Counted from the first letter of the whole stretch, positions 1-63,955 are shown. The stretch: 63,955 bases of DNA, filler included, from Perkinsus olseni (GCA_013115125.1; 3 parts of 3 records of this genome joined end to end with filler, not necessarily neighbours in it), one strand, 5' to 3'. Notes: generated from the letters alone by a model not told the origin. Made by a program: numbers and translations.

Positions 1-110
1 CTTTATTAAATTGCTTTGGGGTTTTACTAATTTGGCCTGGGCTTTATTAAATTGCTCTGGGGATTTACTAATTCGGTCTGGGGTTTTACTAAGTAGGTCT
101 GGAAATGGTG
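1..110. mobile_element. Terminus of a TA-flanked TIR (foldback-like) DNA element with 20-21 bp subterminal tandem repeats
   Basis: About five units like (C/T)TTTA(C/T)TAA(A/T)TTG(C/G)NYTGGG end in ...AGTAGGTCTGGAAATGGTG followed by TA at 111-112. 77-112 is the exact reverse complement of 22797-22832. Confidence 0.65.
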
Positions 111-701
111 TAGAGAAAAAAAATCTTCCTCTGGGGGAGCAAGTTTCCAGGAACACCACGAGGAGGTCCCCGACCACGTTCCCACATTAGTAAATTACTA
201 CCCGTTCGTCCTTGAACTTGCCCCATGACTGGACCTACATTCCCGTGTGCCTTAAGCGCAAGAAAGGCGAGCAACGTTAGGCAACGAAGTGTACTTCCAA
301 GCACACGTGCTTTCCAAAACACTGATGAATGTGTCTCGCGCGGTCTGGAACATCTTTCATAATCGATGTGTCATATCGTTACGCCGTTCATCCGAATTTT
401 GTAGCTCCAGATTAAGTGCGGACGAGCAACTCAGTAAGTTAACATGTTACATCGTGCTGTCACCAACCCGGATTCAATTCCCTCAATCGCCTTCTTAACG
501 ACGATTCCCGCGTTTCACAATGACGACCGAGTAACGATCTCCCACAACACAAGTTCTCAGTGGAGGAGTCAGAGCAGAAAACGAGGATGAGAAAAGCGTA
601 CATCATACTATCTAATGCGGCTACTGTCTAACTACAGTAACCATCATCAGCAATAACATAATCGACTACTACGTTAACATCATCATCGTCATCATCAACT
701 A

Positions 702-3700
702 TCATCTCCTGGCTGCCTGCCGCTGATAATACGCCATATCGTGGCCGGCAGGCCGATCGTAAACCATGTGACCGGAGGGAGTAGCATCACTCGGTCGTCG
801 CTGTTTTGATGGGAATGATCGAGGCCGAGGAGGATGGTGACTGGAAGAGTTTCCAACGCGAGGCTGCGACCTCTGCAGTTGAGGTTTCCTCTGGGGCAGC
901 GGTACGGGAGGGGGCCTGAAGCTAACTGCGTCGAAGCCTTCTCAGGGTGCTGCTAGCTCACCGTTCGTCGATGATGCTCGGTTCGGGAGCAGCTCCTGAG
1001 CGTGGCCGTAGGAGCACCGCGGGCCTGTCAGCTGTGCTAATTTCCTGAGGTTGATGCGACCCAGTCTGAACGAGCTGAGGATAGGCGGAATTGAACGCTA
1101 TGAAAGTGGCAGGCGGAAGCTCACCGGTTTGAGATTATCCTGGCGAGCATCGCGGCTTCTGGAAGCCGGCCGCCGCCAGTCTCTCACCGGAGGGAGCGTA
1201 GACTCGCTTCGACCGCTGGTAGCACCGTAGACCGCGAACGTGCCAGCCTCCTCCTTCATCATGTACCGCGAGCTCTGTTGGTTACCACTAGGTAGGCTCT
1301 CTTGTGATACCCCTGGGGAGGTCAACAGCGGCTTCCGCTTATCTCGTACCATTTCCCGTGGCTCGGGGGCCGGTAAAGCCGACGCCTGAGAATCTTAGGT
1401 CGATGCATGAACACAGCAGAATCTTACTTCATCCTTCTCCTCCCAAGAGTCCTTTGGAACTTCATACCTCGTCCACTCTTCAGCAGCGCTGGCTCGGTAG
1501 GTTGATCGCCACCCCGGGGACTCGCTCCCGGCTTCTTCCCGATTCCAAGCATCGACCCACTTCTCGCCCGGCTCAGGCCGGTCCGACGCCTCCCACTCAG
1601 CCTTATCCCATGCTTCCCAGCTTTCCTCCCATCCCTCCGACCACCGCCTGGACTTCTCGCTAGCCCGACCCTCTCTGCTGCTGCTGTAATCCTCCCAACT
1701 CTCCCGTTTCACCTTGGCACCACTCCCTTTTCGGGAGTCGAACACTTGTATGTCCATAGAAGCTGCAAGGCCCTGCGCGTTCGCGCGAGGCGTAGCCTCC
1801 AAGGGCTGCTGACTGACAACGGAGCTCCGAGCCTTCTTAGTCGGTGGCCGAGCATCGTAGGTCGACGGTCCGCGAGATACCTGAGCGTCCATGAACCGAG
1901 GTGGGCATCGAAGGCCCCACACTCACCCTCGAAGCCTCCGCCCGTTCTGCTGGCTCATCTGGCGGCAATTGCTGCTCCTGCTGGGGCCGGAGCGGTGCTG
2001 CTGCTGCTGGTTCATCCTCCGCTGACTTCCTTTTTTTCTCCTCCCCCGCTGTACCATCTGTCCAGCCACCCTCCGCCAGTTCTCCGGCCGGCCGACTGCC
2101 TGGCTCAGTTCCGGCATTTCCCCCGATCATTTCCTTCACTTGCCCGGGCTTGTGCGTTACCACCGTTATGACCTCTTGCTTGCCGTTGCGGTTACGGCCA
2201 CCCCTCCGACCCCGGTGGCCAGAAGACCTACGCAGCTCTTGTACGCTCCTGTCAGGTTGCGCGGGACGTGACGGGGTGTGTTGGGCTTGAGGGGGCCCAT
2301 CCGCCGCTGTGCCCTCGGGGACGTCTCCAACTTTCGCGTCCTCGACGTTTTCTTTCTCTGCCTGGTCCGGAAAAGCCGGTGCAATCCATCTGAAGAACGC
2401 AGGCTATCATCTCGAGACGACCTCGAACATTCTCTCATCACTTCCTCTTTTGAGAGCCTTGAGAGGCGGCTTGCTGCACTGCTGCAGCGGCTACGGCGGG
2501 AGTGGAACCTTCCGAGGCCGCGGTTGACGATAGTGTTGGTGATGGCCCCGAGGACGCCAACGCCTGTCGCCTCGCCGCTTGCCTTGCCGCTTCAGCCTGA
2601 ATAACACCAATACATGCTCTCGAAGCAGCGAATGCGGCTGACCTCCCTGTCGACTTCCAACTGCTGCTGGACCTTTAGTTTCGCTTGCGCATCGGCCACT
2701 TCCTGCTTCGTCTTCAACCACGAGGACGTGAACGCGACCTGTCTTGCACGGGTGTTGGGCGTAAAGCGGCACAGTACCCCTCGTCACCTTAACCACCACC
2801 TCCTTCTCTGTGTCCACTACCATGCTTCTTATAACCAGCTTACCGGAGTTGTCGATCCAGCCAGCGTCGATCAGCTTGGCAGGGTCGGACTGGAGATCCA
2901 AGAGCCCCGACCAGCCCCTGCATGCGGCACAAAATAACAACAAGACAAGGCCCGGACGCGATGGTAGTACAGGGTAGGCTGGTCCTTGCTGAAAACTCCC
3001 GGGCCGTATCGAATTATAGAAGTACTCGGCGACCTGACAGAGCGTCATCAACAGCGGCTTGGCCAGACACGTGCGGTACTTGTAGTTAGGTATCCATAAC
3101 ATGACCTGCTTATTCAGGGACTGGGCTGCCCAGGGGTAAGCGGCACCTGATCGCGGTGGTACTCTCCGTAGGGGAAAGCTGGCTGCTGCTACTACCAACA
3201 AAAGGACTTTGGGGCTTGGGTTCATTTTCGACAACAACATTAACAGCAAGCCAGCTATCCGTGGGCTTCCTCTGGGACGCGGGGAGGTCTCTAAGTTGAT
3301 ACCTACCAACCGTCGCGCAATAATGCTGATCGGCCGACTTCAAGCGATCATTACCCTCGCGGGAATATCTGCATGCGATGTCTGCAGGTGTGCTCGGGAG
3401 ACGACTGCCACCGACTCGACAACACCGTCGACCGAAGAGGGAACCGTGCCCGTTTGTCAGTCCACATCTCCAGTACCTGACGCCTCTAGCTGTTGACAGG
3501 ATAAGAGCTACAGCAAAGGCCTACAAACTCGGCCTCGCCCGGCCGCAGGGGAGGCAACACGGAAGCCATGAGCTCCGAATACTTGGGGCCGGTGCTGTTG
3601 GCAGCAGCCGTCTTGCGCGTATCGCTGATGGCGATGCCAGATTGAACGACCGCCGGCGTCACCACGCCCACGTGCGACCGGGGTGGAGGAGGGGCTGAGG

Positions 3701-5072
3701 GCCAGAATGGAATTGGGGACTCAGCAGGAAAAGAACTCACTAGAATTGGTGGAACTTGCCGGCGGAGCGGCAGCTGTCTGCCAAGCTGTTTTCGGCATCG
3801 GTCGGACGGGCGTTCGATTCCCGTGTCCAACGACCGTAGCTGCTGGGGGCACCGACGGCGTCGTCCCTGCACAGGGCACTGCCATCTACTTTCCCAACTC
3901 CCCCTCACTACCTGAACTCTGCACGACTGCTGTGACCTGGGGCATGGTTCGCTCGGGCAGCACCGCAGGCCTGGGCGGAGGGGTGACTCTCTGCGCTGGC
4001 TGAGGGGCCACTGGGTTCGCACTGAAAAGTGAGAGTACGATCGGCCTAGCTCGGAGCTCTTACTTACCGTGGGGTAACTTGGGTTGGGAGGTCAGACGTG
4101 GTTGCCGCTCCTGTGCCACCCTTTCCCATTCTTTGACGTTGATCATACCGACTACCCGACCGAGCCACCCCTAGCCCCGGACGACTCAACCCCTGCTTAG
4201 GTCGTGGCGTACTCTGGACTGCTGTCGCACCGGCGGGAGGGTTAGCGACCGTTAAAGGCTTCGGCGGTGTCTGGGCCTGCTGTATGGCGCTCGTCTGCTG
4301 CTGCTGTTGTTGAGGCACCGAATACCGCGGAGCATGACTAGGGGCTATCTGCTGCGGCTGCGGTTGCGGATAGGGTCGCCCTTGGATATGCTGCTGCCAC
4401 TGGTGAGAGGCCGAGGGACCTCCTTTCCCTGCCGATCCGCCCTGCATTGCGGCTCCTCCTGCTGGTGCTGGCGGTGTCGTCGATTGCGGCATAGAAGAAA
4501 GTGGTGGGCCAGGAGCGGTAGTAGGCTGGGTGATACTCGAGGGCTGTTGCTGTTGCTGCTGAGCCTGTGGGTACCCCTGATGGGTCGGTACACCGTTATA
4601 GTATCCCTGAGGGATCTGGGATGGCTGCACAGAGGGTCGGGGAAGCGCGGTTGCAGAGGCGTAATAGTGATTATACCGGGCATAGTAGGGACCATACGGC
4701 GACCCACCACCACTCTGCTGCTGGTCGTTGAACCCCTGCTGCTGCTGCTGCTGTTGAGGGTAGAACTGAAAAGGGTAATAGCGATCCTAAGGAGCATACT
4801 ACTACCACAACTACCTGCCGGGCACCAGCCCACTGAGGGTAGCCCACGGGAGTTCCACCGGCCATAGCTGCCGCTGCAGCCGCAGCTGCCACTGCCTGGT
4901 AGTGTTGCTGCTGAGACGTCTCGGCGTCCATCCCAGCAGTATTGGGCGTGGCAACAAGGGAGTACTGTGGAGCGGCGGAAGCCACTACTCCTTGCATGAA
5001 GGGGTTCGGCAGCGGCGGCTGCGGCGCTGCAGTACTGTTGCTGTTGTTGTTGCCGCTACCATAATAAGACAT
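702..5072 (-). CDS. Multi-exon protein: Q/P/A-rich low-complexity N-terminus, central MATH/TRAF-like domain, charged low-complexity C-terminus
   Basis: Exons joined at GT-AG sites from MSYYGSGNNN (5072). About 3476-2803 gives ...HRMQIFPR...SWLAVNV...GWSGLLDL...LIDAGWIDNSGKLVIRSMV, which fits the MATH pattern. Probable TGA at 702-704. Confidence 0.55.
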
Positions 5073-6257
5073 TCACAAGACAGTCGAAGCAGGAGAGGGC
5101 AGCTTGTCGAAGAGTCAATAAACTGATCATGATCCGGATGATGCTGTCGCGATTATCGCACCTAGAAGCCCTCTAACAGCAACTCAACTACAAGCACAAC
5201 AAGGTAGGAAAGCGGTAATGACACTTCCAAGATGAGGCCACGTCATGACTCATGAGTGGCGATAAGAGGGCAGCCTTCAGCGGCAGACTGTCCGTAAAGC
5301 AGGGCCGTAAAAGTGCTAACAGGAATCGAACGCCTTTGAATCTGGATCTATAGTGAAACCAGGACGACGTAGTTGATAGTTTCGGCCCATAATGATACCC
5401 ATACCATCGTTACTGCTGGTAACAGTACACATCTTGTTGAGTTCAAGACACTGACAAGGGTACGGGGAGGCGGCGCCAGCGGCGGGGTGTGTGAAGGACG
5501 ACCATAAAAAGAGCAACAAAGCAATATAGTCGTCTGCACGAAGCCTGTATCTTCCCTTTAATGAGAGTTTAAGATGGAATGGTACGATAGAGGGACGATA
5601 GGCAACAGAGTCAGGTAGTGAATGCTCGTGCAAACGAGAAGGGCCACAAGCCCAGAGGGAAACCAGACATCCGCTATAAGTCTGGTGCAGTTGTCGTGAC
5701 AGGCAACAATGATGGGAAAGATGGAGAAGAGGCTGCTGCACAGGTGGAGGTTGGCAGCAGAAGTTGGACAAGGGTTACAGCGGCTTGCAGCTTGACTACA
5801 ACGATAATAATTGAAATGATAATAGGAAGCGGGCAAGGGCTCGCGGAGAGGGGAGAGCGGAGGCCCGGAACAATAATTTCGGTGGAGAAAGAGGGGCTGT
5901 CGACCCCGTCAAGGAGCATCACAATGAGGAGACGAACATCGAACTCAACGGACTTCACCCAGAAAAGCACGCCACGCTTGGTTGCCACCTAAGGAGATCA
6001 GCGGCATGGGAAATATGAGAACCCTTTCCGTTGAAGCTTACTAACCTGTCTGTTATCCGGTAGTGATGAGAAAATATAACCACCAGTCAGAACGTGGCAA
6101 TAGCAGCAGCGCCGGCGGCAGCAGCAGCAGCAGCCCTTCACTCCCTCGAAGGGGGGCTGAGCAGCAGCACTACGATGAAGTGGGTGTATGGTCTCCGTCG
6201 TTGCACGACGAGAGCCACAAGGAATTGCGATAGGCCCCAGAGCCCGAGGAGCCCTGT

Positions 6258-7730
6258 CTATGGGGCGGACAGGCCAATGACTGAAGGGCTTTCCGTCCAC
6301 CAATAAGCTTCTTCGAACGATTTGGGTCGGGTCTGAGCAGAAGTGATGATGAGGATCCTCCAAGAAGGTGCGATAAGTACCTCGGAAACGCCTGTTGTAT
6401 GCCATTTGCGAAGATGGCGGGAAGGGCGAGCTCCATTAAAGTCGAGCCAACCTGGATGACGCATGTGAGAGTGGATGATGCTCGGAGCAAAGCAATACAG
6501 TATCGAAAGCATTCTGAGCAGCCCATATCGGGCTCTTGAGCAGCCTGCTGATATTAGCGTCGAATCCCTGTACTCGGGCAAAGGTAGCCGTACAGGCCTG
6601 ACGCACAGCAAGGGGTGATCGGTGCGCTGAGGGATACGCGAGGCTACCAGTTGTTGAAGTCCCGGGCATACTAGATAAGTACCGTGAAAGGCGGTATAGA
6701 AATCTTGGACGAAAGTCGGAGCTGTCATGTTGACGAAAGCGTAACCGAAGTTACTGGTTGAACGGAAGTCCATGGGCAATTAGACGAAATCGAAAGATCC
6801 GACCGGCAGACGATTCTGAAGCTCCACAACGAGGCCGTCACGATCGTATCTAAAGCACGCGTCAACCTAAGATTCCACTGATGCCGCTGCTACTACTTGT
6901 AGGGGATATTCCTCAACATTAGTGTGGTTCTGTTATCGATATTGCAGCAAGCACCATCGTGACACTGGTAAGCCAGAGAAGAGAGATTGACGGTGCTTGC
7001 AGAATAGGGCGTATGATGAGAAGGCCGTGTCTCGATACGGCAATTCGGCCAGAAATCTCCGTACTGGAAAAAAGACAATTCACGTCCCATCAAGGGCAGG
7101 CAAGCACCTTGGGGGTTGGGTTCACCTCCAAGCCCACCCGGGCTTGGAGCGACTGCCGCCCTGAAGCTCGGGGTAGCTGAAACGAGGGGGCCTCGATGAC
7201 GCAAAGGAATCATAGAGCTGGGACGGTTAGCCAAAGCAAGCCTGCATAATGAGGACATTCGTAAAAAGCAACGAATCTTGAATCTGCGAAGTGCGTGAAC
7301 GCTTACCTAACCGAGCCATTCGACTCGGGAAGAGATTCGGGGACGGCCCGAGACTCGTCATTGGAAGTGTGAAGCGGCGGAACCTTGGACCGTGATGATA
7401 GTAGCTGATGAGAGCATACCACCACTGCCGACAGAAAGCACGATCTACCTCAAGCTCAGCATGATCTTCAACCAGAATTGGAGTACTTGTCCAGCTAGCA
7501 TCAGTAGCCGTCAGGTACTGCAAAGGGGGGCTCTGCAGCAGAGGCGATGATGACCATGACAGGCTCTTGACAGCGTGGTGAAGATGGCGCAAGGCCTCAT
7601 CGTCGGCAACATCAGAGTAGAGCGAGAAGGCGGCGAGGCTCTCCTCGATGGGACCATGCTGCTGTTCTTCCGAAGGAGCATCACAGAGAGCCATCGAGCG
7701 GCAGTAACGACAATTACTTCGTACTGGCAA
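6258..7730 (-). pseudogene. Mei2-like RRM (RRM_2) paralog with a premature TAA; ends approximate
   Basis: RTTLMLRNIPYK|YDRDGLV..LPVGSFDFV*LPMDFRSTSNFGYAFVN..ACTATFARVQG. The TAA at 6780-6782 replaces the conserved Tyr. Confidence 0.7.
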
Positions 7731-8760
7731 GAAGTGGTCATGAATTGATCAACTACTAGTACGCCGAACTGAGGAGGATAAGGTGGAAATTGTGTGATAA
7801 CATCTATTGTGTAAGTATAGCAACTTTAACGGTCAGAAGGGATGATGAGCTAACAGTAGCAGCAGGGGGAGGAGGACGATAGACAGACCACAGAGGAGAT
7901 GACAAGAATACAACAACAACAACTGCCAAGCACACAAGGGACCGTATTCGTCATCATCATCATGTGGCTCCGGGCATAGCTGATATCATCATTACCGAGG
8001 GCTCTTTAGAAGTAACCACCGGTACGAGCAGGGACGAGCCATCCAACAACAATCATGGTGCTGCTCTGACTGAGATAGACGGTCGCCAGTACGTTGAAGA
8101 TACCCAGTAGCGTCATGAAGCCAGCACTTGAACGGTGTAAGCTTGAACCTCGGCCGCCTTGGGAGCAGACGGCGGTCCACATCGGTGCTCCGAAGACCGG
8201 AAAATATTATTGAATACAAAATGCTATCATCATTCTTAGCAAGAGACCTCACCATGGAAACCAGTGTACCGCGGTCTATGCTTCTTCGGTATCAAGAAAG
8301 ATGAGAAAACATCCACTGCTCGCCGCGATAGACAGGACTTGATGGCGAGGCAAATAACAAATATAGGTTCGACGGATAATCGACAGCGTGATGATTATCA
8401 TCATCGTTATGGGTGACAACGCTGCTACAGCTAGCGACAGAAGAGGCCACAGACGAGGCACGACGGCAGGGACGATGGCGGTGAGGGTTCAAATCGCCTT
8501 CGTTAGAGCGAGGAGAGTGGTGGTGCGAAGAATGGATACAGTATGAAATAGAATGGCGTCATCAACTACTACCAAACAGATAGGTTCTCGGAATACTGAC
8601 AAAGATGGTACAGAAAAGGAAGGACGACTACGAGGAGAAGGAGGAGGCATTTGACAACAGCAACAACAACAACAACAACAACTGCCACTATAATCATCGA
8701 AGCTTGTAGGCTTTCGAAGTGACGATAGAACATCACCGGAAATGCGTGGGCTCGACCTCC

Positions 8761-10263
8761 CTACTCGAGGCTGAGCATATTCAGCGAGTCCAATACCAAA
8801 CGATCCGTATCACATGGCTGCCAGTCGGGGCTTTGGAGCATATTAGTGTGATGGTCTCCTTGCTCTTCCTCGACCAGCCTCGCCGATGTCCCAGTCATAG
8901 TCGACATACCGTTGTACTGCCCACCATTGGCTCCGAAAAGCAGGGTAGGAGCAGATACAAAACTGCTATTGTCTTCAAGAGGCATCGTGTCCCACAGCAA
9001 GGACTCCAACCCAGGCCCGCTCGGAACGCTCGATATAGTGGGAACCCAGGTGTCATTGGTCCCTCCACTGGATGGTGACACCTGTGGCGCTGGTCCAGCG
9101 GCCATCGGCGGCAGCTGGGAATCCTCGGCAATGGTTGTGGGTTGCTTGAGATGATGCTGTTGGCGTTTCCCTGCCCGAAGCTGCATCTGCCTTTCCCTTC
9201 TCATCTGTGCCAGTCTCTTGAATGGGATCTGCTCGTTGTGATCACCAAAAACTAACGGAAGTGCATCGTCATCATCCTCAGGAGTGCAGTCCAGAATAGG
9301 AGAGTTTATCAGCCGATTGACGTTAGCTTGAAGCCCCTGTACCCGAGCGTAGACCACCTCACAAACTTTACTACTCTTCACTCCGGGCAGTCTAGAATTC
9401 TTGAAGGCGTTGAAGAACATCCGAGTGTACTTCGGGTCAGTGACGTTGACAAAGGCGTAACCGAAATTACACCGCGAGCGGAAGTCAATTGGCATATAGA
9501 CGAAGTCAAAAGATCCCACTGGCATGCGGGCCATAACCTCGTTAACCAAAAGCTGCCGAGAATACTTGTTGGGGATGTTCTTCAGCATAAGAGTCGTCCG
9601 AGGGTCCGAGGAATCCATAGTAATCGCATTAGAAACATTGGGCTGAGACCTCCTTCTTTGCCGAGCACTCGATGATGCCAGCCCGGGTTTATGACTGGCT
9701 GTGATGCCTCTCACAGGTCGACTAACGTTCACGGGTTGGTGAGGGGGCGGTACCGCAGCAGTGTAGGAGTGGTTCGCCGATGGCATAGCGTAAGAGGGAT
9801 TGGGCGGGCTCTGTCCATCTGTCGAAGGGGCCATGACGCTGATAGGTGCGAACGGCTCTGCTTCGATGTTGCTCATAGGAGGGGTGTTCATAGGGGAACT
9901 CAGCGGCGGCCGTCCACTCGCTGCTCCACTGTTACTACCGTCTGAGAACACGTCAACGACGACCTCGTAAACGACTAATTTCGTGGCGCGCGAAATCCAT
10001 GGTAGTACCTCTGCTATTGGGAGCTGTCGAGCCTGCTGGGACGTGGCTCTTGTCCGAAGCACTTTGTCTTTTTGCCACTATTTCCTCCGCCAACTTCCAT
10101 ATGTCTTCCAAGCTCTGTCCCGAGGACCGAATCTCAGGATTGGCCAGCAACATGGCTGCAGTCTGACGAGCAGAACGCGATGACGTACCACTCCAAACGG
10201 TACTCCTCCTACCTCTACGACCGGTCCATTAGGCGACTCCACTGGAAGGTCGTTTACTGGCAT
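8761..10263 (-). CDS. Mei2-like RNA-binding protein (C-terminal RRM3/RRM_2 domain)
   Basis: RTTLMLKNIPNKYS...FDFVYMPIDFRSRCNFGYAFVN...VCEVVYARVQG in a large exon. Two short upstream exons start at MPVNDL (10263), with a 50-nt intron at 10212-10163. Confidence 0.9.
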
Positions 10264-10787
10264 TTTACACGAGAACAGATACACTGCGAACCGCATCCCT
10301 ACTACCATTGCCTCCCGAGTATTTCTCAGTACAGTGACTATTGTAGACCATTCGGATGAAGATAATGCTTCGAGGCTAGATAACCACTCCGAGAATAGGG
10401 GCCTTAACCACAGGTTCCATCCCACAGGTTCAAGGCGTGTGTGCTACGACCTGCCGACACCGCAATGATGTAATTAGCGTGCGCCCGATCGATCGATACT
10501 CCAGCGCAAGATCCACGTCCGAAGTCCGAAAGGTAATGGTGTTCTTTGTGATGACAGTTTTCGATTTTGACGGAATCTTGAGCCAACGTCGGGCTGTGAT
10601 TGGTGAATGAGCGGTGATCCCTATGCGGACCTCATCACTGAAAGAGGAGATATCTGGCTGGGCAGGGAGGACTGCGGCCAACTGGTAGTACATGCTCGAG
10701 TCTGGCCCCCTTTCAGAATGAGTTTATCTGGAAAGTTTTCAGAGAGAATACGTAGGAAATATCAGATTCATGAAAATTAAACAAACG

Positions 10788-10861
10788 AAACTTACCAGAA
10801 AACTCTAATTGCCGTTAAAACTTACCAGAAAACTCTAATCGCCGTCAAAGCTTACCAGAAA
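10788..10861 (+). repeat. 30-bp tandem repeat, about 2.5 copies
   Basis: AAACTTACCAGAAAACTCTAATTGCCGTTA / AAACTTACCAGAAAACTCTAATCGCCGTCA / AAGCTTACCAGAAA. Confidence 0.9.
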
Positions 10862-11058
10862 TACGCAAGCGTCAAATGTAAGTTTTGCATACAACATCTG
10901 AAATTGATTTTCACGTTCGATGCGGTTCATGAACCGATCCTGAATGTCAGAATAAGTTTATCAAACGCTCCTTGGCAGTTCGAATGAGCTATTACTCGCT
11001 GGTGCCTGCTTCACTCCTAGGGGAGTCCCTCCCGTCAAGGACCTGCGCTAGGATACGC

Positions 11059-11099
11059 CTTGCAACTTGCAAGTTGCTTGCTTGCTTGCAAGTTGCAAG
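11059..11099. repeat. Perfect 15-bp inverted repeat with a (TTGC)n loop
   Basis: CTTGCAACTTGCAAG-ttgcttgcttg-CTTGCAAGTTGCAAG. Confidence 0.9.
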
Positions 11100-11591
11100 C
11101 ACCAATTTTGAATCTGGGGCGACCTTGGCAGCCTGGCCCACGCTGTGTTAGGCGATGGAGGCATGGTTTTCCGGGTGATTCAGAGCGCTCCGCGCTGTTG
11201 AGGGAAAGTCCGGCGTGTTTCTTGTAAATGTTCGAAACCGCGATGAGGTGTCATGATGGGCCCAGCGGGGGACTGCGCCAAGCGCTTTCGTCCGACCACA
11301 GGGACAAACTGAGACCAGCCACGTATAACTAAATTGTATACACTTCTAGCGGAAATCGGTCAAATTTTGGAGCAGCTTCAGTCGTCATAATTGGTCTCTT
11401 TCCTGGTGTTTCGCCGACCTCGCTGTCGCTTGGAGTCCGCGTGCGCGCGATCATTTTTAGCAAAGAGCATCCTCACGCGGCTCTCGATGGTCTGGTAGAA
11501 AAGATCGAGACGATCGAGGCGTCGTGATGGGCTTAGAGGGCTGCACATCATTTCGTTATCTTTGGGAGTTGCGCTTGAGGTGGCATGGTAG

Positions 11592-14500
11592 GTGCACGAC
11601 CTCAAGACGCCTTTCAACGGCGTGGTGGGCCTGACAGAAGCTATGAAAGTGATGGTACGAGATGAAGGCAAGAAGCGGCTCTTATCCATGATCAACCGGG
11701 CTGGAACCCGCCTTGCTGAATATGTCAGTCGTACCACACTTCGCCCAATTCTCCTCCAGCCTACACCCTCAGGTAGAACGGACGTTGGAGATTGACGAGC
11801 TTTCGCGTGGCACTATGTTCATGCAGCGTAAGGCAGCACCAGATTAAATTTCCGGATGGTATTGAACGCTTCTCAGAGCAAGACGTCGACGTAGGGCTAT
11901 CGATACTAGAGGCTGTAGAACTCATGCGCTATGCTGAAGACAAGAACGGCGTACCTGTGCGGAAGAGCACCGTCGAACTGGTAGCAGAAAGGGGGGACTC
12001 TCTTCGAGTAATGCAGCAGGCGGTTGCGTCTAGGTCCACGATTGCCCTGCGGGATGGTCGGAGGGTGATGGGCCTGTGGTCGAGGGTGATGACATGAAGA
12101 TATCCAGAATAATTTATCACATCATAGACAATGCTCTCCGCTACACCGAATCGGTAAGGCCCAGCAGTTGGTGCCCTCGGAAGAATCTTTTTCCAGGGTA
12201 CCGTAACAGTGTCGGGCAAAACTGATGCAGATTTTGTCACAGTGACGGTATCAGACACTGGCATAGGTATTGATCCAGCCCGTCATGATGAGTACGTTTC
12301 CCAGTGGAACTCAGTTGGACAGTCTCGCCCCGTGTTCAGGATTTTCATACCCTTCCGTCGACTGGCGTATCCTCACGATGGCTGCCTCGGCCTTGGCCTC
12401 TCCGTCGTCCTGGAGGTAATGCTGATGGAAGTACTGGCTCATTCTCTAACGGATCCGTCCTTATCTGCTCGGTGGAGATCACATGCTTCCTTTCCGCGCA
12501 CTCCCCCTGTCCTTCAGACCCTGCACTTGATGAGTGGATCGGTCGCTGTGCACTCCCTTGGTCGAGGTCAAGGCACTACTGTCACTGTCCGGATACCCAT
12601 AAAAATGAACTCTCCAGTGCCCCTCCAGACGTAGGGCTCGATGCCCTTCCCCGCTTCACGCGGCCACATTCACCTCAGTTTCGATCGGGGTCCCGAGGGG
12701 TTCGGCCTTTACTTGGATACGACTCAGCCGAGGCCACCACAGCGGCTACTAATGAAGCGAACGGTCGGACTGCTAGCGCACGAGCTTCGGATACCCTTCC
12801 TAGGGGTCATCGGCTGCAGCGACTATCTGGTCGGTAGCCGTGCCATCTTGTGGTGATTGCAGCCAATGATGTTGCTGCAGGTGCGGACGGAGGAGAAGAA
12901 GCCTTTACAGAAGCAGCTCGGCATGATCAACCGCTGCGGAGTTCGGTGAGTGAGAAAGACCGTGGCGCACGTTCTTATAGCGTTTTCCTTGTCAGGTTAG
13001 TGGACGTCATAGACGTGGTCAGAGACGCCGCCCTAATGCTAGAGCTGCCTGCCGGACTAGTGGTGAAATCGGTACGTTTCTTAGTCTTCTGGGAACCCTC
13101 ACCCGTGATCTGTCACTGCGACCTCTGCTGTGAATATAGACTCAACTTCATACTAGAATAGTCGATCATCAGGTGTCCCTTAAGGGTCTCCCATCTCGCA
13201 TGTGCTGCTCAGGTGCAGATCCCCATGCTGGTAGAGAACATCCACAAGCAACTGGATGTTGCCAAGGTAGAGCCCCATCGCACTTAGTCCACAGTAGAGA
13301 GACACTGTATCGTAGGATAAGCGGAACCAGCCCATGAAGAAGAGAGAGGTTAACTTCTTCAACGAATGCCCGGCTAGTCTGCCCGACATACAGGGAGAGG
13401 AGCTGAAGCTGGCCAAGGTGAGCTTCCCGCTGTGGCTGTGTGTGACGCATGCTTCGACCTTAGATTATCGAGCATGTGGCTGAGAACGCCCTGAAGTTCA
13501 CCAACAAAGGGCATGTTAGGATAGACGCTAAGGCGACTAAGGGCATGGTGATGAGATTGCGGATGCTCTCGGGATGGGGTGGACTGCTCCTGCTCTTCTG
13601 CTAGGTGACGCTCATAGTGGAGGACACGGGGATAGGCATCCCTGACGAGGACCAGGAAAGGGTATTCCAGCCTTTTGTGAGGTACGCGGAAGGTCGAAGA
13701 GCCGTCCGCAAAATGATGGAATGATTCAGGTTGGAACCCCACAATTACTACGGTCTAGGCCTGGGCCTCACTGTGGTGTATGAGATAGTGAAGCTAGCTG
13801 GAGGCAGCATAGAGATTGAGTCAGCGAAGGATAAGGGGACTACGGTAGTCGCCCGCATGCTTGGTGGTCGGGTGTGATGGTGTTGTTAGTTCCGTATACG
13901 CCTACCAACGGAGAGTCCCAAGACGGTTTTTTTGGACCATCTGGATGCAGTCTTTGTGAAGGCCTCCAAGCGCTCAGCCGCCGATGCTACATCCGCCGAT
14001 GGCAGGCCTCGGGAGAGCTCGGCAGATCCCTTCTTGCCCATCGCTGCTGCTTCTCCCCTGCTTGCGACGACACCTGGCGAGTCTTCCCCTCAAGCGCCAC
14101 CAAGTTCGAATACTCGCAGCGTTGGCTTACTGGACGTCCCTGAACAGCATGTTGAGAGTTCCCGTGGGGATTCTACAACGGGGTTCAAGGCGGAGGTGAT
14201 GGGGTCAGATGCCTTCCTCCATCCAGTCCTCATTGTGGCGTCGGTCAGCCTCTCAGCGCCCCACCTGCTGCTGCCGAAGAGGAAGGTCAGACACAGGAAC
14301 CCTTAGGAATTCATGAAGTGGTATTATGACGCTGATGAGGATGATCATCCTACGGTTACCATGCCGTCATTCTATAGCCGCTGTGCTCAGGAGCGCTTGA
14401 AGTCAGAGCTGGGAAGGCAACAGCAGGCGAAGACTGAAACGGCGGCGGCTCTTCAGGTGGTGAGCTGCTGTGATCTCTGCTGCTGCTGTCGTGCCCGGCC

Positions 14501-16131
14501 TGTCTCGCGTGGTTCGACCTATGATGTGGTGGCCGCGAAGGGGAATGGCTGTCCATTGCAGGATTGGCAGCAACGATGCGAAGCCCTGGTGAAGGATAAC
14601 CTCCAGCTTCGACGTGAAATGGTGGAGGAGAGGGAACGCTCGGCAGGCGAAGTGAGTGGCCGCGGCATCCCCGCTTCTCACGGCAGAATTACAGATACGA
14701 GAGCTGAGCAGCGAGCTAGGATCGGTAAAAAAGGAGAGTCAGGGTAAGCTGGTATCTTCCGTGGGTATCATTTACTGCCTGTCCGCGGTTTTACGAGGCG
14801 TCCGCGTTGCTTTCGTCGGAGGTGCATTTTTCAGAACTGCAAGATGCTATAGGGCGGCAAGAGAAGAATGTGAAGCGGCTAGAGGAGGAGAGAGGTAACG
14901 GTGGGACGCGATGGCTTTGGAGGTCGCCACTCGGTTCGTGCAGCGGCGGCCGTGGCCGGGGCAGAGAAGGCGAATCGTCAGTTCGCTGCGGAGAAGAAGC
15001 TCAGGGAGAAGGATAGGGGGAAGGTGCCAAGCCCACGAGGGGTGGCAAAGGTCAGTTAATGTCGTGGATTTCTTCAGGCCTCTACCCACCCTGCTCATGC
15101 CGCGGAGATGAGCAAGCTCCAGTCCCGTTTGGAAGTAGCCAACGAGGAACTGGTTACGTGCCGGCGAGAGCTCAAGGAATCCAGGGAAGAGGTATGTCTT
15201 GAGCTTCAAGCTTCCATCGCGCGGGGCTTGCCAATGCTATAACACTGGATGAGTGAGCACTTACGTGGTTGTTAGGTTGAAACTCTGAAAGGAAGCGACC
15301 CGACTGAGGTCAACGGGCTAGTAGCGAAGCTGCAGGCCAGGCTCGATCGGGCCAACGAAACGGTGAGACACCATCTTGAGACTTCCTCTGTGTAATGACA
15401 TTACCGTTCGCGCTGCTCCAGATTGAGGAGCTCAGAGAGGAGATAGACGAGTCCGCGCGGAAGAGGGCGGCCCTTAGTCGTGAACTCAGCCGGTTACGTA
15501 ATGGGCGCAGCGAGGACGCTGTAGTGGAGCAGAAGGAGAGCGATTCTCATGTGAGTCAAGGAAGAGCGTTGCGTCCCGCCCGTTTACGCCCTGTTGTTGC
15601 AGGCCTTCCTCCATGCGGTAGAGCAGCTGAAGGACGTGGCCAGCTTCATGCAGCAGGAGATCGAACAGCATGTAATTCCGTGCGGTGCTTGGGTGTGTCT
15701 ATGGCGGCTTATGTAGGTGTCACGTCGCGGAGTTGAGACTTCCGAGGCTCTCCGGTGCTTGAGGGAGGAGAACGAGAAGCTGCGCACTGAATTGAGGATG
15801 GTCAGAGCCTCGGGAGAGGAGGTCGGCAGCATGGCCAGATTCAGCCTCTACAACTTTTCCGCCCTCAGAGCCAGCACCCGAAGGACTGCCAGGAGGGGGG
15901 AGACTTCGAGGAGCTCAAACGGCAGAATGAGTACGGAGTTGGCCGCCCTTCGGTGGAATGCATGAAGGGTCGTGGCCGCTATTTCAGGCACCTTCGAGCC
16001 GAGCTTGGTCACCGCAGCGCGAGAATCCTCAGGCTACAACAGGAGGCTCGAAGATTACGCTCACACATAGCAGAGCTCAGCCTTGGACTGCAGCAGAAGG
16101 AGGATGAGGCGGAGGATCATTTCCTCAGGTG
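11592..16131 (+). CDS. Dual histidine kinase (HisKA-HATPase_c x2) with a long coiled-coil tail; multi-exon, true start and end uncertain
   Basis: Module 1: HDLKTPFNGVVG, DNALRYT, DTGIGI, IFIPF, LGLGL. Module 2: HELRIPFLGVIG, ENALKFT, DTGIGI, VFQPF, GLGLGL. E/R/L-rich heptad exons follow from about 14380. Confidence 0.85.
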
Positions 16132-16576
16132 AAGGTCGCTGAATTCACTTAGTGTCAGTGTTGATGGCGGGGAGCCGGAGTGTTGCATGCGGATATCTTC
16201 CGTAGCGTGTTCAGTGACAGTGTGAGGGTCGTACGTCTCAGTGAAAGGCATCTTCTCGGATAAGCACGATCTTCGTGCGTCTACGGTTGTGGTTGTGCAC
16301 CTGATGCTCGGCTTGATTTCAGGTGTTTCGCTCGACGGCCATGTAGTGCATCACCGACTCTGCGACGGTGGCGATATCCTTGCGAATCTCAAGGTAGGAC
16401 CCGTAATCCGTTCCCATCTCAGTGGCTGTGGTCGGTTAATGAGTTTATTCACAGCTACGTCACGCGCCACGAAATTCGAAACTCATTTGATCTTGACACT
16501 GGCTTGAACTCATCTTCGAGAGATATTACCTTTATCTATCATCAGTGAGATAGCCATAGAACAGTCATCGCTTCCG

Positions 16577-17128
16577 TTATTCGTTGATCGAACTCTCTTT
16601 TTGATCTTTGCGTCCCAGAGCTCCTCGACTACGGCCGGGTGATGACTGATCGGCAAGGGGCCGACCCCTCGACAGCCCTGCCAGCGTTGCTCCCCTCTTC
16701 TTCTGTCTCCACCACAGCACCTACTACTGCGAGGTCCCGATGGTCCCCTATAGCAGCCTTGAACTCGGCAAGGACTGCGTAGGCCGGATCACCGTGTTTC
16801 GTTGTTGCTACTTTGCATCACAGGCCCACACAGCCACGGCCATTCAACGGCAGACCCCACCACCATCGGAGCCCTCTGTTGAAGCGCCTCTACGGCTCGG
16901 GCGAAAATGAGAGCTCCCCTTGACGAGTCAACCCCATGCTGCTGGGATAGACTTTCGTGTAAAATTGCATGGTCTCGTGTAGAAGTATCGATCATACCAG
17001 CAGTCGTTGTAATCTGATGTTCGTCCGACCCGCCGTTCTTTGTCGCGTTTGAGTGAGGAAAACTCGAGTGGCACTCGGCCGAAGTAGCTCCCTTGGACCT
17101 GATGCCCGAGCCGCCGGCCCCTGACCAT
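16577..17128 (-). CDS. Small spliced hypothetical protein
   Basis: MVRGRRLGHQ... exon plus downstream exon-like segments with GT-AG boundaries. No recognisable motif. Confidence 0.3.
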
Positions 17129-17239
17129 TACTCAGGAATTAAATTGGCAGAGCGCCTAGTCCCGCAAGACCAAGTATGCGACGCTCCGCCGTTCATCACG
17201 GCTCCGCCTGGACTTTTGTAGCTTCAGATTGACACTCTG

Positions 17240-17840
17240 ATGGCGGGCAAGAAACTTGTGCAACTACGGGATCTCAAGTGAACTCAAGTCAATGGGGGGT
17301 TGTTTAATCGCTGTCAGGTTCGAGGTGAGAGCGAAAGTGGAGCAGGACCGTGTCTTCATCGGTATGGTCTACAAAGTCGGTGCTACTCGCACCGGTACAC
17401 TGGGGAAAGGACGACTGGCCAGGACCGCACAGTGAGGAAGGCTGTGGCTTGGTGTCGGCCGATGATCGTGCAGGTACAGCGACGCTTGGGTGACAGACTT
17501 CCATCCGTACAGTCCCACGTGAGAATCGGACGCCAGTGGACAATCCATGCGTTGGTCAGATACGTGCGCCTTCGCGTCACGGATAGCGCGGCTGCGATTA
17601 AACTGGAAAGAGGGGATGTGTGGTACTTCCTCAACCCGGAGCTCACGCCCGAAGATGATAAAGTTGCCCTCGGGTCCAGACGCTTGTCGCAGTAGTTGTA
17701 TGTTCTTCGTTTTAGGTAGTGATATCTCCTGTCGCTCTCACTGTGGGTACTCGGGAAAAGATGCTGAAGATTGGCACGGCGAGTGGTGTGGGAGACTGCG
17801 AGGCAGTGGTGGGGAGCAAAAGCAAGCAGGGATGCATGTA
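17240..17840 (+). CDS. MCM10-like OB-fold and start of the zinc finger; 3' end unresolved
   Basis: Spliced: VFIGMVYKVG...YSDAWVTDF...VRLRV...ERGDVWYFLNPEL...EKMLKIGTASGVGDCEAVVGSKSKQGC, which parallels the MCM10 internal-domain pattern. Confidence 0.6.
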
Positions 17841-18639
17841 AGGCTTTGCATGCCCGGGGCAAATCCTACTTAGAAGGGGGTCAGCATCGCGTTCGCCATG
17901 ATATAGAGATGAAACGGGTTTCATGTGACGAATTTCTTCCGATAAGTCATTCAATATGATCGTATACTCATGATGTACTAGTTAGTCTAGCACCGATAAT
18001 GCAAATCGGAAACTCAAACTCAGTGTCATATCTGCTCCCAGCATCATGCATCGCGCAGCTTATCATGGATCGTGCGAGATACTGGCTGGGCTCCGTGCGA
18101 ATTGGAGAGGAGGGCCCTTTGATAGTCGTCAAAGGCCCTACAGTATAGTCGCTTTGGACGTAGCGGCCACGTTGTGGCCTGACCACGGTGGCCCACCTAG
18201 GAAGGTCTCGTCGAGTGCCTCGGAGCTCTTGCCGGGAGTGGATGCTGAAAATTCAGCAACGGGTAGCTCGCACCTCTGAATGTCCTCTTTTGGAGGAATT
18301 ACATCCATGAAACATGGAAGCACTGTTTCCGAAACAGGAGATTTACGAGGTCATCGAGGTGGTTGACACGGAGTAGCACAGCGTCGCTCCAATAGCGATG
18401 AAGGTATGTCGGACGAGGAGAGATAAACTTATAAGCTCAAGGCCGGAAACGGTTGTGGTGTGGTGAACAAGGTCAAGGCCAGCATGTCAGTCGGTCTTGC
18501 AAGTTATGGCCACGAGGGTCGGATATTGGCCATGTTGTAGGATAGTTATCGCAATCAAGGAGAGGTGCTCCGCTAGTGTTCAAATTTGACTTCATGTCTT
18601 CATGCCAGTGGATAGCTACCAATAAGTCTGTCTTAGAAC

Positions 18640-19017
18640 GTTAGTCGGGCTGAGGGTTGAGCTGAGTGTTCACAGATGATGTTCCGACTATGAAAAAGAG
18701 CCTAAGAAGGCCGAAAAAGCCAAAATTTCTGCAGAAATGGAATATTTTGCCGAATTTCTCCCAGTGAAATATTTGTAGTACTAGGCCTTCGTAACGAAAA
18801 AAGCGGAGCTCGGCACAAAGTCTCGGGTTCGAACCCCAGCCCGAGTTTTTTCCGTGTTTTTTCGGGTTCATCTACAACGATCCACGACGGTTTTGCTCGG
18901 TAGAACAGGGATGAGACTGATTTCGTATTTTTTATAGAATACACAAACCGCGAGCTTTCGAATGGTATGTGTCTCGCGAGTTGAATCGACCTAGTCGCGG
19001 AGAAATAATTTGAACGA

Positions 19018-19048
<31 letters not shown>

Positions 19049-19105
19049 CACAAAAAAGCGCAGAAGTGACCGTATATGCTCCGCTCGCTTCGCTTGCTCC
19101 GCAAT
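18640..19105 (-). mobile_element. Putative non-autonomous Helentron/HINE (DINE-1-like) element; boundaries approximate
   Basis: The minus strand begins TTGCGGAGCAAGCGAAGCGAGCGGAGCA, followed by a (GTTC)8 microsatellite (about 19012-19045). The body is non-coding and contains GGGTTCGAACCC. Confidence 0.4.
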
Positions 19106-19269
19106 TTCTCGTTTTTTCGGAAAATTTTACTTCGAATATGCCAGTCACTCTGGCTTCCAGTTCGAATATCGTCTCGAAACAGTCAATCTTGCCATAGAAT
19201 GGCTTTCTCTGTGATTTGTATAAGCAAATGACACATTCCTTGGTGCCTTACGCAGTGTAAGTTACACCA

Positions 19270-20950
19270 TGAAAATGTTCGATTATCTATCGCAGCCCTA
19301 CATACGGGTCCTTCTTGTCTCAGATATCCTGTCAACTCCGAGCTCGACCGTTCAGGGCTATGCCATATTCATTTGGAAGAGTTGAGGTCAAAGTCTATGA
19401 ACTCGCGCACTATGACGGGTAGAACCATTCCTCGTGAGAGATAACCCCCGTTCGCTCATCGTATCAGGTGGCCGCCTTCCTGTTAGTTTACTCGGTAATC
19501 GCCTTTCCACGGATATCAAAATGGTAAGTCCTGGATATCATCATCGCCTGAGTAATAATTCACCTTTGAATTCGCAGTCGGACGCGCTATTAAGACCCTC
19601 CGTCGAAGATGCTCTGAAATCTAAGAGAGTAGAAGAAGCAGCTGAGAGGCAAGGGCAGGTTAAAAGTCTGTACGCCCTCCCATTGATGATCGAGGTCCAC
19701 GGAGCCTGTCAGGTCGCTCAGACTTTCGCGACAGCGGGTAACTAGCGGGGAATGTGCCCGTTCAAACGACGGATACATCAATGCTGTTATCAATGACTTC
19801 AACCCCGAGCAGACAGCCACCAGTGTTGTGCCCTTGCTCGGTCGGTTGCTGCATATTAACCGTTCTTGCTGACGAGGTTCACTCTGCGATCGCATTAGTA
19901 TGCGTCTGATGGACTACGCTCAGGTCGGGGCCTTGGGGAAGCCTCAACTATCGACTTCGTTGTCAAAGAAAATGAGCAGCGGCAACCTCGGGACTCGGGT
20001 CCGCTCTCAAGCCGAAGCCCCACGGGGAGAGCGATACCGATCATACCCAAAATGGCCTTGACGGCTGACAACGGCGACAACCTCAAATGCTTTGACGATA
20101 TTATCCGCATCAAAAGCAAACTAAACGGTGAAAGGCAGTAACTCTGTTGGGCTTCTGCGATTGTTCGCTCCGATAGGCTCGGCAGCTAACGAGTTTGACA
20201 CAGTGGCGATGCTCAAGGAGATAAGCAAGTTGACAGATGATGGCTTGCCTCCAGACGTGAGAATATGAGGAGACTCACCGGAATCACCAAATTCGCAGGT
20301 TATCCGGAAATCGGGTATATACGCCGCTGTAGAAAGCTTGGCGGGCAGTACCTCTTCCCGAGACATTGTGCGCCCTGTGGCCGAGACGGTCGCGAAGAAA
20401 CTGGAAGTAGTTGTTGCGATCTATGCTACAGACACTTGCGATTCCAGTGATTGGTAGGAGCGATGCAAGGCGGACCTGCAGACGAAGAGAGCTCGCCGGA
20501 CTATCGACGTGGCTTCTAAAATGTAAGGTGCATGTCGAATGCATGTTTAATCGGGATTGCCATTGTTCAGTTCCTCTAGCGGGTTCAGCCTGACGGACCT
20601 GATGGACCGCTGTGTGCGTGGCAACAGGATGATGCCGCAAAGCTCATTGGCAGCAGGGAAGCGTAAACGGGAAGATGAAGCAGAGACGAGCCATGGTGGT
20701 CGCAATACGAAGAAGCAGCCAAGTGAGATCAACGCTGTCTATGTGAGCCGAGGGGGACACCGGTATGCAGGTTCCAAGGTGAAGGTAGCTAAAAAGCCTA
20801 CTGCCCCACCGATGTCAGAGGAAGAGCGTGCCCGACTACGAGAAATGAAGTCAATTCTGAAGCGATAGCTGTGCAACGAAGCTTCTTCCATGCGCATCGC
20901 ATGCGGTTTCAACCCATCCCAGAGCTTTTTGCGTGGTGTGTCGGCGATCC
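19270..20950 (+). pseudogene. Decayed coding sequence of unknown type
   Basis: Protein-like reading frames (e.g. ..ANEFDTVAMLKEISKLTDDGLPPDVRI*GDSP..SSDW*ERCK..) broken by isolated stops and frameshifts. Confidence 0.3.
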
Positions 20951-22224
20951 TTTTCTCGCGCTGGGAATATGTGTTTTCGATGGACCAAGGTCGTTTCCGA
21001 CTTAATTGGAATCGGACCGGCGTGCGCAGTGTGGGGGCCCGAGTCAACGATTGATTTACAATGGTACCAAATGCTTCGTCAAGGACTCCCCTGTAAGCGC
21101 TCTATTCGAACTGAGAAGCTTCTCAGGGGTCCTCTTAGAGAAGTTCTGAACTTCTCTTCCACGCCTCACCGTGTGCTTCACCGTCTCACAAAACTCACCA
21201 CCGTGCGCCGGCACAAGAGTAACCCTTGCGACTCCACGATACACCTCTTCATTGGCAGAATTCCTTTCTGACGCGATACTCCAATCGAAAGCGTTTGTCA
21301 CCTAGCCCGCGTTCAGTCACTACAACAGGGTAAACAACAAGCCCGTATGTCGCGTCTCTTCTGCAGTGTCCCGGGCCGTGCTACAAGAGCTCTATATGCT
21401 GTATTTCGTGATGCTTATGGTTCATAAGTTATGAAGTGAAGAAGACGCTCTGACAAATCGAAGCACATATAGGTAAGGTCCCCCTCAACAGTGGAGTGGC
21501 TCATAATGAGCCGCTCATTATTTCGACGCGCTGAAGGGTGGACCGGCTTTTATTAGATTAGATAACTCAGCAAGAGTTTTTCACCGTGCTGCAAGGTAAT
21601 GACCAGATTAATTAATCAGTGCGTAAGCTAGGCCAGCCAGGGAGACACTGACGGAAGGACTCATCGGGCAAGATGGTCAATCGTGTGAATCATTTCTCCA
21701 CTGTTCAGTGAAGCTTCCGGCGTCGTGTATGTCAGTTCAAGTCCAACGCCGTCGCCGGCGAAATTAGAGTTGATGCCGGCGTCGTCGGTTGGGTATTTTC
21801 GACGAAATTGAGCCAAAAGTTCAACCATGGGGGGGACCAACCCTAGGTCAAAGAGACTCGCGGAACGCAAAACCTCGGTACATAAAAGTCTTTGCTTGAA
21901 AGACAGAGAGTGGAAGAAAATCGGTGCATCATCTTATGCACCAAATGATCACCACGCTCCTTGTGGACATATACAGAAACGCCGAAAGGAGAATGATGGA
22001 AACAATCTTGAAATTTTCGTCCCATTTTGAGACAAGTGAGTATTACTCACTGAGTAACTTAATAATAGGATACATATTCGTAAGACTTAGCTGGAGGTCG
22101 CAGTAAGCAGTCTGACTGTACTACTTCCAGGATGAAGAAGGTTCTCAGACCTTCAACCAAGAAGTAGAAAGCAACTCAAGAAACTCAAGAAGCAACTCAG
22201 CCGTTCAAGAAACCGCTAGCCTGG

Positions 22225-22798
22225 CTAGCCTAGCCAGAAGAGCGGTGTCATCATGCTGAACTCCGTCGCTTGTTGTATATACCACCTGGCACGAGACATC
22301 GAACTCCCAACGGTTGGGACCCAACCTCTTACACCCCTCGTCTTCCTTTTGCTGGACACTTCCTGCGTAACCTGGAATGGTAGCAGCGAGCCAGGTCTAC
22401 TCGGTGCGGAGTTAACGAGTCTCAGGCCAGTCCTGTGAGCATCTACGCCCCTAGGTGCCGTGGTAGACAATTCCTGGGGATCGACGGTGAAACTAAGCTC
22501 GTCCTCAGGGACCTTCGAATGATGTTGCGAAAGCGACAGGCACCCCATCATCCGTTCCAACGGTAGTCCTAGAACTTGGCGCTATGGCCCACGTGAAGTT
22601 GGCAAAGGCGAACTCGATCCCAACGAAAGCAAAACTAGCAGTCTCGACCGTGATTCCACTCTGAGGAGGGAGGTCAACTACATTGAGCTGCACTGTAGCG
22701 TTTCTGCCACGCCCAGGGTACCCAGGTGAGTTAGACAAGAATCTAATACCGGGGCTTTCTTGATAGGCACCGTTGTCGTTCACACCCTCTAAGATGTA
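22225..22798 (-). pseudogene. Frameshifted hypothetical gene cut at its 5' side by the TIR element
   Basis: ORF 22505-22804 runs out of the TIR. At ...FATSFEGP* the protein-like frame continues +1 as EDELSFTVDPQE. Confidence 0.4.
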
Positions 22799-22869
22799 CA
22801 CCATTTCCAGACCTACTTAGTAAAACCCCAGAGCAATTTAATAAAGCCCAGAGCAAATTAGTAAAACCC
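22799..22869. mobile_element. Second terminus of the same TA-flanked TIR element family, running into the gap
   Basis: TA|CACCATTTCCAGACCTACTTAGTAAAACCCCAGA followed by the same 20-21 bp units, inverted relative to 1-110. Confidence 0.65.
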
Positions 22870-22969
22870 NNNNNNNNNNNNNNNNNNNNNNNNNNNNNNN
22901 NNNNNNNNNNNNNTTAATTAATTAANNNNNNNNNNNNNNNNNNNNNNNNNNNNNNNNNNNNNNNNNNNN
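22870..22969. other. Assembly gap with an artificial six-frame-stop linker
   Basis: N44-TTAATTAATTAA-N44. Confidence 0.97.
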
Positions 22970-23040
22970 ATGTCAAAGCTTCGTACCAACAGAGTTATCT
23001 CAATTTTAGCGATTTGCATATCAAAATGGCACACACTGTA
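22970..23040. mobile_element. Tc1/mariner-type TIR end lying in an intron
   Basis: Reverse complement reads TA|CAGTGTGTGCCATTTTGATATGCAAATC. 23011-23040 is 26/30 identical to 45971-46000. Confidence 0.6.
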
Positions 23041-23067
23041 GACTTGGATTCAACAGGTAGGCTCTAC

Positions 23068-23782
23068 TTGGTGGTGAAAACCTCCCACATGAAGTAATCG
23101 ATTTCACCCTTGGCCATCGATTCTACGGCTCCGTCAAGGGAGTTCACAACCTAATGGAATCGCGTTTCCCGCGTGCAGCACGATGGGTTAGAGCGGACCT
23201 TGAATCTGAGGTCTCCTTCAGCGTTGTCGTTATCGACCTGAGCCATGATGTGCGAACCGCTCCCCATTCGCGAGATTCCAAAAATATTGCTATCGGAGTC
23301 CGCTGGGCGGCTAGCCAATGCGTGAACACCCCAAACGAGAGGAGATGCTACATAGGTACCTGAGGATAGTCACTCACAACTGTCACTTGAACAAGTCCAG
23401 GGGAGTTGAGGTGCTACCGAGAATTTCGACTCTTTCCTTGGCGTCTTCACCGGAGTTCTTGATAATATGGGCGACAGCCGACTCGGTCAGCACGCATGCG
23501 CAGTCTACCTCCTTTGAGATCACGGCATTCAGCATCGCCCCGCTGCCACCAGGGTACGTTCTCCAGGCAAGCTGCGACAGGGAAGCCACCTCGCAGTCAT
23601 CCGATATCAGTCGATGCCTCACCTGCGGACCCTCCGCAGCCGGGTCTTCCTTAGCTTGGCGTTTCAGAAGGCGTTGGAATGGCGCATTAAAATGTTCTGG
23701 GACTCCACCGAAGCGAACAAGGTTGTCCTGAGACTCGACGAGTAGATAACGGAGCGAAGGAGTATCACACCTTGAAGGTCAT
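23068..23782 (-). CDS. Ca3427-like / NMT1-THI5-type periplasmic-binding-fold (PBP2) protein, 3' part lost in the gap
   Basis: Spliced: VRFGGVPEHFNAP...YPGGSGAM...VLTE...GTYVASPLVWGV...GISRMGSGSHIMA...LDGAVESMAKGEIDYFMWEVFTTK. Confidence 0.8.
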
Positions 23783-23905
23783 GATGAGGATTAGACGCTG
23801 AGAAATCAACCTAACCCCGCCCAAATCCATTCAATTAGCATTAAACGTCACCAACACAACACTGGCCCCTCACACGGAAACTGAATCGTCATGGCGTCGT
23901 AGATT

Positions 23906-24400
23906 CTAGAAGATCCATCGCGCCATATTCCTGAAGAGAGGCGTAGGGAAGATGTGTCCGCCACAGGAGGTGATACCTCACTGAATGGCCACACTCGTAC
24001 GTGACCGGTCCCTTCACTTTGTTGCCGAGCGGCTTGTTGTTGCTGATGGCTATGAAGGCGTTCTACTCGCACAACCACCAAAGCACTGAAGCTGTCCACA
24101 ACGACGTCGAGTTACCTCATCGAACTTTATGGTGGATCCGTCCTTGCGTTTGATTGGTTGCTTCGTTCTCACAATGATCCCTCGAGGAAGCTTCTCTCCC
24201 CGATACTCTCGGCTCTGAGAATCGACAACTGCTTGTGGTACTATAATCACATCATGGTTGACCTTATCTCGAACTGCCATCCGGAAAGCATAGCCTACTC
24301 GACCACGCGAGTGATGCCACTTGGGCATCCCAATTATAACAGCTTTGAAGATGCCGCAGTTGTCAGCGCACTTCACCACAGATTGTTGCCAAAGTCCCAT
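23906..24400 (-). CDS. Ribosomal protein uL14, mitochondrial type
   Basis: VKCADNCG...RGIIVRTKQPIKRKDGSTIKFDE|NAFIAISNNKPLGNKVKGPV. Confidence 0.85.
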
Positions 24401-24916
24401 CCAGAAAGGGAGAACTCTTCAAACCCAGATTAAGAAGTCGGGACGCAGCGGCGCTTAGCGGCTGTAACCGAGTGGACGCCTCGCCTGGACGATTGGACGC
24501 ACGAAGAGCAAATGAGCACAACAAGCAAATATGGGTAGTAATGTTGAGACTAATGGTCCGCAACAGCAATGGAGATAATTGTCACTATAGTACATTCGTA
24601 CTCGGGGCAGTTAGAAAACGGGTTTTACCTGCGACATCGTCTGGGCTAAAGCCCTCTGAAGTTGAACGTAGGTCGTGAAGCGACGCCCGGATAAATCATG
24701 CAACGCTACCGAAGCACCGCGACAGAGCCACCTTTTTAACGGACAGCGAATTAATACAGCTACTACATAATGGCGCGCAGCAACCTGAGACGAAACCGCC
24801 GAGCGTTCGATTGAGAACTCAAGAAGAAAGGTTAGCAATGAAACTCCGTTGAAACAGGGTGAATAGATGGTAAACGTTCATAACAACATAGCTTATCTTT
24901 CATACGTTGGACCAAA

Positions 24917-27900
24917 TCAGTCCGCTGGAGGCCAAATTCGCTCGATAGCTTTGTGGGCCGACTTCTTGTACCAGGACTCGCACTCGATCCGCAGCACGTC
25001 GGGGCTGTCGAGCCACACTTCCTCTAGCTGGCGACGAGACCCACAACGACTTCGCCGCAAGGATTCCACCTGAGAAGGAATAATCATGGCTGCAACGAAG
25101 ATGGGAACTCTCCGGCGGCGCGTACCATCGGCAACAGCCTCGCGTGTTCAAGTGTTGGTTCCGAGGATAATGACGAGCGATATTTCATGAGTTTGGGAAA
25201 TACTTTACCTGAGTGGAGAAGATCGCCGCGCGAACGGGTAAGGGAGCATCCTACCTTGAAGAATAGCGCAAGCAAAGACCTTCAAGCCGAAGGGGTCGAG
25301 AGCCGACAGCTCAATGCCAACAGTAGGGAGAGGCATCTCCAAAGGAATGTACATTGGAGTGAAGTGGGCCGTTACTCGGTCGTTTGAAGGCGAATAGAAG
25401 GGCGGCTGAGGCATCACACGAAGCTTTATAGCGCAATTCCTGGCAGTCGTGAACTACCGGCATCTTCAATGGCGAGCCACGCTTGATAAGCTCTGGGCAC
25501 TCGAGTCTAGCTAGGAACTCCGTGTCGACAGCCACGCCTGGGACAACAACGGCATCCTACGCCTTAAAGCGCCCATGGAGCCTACAAGTCCTTGCCACGT
25601 TCTTCCCTCGGGAATCGCTGGCCTTGACAATTTCAGTATAAGCAAACTCGCTAGGGCGTCTTCGATAATAGAGTGACTCGCGATGAATGTAGACAACCAT
25701 ATGGTTGCGGGTGAGGTAAGAGCGGGAGTCCAGCGTAGACTTGCATCTGCCAAGGAGGAAGTTATAATTCTCAAATCATATGATGGGCATATGAGTTCTG
25801 TGCTCTACATCGCTGCCTACGCGATATGATCGATGAGTCCCCGCGTGACGCACTCGTGTACAAGGGCTAACTGCTTGGCAGTTGGTGGTCTCGGCCGACA
25901 CAAAGATACTCTCTCTGCATCGTTCAGGCCTCTGAACCGCAACCGACACAATAACTAATCTCCACAGCACACACATGTCGGTACAAATAATGATCCATCT
26001 GGGCCAAGAGCTGCCGTGTCAAGCTGACGGCCTCGCTCAGCGCCTTCGATCGCAGCCTGTGCCGAACACCTGAAGGGAACATATCCAACTACAACGGACT
26101 ACAATTAGAATACAGAAAACGTCCTGGTCTGCCGGCTTGGTCCACATGTATCCGCCCACCGACCACAACAGTGCTTCAATATCTGAGTTGCACTTGCTCC
26201 ACCCTGGAAGTTTGACCTGCAGCTTCGATGACGACAGACTTGCGTTCTCGCTACGTATACCTTATCTTCATCCTTTTCTTGTGGAGGCGGTATGAAGAGG
26301 TCACCAACAGTGAGAGCTGCTACAACACATACTACCATTACCTATGGTAATGGTAACGATGATGACGAGGATGGGACCGCTCATTGCACTTACAAGAACA
26401 TCCCTCCACTCGACGTCGTTGCCCTCCCGTAGTCGGCCGGCATGGATCAGCATACAGCCGTGCCGAGGCGCAACAGGGAAGTTGGAACTGCGAAACAAGA
26501 CGACTCCAAAGTCTCTGCATGCCGACTGAGCGCTTACATAGCCTCGCCTGTCTTCGTGATAGCGACCTCATCATTACTAATACCGATACGCCGGACCGCA
26601 CCCAACTCCGACAGTGATGTGACAGCATGCAACACCGCTGCCGCGGGCGGGGCTGTCGGCCACGGGAAGTGTCGGAAACGTGGTATGCCTGCCAAGGCGA
26701 ATGAAGGCCTCCTGACGACACCAGAAGACTCACCCATCTTGGCCATCATCAATACAGTATCGTCTAAGGGCTGACCACTGGCAATCTCCGGTACTGGGAA
26801 GTCCGGCATCGTATCACCGTACACAGCTCCTGAATACCTGAGAAGCTCAAAAGGAGGTTTTACTCAAGCATATACAGGCGACAGGTCTTACAGTCTATAG
26901 CAGTGACCAGGGCCAACACGACCCGCTCGACCGGCACGCTGATCCGCCGAGCTTGAGGCGCAGAAACCCACCTGAAGGGGGCCCGTTCTGCGTAGACATG
27001 TACAGCACTACACATACCTTAAATACTGACACCCCGTCATTACGGTATACCCGCTTCTTCTCTCGACCAGTATCAACAACCTATTAGGACCACATCCCTC
27101 GCTGTTGGGGAGAACCAGCGCTCACGTATCGGATGTTAGGCAAAGTGAGAGCGGTCTCCGCAACATTGGTCGCTATGATGACGTGCCGCTCGTTCTCAGC
27201 CGGAGTTCTCTGAGGCAGAGTCAGTTCTCGATATCGGGGCTCTCTGCAAACCTACGAACGCTTCAGCCTGCTTGGTCGTTGACATCTGCGCATAGAGTGG
27301 TATCGGCACCAGACGGCCAGATCCGAATGCAGCACCCGTGAAAGCAGCCGAGCCACCTTTGTGACCGCCACTACCGGTACCGGATGCCTTCTTGCAACCT
27401 ACGAGCGCCTTGCCAGAGGGACTCTGATCCACCAAATTTACCTTTCTCCAGTATGATCTGTTCGACCTGCTCTGACTCTGATAACTTGAATGATGCAGGA
27501 GTGAGACTATCCTCAGTGCGTGCGTTTTCTACAGGCGTTTCCGGTGAGGATGAAACATCTGAAAGCGACGACGCTCGCGATCCTGCTATACGCAATTCAT
27601 TTTGCGGCACCCCTATTTTCGTATCGATGGAAGAACACAGGATGGAGCTCACCTGTGGCAGGGACTTCCTTTTCATCATCGTCAGACTCCTCATCCTCCT
27701 GGTCACTGTCGATATACTGATTGTGCTCTTCCTTCGTACGCCGCGGCTTTGCTCCCAAGGCCTCGCACATCTCATAGATCTCAGACTTGCCGGTGGCAAA
27801 CACCTGAAATCCAACGCAGGCTCAGTCCCGATGGAATGCACTTTGTCATACCAAGATAGATCCCCTAGGCAACTTGGCATGTATCAGCCTAACTTTACGA

Positions 27901-30657
27901 ACAGCTGCCTTCACGTATTCTTGTTCGGTTCTCCTCTCAAAGTGTACCGTCACCGGATGTGTACGAGCATCTATCTGGACCTACATACCAGCGCGCATCT
28001 CCAACCTCTACTCAGTGAAGCCTTCCGACCCTACTACCACTGGTGGCGGTCTTGGGAACAACTCAGCGTTCTGTGTGAAGTCAGTAAGGCGCAGGGTTGC
28101 ACTCATAATGACCAGCCGTAATGGAGGCATGTTTCTCTCCATACGCATAGCTAACGACAGATGCTGGTTTCGTGGCAGCGCGCATTGGTAGTGGCATCAC
28201 TTATTGCCCGGCTTATCATCCCAAGAAGGATATCACAATTGATGGACCTCTCGTGGGCTTCATCGATAATAATCACACAGTATTTAGTGAGAAGGAAATC
28301 TGATTGAATCTGAAAAATGCGAACCTATGCAATTGACTAGTCATCCCCGCTATTATTCGCTTATTATTATGAGCTGGTACGACGACCAGACAAGGAGCCG
28401 CGAATTCCAAAGCTCAATGAGAGTCATACGCGAGTGGCCAGTATGGTTTTTTGCCAAGGAAGGCATTCGTCCGCATGTCGACGCTCGAGCTTACCTCCCG
28501 CATGAGGATACCATCAGTCATGACCTTCAACTGCATCTTATCCGGCGACATAGACTTATCGTATCGAACTTGGTATCTACAATTACAACGATCAAAGTGG
28601 TACACATCCTCAAGATCCTACCCAACCGTTCCATCTTGGTCCGGTCCAAGCTCCTCAGCAATTCGTCGTGCAACAGAAGTCGCTGCCACCTGACAAGCCC
28701 CCCCCCCACAAATTACCCACCCCAACGACGCAAAGGTGGTTACCCTTCTCGGCTGAGTCATGCCTATCAGCTTGCCATAGTACTGGGTCACGCCAGTTTC
28801 GTAAATGAACTGAGGCACCTGTGTACCTGCACACTTTCAAAATCTTCAACAACAGCGCCACTGCTAGCCTACTTTTGCCGCATCCCGTATCCCCGCATAC
28901 TATACTAACACCCTGCGGTGCGTTCATCACGCAATCGACTATCTCAGTCTCCATCATGACCTGTTCAGCTCAATTGTCACAATACTGGGAGTGACATTCG
29001 AAGGAGCTCACCGCTGGAAGATGAGCGCGCTGCTTCTCAATCTCGAGCGGTCGATGCACCTGCAGTACGACCGAGTTCAAGGCGAATTCCGGCATCTTTT
29101 CCGTACGTGTATCCTCGGGAAAGTGGGACCGGAAGGTTTCTTGGACTTGGCCGGAGCGAGAGCTTCTCTCAGTCTGCCTGGTGCGGACGGCTAAACACAA
29201 GTCAGTCTCCGTGTATTGATGACTGGATAGACGCGTGAGGCTGATCCTTAATTCAGATGAGGTTTGTTATGGAAGCCCACACCAAGCCTGCTAAACCTAT
29301 ACACCTCTCAGGTAGCACTCCTTAGTCGCCAACGCACTAACTCAGCGCGCTAGCTAGGAGTTCCTCCTTACCATTACGACGACCACCATAAACGCTCTCT
29401 AGATCCCCCTCGCCGAGGTCTCCGAAATCACAGGGAACGCTGTATGCACTATACTAGACCACGTCATTCTATCATACAGTACCCCGGAGACTGCAAGTCA
29501 TCATGAGCGCACCCTATACCGCGATAAACCATTCACTACGAATGTACCCACCAAGGTCCCTTCCGTGTCAACACCCGCGATGGTCTTCTTCGAGGCACCT
29601 CGAACCTCCTTCGGCCTACGAGGTCTCTCCACATCCCCATCACTGAGCTCTGCCAATTCAGCAAGCTTTTGCTTTTTCTTTTGAAGTTTCGCCAATCCCA
29701 CACCTAGTAAGCATAATACACCATTGGCAAGCACATTGTCTTGTGCTACTCTCCTCCCGACGCTTCTTCCGTACTCCGGCGTCCGCAACGGCGTGCATCT
29801 TAGCTTTTTCAGCGGCCGACAGTTGATGTGTTTTAAGTTCATCGAGGACTGCCAGTCTACATGAAGATCGCGTAAAACCCCAGAGATCGGGAAAATGCTG
29901 TGTAAACTCCAAACTCATGCGTAACCCCGAAGGACCAATTTTCGCAGGTAGGTAGGTCAACATCGAGCGAGGTGATGATATACTAAAGCGGACTACCCCA
30001 AAAGACCATCATAAATTCGGCTCACCTTTTGGCCTCCCTTGCAGCTCTTTCCTGCAGCTCCATGAGCTTCTTCCGTTTCCGTTTACCTAGTTCCACCACG
30101 TGTTGCCCTCTACACCGCTCAGGTCAGTGCTATGTACTCTTATCGCAGCTTAATTGCACACCGCGCGCAAGCTCAGATACTATTGCTCCATTGCAGCGAT
30201 CCCGTGCGCGTGCGAAAGGACTCTCTCGTCAAGACTGGTAATAAACGAAGCGGTCGGCGATTCAGTTGAAAGGTAGCTTCGAACCAACGACGGAGCTCGC
30301 AAGAATTCCGCGGGTTCTCCGCATTGCGAGAGTCAAGCACAAAAAAACCCTAGAGGCAGTACGGTTCGAACCGTGGACCTTCGCCGGGTAAAACACGGCT
30401 AGTGACGAGCAGATAATTCAACCGCAAAAAACCCGCGGGAAGCACAGTTGACCTCTACTTCACACAACACTCCCTTTATTACTCATCTTCTCCTTAGGAG
30501 CCGCAGCTTCTTTATTCGCCTTCTTTTTAGCACTTTTATGCGCCTCCATGATCAGAGTGTTGGATCCCCCCGAGTCCACGATATCAGCATCGAGGCCGAG
30601 CAGGGATGGATCGAATAGTGATGGAGCTTCCTCCTCCGCTTGCCCTGTTGAGGTCAT
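24917..30657 (-). CDS. DHX37: DEAH-box RNA helicase DHX37/Dhr1 (multi-exon)
   Basis: [70 protein letters not shown]. It has a K-rich N-terminus and a C-terminal ...IWPP. Confidence 0.88.
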
Positions 30658-31097
30658 GAGGCAAAACCCACTAGCAGTCACATGACAAGCCACAGAAGAT
30701 CAGCCGAGCTTCGAACCAAACGAAGTGCGGAGTATTTGTATAAGGGTGAAGTACAAAATGCAAGGGAAAGGTACAAAATCCAAGGAAGCGCGTGCGACAG
30801 AGAGGCAAAAGCAACAGAAAAAAACCTGAATTGCGGGTGAAGGCAGGAACGGGAAACCAGAAACCCCTCCCGATCCCGAAACTGTTACCCAGGGCAACCA
30901 GAAACCCGAACTGTTGCCCAGGTAAAGCAGAGCCCTGAAAACGCTTCCTTGGATTTTGTACTTCTCCCTTGGATTTTGGGAATTACCCATTTGTATCATC
31001 GTGTGACATGCGGACGAAATTCTGACAAACATGCGTCTATCTTTAGCGGAGCGATGCGAGTGCTCATCTTAACGCATGCGTGCAGTCCATAATCGCG

Positions 31098-33602
31098 ATG
31101 CGAGGGCGTGTGATCGGACAAGCTACATTAGCTGCTGCAGCCAGCGCTGGTGCCATCTACTACCTTGACGAGAACTATTGTTACTGTGTTGGTCGACGAA
31201 GTAAGACGCTTCCCTAAGACACCGCTAGCCTTCGAAAGTTTCCCTTCTTTTAGCGTTTCGAGCTGCAAAGTGTGGTGCATTCATATGGTGGCAGTACAAG
31301 AGAGTGTGGAATGCCGATAATGCTTCGGAAGTACACAGACGAGTGGCCGAGGAGATTGTTGCTACCTGCAAGAGGAACGAAGGCTTGTAGGGCAATGCAG
31401 CTTAGTCAAAAGAGTCATTGATGAGATTTATGCCGAGGACGCATCTCGGTTGTATCGCTTGGTTCGTGTATCCCTTCGATTATCAGCGTTGTGAATAATG
31501 CTGCTCTTACCGCGTCCATTGTTCGAGAATGTTTCTTGGACGGTCCACGCGATGTAAGCGTGCATCAGGTACGTGAAGATAGGCCAGGTCCTATGCTCAA
31601 TGGAAGTGGCCCTACCGAAGGAGATGCACAAACCATTTGAGGAACTACATGACAGAGCATTAGAGATGGAAGAAAGTACTGACACTACCAACTGTCACAG
31701 TTGAACTGTACATTGCTCTCACTCAATGCTTGTTAGGTGAAGTTCTCCGCCTACTGCGAGAATCCGGGGTTGATGAAGTCATTCAAGACTTCGAGCTGGA
31801 GCCTGTTGCCAGTGCCTCAATAGCTCAGGTAATCAATCCGCTTCTGGCTTGTCGACTTGAGCATAGCTCTTAACCTTCCATATTTTTATTGACGCGCAAA
31901 GTTGAAACGTGTAGCGGGCAGCGATGAACTTCAACTCCGAACATTTCAGTTCGAATCTGCTGGGACGAGCGTAATCTTGTTGGTTTTAACATCTGCAGTG
32001 GTGATGTTCACCGTATTCTGAAATGTACTAGTACGCCAACCTAGTGAATAATCATTCAGTCGTTTTTCATTCGGACTGTGATCAACTGACCAAGCTATGT
32101 TGCGTGTTGTAGATTTGTTCGTATCCGACCTCGAAATTTGCGCAGTCTTATCCGTTTCCTCGTTGCAACTTCGGGCTATCGTGGATGCATCTTCCCTCAG
32201 GTCCACAAAGCGCGACTCAAGGCTTCGCCGCACACCAGTGTAGCAGTGAAGCTCCGCAAACCTAGCGTGACCTTCCAAGTTGCCTGGGATCTGAGAGCCT
32301 ATTGGCTCATCCTATGGGCTTTAGAGAGGTCCTTTGATATTCCCATGCTGTGGACTTACGGGTTTACTAGGGAACAATTCCGGCAGGAGATGGATCTTCG
32401 CAATGAAGCTGCCAATTCGAATCGCGCGAAGGCAGAATTCGAGCAGTCTGATTTGAAAGAGTTTGTCTATGTTCCGGACGTGTTCTGGGCCAGTGAAGAA
32501 GTGATAGTAGCTGAATGGATCGACGAGGCAGTGAAAGTGACGGACGCGGCGATCCTTGGAGTTGACCTGGGCCAGACTGTTAGGCATTGCACGGAGATGT
32601 TTGCTCATCAGATCTTCAATACTGGTCATGTAATAGAGGTTGAGTGGGCAATTCGATAGAGGAGCAGCACTCAGGTCCATTGTGATCCCCATCCGGGAAA
32701 TTTGCTCGTCAGGCGTCACCCGAGTAAAGGGAGAGGATTACTGCAAAGCTATCAGCCTCACCAGATTGTAAGGGCGGGGCACTGCGTATGTTCGAGATTA
32801 ACAACGCATCTTGTAACCTGAGCGTGCCGCGTGCATTCGTTCTGACAGGGAATGAATAGCTGTATTTGAGAGAATCTCACTGTACGGCGTACAGTGTACG
32901 CTACGATTTTCCCGCATCATCATAGGTGAAGCGTTCATCGGTTTCAGCAATGTCTAGCTACAGAGCCCCCAGGAGAGCTCTCGGGCTGCCCTCTCTCTTG
33001 CTTCTTAGCGAGTTACGATCGTGCACTTACTGAGATGTCTGCTGCTCAACCCGAGCATCGTGTTCTCATAGTTGTCGTAATGGGTTCCCCAGGTTCTCAT
33101 CGATCATGGTCTCTACACGAATTTCCCAGAGGAACTCAGGGAGGAGTACACGCAATTTTGGTGCGCCATAGCGCGTGGCGACCGACCGAGATTGAAATCG
33201 ATATGCGAGTCATGGGGCGTGAAGGATTTCGGCATGCTAGCCTCAGTGATGATGATGAGCCGTCTGAGGAACCTGAAGGGATGGCAGGATCCTAAGAGCG
33301 CGGAACAACTAAGGGAGGCCGAATGGTCAAAGCTTAGCCGGTTCGAGAAAGAACAACGCATTAAAGAGAAGTGGCAGAAGCTGATTGAAGATACGAAATC
33401 GTTCCCGCGGGAGCTTTTCTTCGTATCGCGCTGTGTAAATTACATTAGAGCCACCAACTACCGGCATGGGTCCCCGGTTGACAGAGTGGCCGTAATGATG
33501 GAGTATGCGTTGAGGAATGATAAGGAAGCAAGTTACTTGAAGTTTCCGTGGTACTATGCCGTACTGTCTGCGGGTCGGTGGGCATTCAGATGGCTCATTT
33601 GA
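31098..33602 (+). CDS. ABC1/UbiB atypical kinase (ADCK1/5-like)
   Basis: GLYVKIGQ, PVASASIAQVHKA, VAVK, EMDLRNEAAN, VHCDPHPGNLLV and LIDHGL across exons. Confidence 0.92.
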
Positions 33603-33835
33603 CTTCACAATTTGACTGCAGAGTTTTTCAACCAACTGGAATTAATAGAGATCAGCTCTCATGAGATTCTCCTTCGACTGGGAGGACGATCGTGAAAACA
33701 TTTTTAGTGCTTGTTTCTGATTTAGTGGTATTGACTTCATACGGTGCATTAATGGTGGGGCTGTGACTGTCAGAAGGGAAGTCCTTGCGCCAGGAAATTG
33801 GGTGTTTTAGACTTGGGCCCATTGTAATTTCCAAG

Positions 33836-36800
33836 ATGCCCGTTGAGAATGGTGAATCCCCTCATGATGGAGGGACCATGGTTACTAATAAGCGTGCAAG
33901 TAATGAGACCACCGCCCTATTTATTGATAAGGCGAGTGGTAAGCTGGGGAGTGTTACTACTAACGAGGGTAGGCTGATGAGCACCGCTCCCCACCAAGGA
34001 GATACTACTGTAATGTAGGTTGTTCTTCTCGTCCAGTTGGCAGGGCAATAGTCAGATTGGCAGATGACCCCAGCCTTAAGACGATCAACTTGGAAGCCGT
34101 ATGTGTGGTTTCGCAGTGCAGGGCTATGGTATGGGTCTCTTCTGCAGGCTCTTCCTCCGGCCGTATCAGTCAGCAGCACTACAGTCTCTACCACTGTTGC
34201 CTCATCATCCAGCACTACGATCAGTGATAACTGCAAGGTGGAAATATGTGTATCCCATCCGGAGATTCTACCCAGTCTTTTGCTCAGTTGTTCGTCGGAG
34301 CTCTTCCTTACTTCATGACTGAGCAAGAACTCTACCCACTATTTGCCAAATTCGGCACTATCAAGGAGCTATCGGTAAGACCGCTAGGCGTTCGCCCTCT
34401 CCTAGCGAGTCTACTGCAGGTTCAACGTGATAAGGTGGGCCGTTCAAGAGGCTGTGCGTGGCTCCGCTACTCGAGTGTTACTGAGTGTGAGGCCTGTATT
34501 AGAGGACTCCATAACCATTACTGGCTGGGCTCAATGAAGAGGCCATTGCAGGTAATTAGAAGCCATTCCGAAATGTCGTTCCTGAATACCACTAATCAGG
34601 TTCAGTTCGCTACATCCCCTCATCACTCCACCATACCTATGCACTCTGAGGGCCAACAACAGCAACAGTATCACCATCCTGATGGGAAAGATGACGACTT
34701 GGGAATACCTGCCAAGAAAAGGGTTAGATACTCGAACTCCGCGACCAGACGAAGAGTTATGCCACGGTTCAGGTATTCGTAGGCGGTCTACCGAAGGATG
34801 TCGATGAGCATGACTTGCTGTCCATGATACGGTAGTATCAGCGGCTTCCGCGCTATAGAGGAATTGCTCGGTTGTGGGCAGGCCCGTACAAGGAGACGTC
34901 GTATGTGATGTGAAAGTAGTCAGGAAGAACGGCAATTCTGATGGAGCAGCTTTCGTCGAGTTCATCACTCCCGAACAAGCTGTAATATACCTCACACGCT
35001 TCGCCCTGTTCGGTTATTCGTCTCACATGGCAGCAAGATTTCATGAAGATGTATGGCAGCGGTCACCAGGCAACTCTCCGTGGACGGCCTATCGTGCTAC
35101 GTCTGGATTGGCCGAAACCGCAAGGTGGCTATGCACTCATTATCGCTCTCCCATCTATCGTACACTCAGTTCCGCCTCCTCACCCAACCTTCAAGCCTCG
35201 AGCGACTGCTGAGCAGGACGGTACGGTCTCGAAGGAGAATCCGGGGTCTCAATCTATTGATGCCATTGCAGCGACAACAGGCAGCAGCACCACTAAGGGA
35301 AGCATCTCAAGTGAGTCACATGGTGGCACTCCCTAGTCGACTTATCCCCTATCTCGAGCGCTCAGGCCCTATTGCCTCGACTACGGCGTCACAGTCGCCC
35401 AGGAAGGAGGAGGGCTCATTGGCCTCTCTCAGCGCTGCTGTTGCGGCAGCTACTGTGGCAGCGATGGAAAGTTCGGGCAGCATGAGCGAAGCGGTGGGAC
35501 GATCCACTTTGCCAACTTCACCAGTCACTCGAAAATAATTTCTCTACGAAATTCCCGGCCCTCGATTTTACTTGTTTTTCATGAGCCAAATGGCCCCTCG
35601 TGCAGCTCGCAAGCCACCATTGTGCTTTCCCAGTTCACATAATTGATATGGAAATTGAACAGCAATCTATCCCAGGCGGATGCCAAAGAATTACTTCGTT
35701 TGTCGAGCGTGATTGCTGATAATTGATTCGATGACCTTTTGTGCAGAACCTTGCCTCGATAATTGCAGCTGCAACGGCAGCTGCCACGGCCACTGCAAAG
35801 CAACGTGCGGCTGCAGCCGAGAGTACTACTAATACAACCGTGGATGATACTGGGGTGAGGCACAGCCCCTTTCCGTACAGCAGGGGCCAGTTGCCCTCTT
35901 TCAGGTTACTCATCGTCAACCTAAGATATCGACGATGGCCGCAGCTGCAGCGGCTGCGGCATTTCGGCTGGACTCTGGCCGGCGTGGTCGTGTGGAGAAG
36001 AGTTCGGAGGTTCTTCGGCTCTGCCCCCAACACGTGATCGCATTATGGTATCACAGGTTGCTGAAGCAGCTGCTGCTTCCGGCAAGTCCGGCCAGCCAAC
36101 TCGGCACTACCGCATGGAAGCTGGCCTCGATGCATTCAGCTCCACGTGTGCGAAGAGCGATCCACAGCCGGAGAGTGAAGATGGTACCGTGTATTAGACA
36201 CAGCATTATGGACTCTCTTGCTTTTCCTGCCAGGCCCGTCACGTACCCTCTTCATATCCGGTTTGCCCATCAGCTTTGCCCTGCAGGATGTCGTCGAGAT
36301 GTTCAAGCTATTCGGACCAATGCGGGACGTAGGCGCAACATCGTATGTTTAAATCAATGTCTCTGTCATGGTTAGGTGCAACTAGTAGCTTTCCCGCCGG
36401 GGTGTGCCGTGGTGACCTTCGACTCAGAGCAAGATGCCGAACGTGCTCGCGTGACCTGCGACAACTTCACCTTCGAACGTAGATTCTCTTAGGTTTCGCT
36501 CTCGCTGTTCAGCACTGCCCTTCGCAGATACTAGCCGAAGCCTTTCTGTGCGGCCCATGACTGATAGCCCGCCGGATCCTTATGAGATGCTCAACAGGGG
36601 TTACTCAGGAAGGCACTATACACAGCTGAATGTAAGCCTTGTGAGGTGCTGTGCAATGAGTGTGGACTGGTTCCACTCAAGGACCCCGCGGCTATGGCCG
36701 GTGGCAGAAGGATGAGAGCGTACCCGGAAGGAGCTGATCTTTTCGTGCTCAGGGTAGACCCGGGGGCATCCCTCATCGCTGTTCGCAGCTCAAATTGTTC

Positions 36801-37400
36801 AGATCCCCGCCACCACTGTAGACGCCGAAATTGCCAAAGTCTTCTCAGAATTTGGTCAGGTCAACTCCGTCCGCACCATACCCTCACGAAAGTAGCGCAT
36901 GACAAGCCGAGTTTCGGGGCGCGTGACGATTTTGCCTTGTTCAGGTTGGGGATCGTTTCCTTCAGCACTGTTGAGGAGGCTATAAATGCCATGACTATCG
37001 TAAACATGCGAGTGTTTACTGGTGACCATCGGGTAAGTTCGCTGTTCTGCCTTTTTCTTCGTGGGCCATCGTCTTACATTCAAGGTTCCCCTCACCTGGC
37101 TCGCTGCTGGCGTGCAGTGCGAAGTAGAGAACTCGAGTCATGATGAGTAGGTGGATGTCAGCGATGGAACCTACGCTTATGAGCGCCTCGCCGTTACTCA
37201 GATCCGACACTTCCGAGGGCCCTTTCCGAGGTGATGCTCCTTTGTCCAACTACCAAACCCCGCTCGGTCGCACTTCATCTTTGGACCAACAACAGCCGTT
37301 CCCTTCGTCGCAGGCCAGCAATTCCGACGAGAATTCTGCCCCTTACTGGACAGCCGCTGGTGGTGCTCCTGCAATCCACCACGACGCCTATAGTAGTTAG
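33836..37400 (+). CDS. Multi-RRM RNA-binding protein (four RRMs; first is CELF/Bruno-like); start approximate
   Basis: QLFVGALP..SRGCAWLRY..MKRPLQVQFA; VFVGGLPKDV..GAAFVEF; TLFISGLP..CAVVTFD; PEGADLFV..GIVSF. Confidence 0.8.
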
Positions 37401-38614
37401 CTTTGATTTTACGTGATGTATTCACGCTGCCTAGTAGTATTACTTGGCTCTCGTCATAAGCCGTCGCGAACGGTCGCTTTACTACAGCTCTGAGGCAGCA
37501 CCAATAGTCTGCACATGTTACTGCAGACTGTAAGCTGTGACCTCGGGGTCGTTGCTGCCGCTGCTGCCATTTTCTGCTGTAATTCATATAGTATCACTAC
37601 TTCTCTGTGGTTCGAGAATATGCCTTCTACTGCCGTCACAGGAATGTGGCGCTCAGATGTCCAGAACTGGATTACTTGGTGAGTCCCTTTCAGCCGGCAA
37701 GCTCATCGACGACTTGCTCTTAGGTAGAAACCATGATATTCTCGCCATCAACATCGTCCTGCATCGTGTAACAGTATACCAGAAGAGATCGTTCGTTATT
37801 ATTTCTCATCAAAATCAGCATCATCATTATCGCGAATACCTGAACAACAACCGCGTCATCTTAGAAATACTTTTTTGTTGCAAATCGTATTAGTCTTCTG
37901 CACTTCTTCTCAACGTTGGGAAGCTTGATAGAGTAACGCCTTGCCAGCCTTCCTGCCAGTCGGCCTATTCTAACCTGTTTACCTAACGTAATCTGTGCTG
38001 CTGCTCCTGCTTTGGCGTGCCCGAGAGGGGATTCGGCGATACTTGTAGACGTCTTGGATATGGTGATGATAATACCGTTTTGTGACCATTGCTATTATTA
38101 TTCAGTCCTCTTGCGTTCGTCCTATCGATTACATCTAGCACTTCATACATGAGTGGTGCTGGCTCGTGACTGGTCATCGTCAGTCGCACCCGTTATCGGA
38201 GGTGATTATTATCGTAGTAGAAACATTAGCAGCAGCCTGGTGAACTCTTGCCCCCTGCCGATCGTGAATGAGTGGGTACAGACCTACTTAGAGCAAAAGG
38301 CTTTGCTTATTGGTGCTAAACAACTATAGAGATAGTGTTGTGTCGACTTTGTCCATAATAATTTTCATATTCCAAGTGGTATTGTGACTGCTGCCGGCGG
38401 AGCTTCTACGGTTACCTCTCCTGTCGCTTTACCGAACTAGTGCCGCCATTGTAGCTACTGCTACTGATATTAGTAGTAACCGTTGCCTCCGCGATATGTG
38501 CCCGACTGCTAATTATAGAGGCCGGTCGACTACTACTCAGCTGCCCTACTCTGTTATCAATGCTTGTCTTGTGTTCATCAAGTGTTGTCAATATGATTAG
38601 CTAGTACCCCAAAA

Positions 38615-41372
38615 ATGGGAATAAACGGTTTGCTGAAGACACTGGATCAGCTTCAGCGGCCCGTATCCCAAGACCTGTCGGAGTACCGTGATAAGCGTAT
38701 CGCTGTGGACACGTACGTATGGTTGCATAGAGGCCTTCAGGCTGGGAATGCTGCCATGGACGTTGTTACTGGTACTCTGTGTTAAACTTAGTTTCGAACT
38801 ACGATAGCGCCAAGTTTCTATCAGGAAAGCCGACCAATCTGCACCTGAACTACTGCGTTCGACGGCTTGAAGTCCTTCTGTCCGCTGGTGTTGCTGAAGT
38901 CGTCCTCGTCTTCGACGGATGCCCCCTGCCCGCCAAATTAGGAGTAGAAGATGACCGAAAGAAGCGGCGCGAGGAGGTGAGCTCTCAACAATGTCTAGTC
39001 GTAGCAATGATACTGCTGAATCTTTGACGCTAATACGCTTCCTGCGACCTCAAGGGACGTCTACTGAACGATGGTGTCGTATAAAATGGTCATCACTTTC
39101 TATCAGGCACGCGAATTAGGCTTGGAGTATCGAAAAGCTGGCAATTACACAGCTGCTAGAAAGATGTTCACGCGGGCAGCCGACGTCACACCGGATATGG
39201 CTGCAGAGCTCATCTCGGTTGTCAGAGGTACGTGCAGCCGACTAAGTTTTCAGAGGGCCAAGTACCCTAGCCAGGTCGACAATTCGGCCCTCGAGTTCGA
39301 TGGCTTGTAGCACCATATGAAGCAGATTCACAGCTCGCGTACCTCGCTTTGAATGGGTGAGCGGGTCCTGAGTCGGTGCTGGTTGAGGCTCTCGCCAGCA
39401 GTCGAGAGCACTGCTCCGAAGGCTGTCATCTTCAAAATGAGGATAGGAAACAGCTCATTCGCTTATAGCCTACCGATTCCTAGAACCCCCCAGCGAGGTA
39501 AAGAACTCTTCAAGGATTGTGTATCTGCATAATACACGGACTTGTGAATCATAAGTTATGATACCGTCGCATCCAAGGAGGCCTCGCTGCATCCGGGTCC
39601 AAGTACCCGCCCTTGCCGCGTTCAATGACCGTTTCCAGTGTCAAATCGACCCCGAGGAAGTAACGCTTTTTCCAGGCTCGTTGATGCCGTGATATCGGAA
39701 GACTCCGACCTTCTCCCGTTCGGCTGCCCACACGTTATCTACAAGTTGGACCTCGTTGCAGGATCTGGGCGTAAGACATCAGGAGTATTCACGCTTAATC
39801 TTCCGGCCACTGCTCCGATCAGGCGGCGCAAAGTGCAGAGCTGGCGTGTCAATATCCCTGCCCAGGCGGATGCTGCCCGAGGCTGTCGCCAATGATGCGA
39901 GTCCTGTTGACCCTGATAACGAAGTCGGAGAGGGAGTTTGCCGGTTCAGCCGCGGTAGACTAAACCACGATGGCCTCAGCCGTCTTGAACCCTACTGCCC
40001 TCAGATTCTTTCCTTCACTATTGTGTTCTAGCCGGATGTGACTACTTACCTTCCGTTACTGGGATGGGGCCCAAGAAGGTGGGACCCTTCACTCAGCAGC
40101 GCCAATTTTCGGGCGGACAACGGTACCCCACAAACTTCTGGACAAACCCTGAACTGTCATGTGGCGACTTTCAGCTTCACTGTCATGCCGAAACTCGCGT
40201 GGCTCCGTAAGGCTCACGTCTCAGGAGGGGCATGGACTGACTGTCAGGCCTACGGATTTGTACTTCGCGGCGGTCCCAGCATCAGCCGTATAATGAACCT
40301 CGCTCAAATCGCTGGATTGGAGTTCCCGGAGGACTACGCTGATCTGTTCCAGCGTGCCCTCCTTACCTTCCGGCATCAAACCATTTGGTGTCCTGTGAGT
40401 CGGAAACTTCGGCCCCTTCTCGACATTAACGAGGAAGTGCATTACCCCACAGAAACACGACAGTTCTGGGGGAAGTAACTACCCTGATTATCGAGGAGTC
40501 GGGAGCACATTCATGGCCGATCTCAGACTTTATTCGAATCCCGAAGCGGAACGAGTAGCGGATGGCATTCTACACCCCGAAACCAAAATGGCCTTTCAAA
40601 TCAAGAGTACCGCACCCACCCGTGCTGCACACGTTCGCCCCGCCAGATGGACGCAGGTAAGCAGGGTTGCAAACTGCGGGTGCATGATCTGCGTCCTGCC
40701 TCTGGGACAGGGGCCTGTTGTTGCTTTTAGCAGCGCCGTCAGTCAACCCAGAACCGGCGCAGCTCTGTGGCTTCGACTGCTCGACCACCAGCCCGTCGGC
40801 GAAGTCCCTTGGCGACACTCTTCAAAGCGTGCGAACAAGGCAGGTGGAGCGAAGCATCGGCCCCGTCCAAGCGTGATATCGACGTTATCGATCTCGACGA
40901 GGATAGTAGCGACCAACAGCCTACAAAGAAAAGGAAAACATCGGAGGGATCGCGCAGCGGGAAAAAGTGCTCTCATGATCTGCGTAGGTCTGCCAATGGA
41001 TCTCCGCGGGGGCCGTACTGGCCTGTGTGAAGTAATGCAGGTTGTGAGCGATGTGTCCGATTCCAAGTCGCCGTTTATTTCTGAGAAGAGCTCGCGAGTC
41101 TCTCTGCCCGTTTACAACACCAGTGAGAAGGGCCAAGGCCGCTCGCCAAGGAGCCTTCCGGATGCCCTGAGTAAGATTGTCCGCATCTTAGAGTGGTTGC
41201 ATTCCCCAGCGAGGAAGAATGATGGTAAATTGAGCGAGATTCAGTGGCATCTGCATCCCCGATACGATACTAGTGGTCACCTTGTCAGGCGAGGTGTCGA
41301 ACGTGCCTGGGGCTTCCCATAGAGCCGCAGACTCAGTTTCGAAGGTCACAGTCTACCGGACGGACTCGCTAG
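38615..41372 (+). CDS. EXO1: Exonuclease 1 (XPG/FEN1 family); 3' end approximate
   Basis: MGINGLL..IAVDTYVWLHRG, VFDGCPLPAK, VAPYEADSQLAYL, ISEDSDLLPFGC, GCDYLP, FQRALLTFRHQ. Confidence 0.92.
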
Positions 41373-41671
41373 ATGAATTCCGGAACCCGGATGAGAAGCC
41401 GAAGTACCTTCACCTTCTCTTTTCTGCTGGGTCCTAACATTCTAGTAGTATCAGGTCCGCAAATCCTGTGGAACTGCCGCGGTCAGAGCGGTGTGCTCGG
41501 AACAGTCGCGCGTCTTTCCCTAGCAGTCTGGCAGAGTTCTTCTACAGGGAAGACTAAATCAATTTTATTATCTGTTTCATGAAGGCAGAAGCATGTGCAC
41601 CAGTAAACTCGATCCGTTGCTTGTTTCGTTGCATGACGATCCGGGTCGCCACACCAGCTTTTCCGCTCATC

Positions 41672-43626
41672 ATGGAAAGAGCCGCTATTGTCGCCGAGCA
41701 CGTATCCCCTGCTCATCACAAGGTGCTCACTCTTGTGGGCGGCGGCAACTCAGGCCATGTCTGTGCATCCTTGATCCACGGCAACACTGATGGCCGAGTG
41801 AGTTCGAACGGCAGTCCAGCACCGTTCGTACCATGAAGTCCACTCAGGTCCGTGTCCAGCTGTTGACTTCCAAACCGGAGGCGTGGACCAGCACACCGGT
41901 GGCCCGTTTCCCCGATGGAAGTACGGTCGGGTATTTTCTTTGGAAACAGTCGGATTTAAAGTCGTTACGAGCACTCTGCTTTCGCAGCCGCCCACCGTAC
42001 TCCGTAAAATATCTGTCTTGTAGCCTCCCAAGAAGGCCTGATCGACAAAGTGTCTTCGGATCCCGGCGAGGTTCTGCCAAACGCTGATATAGTCCTGTGG
42101 ACTGGCCCAGTCAGCGCCACCAGGGAGGTAAGCTACCAGGGGGCTGAGCCGGTCCGGCTCGATCCCGTTTATCCCCGTTTGCAGGCTTTTGAGATGATGA
42201 AGCCCTTCGTTAATCCTGGACGCACGGTAGTCGGTACCATTTTCGCCCAGGGCCTCGTCCACGTCTTGGCACACAGGGTCTTCGGACCCGAGGTGAAGTG
42301 AGCCTATCCGTTATCGTGGCCCACCCATCCACGAAGTTCGAACCCCACCTCGGTAGATTTTTCGCTCTCCGCAACATTCCTTGGCTGTGCCGTACAGTCA
42401 GCCTAGGCCGAGAATGCGAGATAGTCGGACCGAAATCGAGTAATGCGAACCAGTCCGCTCAGCGCTGAACGGTGATCCATGCAGGCATCGAATGTGCCGT
42501 CATAAATCTGACCCCACAATGGGTGCACGATACTATTCAGCCGCTCTTCGCGGTCCGCTGGGCTGGTAAACGGGCGGACTTAGCTTCTGCAAAGGGCCTC
42601 ATGTGCCCTCCACCAGGTCGTTCCGAGCCGACCATCCAGGTGATGGAGGACTTCTGTCCAATCGTGTTCAACCCGGCCAATCAAATCATCCATCCGGCCA
42701 CGTACGGCTTGCTCTACTTCCCACGGTCTATCGTCGCTTCGCTGTAGATACTGGGGCCTGTTCAGGAAGTGGAAACCCGGCAAGAACCTTAAGGGGGAGT
42801 CTCGCCCCAGGGCCTGGCTGTGAGAGGTTGACTATCTCCTGCTCCTGTATACCAGGTCCGCAGTTACCGCGACATGGACGAGCTTAGTGGCCAAATCCTT
42901 GAGGCGATGGATGAAGAGCTGCAGGACATCAAGACGGCCTTCTTCGGAGCGACCGGTGGCGGGCTTTCTGAAGTTCACACAATGCCTAACTGTCACCCCA
43001 CACTCAGGACACGCGTCTTGCTTGCAAGTTCTGAGGTTGAGGGATAGGCTCTTGCTACAGTATGGAGATCAGATCAAAGACAAGAGCACCCTGGCTAGGA
43101 TGGTTGGCACCAATCAGGCTTACTCGATGGCCCGGACCCCGGTGATCGAGACAGACGGGGTACGATCTATCAGAGCTCCCAGTCGATGTGCACATGGTGG
43201 CTCAGGGCGTCGCGCCGAATCCTGCACATCGAGTGGTTGTGGACGACATCGGGTGGGGTCTCTGTGTAAGCGGCCCTTCATGCGCATGATTGATGAAGCT
43301 CCCCTCGCATGCTTAGCGCCGCAGGTACTAGTCTCAATTGGTGAGCGCCTTGGGGTGGCAACCACAGTCATGAAAATGATGATTGAGTGGCACCAGCGAA
43401 TGATGGGAAAGGAGTTCCTTGTTAATGAAAAACTTTGCGGCCGAGATTGCGCCGAGCTAGTAGGTTGCCAGGCGCCCATGCCTGTCGCTTTCGTCCGCCG
43501 CAGGTCCTTCTGGAGAAAGAAGACCCTCTCGAGCTCGTGGCGACGGTGCCTCCGCCGACGAGATACTCTCGCCGCCGCCATCAGCGGTCACCTGGGTCGA
43601 CGGTTGAGGCCAACACTACTCTGTGA
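41672..43626 (+). CDS. Opine dehydrogenase (NAD/NADP octopine/nopaline dehydrogenase family)
   Basis: GGGNSGH Rossmann motif, IPWLCR, NPANQIIHPA, LEAMDEEL, HRVVVDDIGWGL, MIEWHQRMMGKEF. Confidence 0.88.
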
Positions 43627-44104
43627 TCAAAACCGCACGTTCAATTTTTTGTTTGCAACCGAGATTTGTGGTTGCCTTCCGGCGTCCACCTGAGTTCGAG
43701 TCTCGTTAGACAGAATTCGACAGCTTGTATATTGGCTCAATTGCGAAAGCTTCTCATGACAAATACCTCAACTTTCTTTCATGTACACGCTAAGAGAGTC
43801 TCTATGCGCCTTTGAGTCTGTTGCGTTGCAGTACGGGGGAGCAAACAAATCATCTCATAGTGGCATCAGATCTCGAATGATTTGATGCTGGATGCGATCC
43901 GATTCGAGAGCTGGTGAAGCACTATCAAGAGGCAACCACATAGTACATGGAATGGCTGCACTCGCGGATGTGGAGATAGGACGGCAGAATGCCATCTCAA
44001 TGTCTACCGGTCACGGAGTTGTGCAGCCCCCAGTACCCTGATGCATAGTGGTGGCATGCAATGAACGCCGTTTGGCTCCGACAGGATATTCAGGGTCCCA
44101 CTCC

Positions 44105-44325
44105 TTGTGTATGAGGTTGAAGTCCATCGCCGACAGTACGGCTTAGTTAGGCCAGCACCGATGTATCATTTGAGGGGGATTGGTTCAGCCCGTTTAATAG
44201 GCTCTGTTCATCAAGCCAAGAATTTTGCTCTCAGAGCGGGGCCATCGTCAGCCGGGACGTCCTTTCCTCCCGGCAGAATCTGCTTCAATAGCTGCGGAGG
44301 CTGTGCACGACCCCGAAACACTAGC
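44105..44325 (+). repeat. Decayed coding repeat, copy A
   Basis: Aligns by eye with the reverse complement of 49560-49772. Both copies encode FLPAES..AA..VHD.E. Confidence 0.7.
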
Positions 44326-45154
44326 GCTTCTCACAGTGTATCCACCACAAGCATCATCTCCGAGACGCGAGAAGCTTAGACTCCCTCTAACCGAGGGCTA
44401 CCCCTCCCACCCCGTACTGGTCACACTTTCAACGGTTGAAATTCAACCTGTGCACCATGGGAAATTGATCGAGGCAGGTCAATTCCGATCTCGGAACTGC
44501 GCAAGTGCAAGTGCGTTTTTGCCGGTGTATGCAATGAGATCGGATTAGTCTCGCACCAGGAGAGTCCGTCTCTTCCGTATTGTGAGTATTGGTCCCCTTC
44601 GGTGTGCATCAAAAAGGGCGACCGAATCGTCACGGAGAAATTCTTATAAGTCCTTGATTGAAGGACGTGCCTCGAAGGAGGACGCTCGATGGCAGTTGCA
44701 TCAGTAGAATTCCGGGGCCTCATTGAAGCACTCCCTTTTCCGTACCGTCGTCCTCGTTAGTACTCGTTAGTTTGACTAGCATTCCTGCGAAAGGGTCCGT
44801 GTTGTACACGAAGGATGGTTCTCCGTTGGAAGCTTGATCATTCAAGGAGTGGAACTTGGGCAGTGGAGGAACTGTCCCTTACTCTGGGGTTGGACGAGCT
44901 ACCCGGAAAAATTGCCTAACAAAACCTCCGGGTGACTGAGGGTGGGCAGACACTCGACCAGCTCGGAGTATGCATTCTTCAATGATACCGACATGATGTG
45001 AGTAACAATGTGTTGATCATTAACATATAAGGTTCGACAGTCTGCTGGTGTACAACGAATAAGCCCACCTCCGCACTAGCTTCAGTGGCAAGCGCTTGCT
45101 TCGAACTCGCCTTGCACCGCTCGACACTTCGCGAATAAAAAGCACTTGAGTAGG

Positions 45155-45197
45155 CCCCAGATCGGAAGATTGTCCGTTAGAATCGGGCCGGGATCAC
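45155..45197 (+). pseudogene. Degenerate 3' half of tRNA-Trp
   Basis: CCAGATCGGAAGATTGTCCGTTAGAATCGGGCCGGGATCA, one array period upstream of the full copy. Confidence 0.7.
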
Positions 45198-45286
45198 AAA
45201 CCTAGCTTCCGGCCGGTTAGTTGGGATCCAGTGACACGAACATCACCTGTCTCTCGCCTCACGGACGGGTCAGAACTGGTCAGTTC

Positions 45287-45358
45287 GGTATTGTGGCGCA
45301 ACGGTAGCGCATCTGACTCCAGATCAGAAGGTTGTCCGTTCGAATCGGGCCGGGGTCA
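45287..45358 (+). tRNA. tRNA-Trp(CCA) with a weak acceptor stem (possibly pseudo)
   Basis: 72 nt with intact D, anticodon (CCA at 45319-45321) and T arms. Acceptor GGTATTG/CGGGGTC has one A-G mismatch and four G-U pairs. Confidence 0.8.
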
Positions 45359-45448
45359 TATATATAGCGTCGGGCCTGCCACTTGAGATTCAGTCACTCA
45401 ACCAGGATTTGTGACTCGCCTCGCGAACGGGTCGAAATTGACCAGTTC

Positions 45449-45738
45449 GGCCCTGTGGCGCAACGGTAGCTCATCTGACTCCAGATCAGAAGGCGAATTG
45501 TAAGGGAATATTGTCTGTCTATCGTCAGTATCTATTATCAGGGCGTGCGCATTAGTCGTCAGATGTTGAGACGTATCAGTCTCTCAGTCTCCCCATTGAT
45601 TTCCCTATTATCCCATCTCATTATGCCGCCCACTCCTAGTAATGCCAGCAGTGTTGAGTCGGGTAGTTCGGCACGCCTGGACGAGGAGTTCCCGGAAACA
45701 CTACAAGCTTTGTTGTCCGTTCGAATCGGGCGGGGGCA
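45449..45738 (+). pseudogene. tRNA-Trp(CCA) split by a 219-bp insertion
   Basis: 5' part is 45449-45493. The 3' part TTGTCCGTTCGAATCGGGCGGGGGCA resumes at 45713 and is followed by the same downstream spacer (TATATAGCGTC). Confidence 0.8.
45499..45705 (+). mobile_element. 207-bp TGTA...TACA-bounded segment (solo-LTR-like)
   Basis: Starts TGTAAG and ends ACTACA. The flanks CGAAT/AGCTT are not a matching TSD. Confidence 0.4.
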
Positions 45739-45829
45739 TATATATAGCGTCTGGCCCTATTAACGGCAGGTGTTCCGCTCCCTTGAGGGTTGTCAGACAT
45801 TGACTGAACCCAACAGTTCAGAACTTGAG

Positions 45830-45929
45830 NNNNNNNNNNNNNNNNNNNNNNNNNNNNNNNNNNNNNNNNNNNNTTAATTAATTAANNNNNNNNNNNNNNN
45901 NNNNNNNNNNNNNNNNNNNNNNNNNNNNN
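45830..45929. other. Assembly gap with an artificial linker
   Basis: N44-TTAATTAATTAA-N44. Confidence 0.97.
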
Positions 45930-46000
45930 CCTCAAACACGTAGTATGTGCTGAATTAGACTGATTTTTGTGATTTGCATATCGAATTGGAACACCCTGTA
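45930..46000. mobile_element. Tc1/mariner-type TIR end
   Basis: Reverse complement reads TA|CAGGGTGTTCCAATTCGATATGCAAATC. Confidence 0.6.
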
Positions 46001-46308
46001 TTTGGTGGAAAGGTTCTTCTTGGTAGAACTCGGCTGGTAAGCCTCATAACACAACCACTAATGCCGAATAAGGCTGTTTCCGTGGGTCATGCACACACAA
46101 CGTCGGACGTCTCAGTCCACCCAAAGGAGTCATGCGTCGGTCCGAGCCAGTGAGACTCGTGTCCACGCCAACTATCCCTACGAATAGCACTCGCTGGTAC
46201 TCATGCACTGGGACGAACAACTCAACAAAAGGTAGCTCGAAACTCTTCCTAGAAACATTCGAATAACTTAAGAGGGAAATCAGGAGTAGCATAGACACCC
46301 AAAGACAT

Positions 46309-49300
46309 CTAATGCTCAGAGAGCGTATCAATCCAGTTCTCGGAGGGCCTTCTTCGCTCACCAACTGCAGCCTTCTCCACTTGCTCAGCGAGGGCGAGGC
46401 ATTCATCATCCTTCCATTGTGGGCACATCACCTAAGGAGATAGGAAATCTCCGTGGTTCCCTCTCCACGGAAATAGCACTGCGAGTGGAGCGCGAACTTC
46501 GCGACGTTTAAACGAGAACTCACCAGCAGGCCGATCGGCATCCCTTCAGCATCGTACCCCACAGGCACAGTAATGGATGGGAAACCCAAAAAGTTGGTAG
46601 GCCAGATGTAGCGCATCATCTTAACGATGAGCGGCGAGTCGGAGATACCTGACAGGGGCTAGGCTACACATAGGTGCGAATCACACGGAGCCCTCACCGT
46701 GGGCCTTGGAGTCCTCAGTGATAGGGATGGACGTCAGCGGCAATGTTGGCATGACTATCGCGTCCACTTTGTCGAACACAGCCGTCCTGAGGCAGAACAG
46801 CGTCGCTTGTAGAAAAGTAGGAGTCGTAGGCGCGCGTGATAACAGTGACATCTGAGTAGGGCGCTTTAACGTCACGCAACAACTAAAAAGGCGGGCCAAT
46901 TATTGTGCAGTGTAGAGGCAATTCCTACATAACGTGAGTGGGATGAGAAGCTCCTGTTGAGGTTACCATTGCTCCATAGACCATCCCTTCAGCCTGTCCA
47001 TGGCTAGCTTCTCCACTGCTGTGATATCTCGCCCAATACCAAGTTGAATCTGAACGAAACTCACCATGAAGGCCCGCAGTCGGCCAAAGGAAGCCCCTCA
47101 CCTGCGAGCCTGGCTCCAATCGAGGAATTATTTCGTAGTCAAGGACCTTGGCAAACTCGGCACTTATCGTCAGCGCTGAGAACAAAAATGATGCGCTTGA
47201 AAAAGTCCTGCCGACTCACCGTGGGACAAAGCTTGGGCTCCCATGTTGGGCATGGTAAAGTTGTAGACGCTCCACCGCAGCGCACCCAGTGTCCGCTCGA
47301 ACGCCTATCGCGGATGAATATCTCACTGCAGCGAATACTCGGCTGGCTTACCCTGTAGACCTCAGGATCGCTGTTATGCACCCAGTCCTGGAAAACTCCC
47401 ACAGTGACCTTCCGGCCCAGCTGTGGACTGGTGAGGGCATGTAGATGGACCGCTGGTCGCCCGTCGGGGCCATAGAGACGATCGTAGATATGAGGAACTG
47501 ATGAGGGGATTGAGCGACTCAGAACGATCGGCTGGGGGTACCTTCGTGTTTAGTGTTTCCGATGACTCTGAGTACATGCGCTGCATCAGCCACAGTAGCT
47601 GCGATCGGACCGCAATGGATGGTGGAAAACACGGGGGTGCTGCCAGTTTCAAAGTTGACCTGATAGAGGATTCCCTAGGGCGCTCTCACAGTGGTATCAG
47701 GAGGAGTACCCGTCCAAAGGTGGGAGCCAAACCAACCACGCCGGACCAGGATGAAGGTATGCGGATCGATCCACCACCGTCAAAGCCAATCGCGAACGGG
47801 ACCTGGACACAGGGCAAGTCCTGGTCAAAAACAGAAGGAACAAAGAGCGGCTTACCAATCCCGCGGCTACAGCTGTGGCACTTCCACTAGAACTACCTCC
47901 GGTGAAGTAGGAGGTGTTGAAGGCATTCAACGGTCCTTGATACCAACCTGAAGATACTCCAAAATCCTCTACTAGGTGAGGACATCAACCTTACTGTTGT
48001 AGCCCAGCGGGGACACGCCGTACTCATGCATGGTAGTCGTGCCCAGTAAAATGGCTCCGGCATCTAGGAGGGCTTGTACCACAGGGTCGCTCTCTTTCTC
48101 CTGCGCCAGGGTGAAGCAATGAACGATGAAGGCCGTCAAGGAGCACATCACTCACCGCCTTGGGTTTACCCGGGAGGGGGGCCTCGGGGTTGGTGCCGAG
48201 CAAGTTGGGAAGACCTTTGATCTACACCGAATACACAGCGCCTCTGGCTGGCTTAGCAAATCCTCTTCGACTCACCTTTATCTCATCCTTCACAGCAAAG
48301 GGGACCCCATCGAGCATAGACAGCGGCTTCCCTTCGGCGAATCTCCTCTCACTAGCCGTGGCCATCGACATGATCACGGACTCCGGTAGGAGATCTTGGA
48401 TGGCCTTGATGGTCGGGTTTAACTCTGCCACGGCTGCCAGTACGCGCTGAGATGGAGCACTCCAGAGCCGCAATAAAAAGCGACCAAACTCACCTTGATG
48501 ACCTGGGTAGGGGTTCGGTCACCAGAGACGTATAACCTGTGGTAGTCCTCGACGGTGTGGTATGGGTATTTACTACTGTCCAGCTGGCTGAGGTACTGCG
48601 TCGGATTCTGAACATCATCGCGATACTTCGCAAAAATCGAAGCCCCTTTCTGATGCTAAGAAGGGAAGCGTTCAATAAACCTTCCCCGGATTTCAGGAAC
48701 CATCATAACGATCCTGGGACCGCTGTTCAAACCCGAGTGAGGCAGTCTATCGAACACCCGGACTGCATCCACCGTTTTTACCTCTGCAAGCTGAGCACGC
48801 TCCTCGTCAGCATATTTTTGTGCAGCCTTGAAGTGATCATCGCCTAACTTACAGTTCAGTAACGACGCCTCCACAGCAAACCTACTCAGTCTTCGAATGG
48901 GCATGTCCAGAGAGGGTATCCTCTTGTCCACTTGCAGGGACAGTTGCCGCAGTGTTTCCGGCTAACACAAAAGCGTCATACTCGGACGGTCGAGACGAAG
49001 ACCTACATGATTGCTATTGAGCAGAGCCCTTCTGATAATACGACCACCTCTCCATTGGCCTAGTATCCAGGCCAGCACCTGAGCAGCTCGCTAGAAGTAT
49101 GCTACTCGCACACGACCAACCCACCTGGAGCTTCGTCCCTGACGCAGAGGGCGCGACAATATCTTTCACATCATAACCACCCTCGCCCAGGACGGGTACT
49201 GGACCGGTGAGATCGTATAGCACCTAATAACCATGGCGGAAGACGATTCTTGTAAGATCAGCTGCACCCCCCTCGCTGTACCATATCGCCCGTCAAAAAG

Positions 49301-49368
49301 CCGAACAGGCCGATGACCAGCGCGATCACGAAGCCACAGAAGCTGCACTTGGTGACGAAAGATGCCAT
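46309..49368 (-). CDS. Amidase-signature enzyme, fatty-acid amide hydrolase-like, with a hydrophobic N-terminus
   Basis: [69 protein letters not shown]-terminus is [25 protein letters not shown]. Confidence 0.92.
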
Positions 49369-49559
49369 TTTGTCAGTCGAAAAAATCCTGCGTGAAGGTT
49401 GTCCCCGTGCAGCTACGACATCGCCTCCAGCGTCTTCGGCAAGCCACTCGAGTCACTGCAAAATCACGTTCGGTGCGGCTAGGCTCTGTCAGAGCCGCTC
49501 TGATCAACGAGGAGTCTCCGCGGACATACACGACCTCTCTAACTTTATCATGGTCACCC

Positions 49560-49772
49560 CTTCGTGGTCGTGCACAGACCCCGCAGCAGTGAGAACGGAT
49601 TCTGCCGGGAGAAAAAGACGTTCCCGGCTGACGATGACCTCGCTGTGAGTGAAACATTCCTTGGCTCGATGGACCGGGCTATCTAACAAGGTGAACTGAT
49701 CCCCCATTGAGAGGTTCATCGGTGCCAGTCTAACTTAGCCGTATGGTAGGCGTTGGCCTTCAAACTCACACA
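49560..49772 (-). repeat. Decayed coding repeat, copy B
   Basis: Homologous to 44105-44325 in inverted orientation, with an in-frame stop (RLPYG*VRLAPM). Confidence 0.7.
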
Positions 49773-50291
49773 AAATTTTGTTGTGTACAGTGTGCCCCAA
49801 ATGAAAAATGTAAATGACATCTATCGTAACACAAAATGATATGCTTACGATTCTGCCGTGGCTGAGGTTCAACCTAAGATTCCTAGGTTCTGAACTATTG
49901 ATACCACAGGAAACTGATTCCCATCCTGGCCGAGTCAGCGAGCCCTGAGTACACCCGCCAGAAAGCACAGTCGCACCTTCTTGGGATCCCGTTTTCAAAC
50001 ACTGCCTCGCCACTGCACGGAAATTACCTCTATGGTCGCTCCTGCTTCCCCGATATGAATCCATCAGAATAGCAATAGAGCGGTTCATTGCCCTACACTA
50101 CTACCTAGAGGTGAAACTACCGCGAAACTCCCGGGAAGGCTCGCAACCTGCGTGACGAAGAGCTACTCCATGCCGGACTTAACTGGGACACAACGCAAAT
50201 GGCCATCGAAATGCATCTTAGAAACTACCACAACGCCATCATAACAGCAATCCGTTTCACCACCACCGGACGCCGTCGGTCGCCAAAGTCA

Positions 50292-51031
50292 TCACATATT
50301 CTGTAGTAAGAACCTAAGCAAGAGTGGCTGGTGACCTCGGTCCATGATGATAGGCCGTGGTAGTACTCAGCAAAGGCAGCGCAAGCACTCTTGCAGTTGC
50401 CACCAGTCTGACCAAGCTCTTCGTCGTACATCCCCATCACAAGCATTGTCCCTGAGAGAAAACAGGGGAGTCACCTGACACTGAGAGGTGTCACCCTGTT
50501 ACCTGTGTTAATCACGCAAACTCCCTTCTTTCCGAGGGCGCCAAACAGACAAACGACCCTGACAAGCTCGACATCATTCAGGTACCACACCATCACCAAA
50601 TCTTACTCCTGGCCGGCACAATCAAAATCAGTCTCGTACTTAACAATTCGATACTTGTTGCCACCAATGAACAACCCTTGCGAGGTCGTTCCTGAAGGCG
50701 TGGAAGTCCAACTCCGTCAAAGGTCGCGTCAAGCACTACCGGTCTCCATGGCCTCCCGAAGAGCCGTCGCCTCGTTAATTGTGACCCTCTCAGTTCGCTC
50801 AGTAACTTCGTCGACCAACACCTCAGTGACGAAGTCCTCCGAGAACGTCGCGGCCCAGCCTTCCTCCTCAGAGGTCGCACCTGAACGGCCATCGGCGTGT
50901 CAGGGGGCCGTGGACGAAGCAGCACCACCTTGAGCCGCGAAGAGTTTATAATCAGACGAGTTGCCCAATGCCCCGGCGTAGCACTTCCCTTCAGAGAGGA
51001 GGTAATGGGAAATGTAATCGTTCCAGGACAT
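50292..51031 (-). CDS. Profilin, apicomplexan type (5 exons)
   Basis: MSWNDYISHYLLSEGKCYAGALGNSSDYKLFAAQGATSEEEGWAATFSEDF...VTINEATAL...GLFIGGNKYRIV...GMYDEELGQTGGNCKSACAAFAEFLLQNM*. Confidence 0.92.
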
Positions 51032-51836
51032 ACTCAACAACAAGTACGTGGGCACTAAGAAGGGCTACCAAGAGGATGTTCGAGGCAAGGGTGGTGCGCC
51101 CTAGTGGTGTGCTTTAAATGCACTACAAGTAGTTCAGCAGATGGGCTCTTCAGTCCACAACACTTAGAGAAGAGGAAGAGAAGCTCTGCGTATCAGTTGT
51201 GATTTTTTCGTGCATTTTGCAGAACAAGTTGTCAAAGAAACAACGTGCCAGCAGCTAAGGGGAAGATCCGGTGTTGGATATGCAACAAGGGGGTGTGACC
51301 AGATTGATTTTTGGTGCGGGGAACCTCAGCGCTCGGGCCCGAACGGGCCGTATCACTTGGGTCGTGGCGAGCACTCGCCTCAGCGACGCGGATTGTGGCA
51401 ACTGATTTTCACTTTGACAATTACCCTACTGAACAGAGACGCTTCGATGCTGAGGGATGATTATTACTCGTGAGACACGGTCTCAGGTCCGTTCCTGAAT
51501 TTCAGAATAAATAAGGTGATTCGAAATCGCTGGGGGTGTCAGTAAACCCGTCCTGAATTTCAGGAGCGCTCTCAGGGTCGAAATTAACGTGTAAAAATCG
51601 ATCTTGGCGGCGCTGTTGAAACTCAGGGGAGGGAGTCTGTTGAACCCACCGAACCTCGATTAACGAGCACATCGATGAGAGTCTAGCCAAGCGGGTGCTG
51701 GCATCGGACACGTTTTAATGGATCGAAGTTTTCAACTTGAATTTGCCACTGTCACCTAATAGAGTCTTCTGTCCAGCGCAAGCTGAGCCGTGGGCGGTGG
51801 GAGTGTCCTTTGCACACAGCACGCCTTTCGAAGTGA

Positions 51837-52574
51837 TGAGTCTGAGTGACCTGCGAGCATTGCTAGTTAGGGCCAGTATTGACTGGGACCTTAGGTGAGG
51901 TGGCTGGCGCGAAGCTGAATGACTTCAAAATTCCCTTTAGATGGACTCGAGATCAGATCATTGGTCTGCTGCGTGGCACCGAGAAGCCTGTCCTCAACCA
52001 TTCAGAATCGAGATGTTCTGAATTAGTGACCGAGCCGGAAGAGCAGTCAAAGCGGAGATATCGGCTCGAGATGCTGGGCGACTTCGGTCACCTGACCTTC
52101 CTTCACGCCAGTATCAACAAGAAGGTGATTTGTACTCGCGAACGACCGTGGTGCAACGTGAGCCTCGATGGGTCTGAGATGCTTCGAATTGAGCTAAGCC
52201 CTCCTTCTGGGTTCATGGTCTTGCCAGTATCTGTGCTAATGGGAAAAGTGTTTCCCAAGAGGCGAATGACTTACTGGGAGAGATCTACAGGTCACGTCGC
52301 GGGAACGATAGAGTTGGGAATCTCCTGCCAAGAGTATGAGGAGACAGAAATCAAACCCGGGGCGGCGGCGCTGCAACTCTTGGACGAGGTGCCTGGGCGA
52401 GGTCGAATCGAGTCAGAGGAAGCTAACGAAGAGGACGGAAGGTCGTCAGGTCACCTGACCGAGCTTAAGAAAGAGATAGCGGCTTTAGAGGAGCTCAATG
52501 CCCAACTGCGGTCAAGGATAGCAGGGTTGATGAATGACTCAGAGGAAGGCCAGGAAAATCATCAGCAGGAGTAG
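51837..52574 (+). CDS. Hypothetical protein (beta-rich segment then coiled coil); extent uncertain
   Basis: 231-codon ORF with protein-like composition and a heptad stretch LTELKKEIAALEELNAQLRSRI. Confidence 0.45.
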
Positions 52575-53975
52575 ACCTAGGAGCATGGCCATGGTGTATA
52601 ACGATCCTTAGTGACCCTTACCAACGCCCTCGCCTTGTGTTATTGCCAGTCTTAGGAATGAGCTGGGCATGCTCTCTCGGAGGAGGGCCCTTCCGAAATT
52701 GGAGGTTCCAGCGCCATCGGCCAACATGCAAGTACCTCGTCGCGTCCAGGAGGCGGCGTCCACTTCGACTACGATGCAATCCAGCGGTGCCATCGATCAT
52801 CAACTGTTCAAACTGATAGTAAGGCCGGCCCTGCCTTTCAAAATACGGAAGACCTCAAATCCACTCACATGTGCCAGTGGGACCCTAGCTGAGCTTGCAT
52901 AAATACGTGCGGCCTGACAACTCGCTTCTGTGCCGAGAGGTGATCATTACATCAACCCTGCAGTCGTGCCTAAGAGGTTCCGTTGACTCACAGAACCGCT
53001 ACTCCCTGTCGGGTATGTCCAAAGGAGAGTTCTAGTAAATGATGTTTTCAGCACAACGGGCCTTGATCAGTCCGAGTCTCGCCTGCAACAAATGAGCACT
53101 CAGAATTCCCTATTGATTGAGTCCCCGTTTTCCGCGGTAGAGTTTATCCCTGTACCCATTGATGCGGCCGAGAGATCGATAGCATAAGCGAGGCCGGAGC
53201 AGAATTTGCGCTCCAGAGTACCCGATCATCGCGTCCCGATGATGGGTAACGGCAGATCCAGTAATTCGCAGTGACTGATGTTGACTTCGAACAAACAAAC
53301 CTGTAGTACAGGTCCTGTGTAATCTAGTGGCTCATTATGGGGGGAATTATTCCTGGCAACAAGTCTGTTAGCCAACTGGGTTCGACCGGAGGTGTTAAAT
53401 AGAGTTACCAACATCATGGGTGTCCGCAACCAATATTTCTACAACTGCACTGAGTGGGGTCCACCCGAACTTCGACGCCTGCGAATCGCGACGGGGTTTT
53501 ACATCTCGCATAGAGAGAATCCTCCAGACGTCGTTGCCGGCAGCCTCACAGGTTGCACTGATTCCGAAAATCATAGAAAAGTCGGATCAGCTTTTCCTGA
53601 TTGAGGGGGTGCTTGAAGACAGTGAAGTTATGAAGTTATGGTATCCCCATTAGAAGACAGTTATGCTGGTTCATGTTGATGGAATTACTTCGGTTTCATT
53701 ACCCGAAGTCATGACATGAGTCGTGGTGGTTGTGGGAGACACTGCCCACTTTTCTCCTCTCATCTATTACTATGAGTGACGCAATACAATCTGATATGAT
53801 CCTTAGTAAGAGTCTGAATGAGCGAAGGTGAGGCTGACTCAACATCCGCGAAAGCAGAGTTGATGCTAAACTACCGCATTAGAAAAGTCTGGATGTAAAA
53901 AAGGTTAAGATATCTCGGCCTTGTTGGGCTTCGTCGATCATCGATCTCGTTGGACTTGAAGAATTCTTTCTTCAC

Positions 53976-55304
53976 TTAATGGTTCTCGAAAATCTTCCCC
54001 TGTGCCTTGCCACTTGTCCTTATCTGTCTGTAAATAGTCAACGTCTGCTGGGTCGGATCCTGCGCATCCCTGAACTCGATCTTCTCTAGATCTTCAAGCT
54101 CGTACCTCGAGTTGGCGTAAAACCCGCAGCGTCTCAGCGTAGAAGGGAGGCTGGTAGAGCTGTAATCAGGCTTCACAAAAGAGACGCCATTCTCCACAAC
54201 CATCTCGAAAGGAATATCCTCGACATAAAGACGGCAACCACCAAGTGTGACGTGCATGCCGAAGAGCTCTTTCTCCTGGAAGAATATTAGCTGCCCGGAA
54301 ACGCCGTCGGACTGGGCCTCGTACAGCCCTTTCGGGGCGGCAGATAGTGACGGTACCCAGGGTGTTATACGCGCCGCCGGCGTCGTAGTACGAGGCCTTG
54401 TAGGTAGCGGGCGACGAGTAGTTGTTGGTGCTGCAGGGGTGGTAGGCGTACTGCTGTGATCGAAGTTCCAGTAGGTGCGGCCACCGACGTAGACTCTCAC
54501 CTGTCCCATAGGAACGCCGCCGCTCTGTGTTCTCACCAGGAGCTGCTCGAAAGAGCCACCGTGTACAACTGGATCGGAGCAGCGGTTAATGTTGCTCTTG
54601 AAGTTCGTCGAGCTGTAGTCCGGCAAGACCCAGAACATATCGTCGTGGCCCCATATGGGGCTAATATCGTAGGGGACGTTGTAGACCGTAGTTCTGCATC
54701 CATTAAGGTTAATAGACACGTGCATGGTCTGACTATACTGACCGAAGACGAGGAAACCAGAGTTAGACGACTGTCTGTAATCATATCTTCCCACGGGTCT
54801 TTCACTAGGTGACGGAGCAGGAGTAGTAGTAGGGGGCGCCGTAGGATACCTAGTAGGAGGCGCCCTAGTAGTGGGGGCCGCCGTAGGAGTGTAATCGCTC
54901 CCCCGGTCGAAGTTCCAATCGTAACCACCCACGTGTACGGTAACTCGGCCCATCGGATCACTGCCCTTCTTCGTTACTAGGAGATGTTCGAATGAGTCGC
55001 TGTGAATCGTCGGGTGGTTGCAGGCAGTGAGCGCGGCCTGGAAGCCAGTCGAGCTGTAGTCAGGAATCAACCAGAAGTCTTGACTATCAGCTATACCCAT
55101 AGTCTGGTAACGGACGTCGTGGGCAGCGGCAACACAGCCACGGAGTTTAACAACCAATTGCAGGGTTTCATCGTCACGGTCGAATATAAGTAGACCACCA
55201 TCTCCGTCGGTGTTGCTACGAGCATAAGTACCCACCGGTCGAGCTCCATCGACGCTCTGGGCAATGAGGCCCAGGTTGAAGAGAAGAGGGATGTAGGATC
55301 TCAT
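53976..55304 (-). CDS. Secreted protein with three ~115-aa repeats and T/P-rich linkers
   Basis: Signal-like MRSYIPLLFNLGLIAQSVDG. Repeats begin RPVGTY / RPVGRY / APKGLY, and each has GC, PDYSST and a second Cys. Confidence 0.8.
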   Translation of the reverse strand: MRSYIPLLFNLGLIAQSVDGARPVGTYARSNTDGDGGLLIFDRDDETLQLVVKLRGCVAAAHDVRYQTMGIADSQDFWLIPDYSSTGFQAALTACNHPTIHSDSFEHLLVTKKGSDPMGRVTVHVGGYDWNFDRGSDYTPTAAPTTRAPPTRYPTAPPTTTPAPSPSERPVGRYDYRQSSNSGFLVFGQYSQTMHVSINLNGCRTTVYNVPYDISPIWGHDDMFWVLPDYSSTNFKSNINRCSDPVVHGGSFEQLLVRTQSGGVPMGQVRVYVGGRTYWNFDHSSTPTTPAAPTTTRRPLPTRPRTTTPAARITPWVPSLSAAPKGLYEAQSDGVSGQLIFFQEKELFGMHVTLGGCRLYVEDIPFEMVVENGVSFVKPDYSSTSLPSTLRRCGFYANSRYELEDLEKIEFRDAQDPTQQTLTIYRQIRTSGKAQGKIFENH

Positions 55305-56073
55305 CGAATAAAAGAGGAAAATTATCCTGTGGGAAAGTATTCTACCGTAACGGCCTGTACGCGCGAGACGAGGAGGAACGGGTACCGTTGTGAGACGCGA
55401 CGGTTTAGAGAGACGCGACGGAAATGCCTCGGCGAGCGCTGGTAGTAGGACGTCTCTGACTCGGAGCACCGAAGGGTATCAGTCCTTCCCCACCTTGCGG
55501 CCCATCTGTAGCAGCACGCAACACGAGGTGGCATGGAGTCCACCTCGTGTTGCGCCGACTGCCACACCATGGTCGGAAAAGCATCATAATGTGACTACCA
55601 TAACCCTATCCTTGAAGAATCGAAACGGCTCGGATGCCGATTATCGAAAATATAGCGACTGGCGGTCACGGACCGAATACTGAGATGAATTCTGCGCGCC
55701 TGTTCCTATACGCGCATACCCTAGTTATCTTAGAGCTGCTTCTCGCAATGTGGGAGGCATATTACGAGACAGCTCACGAGCACAGTTCAACTATCCAACC
55801 CTGAAGATAGCGGTCACATCTGAACCGATGACGGATGGCAGTGAAAGTGATACAGGAGCTAGTTTCGGTAGACCTGAGTAGCTTCGTCCATACCTGCCAT
55901 CGAGATGAGATATCGAGCAGTCTTGGTTCACAGAGACGGACGCTCAGGGAGCCAATCCTCAGAATTGGCCCACAGTACAAATTCGGCATCAGTGTGTTCG
56001 TGATCATGCACACGATGTCTGGCAAGAGTGGCAAGGCAGTAAGGGAGGGACGGGCGGGTCAAAGACATCTACC

Positions 56074-56675
56074 GGACACCCGGCATCACAGTGCCGGACA
56101 CCGACCCCTCGCGTCGCGAGGCCCGCGATGAACAGTTTTCCTCGTACACTTCGCTGACGCGCGCTGCCTCGTACGCACACACAGTTGTCCCCTGCACTTC
56201 GATTCGCCCTCGGCAGGGTCGAGTCGACACACGAAGTGTATCAACCAACTCCTACAATTGCTGCTACCTCGTAAGTCGTAGTCTTCCGTCGGTCAGATGC
56301 ATCTCTTCATAGGACCGGTATTAAATAGGAGAGACACTTGTTTGTGGTGACTGTGCCGCAAGAGGTCGATAGTTGATTTTCCCTATAGGATTGGCCGAGT
56401 TACTTCGACCCGGGAAACAACGTAGCCATCTCTCATCTCATCCAAACATCTCATGCTACATGTTGGAAGGTGTCAGCCGAGCTCGTGTCCGGAACGACGC
56501 GGGCCAAGAACATCGACAGGACACCCGGCACTACCGTGCCAGACGCTGACCTCTCACGATGAGCGCCTCGCTTAAGTGCCCCGCTTCGCACGCACACACA
56601 CTATTGCCTCCTACAGCGGATTAACTTGGATTTTCCTTCGGCACACGGAGTGTATCCACTGCTCAACATCGCCTC
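56074..56675 (+). repeat. Diverged direct repeat (two ~160-bp copies, 445 bp apart)
   Basis: GGACACCCGGCA..GTGCC at 56074 and 56519, each followed by ACGCACACACA and CACACG(A/G)AGTGTATC blocks. Confidence 0.65.
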
Positions 56676-56923
56676 GCTAGCGTTCATGAACCAGCGATTC
56701 CGCATTGGACGGGCGCTTGATTAGTACGTGTGTGAGTTGATAGTTCAATGCTGTTATACAGTGGTAACCACTGTGAATTGTCACATGGTAAAACATGGTG
56801 ATCGGCATCTGCATGCTTGGCTGCTAGTATTGGATGATTTCCAACGCGACACGCGGAACACTAAGAACATCATCGACCATGCGACCTCGGAATAACTTGA
56901 TGAAGCATGGGGTGCCAGCAGAG

Positions 56924-58231
56924 TCAGTCATCCTCTGGCCTCCCCAAGCATCTTTCGATGAGCCCGGCAACTCCGGATCGGTGCTGGACTCTCCGCCTGC
57001 AAAGTGGTGTTCGAAATTTGTTCCACTTTCTCATAGATATGATCTTGTTTGCTGCTGGTCTACTTCTAGTTCTGATGCCGACGACTCCGTCATCAAAATC
57101 TATGGAGACGTCGTGGTCGATGAAGAAGGGTCCACCCAGGATCAATGCATCGAAGGGTTCGTTGGGGTGGACTCGGTCTATCACTGAAAGCATACACCAT
57201 TCGCCGTCACAGACATTTACATGATTGCTGAGATGCACCTCTAAGGTGGACTTAACGTCGACTTGGATGATGATGACGGGCAGCCGTTTTGCGACACTTT
57301 TGCGACACCAAAATTGATCGTGATGATCGATAATAGCGTCTGTTTTTCCATCTGTTGGTTGGCTCGTAACCATTCGCGTCCCATCCACACGTTCCCGGCC
57401 GAACTCTTTTTCGATAGCCTCCCACAGCATCGAGAATAGCTTCTCAGGGACGGTGGTTACATCAGCACCCGTGTCAATGCCCACGCTGAGGCCCACCTCT
57501 GGCAATTCCATCATCGGACTGCTCGAAGAAGGGCTCCTTACCCATACAGCTGATACAACCACACCGAGTGTGTCATCATAGTACGAGGCTTCTCGGAGAG
57601 GAAGAAGAGTTGTATCTTTCGACTGCGGCATAGATTCGCCGAGCACCAGCTGCCCGCTCAGTCCACGAGAAAGCTTCGACACATGGATGGAGATGGTGGA
57701 ATGAGAGATCTCTCCGGCATCCACGAGCTGTTTGATGAACGAAGGGGTCTTTACTTGAGCATGGGGTTCTTGCGGTAGAGAGGAGCTGAGGCCTAGCAGA
57801 GCGTAGGGTTGTATGTCTTTGTCTACGCGTGAGCAGCCGACCATCAGACCGATTTGGAATTTGCTGATCTTGCGCTCACCGAAGTTAATCGTCACGTTCC
57901 GATTCACGTAGCTCACGACATCCCCGTCAATGTACTCGAGCTCCTCTATCTTCTGAGCAAGCAAGGTATCGAGATCACACGGGTCGGTCGGAGGGCAGAA
58001 GTAGCAACCCGAGATGAGGTCTTTGCAGGAACCACGGCCGTAGAGACTTTCATACCAACCACCGTACACTAGGTACGTCTCGGAGCTTCCAGTGTCGACT
58101 TTAAGATTGATATTGTGACCGTCAAAGTTCATTTTTACGGTATTGCGCTTCATCCGAAATGACAGTGGCGATGAAGAAGCTTGAGTCAAGCTCCACGCCA
58201 CTGCCGAGTGGAGTATGGAGGATCTCAGCAT
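56924..58231 (-). CDS. Secreted pepsin-like (A1) aspartic protease, intronless
   Basis: Signal peptide, VDTGS and IDTGA catalytic motifs, LLGL and LILGGPF. Confidence 0.9.
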   Translation of the reverse strand: MLRSSILHSAVAWSLTQASSSPLSFRMKRNTVKMNFDGHNINLKVDTGSSETYLVYGGWYESLYGRGSCKDLISGCYFCPPTDPCDLDTLLAQKIEELEYIDGDVVSYVNRNVTINFGERKISKFQIGLMVGCSRVDKDIQPYALLGLSSSLPQEPHAQVKTPSFIKQLVDAGEISHSTISIHVSKLSRGLSGQLVLGESMPQSKDTTLLPLREASYYDDTLGVVVSAVWVRSPSSSSPMMELPEVGLSVGIDTGADVTTVPEKLFSMLWEAIEKEFGRERVDGTRMVTSQPTDGKTDAIIDHHDQFWCRKSVAKRLPVIIIQVDVKSTLEVHLSNHVNVCDGEWCMLSVIDRVHPNEPFDALILGGPFFIDHDVSIDFDDGVVGIRTRSRPAANKIISMRKWNKFRTPLCRRRVQHRSGVAGLIERCLGRPEDD

Positions 58232-58283
58232 TCTTGAAAAGGCAAACATCCTATCACAAAAATCATTCGCAGAACCTCTTCGG

Positions 58284-58399
58284 CAAGAACCCTAATAGAC
58301 CTAGTAGGTCTACTAGGGTTCTTGAAAATTCTTATGCTGGGTTTCCTACGATTGAGTAGGTCTGACCTACTCGATCGTAGGTAACCCACCCTAAGAATT
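58284..58399. repeat. Two adjacent long palindromes
   Basis: 58284-58324: 20-bp arms, 19/20 complementary, 1-nt centre. 58327-58399: 36-bp arms, 32/36 complementary, 1-nt centre. Confidence 0.92.
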
Positions 58400-59406
58400 C
58401 AGCCTACTATACTGCGCTACTTACAAAATGACTGAGTAACACCAGTGACGCTTGCTCGGAGTACTTGCGAAGCAACGGCATTCTCCTCGAAGACGAACCC
58501 GGGCCGGGCCGGGAGGAGTCTGAATAGTCACCTGAGAGCTCAGTTAGGGCCTGAAACCGTTGTGTAGGAACGCCGCTGAGATCCGCGCCGTGCGCGGGAC
58601 CCGGGCCCTAACTGAATCTCGCCCGGAACTATCCGAACTTCATCTGTCACCTACCTCAAGTCACAGTGCGACAGAGTATCAGGTTTCCGAGGCACGCCGG
58701 CGGCGTGCCGCCGCAGGGGCGTACGTCGAAGAACCCCAAGATACTCGAGAGGTGGATTTTCAGCTTGCGTATCTTCGTATTTACTGAAGCCCTACGCAAC
58801 CGGAATTCTTGACAATGAAGACCCGTAGCAAGCTGCGAGTCGAATTTTCCTAACCAAATACAGCTGGGCGATATTCAACGGATTGATACACGCTGGTTGG
58901 TGCGGGAAGAGAATCTGTGGCTTCGAGCGAGGGATGGAGAGACGGTTACTCGTTCGCGCACTGGCTGAAACTTCCTGAAACCTGAAATGTCGACGCCGCG
59001 GCCAACAAGGCAGGCTCTATGCTCATGAAACAGGAAAATCTCGTAGATCGCGAATGGGCCGTCGATCGCAAACAGCCGGAGACAGGATTCTGTCGGTCTT
59101 TACCCTTCGTATTCTCGGAAATCGAGAATCGGATAGAAAATCACCCTCACAGTGGGATAAACATTCGCCTTACAGTAAATCGGATTTACTAATTCCTTAC
59201 CATAGCGGAAAACATAAGTCGCAGCTACTCTGTCTCGGCGAATTCTTCACGTCTGTTTCACCTCAGAATTCGATTAGTCGGGCGCAGCGAGATATGAATT
59301 TTCGGTGCCGCTGGAAGGGGAAAGGTTTATTGTCATGAGCCTTGGGACCCGAGGAGATGAGTTTGAGCCTCACTTTCTGAGCTAGGCGGTGTATACTGTT
59401 ACACGT

Positions 59407-61008
59407 ATGTCCCCTTCGACGACCATGTCTAATCAGACCGGGACCGTGATTCGACCCCCTCATGCGGGCCACTTTCTTTTCACGTCTGAGTCGGTCAACG
59501 AAGGGCATCCTGACAAGATCGGTGACCAGGTCTCCGATGCTGTTTTGGACGCTTGCCTTGCACAGGATCCCGATTCCCGTGTGGCCTGCGAGACTTGTTG
59601 CAAGACGGGCATGGTGATGATTTTCGGTGAGATCACCACCCGCGCGAAGGTGCGTCGCGATAGCCGCCTCATAGTAGAAATCGCTCGCTAATTCTCCGTC
59701 GCTGGCCCTGCGGAATTACTGCGCCATTCAAAACCGTGATGCCGGGAACCTCTCGGGCAGGTTGATTTTGTACAAGTCGTGCGTGACACATGCAAGGAGA
59801 TCGGTTACGATGACGAAGCGAAGGGTCTCGATTATAGGACCATGGAGGTGCTCAACAAACTGGAGGAGCAGAGCCCCGAGATCGGCCAGTCTGTTCACGG
59901 ATTGGGAACAAAGGCACGCGTCGTCTACTCGCTCGTGAGAGGGGTCTTATCCTTCTCAGTCAGGCCCCCGAGGAAATCGGCGCTGGCGACCAGGGCCATA
60001 TGTTTGGTTACGCCTCCAATGAGACCCCTGAGCTCATGCCTTTGAGCCACAGTCTCGCCACTAAGCTGGGTCATCAGCTTACTGTTTGCAGAAAAAACGG
60101 TACCGTTAAGTGGTTGAGACCGGATGGAAAGACTCAAGTGACTGTAGAGTACAAAAAGGGCACTAGCGGTGAAATGATTCCCGTTAGGGTCCACACCATT
60201 CTCATATCTACTCAGCACAGGTAAGACTCGCAGTTACTCCTGCCGCTGTTACATCGCTGTTGTTCAGCCCCGAGGTCAGTCAAGAGCAGATCGAGTCTGA
60301 TGTTATGGAGTACATTATTAAGCCTATCGTCCCTAAGCAGTATCTTGATGAGGATACCATCTATCACATAAATCCTAGCAAGGCTTTCACTATCGGCGGC
60401 CCTCACGGTGATGCTGGTCTTACTGGTCGTAAGATCATCATTGATACTTATGGTGGCTGGGGAGCACACGGTGGCGGAGCCTTCTCCGGCAAGGACTCCA
60501 CCAAGGTAAGCAACCTCTCAGTCACTCTCGAGCCACCCTGCCTTCCTCAGGTTGATAGATCGGCTGCGTATGCTGCTCGATGGGCCGCCAAATCCCTCGT
60601 GCATGCAGGTTTGTGCCAGCGCTGCCTGGTACAGGTCAGCTACGCCATTGGAATTGTGCAACCGTTGAGTCTTTTCGTCGACTCGTAAGCGACTCTTTTC
60701 GACTTGTTCCCATTATCATCATGAAAGGTTCGGCTCTGCCATGCCTGGCCTCTCTGATGAGGATTTGTGTGACATTGTGAAACGAAACTTCGACTTCCGG
60801 CCCGGATGCATCCAGAGGGACTTGGAGCTCAAAAAGCCCCAGGTGAATCACTGCTGCGGTCTGTAGTTGCAGTATCGTAGTGTATCAGTTCCAACCATTG
60901 GCCGCCTACGGTCACTTTGGACGCAACGATTTGATGCCCGCTTGGGAGGTAGTGAAGGACCTGGAGAGCGAAGTGGCTTCCGCGGAGAAGGTGGCAGCTT
61001 CTTCTTAG
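59407..61008 (+). CDS. MAT: S-adenosylmethionine synthetase (canonical MAT)
   Basis: [76 protein letters not shown]. Confidence 0.97.
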
Positions 61009-62142
61009 CTACCCTGTAGTGCTGTTGTAGTTACTGGGAACGTTGTTATTAGTCTTCTCTTTCGTGCCCGTGGTTTGAGTTCATTATGTGCGACGGGGGG
61101 GGGAGAATTTGAGTACCATAGTGAATACCCTGTACACTCGTGCGTTTACCGCGTGTCACACGGTCGCAGGCCCTGTGTGAAACAGCCTTTCATAAGCAAC
61201 GCGAGAATATGGTTTTGGCATAACCTGATGTATCCGAGGGGCGTGCAGGTGAGAGCCCGTCGCCTCTTCGCGTCCCGTCACCCTGGATGACAATCATTCA
61301 TTCGACCGCGGAACACCGCCACCGTAGCCATTAGCCTCGACACTGCCAGCTTACTCCTCAGTTCGCGAGCTGAGTCAGCAGTAGCGATCACTAGTCGCTG
61401 TCAGCGACTCGTTGATGCTCACTGGTTTAGGGTGGCCCAGTGTGATCATCAGTACGTAATAAGCAAGCCTCATTCTCACACACTACCCAACGAGTGCCTC
61501 AGTGATCGAAGCAAGCCGTGAGGGCAAGGATAAAGGAGTGGCCCTTTCTTACCTGAGAGGTCAGCTCGCTTAGGAGTAGCCCAAGGCGCCGAGAATTTCA
61601 TCTCTGGAGGGCCATGTGAACAGATGGTGCGTAGATCGTTAGGAATGATGAGAATCAATACAATGGGGACTCGCTCCATCTCAAGCGTTCTAATTGATGC
61701 TCGCGATGTGAGTGGTTGTTGATGACGCTGTAGAGGCACACTACATCCGGCACGACGGCATTCTCAAAAGCTCTAAGTTCTCCAGATTCAACGGTTGCGA
61801 CGTCGAAATCGAAGCCGGTCGGAATTCAAATTGCCCAGAGTACTGCCGACTGGGCAGATGTCTTCCTTTTAGGCTTGGAAGATAGCACTGACCGTAGAAT
61901 ACGTGCCTAGATTCACAATTGAGGACTCGAGTGGACCCAGCAGAGACGCATGGTGCTTTGGGCATTTTCTTGCAGTATTGAGGGCTCTTAGATGAGCAGG
62001 TCTCGAACACAACAGAAAGAAAGACACGAACATCAACACATGCGGGCCATCAAAATATATGAAGCTACAGAACTCAATCATCCTGCTGTTTGCCGAGGCA
62101 GCTTCGGACGAGCCAGGTTATCCCATAACGGCGTTTCACAAC

Positions 62143-63386
62143 TCACCTGCAGGGCAGCGAAATATCCTCGTTCCAGGCATCCATAGATGCAGCCATCTTC
62201 ACCACGGGCTTCGCAGGAGTTCTTATACCGAAAAGGTTGCGACGATAATCGAAAGAAATATCGTATTGGGCGAAGAAAGGCCGTCCAAGCAAAAATTTAT
62301 TACGTGATCCATCAACCGGAAGCCGATCTATTATGTGAATCCTACACCAGTGGCCGTCGCAAATTTGCGCGTGATTGCTTACACGTACCTCGAAAGCTGA
62401 TGTGGACTCGGCTTGGATGACGATTACAGACAGATCCTTGACGAGGTGTCTGCGAGAACATATCTCCCCATCATCATTGGCATACGCCGCCAAGTTCGGA
62501 TCTGTCGTAGAACGAGCCTTTCCTGTTCTATCGACACGGTCCGCCCCAAACTTGTCCTCGATAGCTTCCCATATCATCGAGAATACCTCTTTGGGAACGA
62601 TAGTGACCCCTGCCCCGGCATCGATTACCACCGTGTAATCAGACCAGATCAGGGATTTTCCGTCTAGTTTAATCGTATGATCATCGGCGTATGGATCCTT
62701 CACCCACACTGCTGATACGTATATCGCATTAGTTACTCCAGCGACTTGCGGAGCGTCCCTGAGGGGGAAGAAGGTTGCGCCTTCGAGCTGCCTAGGTGAC
62801 TCTCCGAGAACCAGCTTTCCAGTTATGCCGAGGTACAGCTTCGACACATAGATCGAGACATAGGATGCATAGACCTCATGAGCTGCTCGAGGAAACGCTC
62901 CCGTGCACCGGCTGCCCGTTCGCTGAGCGAAGCAAAGCTCAGCCCCAGCGTCGCGTATGGTTGAATATCAAATGTCGTATCAGCGAAAGTCATGCCAACC
63001 ATCAAACCGATCCGCAGATTGCTAATCTTTCGCTTGCAGATCTTCAGCGTTACATCTCGATGAGCGAATTTAACGACATCTCCGTCACTACACCTAACAG
63101 TGACTAGGCTTTGATTGAGTAACCCGCCAAGGTCGCACGGGTCGGTCGGAGGACAGAAGTAGCAACCCGAGATGAGGTACTTGCAGGAACCACGGCCGTA
63201 GAGACTTTCATACCAACCACCGTATACTAGGTAGGACCATTCACTCCCACTGTCCACGTGAAGTTCTATCTTGTGACCATCGAAATTCATCTCTACTTTG
63301 GTGTGCTTCATTGCGAACGAAAGGGGCGAGGAAGTAGAAGCCAAAATCCACGCAGCTGCCGAATGAAGTAAAGCGGTTCTGAGCAT
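62143..63386 (-). pseudogene. Aspartic protease paralog, frameshifted
   Basis: Collinear with 56924-58231 (shared YLVYGGWYESLYGRGSCK..ISGCYFCPPTDPCDL). The frame changes near 62870 with a short deletion. Motifs read DSGS and DAGA. Confidence 0.85.
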
Positions 63387-63955
63387 TTGAAGGAGACAAT
63401 CCTTAACACGGACAAAGCATTAGGATTTCGGAGTTCTCAAGCTGCCTCTCGTCCTCAGTGTCCCTCGATTGTACGTCGAGATGAGTTGAACAATCTCATT
63501 TGATCGTCACTTTTGAGGTGATATTGAAAAAAATTGCATTATGAGTGTTTAATGCGAGGTGACGTGCACGAAGTGGACAGACTTAAGATGTTGGTTGCAA
63601 TAACTGATTTCTTGCGAAAACACGTCTCCTTTGCTATTGAGGAGGCGTATGGAGGCTCCATAATAGAGCGCCCAAAGCGATTGTAGTAACGATAACCTTG
63701 CTGGCATATAATTGATGGTACCAAACGATTCACGGAAGAAGAAGAGGTTATTGTCAGACAAAGGCACAGAGGCGTGAAGATGCACGTACGAAATGTGGCA
63801 TGTGGGGAAAGAAATCAACCCAGCCGAGCACCAGCTCCGTCAAGACGGGCCCAGCAAGTCTCGTCTCCAAAGCCTAGGCGTATGTTGGCTGGAGGCTCCA
63901 GCCTGGAGCGCATCGGTCGTCACACAAGCGCTGTCTTCGTGGACACGAGCAGATG

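Follow-up and report, generated by a model that had tools for sequence, protein, structure and literature searches.

A tandem histidine kinase gene in Perkinsus olseni

The window examined here is a 63,955-nucleotide stretch of DNA (filler included) joined from three parts of the P. olseni assembly GCA_013115125.1. Its plus strand carries a split gene for a soluble protein of 976 residues, in which a leader is followed by two class I histidine kinase modules (each DHp plus CA), a disordered linker rich in Ser, Pro and Ala, and a heptad tail of about 350 residues (Table 1). Residues 1-976 of the annotated protein P0001 (public model FOL46_007460, 1,462 aa), followed by a stop, are the exact translation of the spliced window sequence, against which P0001 matched at 100% identity; four exons were matched when P0001 was compared with the window by tblastn. 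All 29 introns begin with GT and end with AG, and their median length is 51 nt, with 28 measuring 43-141 nt and one 907 nt.

Table 1 Features of the tandem kinase gene and its downstream neighbour (window coordinates)
Feature	Position	Strand	Description
Whole coding sequence	10607-16132	+	30 exons, 976 codons plus TGA; Perkinsus olseni
Exon 1, 78 nt	10607-10684	+	26-residue leader MSGDPYADLITERGDIWLGREDCGQL
Intron 1, 907 nt	10685-11591	+	Much longer than the other 28 introns
Kinase module 1 (DHp1 + CA1)	11592-12630	+	Exons 2-8, residues 27-258
Inter-module linker, 21 residues	12680-12742	+	Residues 259-279
Kinase module 2 (DHp2 + CA2)	12743-13928	+	Exons 9-17 (part), residues 280-512
Ser/Pro/Ala-rich linker	13929-14320	+	Residues 513-625, poorly conserved
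Heptad (coiled-coil-like) tail	14391-16129	+	Residues 626-976, exons 19-30
Stop codon TGA	16130-16132	+	End of coding sequence
Neighbouring gene	17102-20865	+	P0001 residues 977-1462; separate from the kinase

An earlier reading made from the sequence alone had begun the gene at 11592. The start lies instead in a short exon 907 nt upstream, whose ATG is directly abutted by an in-frame TGA (10604-10606). This exon is supported by homology, because it places an aromatic residue, Trp17 (codon 10655-10657), 11 residues N-terminal of the first phospho-accepting histidine, where relatives carry W or F. First-exon candidates nearer 11592 were rejected, as all lack the family leader motif. An unspliced contig from an RNA run spans 10850-11211, inside intron 1.

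At the 3′ end, the public model is demonstrably a chimera of the kinase gene and the next gene: its splice uses the GT at 16129 as donor and the acceptor that precedes 17318, thereby bypassing the TGA. The neighbour has 5′ exons of its own, seen in an RNA-run contig that joins 17173/17228 and 17277/17318 upstream of the acceptor shared with the public model, and a stop in these exons is followed at 17102 by an in-frame ATG. RNA-run depth is 32.6 over the neighbouring gene versus 3-7 over the kinase gene. The part of P0001 that belongs to the neighbour resembles no other kinase-family member, and comparison of the downstream gene with Atlas gave no usable match. The sequencing run, X1, is presumed to be RNA; 0.48 of the sampled words occur in it, and its contigs are spliced at the neighbouring genes. 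Among the RNA-run splice joints listed, none falls inside the kinase gene, and the assignment of that gene to one transcript rests on homology and the annotated model. Rfam gave no match at 10200-17400 or 17800-19400. Bacterial contamination or recent transfer was rejected in view of the 29 spliceosomal introns and the RNA-supported eukaryotic neighbours.

Two complete class I modules

Pfam finds HATPase_c (E 2.2e-47) and HisKA (E 1.2e-10) in the annotated protein, each in two stretches, and the rest of its list is noise. His28 (codon CAC, 11595-11597) lies in VHDLKTP (H-box HDLKT) and is followed by Asp29, whereas His292 (codon CAC, 12779-12781) lies in AHELRIP (H-box HELRI) and is followed by Glu293. 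The motif table locates N, G1, F and G2 boxes in both modules, with N-box residues Asn156 (codon 12130-12132) and Asn415 (codon 13485-13487). The presence of two complete modules in one frame with all of these boxes, as proposed from the sequence alone, is thus borne out. The core of a class I (HisKA-type) kinase is present, that is, a DHp domain with a histidine and an acidic neighbour and a GHKL-fold CA domain with every box; the histidine replacement that marks DivL-type pseudokinases is not seen, both histidines being in place. Mitochondrial kinases of the PDK/BCKDK type were considered and rejected, as HisKA H-boxes are present and no such family appears in the Pfam list.

At position His+4, module 1 carries Thr and module 2 carries Ile. 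In PMC3510030, the acidic residue at His+1 is described as needed for kinase activity and Thr or Asn at His+4 for phosphatase activity. The module envelopes are 27 residues apart in P. olseni, and the linker between them contains the motif DRGPEGFGxY, here DRGPEGFGLYLD (12683-12718), which is kept across the family described below.

No sensor or receiver, and a heptad tail

Neither Pfam nor hydropathy reveals a TM, PAS, GAF, REC or HPt element in the 976-residue protein. The highest Kyte-Doolittle mean over 19 residues (1.52) is located in the G2 box, and no hydrophobic segment occurs outside the CA domain. The receiver family PF00072 is absent from P0001, from the full-length allele P0004 and from the Pfam lists of relatives in the follow-up family search. 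Furthermore, a REC profile run against 2,501 six-frame open reading frames of the 64-kb window gave a best E of 2.3 and no REC exon; as a positive control, a kinase-module profile recovered the kinase exons down to E 1e-15 by the same procedure.

The protein has no N-terminal input part of the sensor-kinase kind: 26-27 residues precede the DHp domain, an in-frame stop precedes the ATG, and the short leader is common to relatives. An overlooked 5′ exon does exist, but it is short and encodes no domain. Hybrid histidine kinases are the usual eukaryotic form, but no receiver is fused to the C terminus here.

What follows the kinase part agrees with the earlier description of a Ser/Pro linker leading to a long heptad tail. 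Glu accounts for 17% of the tail, Arg for 12%, Leu for 11% and Ala for 10%, and Pro occurs three times in its 351 residues. The mean of a home-made heptad score is 7.0 here versus 2.5 in the kinase part. Look-alikes of the tail in Pfam and Atlas are weak and are all coiled-coil proteins. Atlas places HOOK and TACC fragments at 0.86, which is a lead only.

A small protist family

A family with this common layout includes P. marinus XP_002768146.1, three protist transcriptome lineages and environmental contigs. Among the best 150 representatives, seven align across both modules, and two further clusters came from another search. The P. olseni protein carries the features of the family, namely an aromatic residue 11 positions before the first histidine (His1), a direct tandem with a DRGPEGFGxY-type linker and a heptad tail; heptad windows occur in the tails of 10/10 family lineages. 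Three lineages are represented by transcript-derived open reading frames, two of them labelled complete, and because these carry both tandem and tail, the two reside on one mRNA in the relatives. The inter-module spacing, measured between envelopes, is 22-27 residues in 9/10 lineages.

The P. marinus protein (P0005) is the orthologue, 83% identical over residues 1-527, and it shares the leader, both histidines, the linker motif and the coiled-coil tail with the P. olseni protein, although its model, at 856 aa, stops partway through the tail. It is known from automatic database annotation alone, under the label ‘two component sensor histidine kinase, putative’. Identity between the two species is 85% in module 1, 83% in module 2 and 86% in the inter-module linker, versus 30% in the Ser/Pro/Ala linker.

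The two P. olseni modules align over 234 aa at 34% identity (E 6e-42). A careful tree built from 44 modules, 20 of them hand-picked bacterial ones, and rooted at the midpoint places them inside the M1 and M2 clades of the family, respectively, and these clades (97/91 and 99/94) are sisters at 96/93. By sequence comparison, both modules are thus the products of one internal duplication that predates the family radiation, in keeping with the duplication first suggested by their private shared features.

No related loci were found in viral contigs, and metagenome contigs gave one related contig of 1.3 kb with no context. Among prokaryote genomes, a search with one peptide pattern gave 47 loci, none of them a family member; most matches are the size of a single module, five span about 1.8-2.3 kb, and the best segments are mostly 23-37% identical, with two at 40% and 44%. 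The search for this architecture elsewhere, called for when it was first noticed, leads to a small protist family with a P. marinus orthologue. A literature search covering open-access papers found no description of this family, which seems undescribed so far, nor of a direct HK-HK tandem as a pseudo-dimer.

The contrast with apicomplexans drawn in the sequence-only reading does not concern this host, which is a perkinsozoan alveolate rather than an apicomplexan, and histidine kinases are already recorded in perkinsozoans in a survey (PMC6324907). That survey lists three in P. marinus, and XP_002768146.1 is not among their accessions.

Comparison with known systems

Fungal and Amoebozoan dual histidine kinases, CneoTCO2 and DhkD (groups XII-A and XII-B), have a function that the survey calls obscure (PMC6324907). 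Like the P. olseni protein, they are eukaryotic and have two kinase modules per polypeptide. Each module of a dual kinase is followed by its own receiver (HK-REC-HK-REC), as Lavin et al. 2014 reportedly describe. In P. olseni, by contrast, the modules are adjacent, no receiver is present and a coiled-coil tail follows, so that the HK-REC-HK-REC order is not seen.

Close non-tandem relatives of the modules are found in the environmental proteins P0239 and P0265 (sensor-less HK-REC-cyclase) and in P. marinus PmariHK1 (C-terminal cyclase). The HK-REC-cyclase modules and the family form a clade of 24 modules (SH-aLRT 97) in a quick tree drawn from a 112-row set, for which 41/242 other proteins were sampled; in the careful tree, unlike the quick one, the HK-REC-cyclase modules lie on the bacterial side of the midpoint root. 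The kinase of P0239 and P0265 begins less than 20 residues from the N terminus, as in the P. olseni protein, but HK-REC-cyclase proteins combine one kinase module with a fused receiver and a cyclase output, and they lack the coiled-coil tail. A cyclase-coupled kinase is reported in Perkinsus in PMC6324907.

The family’s sister in the trees is P0012, a transcript-derived protein of the dinoflagellate Gymnodinium smaydae with a direct HK-HK tandem in which both histidines are kept. It differs in having about 150 extra residues at the N terminus and a class III cyclase C-terminal to the two modules, and it has no REC at Pfam E <= 0.001. Its duplication may be separate, because its own two modules are each other’s closest relatives (100/99). 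Direct tandems of two complete modules without a receiver also occur in bacterial PAS-GAF-HK-HK proteins (P0227 and P0240 of Planctomycetes; also P0026 and P0096). Unlike the P. olseni protein, these begin with PAS and GAF sensors and lack a coiled-coil tail, and they are independent in origin, as their two modules belong to separate bacterial clades.

Each P. olseni module has the fold and motifs of solved kinases such as HK853 (3dge/2c2a), ZraS (9jfj), WalK/YycG and DivL (4q20), with sequence matches down to E 5.8e-20, the value for module 2 and DivL, its best solved match. Canonical class I kinases, however, assemble their four-helix bundle from a pair of identical chains and also have sensor or TM parts, whereas the P. 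olseni protein has two hairpins per chain and no sensor.

Losses across lineages and predicted structure

Among ten lineages with shared ancestry, His1 is kept in nine and the module 2 histidine (His2) in four, with at least one histidine kept in all ten. The N, G1 and G2 motifs of CA2 are kept in 10/10 lineages, and in the six lineages whose module 2 has lost its histidine, the ATP-binding motifs of that module are all retained. Judging by the careful tree, the His2 losses may amount to as few as three events. P0011 combines a degenerate CA1 and a missing His2 with an intact His1 and CA2, and because of these two defects a CA2-to-His1 transfer would be its sole productive reaction. The histidine pattern is reversed in P0006, and P0007 has Tyr at the His2 position.

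AlphaFold2, given residues 1-528 and an alignment of 15 rows, returns a model with pLDDT 81.4 and pTM 0.81. Helix hairpins are predicted at 20-74 and 279-343, the first made of helices 20-47 and 51-74 and followed by an alpha/beta domain; the inter-module linker has pLDDT 50-69. Foldseek matches HK853, ZraS and DivL (TM by target 0.6-0.77), which speaks to the fold of each module and is silent on their mutual placement. A pTM of 0.81 is high for two modules unless their mutual position is fixed and so favours an intrachain arrangement without proving it, with the caveat that a monomer prediction may pair exposed DHp surfaces regardless of the situation in the cell.

A proposed single-chain pseudo-dimer and its alternatives

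If the two DHp hairpins of one chain packed into the four-helix bundle that is ordinarily built from two chains, the protein would therefore be a single-chain pseudo-dimer. We give this explanation as a whole a probability of about 0.5; the pattern of histidine and ATP-site loss, the 22-27-residue spacing, an inter-module linker conserved to the same degree as the modules, and the predicted pTM favour it. The CA domains, chiefly the always conserved CA2, would use their bound ATP to phosphorylate His28 and, in Perkinsus, probably His292 too. Module 1 is the likely receiver-facing side, because it keeps both the acidic residue after its histidine and Thr at His+4. The phosphoryl group would then pass to a receiver domain encoded by another gene, and the coiled coil would have a part in oligomerisation or anchoring and not in sensing; activity would be set by partners, localisation or expression, without a built-in sensor. 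The pseudo-dimer proposed from the sequence alone has thus gained indirect support, but not its accompanying ‘unusual phosphorelay’, for which no acceptor was found: a search for receiver partners with the REC-cyclase part of P0265 returned P0265 alone, and nothing specific on Perkinsus response regulators emerged from a literature search.

Among the alternatives, a conventional parallel homodimer, in which the tail pairs two chains so that M1 meets M1′ and M2 meets M2′ and two kinase dimers in series signal independently, is a serious though rather unlikely contender. The two Perkinsus modules are complete and equally conserved, which would also fit two independent kinases; the long heptad tail would probably dimerise and suggests a chain-chain pairing that could bring like modules together; and the solved relatives are all of the HK853, ZraS and WalK kind, which are homodimeric. 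The losses, however, argue against this arrangement, as CA2 in the His2-less lineages would have no substrate in an M2:M2′ dimer, and in P0011 the one intact CA and the one remaining histidine reside in different modules. The tight conservation of the inter-module spacing and the pTM obtained for a single chain point the same way.

It is improbable, in our estimation, that the family is a self-contained and obligately asymmetric kinase whose entire catalytic four-helix bundle comes from one chain, in which either histidine suffices, CA2 is the fixed engine and signalling proceeds without a dedicated receiver. Its direct targets would be partners recruited by the coiled coil, or else an output domain like the cyclase to which the tandem is fused in G. 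smaydae P0012, and if true this would be a eukaryotic histidine kinase route outside the two-component scheme.

Slightly less probable still is a scaffold or pseudokinase, comparable to repurposed kinases of the DivL type, that binds nucleotide and partners without relaying phosphate, its coiled coil anchoring it to a cell structure. DivL, the closest solved counterpart of module 2, has Tyr in place of the phospho-accepting histidine, a state echoed by P0007, and the lack of receiver and sensor would suit such a role. Yet in the P. olseni protein both histidines are retained, along with the acidic residue at each His+1 position and every N, G1, F and G2 box, and no lineage is without a histidine.

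Least of all do we credit a gene-model artefact, in which the modules, or kinase and tail, are separate genes joined by annotation: the chimeric 3′ end, the TAG (12633-12635) and subsequent in-frame ATG (12641) met if the inter-module intron is retained, and the RNA-run joints listed, which include none of this gene’s, speak for it, but the splice 12630/12679 restores the family linker (...LQT/FDRGPEGFG), the splice 13844/13890 restores a canonical kinase end (GTT/FRIRLP), the introns are uniformly GT..AG and, but for one, of local size, a 5-nt gap between two eukaryotic genes would be implausible, and the single open reading frame that spans M1, linker, M2 and tail in transcript-derived relatives also tells against the separate transcripts that the sequence-only reading had allowed for.

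Histidine kinases are thought to act as homodimers with asymmetric halves, and engineered heterodimers are still used to study the source of that asymmetry and the choice between cis and trans phosphorylation. A natural chain with both halves would be a ready-made system for these questions, especially as its relatives have disabled different parts of one half or the other. With this protein, whose architecture is new, the kinases recorded for Perkinsus rise from three to four, and the presence of its family in other marine protists changes the picture of alveolate two-component signalling. Because histidine kinases are not known from animals, a conserved one in P. olseni, a notifiable parasite of shellfish, also has practical interest as an enzyme specific to the parasite.

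Exon structure and gene boundaries

Three-frame translation of the plus strand from 10.6 to 16.1 kb reveals a eukaryotic gene split into many short exons. Peptides of the N, G1, F and G2 boxes lie downstream of each of two H-boxes, VHDLKTPFNG and AHELRIPFLG, in other frames. A protein search with the largest exon, which encodes linker, returned 100% identity to 'hypothetical protein FOL46_007460 [Perkinsus olseni]' (public model P0001, 1462 aa), and 77–84% identity across this exon to three further allelic or isolate models of P. olseni. Mapping P0001 back onto the window gave an exact rebuild of 30 exons and 29 GT..AG introns (median 51 nt; 28 of 43–141 nt and one of 907 nt), and the spliced sequence equals P0001 residues 1–976 letter for letter before ending in TGA.

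Features of the kinase gene and its surroundings
Feature	Coordinates	Strand	Remarks
Neighbouring gene	6332-7449	minus	seven RNA-supported introns of 44–65 nt in ~1.1 kb
Mei2-type RNA-binding protein	8764-10278	minus	upstream, divergent; Pfam RRM_2, E 2e-27
Kinase gene	10607-16132	+	TGA 16130-16132
Exon 1	10607-10684	+	codes 26 residues; ATG preceded by in-frame TGA
Contig in intron 1	10850-11211		unspliced, 362 nt, depth 4.4
His codon, H-box 1	11595-11597	+	His28 (His1)
His codon, H-box 2	12779-12781	+	His292 (His2)
Largest exon	13890-14243	+	linker
Downstream gene	17102-20865	+	ATG 17102; own 5′ exons (RNA contigs); fused into P0001 as residues 977–1462
Stretch in 1486-nt intron	18282-19349		contig depth 65–200, loose contig ends

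The 907-nt intron 1 is unusually long for this gene. Despite this, exon 1 is backed by homology, as its Trp17, 11 residues before His28, occupies a position held by W or F in relatives. Exon 1, which the sequence-only reading had not seen, is short and carries no domain; a standard sensor there would have spoken against that reading. The contig within intron 1, for which Rfam gave no match, may reflect intron retention, a different 5′ end of the transcript or some other cause. It comes from X1, a public sequencing run whose RNA nature is a guess ('RNA?'). At neighbouring genes, X1 contigs are spliced through GT..AG introns of 40–67 nt, which fixes the local intron style; the gene in the first row of the table shows how short introns can be in this genome.

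The public model P0001 is chimeric at its 3′ end. Beyond residue 976 it splices from the GT at 16129 across 1189 nt to an acceptor before 17318. From this acceptor, a 1988-nt X1 contig leads back to one exon further upstream (17277/17318) and from there to another (17173/17228), and these exons carry an in-frame ATG with a stop codon ahead of it. Contig depth is 32.6 at the downstream gene, 3–7 across the kinase gene and 0.48 between them. Sequence comparison found no counterpart of residues 977–1462 in any other family member, and after '...DH[FS]LR' the three other P. olseni models show two more continuations, which differ from each other. The neighbour's own 5′ exons and ATG led us to reject residues 977–1462 as part of the kinase and, together with the depth break, the unmatched residues and the discordant continuations, to take the TGA as the true gene end, where the sequence-only reading had also placed it.

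The downstream gene contains an RNA-supported intron of 1486 nt (17837/19324) and yielded neither a Pfam family nor an Atlas look-alike. The deeply covered stretch in this intron, probably a dispersed repeat that is transcribed, has many variant positions at 18844–18947, a (GAAC)n run at ~19013–19045 and no Rfam match. On the other side, the Mei2-type gene has very high contig depth in X1 (about 700–940) and RNA-supported introns at 9941/10009 and 10162/10213. Its 5′ end lies ~300 nt from kinase exon 1, so the two genes may share a bidirectional promoter region.

Domain content

Pfam assigns two stretches each of HATPase_c (E 2.2e-47) and HisKA (E 1.2e-10) to the kinase protein, all remaining matches being sub-threshold coiled-coil look-alikes. 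No REC, HPt, PAS, GAF or transmembrane segment was found in the protein, whose peak 19-residue hydropathy mean (1.52) falls in a G2 box. Receiver exons that might have been missed were sought with a REC profile. It was derived from 80 of the 94 segments lying between modules of bacterial proteins, has a textbook receiver as consensus and reached a best E of only 2.3 against 2,501 six-frame ORFs (≥15 aa) of the 64-kb window. A kinase-module profile applied to the ORFs likewise recovered the kinase exon ORFs (11592–13874; eleven stretches at E ≤ 1.3e-4, best 1e-15) and no second kinase across these ORFs.

These results bear out the earlier claims of two complete HisKA+HATPase_c modules with both phospho-histidines and of missing TM, PAS, GAF and REC domains. 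The proposed Ser/Pro linker and long heptad tail stand as well. The tail, residues 626–976, is rich in E/R/L/A/Q/K and contains 3 prolines; a heptad measure of our own, which is not a calibrated coiled-coil predictor, gives it 7.0 and the kinase part 2.5. The comparison with apicomplexans does not carry over, as Perkinsus is a perkinsozoan alveolate.

Relatives and origin of the two modules

We scored the two-module core (residues 1–528) against 1.84 billion representatives. Seven of the best 150 align across both modules in register (P0005–P0009, P0011 and P0013); P0169 and P0170 came from a further search with a profile. P0005 is a P. marinus protein (XP_002768146.1, annotated as 'two component sensor histidine kinase, putative') that shares 83% identity with the core; P0006/P0155, P0007 and P0156 are MMETSP transcript ORFs, and other members are unnamed environmental proteins of ENA, JGI or NCBI. 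All share a short leader, direct tandem, low-complexity stretch and heptad tail, with 98–582 residues behind module 2 (M2), and a linker motif around DRGPEGFGxY that is degenerate in P0011 and P0013. No member was found in IMG/VR, and a single search pattern against prokaryote genomes, one per species, gave only single-module-like matches of ~30% identity.

Since the search used two modules, nearly all other top matches are bacterial two-module proteins (242 of 278 stored proteins), most with receivers between the modules. A separate bacterial PAS-GAF-HK-HK group (P0227, P0240, P0026 and P0096) has direct tandems without receivers. Two kinases per chain are thus not rare in bacteria; the mark of the family is the sensor-less, receiver-less, coiled-coil form.

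Within the window protein, module 1 (M1) and M2 are 34% identical across 234 residues (E 6e-42). A careful IQ-TREE analysis took in 44 modules. All ten M1 of the family form a clade there (97/91), as do the ten M2 (99/94), and the two are sisters (96/93) with largely mirrored inner branching. The next branch is P0012 of the dinoflagellate Gymnodinium smaydae, its two modules paired (100/99). The bacterial direct tandems fall apart from the family, with M1 and M2 in clades different from each other, indicating that those tandems arose independently. The HK-REC-cyclase proteins P0239 and P0265 group with the family in a quick 112-row tree (SH-aLRT 97) but lie on the bacterial side of the midpoint root in the careful one. 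The alignment and sister clades bear out the internal duplication that the sequence-only reading had proposed, and the duplication is older than the family.

P0012 itself is, by Pfam, a direct HK-HK tandem fused to an adenylate/guanylate cyclase with no receiver between.

Loss of catalytic sites

With near-identical clusters and P. olseni alleles merged, ten lineages can be compared. His1 is kept in nine and is Ala in P0006, whereas His2 is kept in only four (P. olseni, P. marinus, P0006 and P0156), being replaced by Tyr in P0007, Val in P0008, P0169 and P0011, Ala in P0170 and Leu in P0013. In P0156, Gly directly follows His2, and this histidine may therefore be non-functional. No lineage lacks both histidines. 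The N-box Asn of the first ATP-binding domain (CA1) is lost only in P0011, and the N, G1 and G2 motifs of CA2 are kept in all ten. That a CA domain should stay intact beside a His-less hairpin is understandable if each module works on the other. In P0011, with degenerate CA1, intact His1, no His2 and intact CA2, transfer from CA2 onto His1 would be the sole productive reaction left.

The module envelopes are spaced 22–27 residues apart in nine of ten lineages. Relative to P. marinus, the inter-module linker (86% identical) is as conserved as the modules (85% and 83%), whereas the downstream linker (30%) and tail (49%) are not.

Predicted structure and proposed function

AlphaFold2 (residues 1–528, 15-row alignment) gave a pLDDT of 81.4 and a pTM of 0.81, which for a two-module chain suggests a confidently fixed mutual arrangement. 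Hairpins 20–47/51–74 and 279–311/315–343 each precede an alpha/beta domain, and each module superposes on HK853, ZraS, DivL and WalK. We infer that the two hairpins would pack as an intrachain four-helix bundle.

According to PMC3510030, the acidic residue that follows the His is there for kinase activity, and Thr/Asn at His+4 for phosphatase activity. By this rule M1 (HDLKT; T or S at His+4 throughout the family) looks like the receiver-facing side, and M2 (HELRI) does not. A sequence search for Perkinsus receivers returned only the query.

We give a probability of roughly one half to a pseudo-dimer formed by one chain, in which module 1 provides the output. As the protein has no sensor, control may come through the tail, partners or expression. 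A conventional homodimer driven by the coiled coil is the next candidate, less likely in view of the site losses; a scaffold that relays no phosphate is more doubtful still, at least one histidine being kept in every lineage. A gene-model artefact is the least credible, as transcript-derived relatives carry tandem and tail on one mRNA.

Relation to known kinases

Each module is a typical class-I kinase core. The protein differs from sensor kinases in having no input part, from hybrid kinases in having no receiver, and from dual kinases, which are defined by a receiver after each module, in having none after either. A search of the literature outside subscription journals found no account of the family or of a direct HK-HK tandem as a pseudo-dimer. 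The gene itself is not new, as database entries exist; new are the recognition of the family, the internal duplication, the reciprocal loss of sites and the correction of the gene model.

A survey of eukaryotic kinases describes three P. marinus histidine kinases, one with a C-terminal cyclase, and reports none for its single dinoflagellate genome (PMC6324907). The P. marinus orthologue P0005 is absent from the accession list in the survey's supplement. Taken with the published three, it brings the histidine kinases of Perkinsus to at least four.
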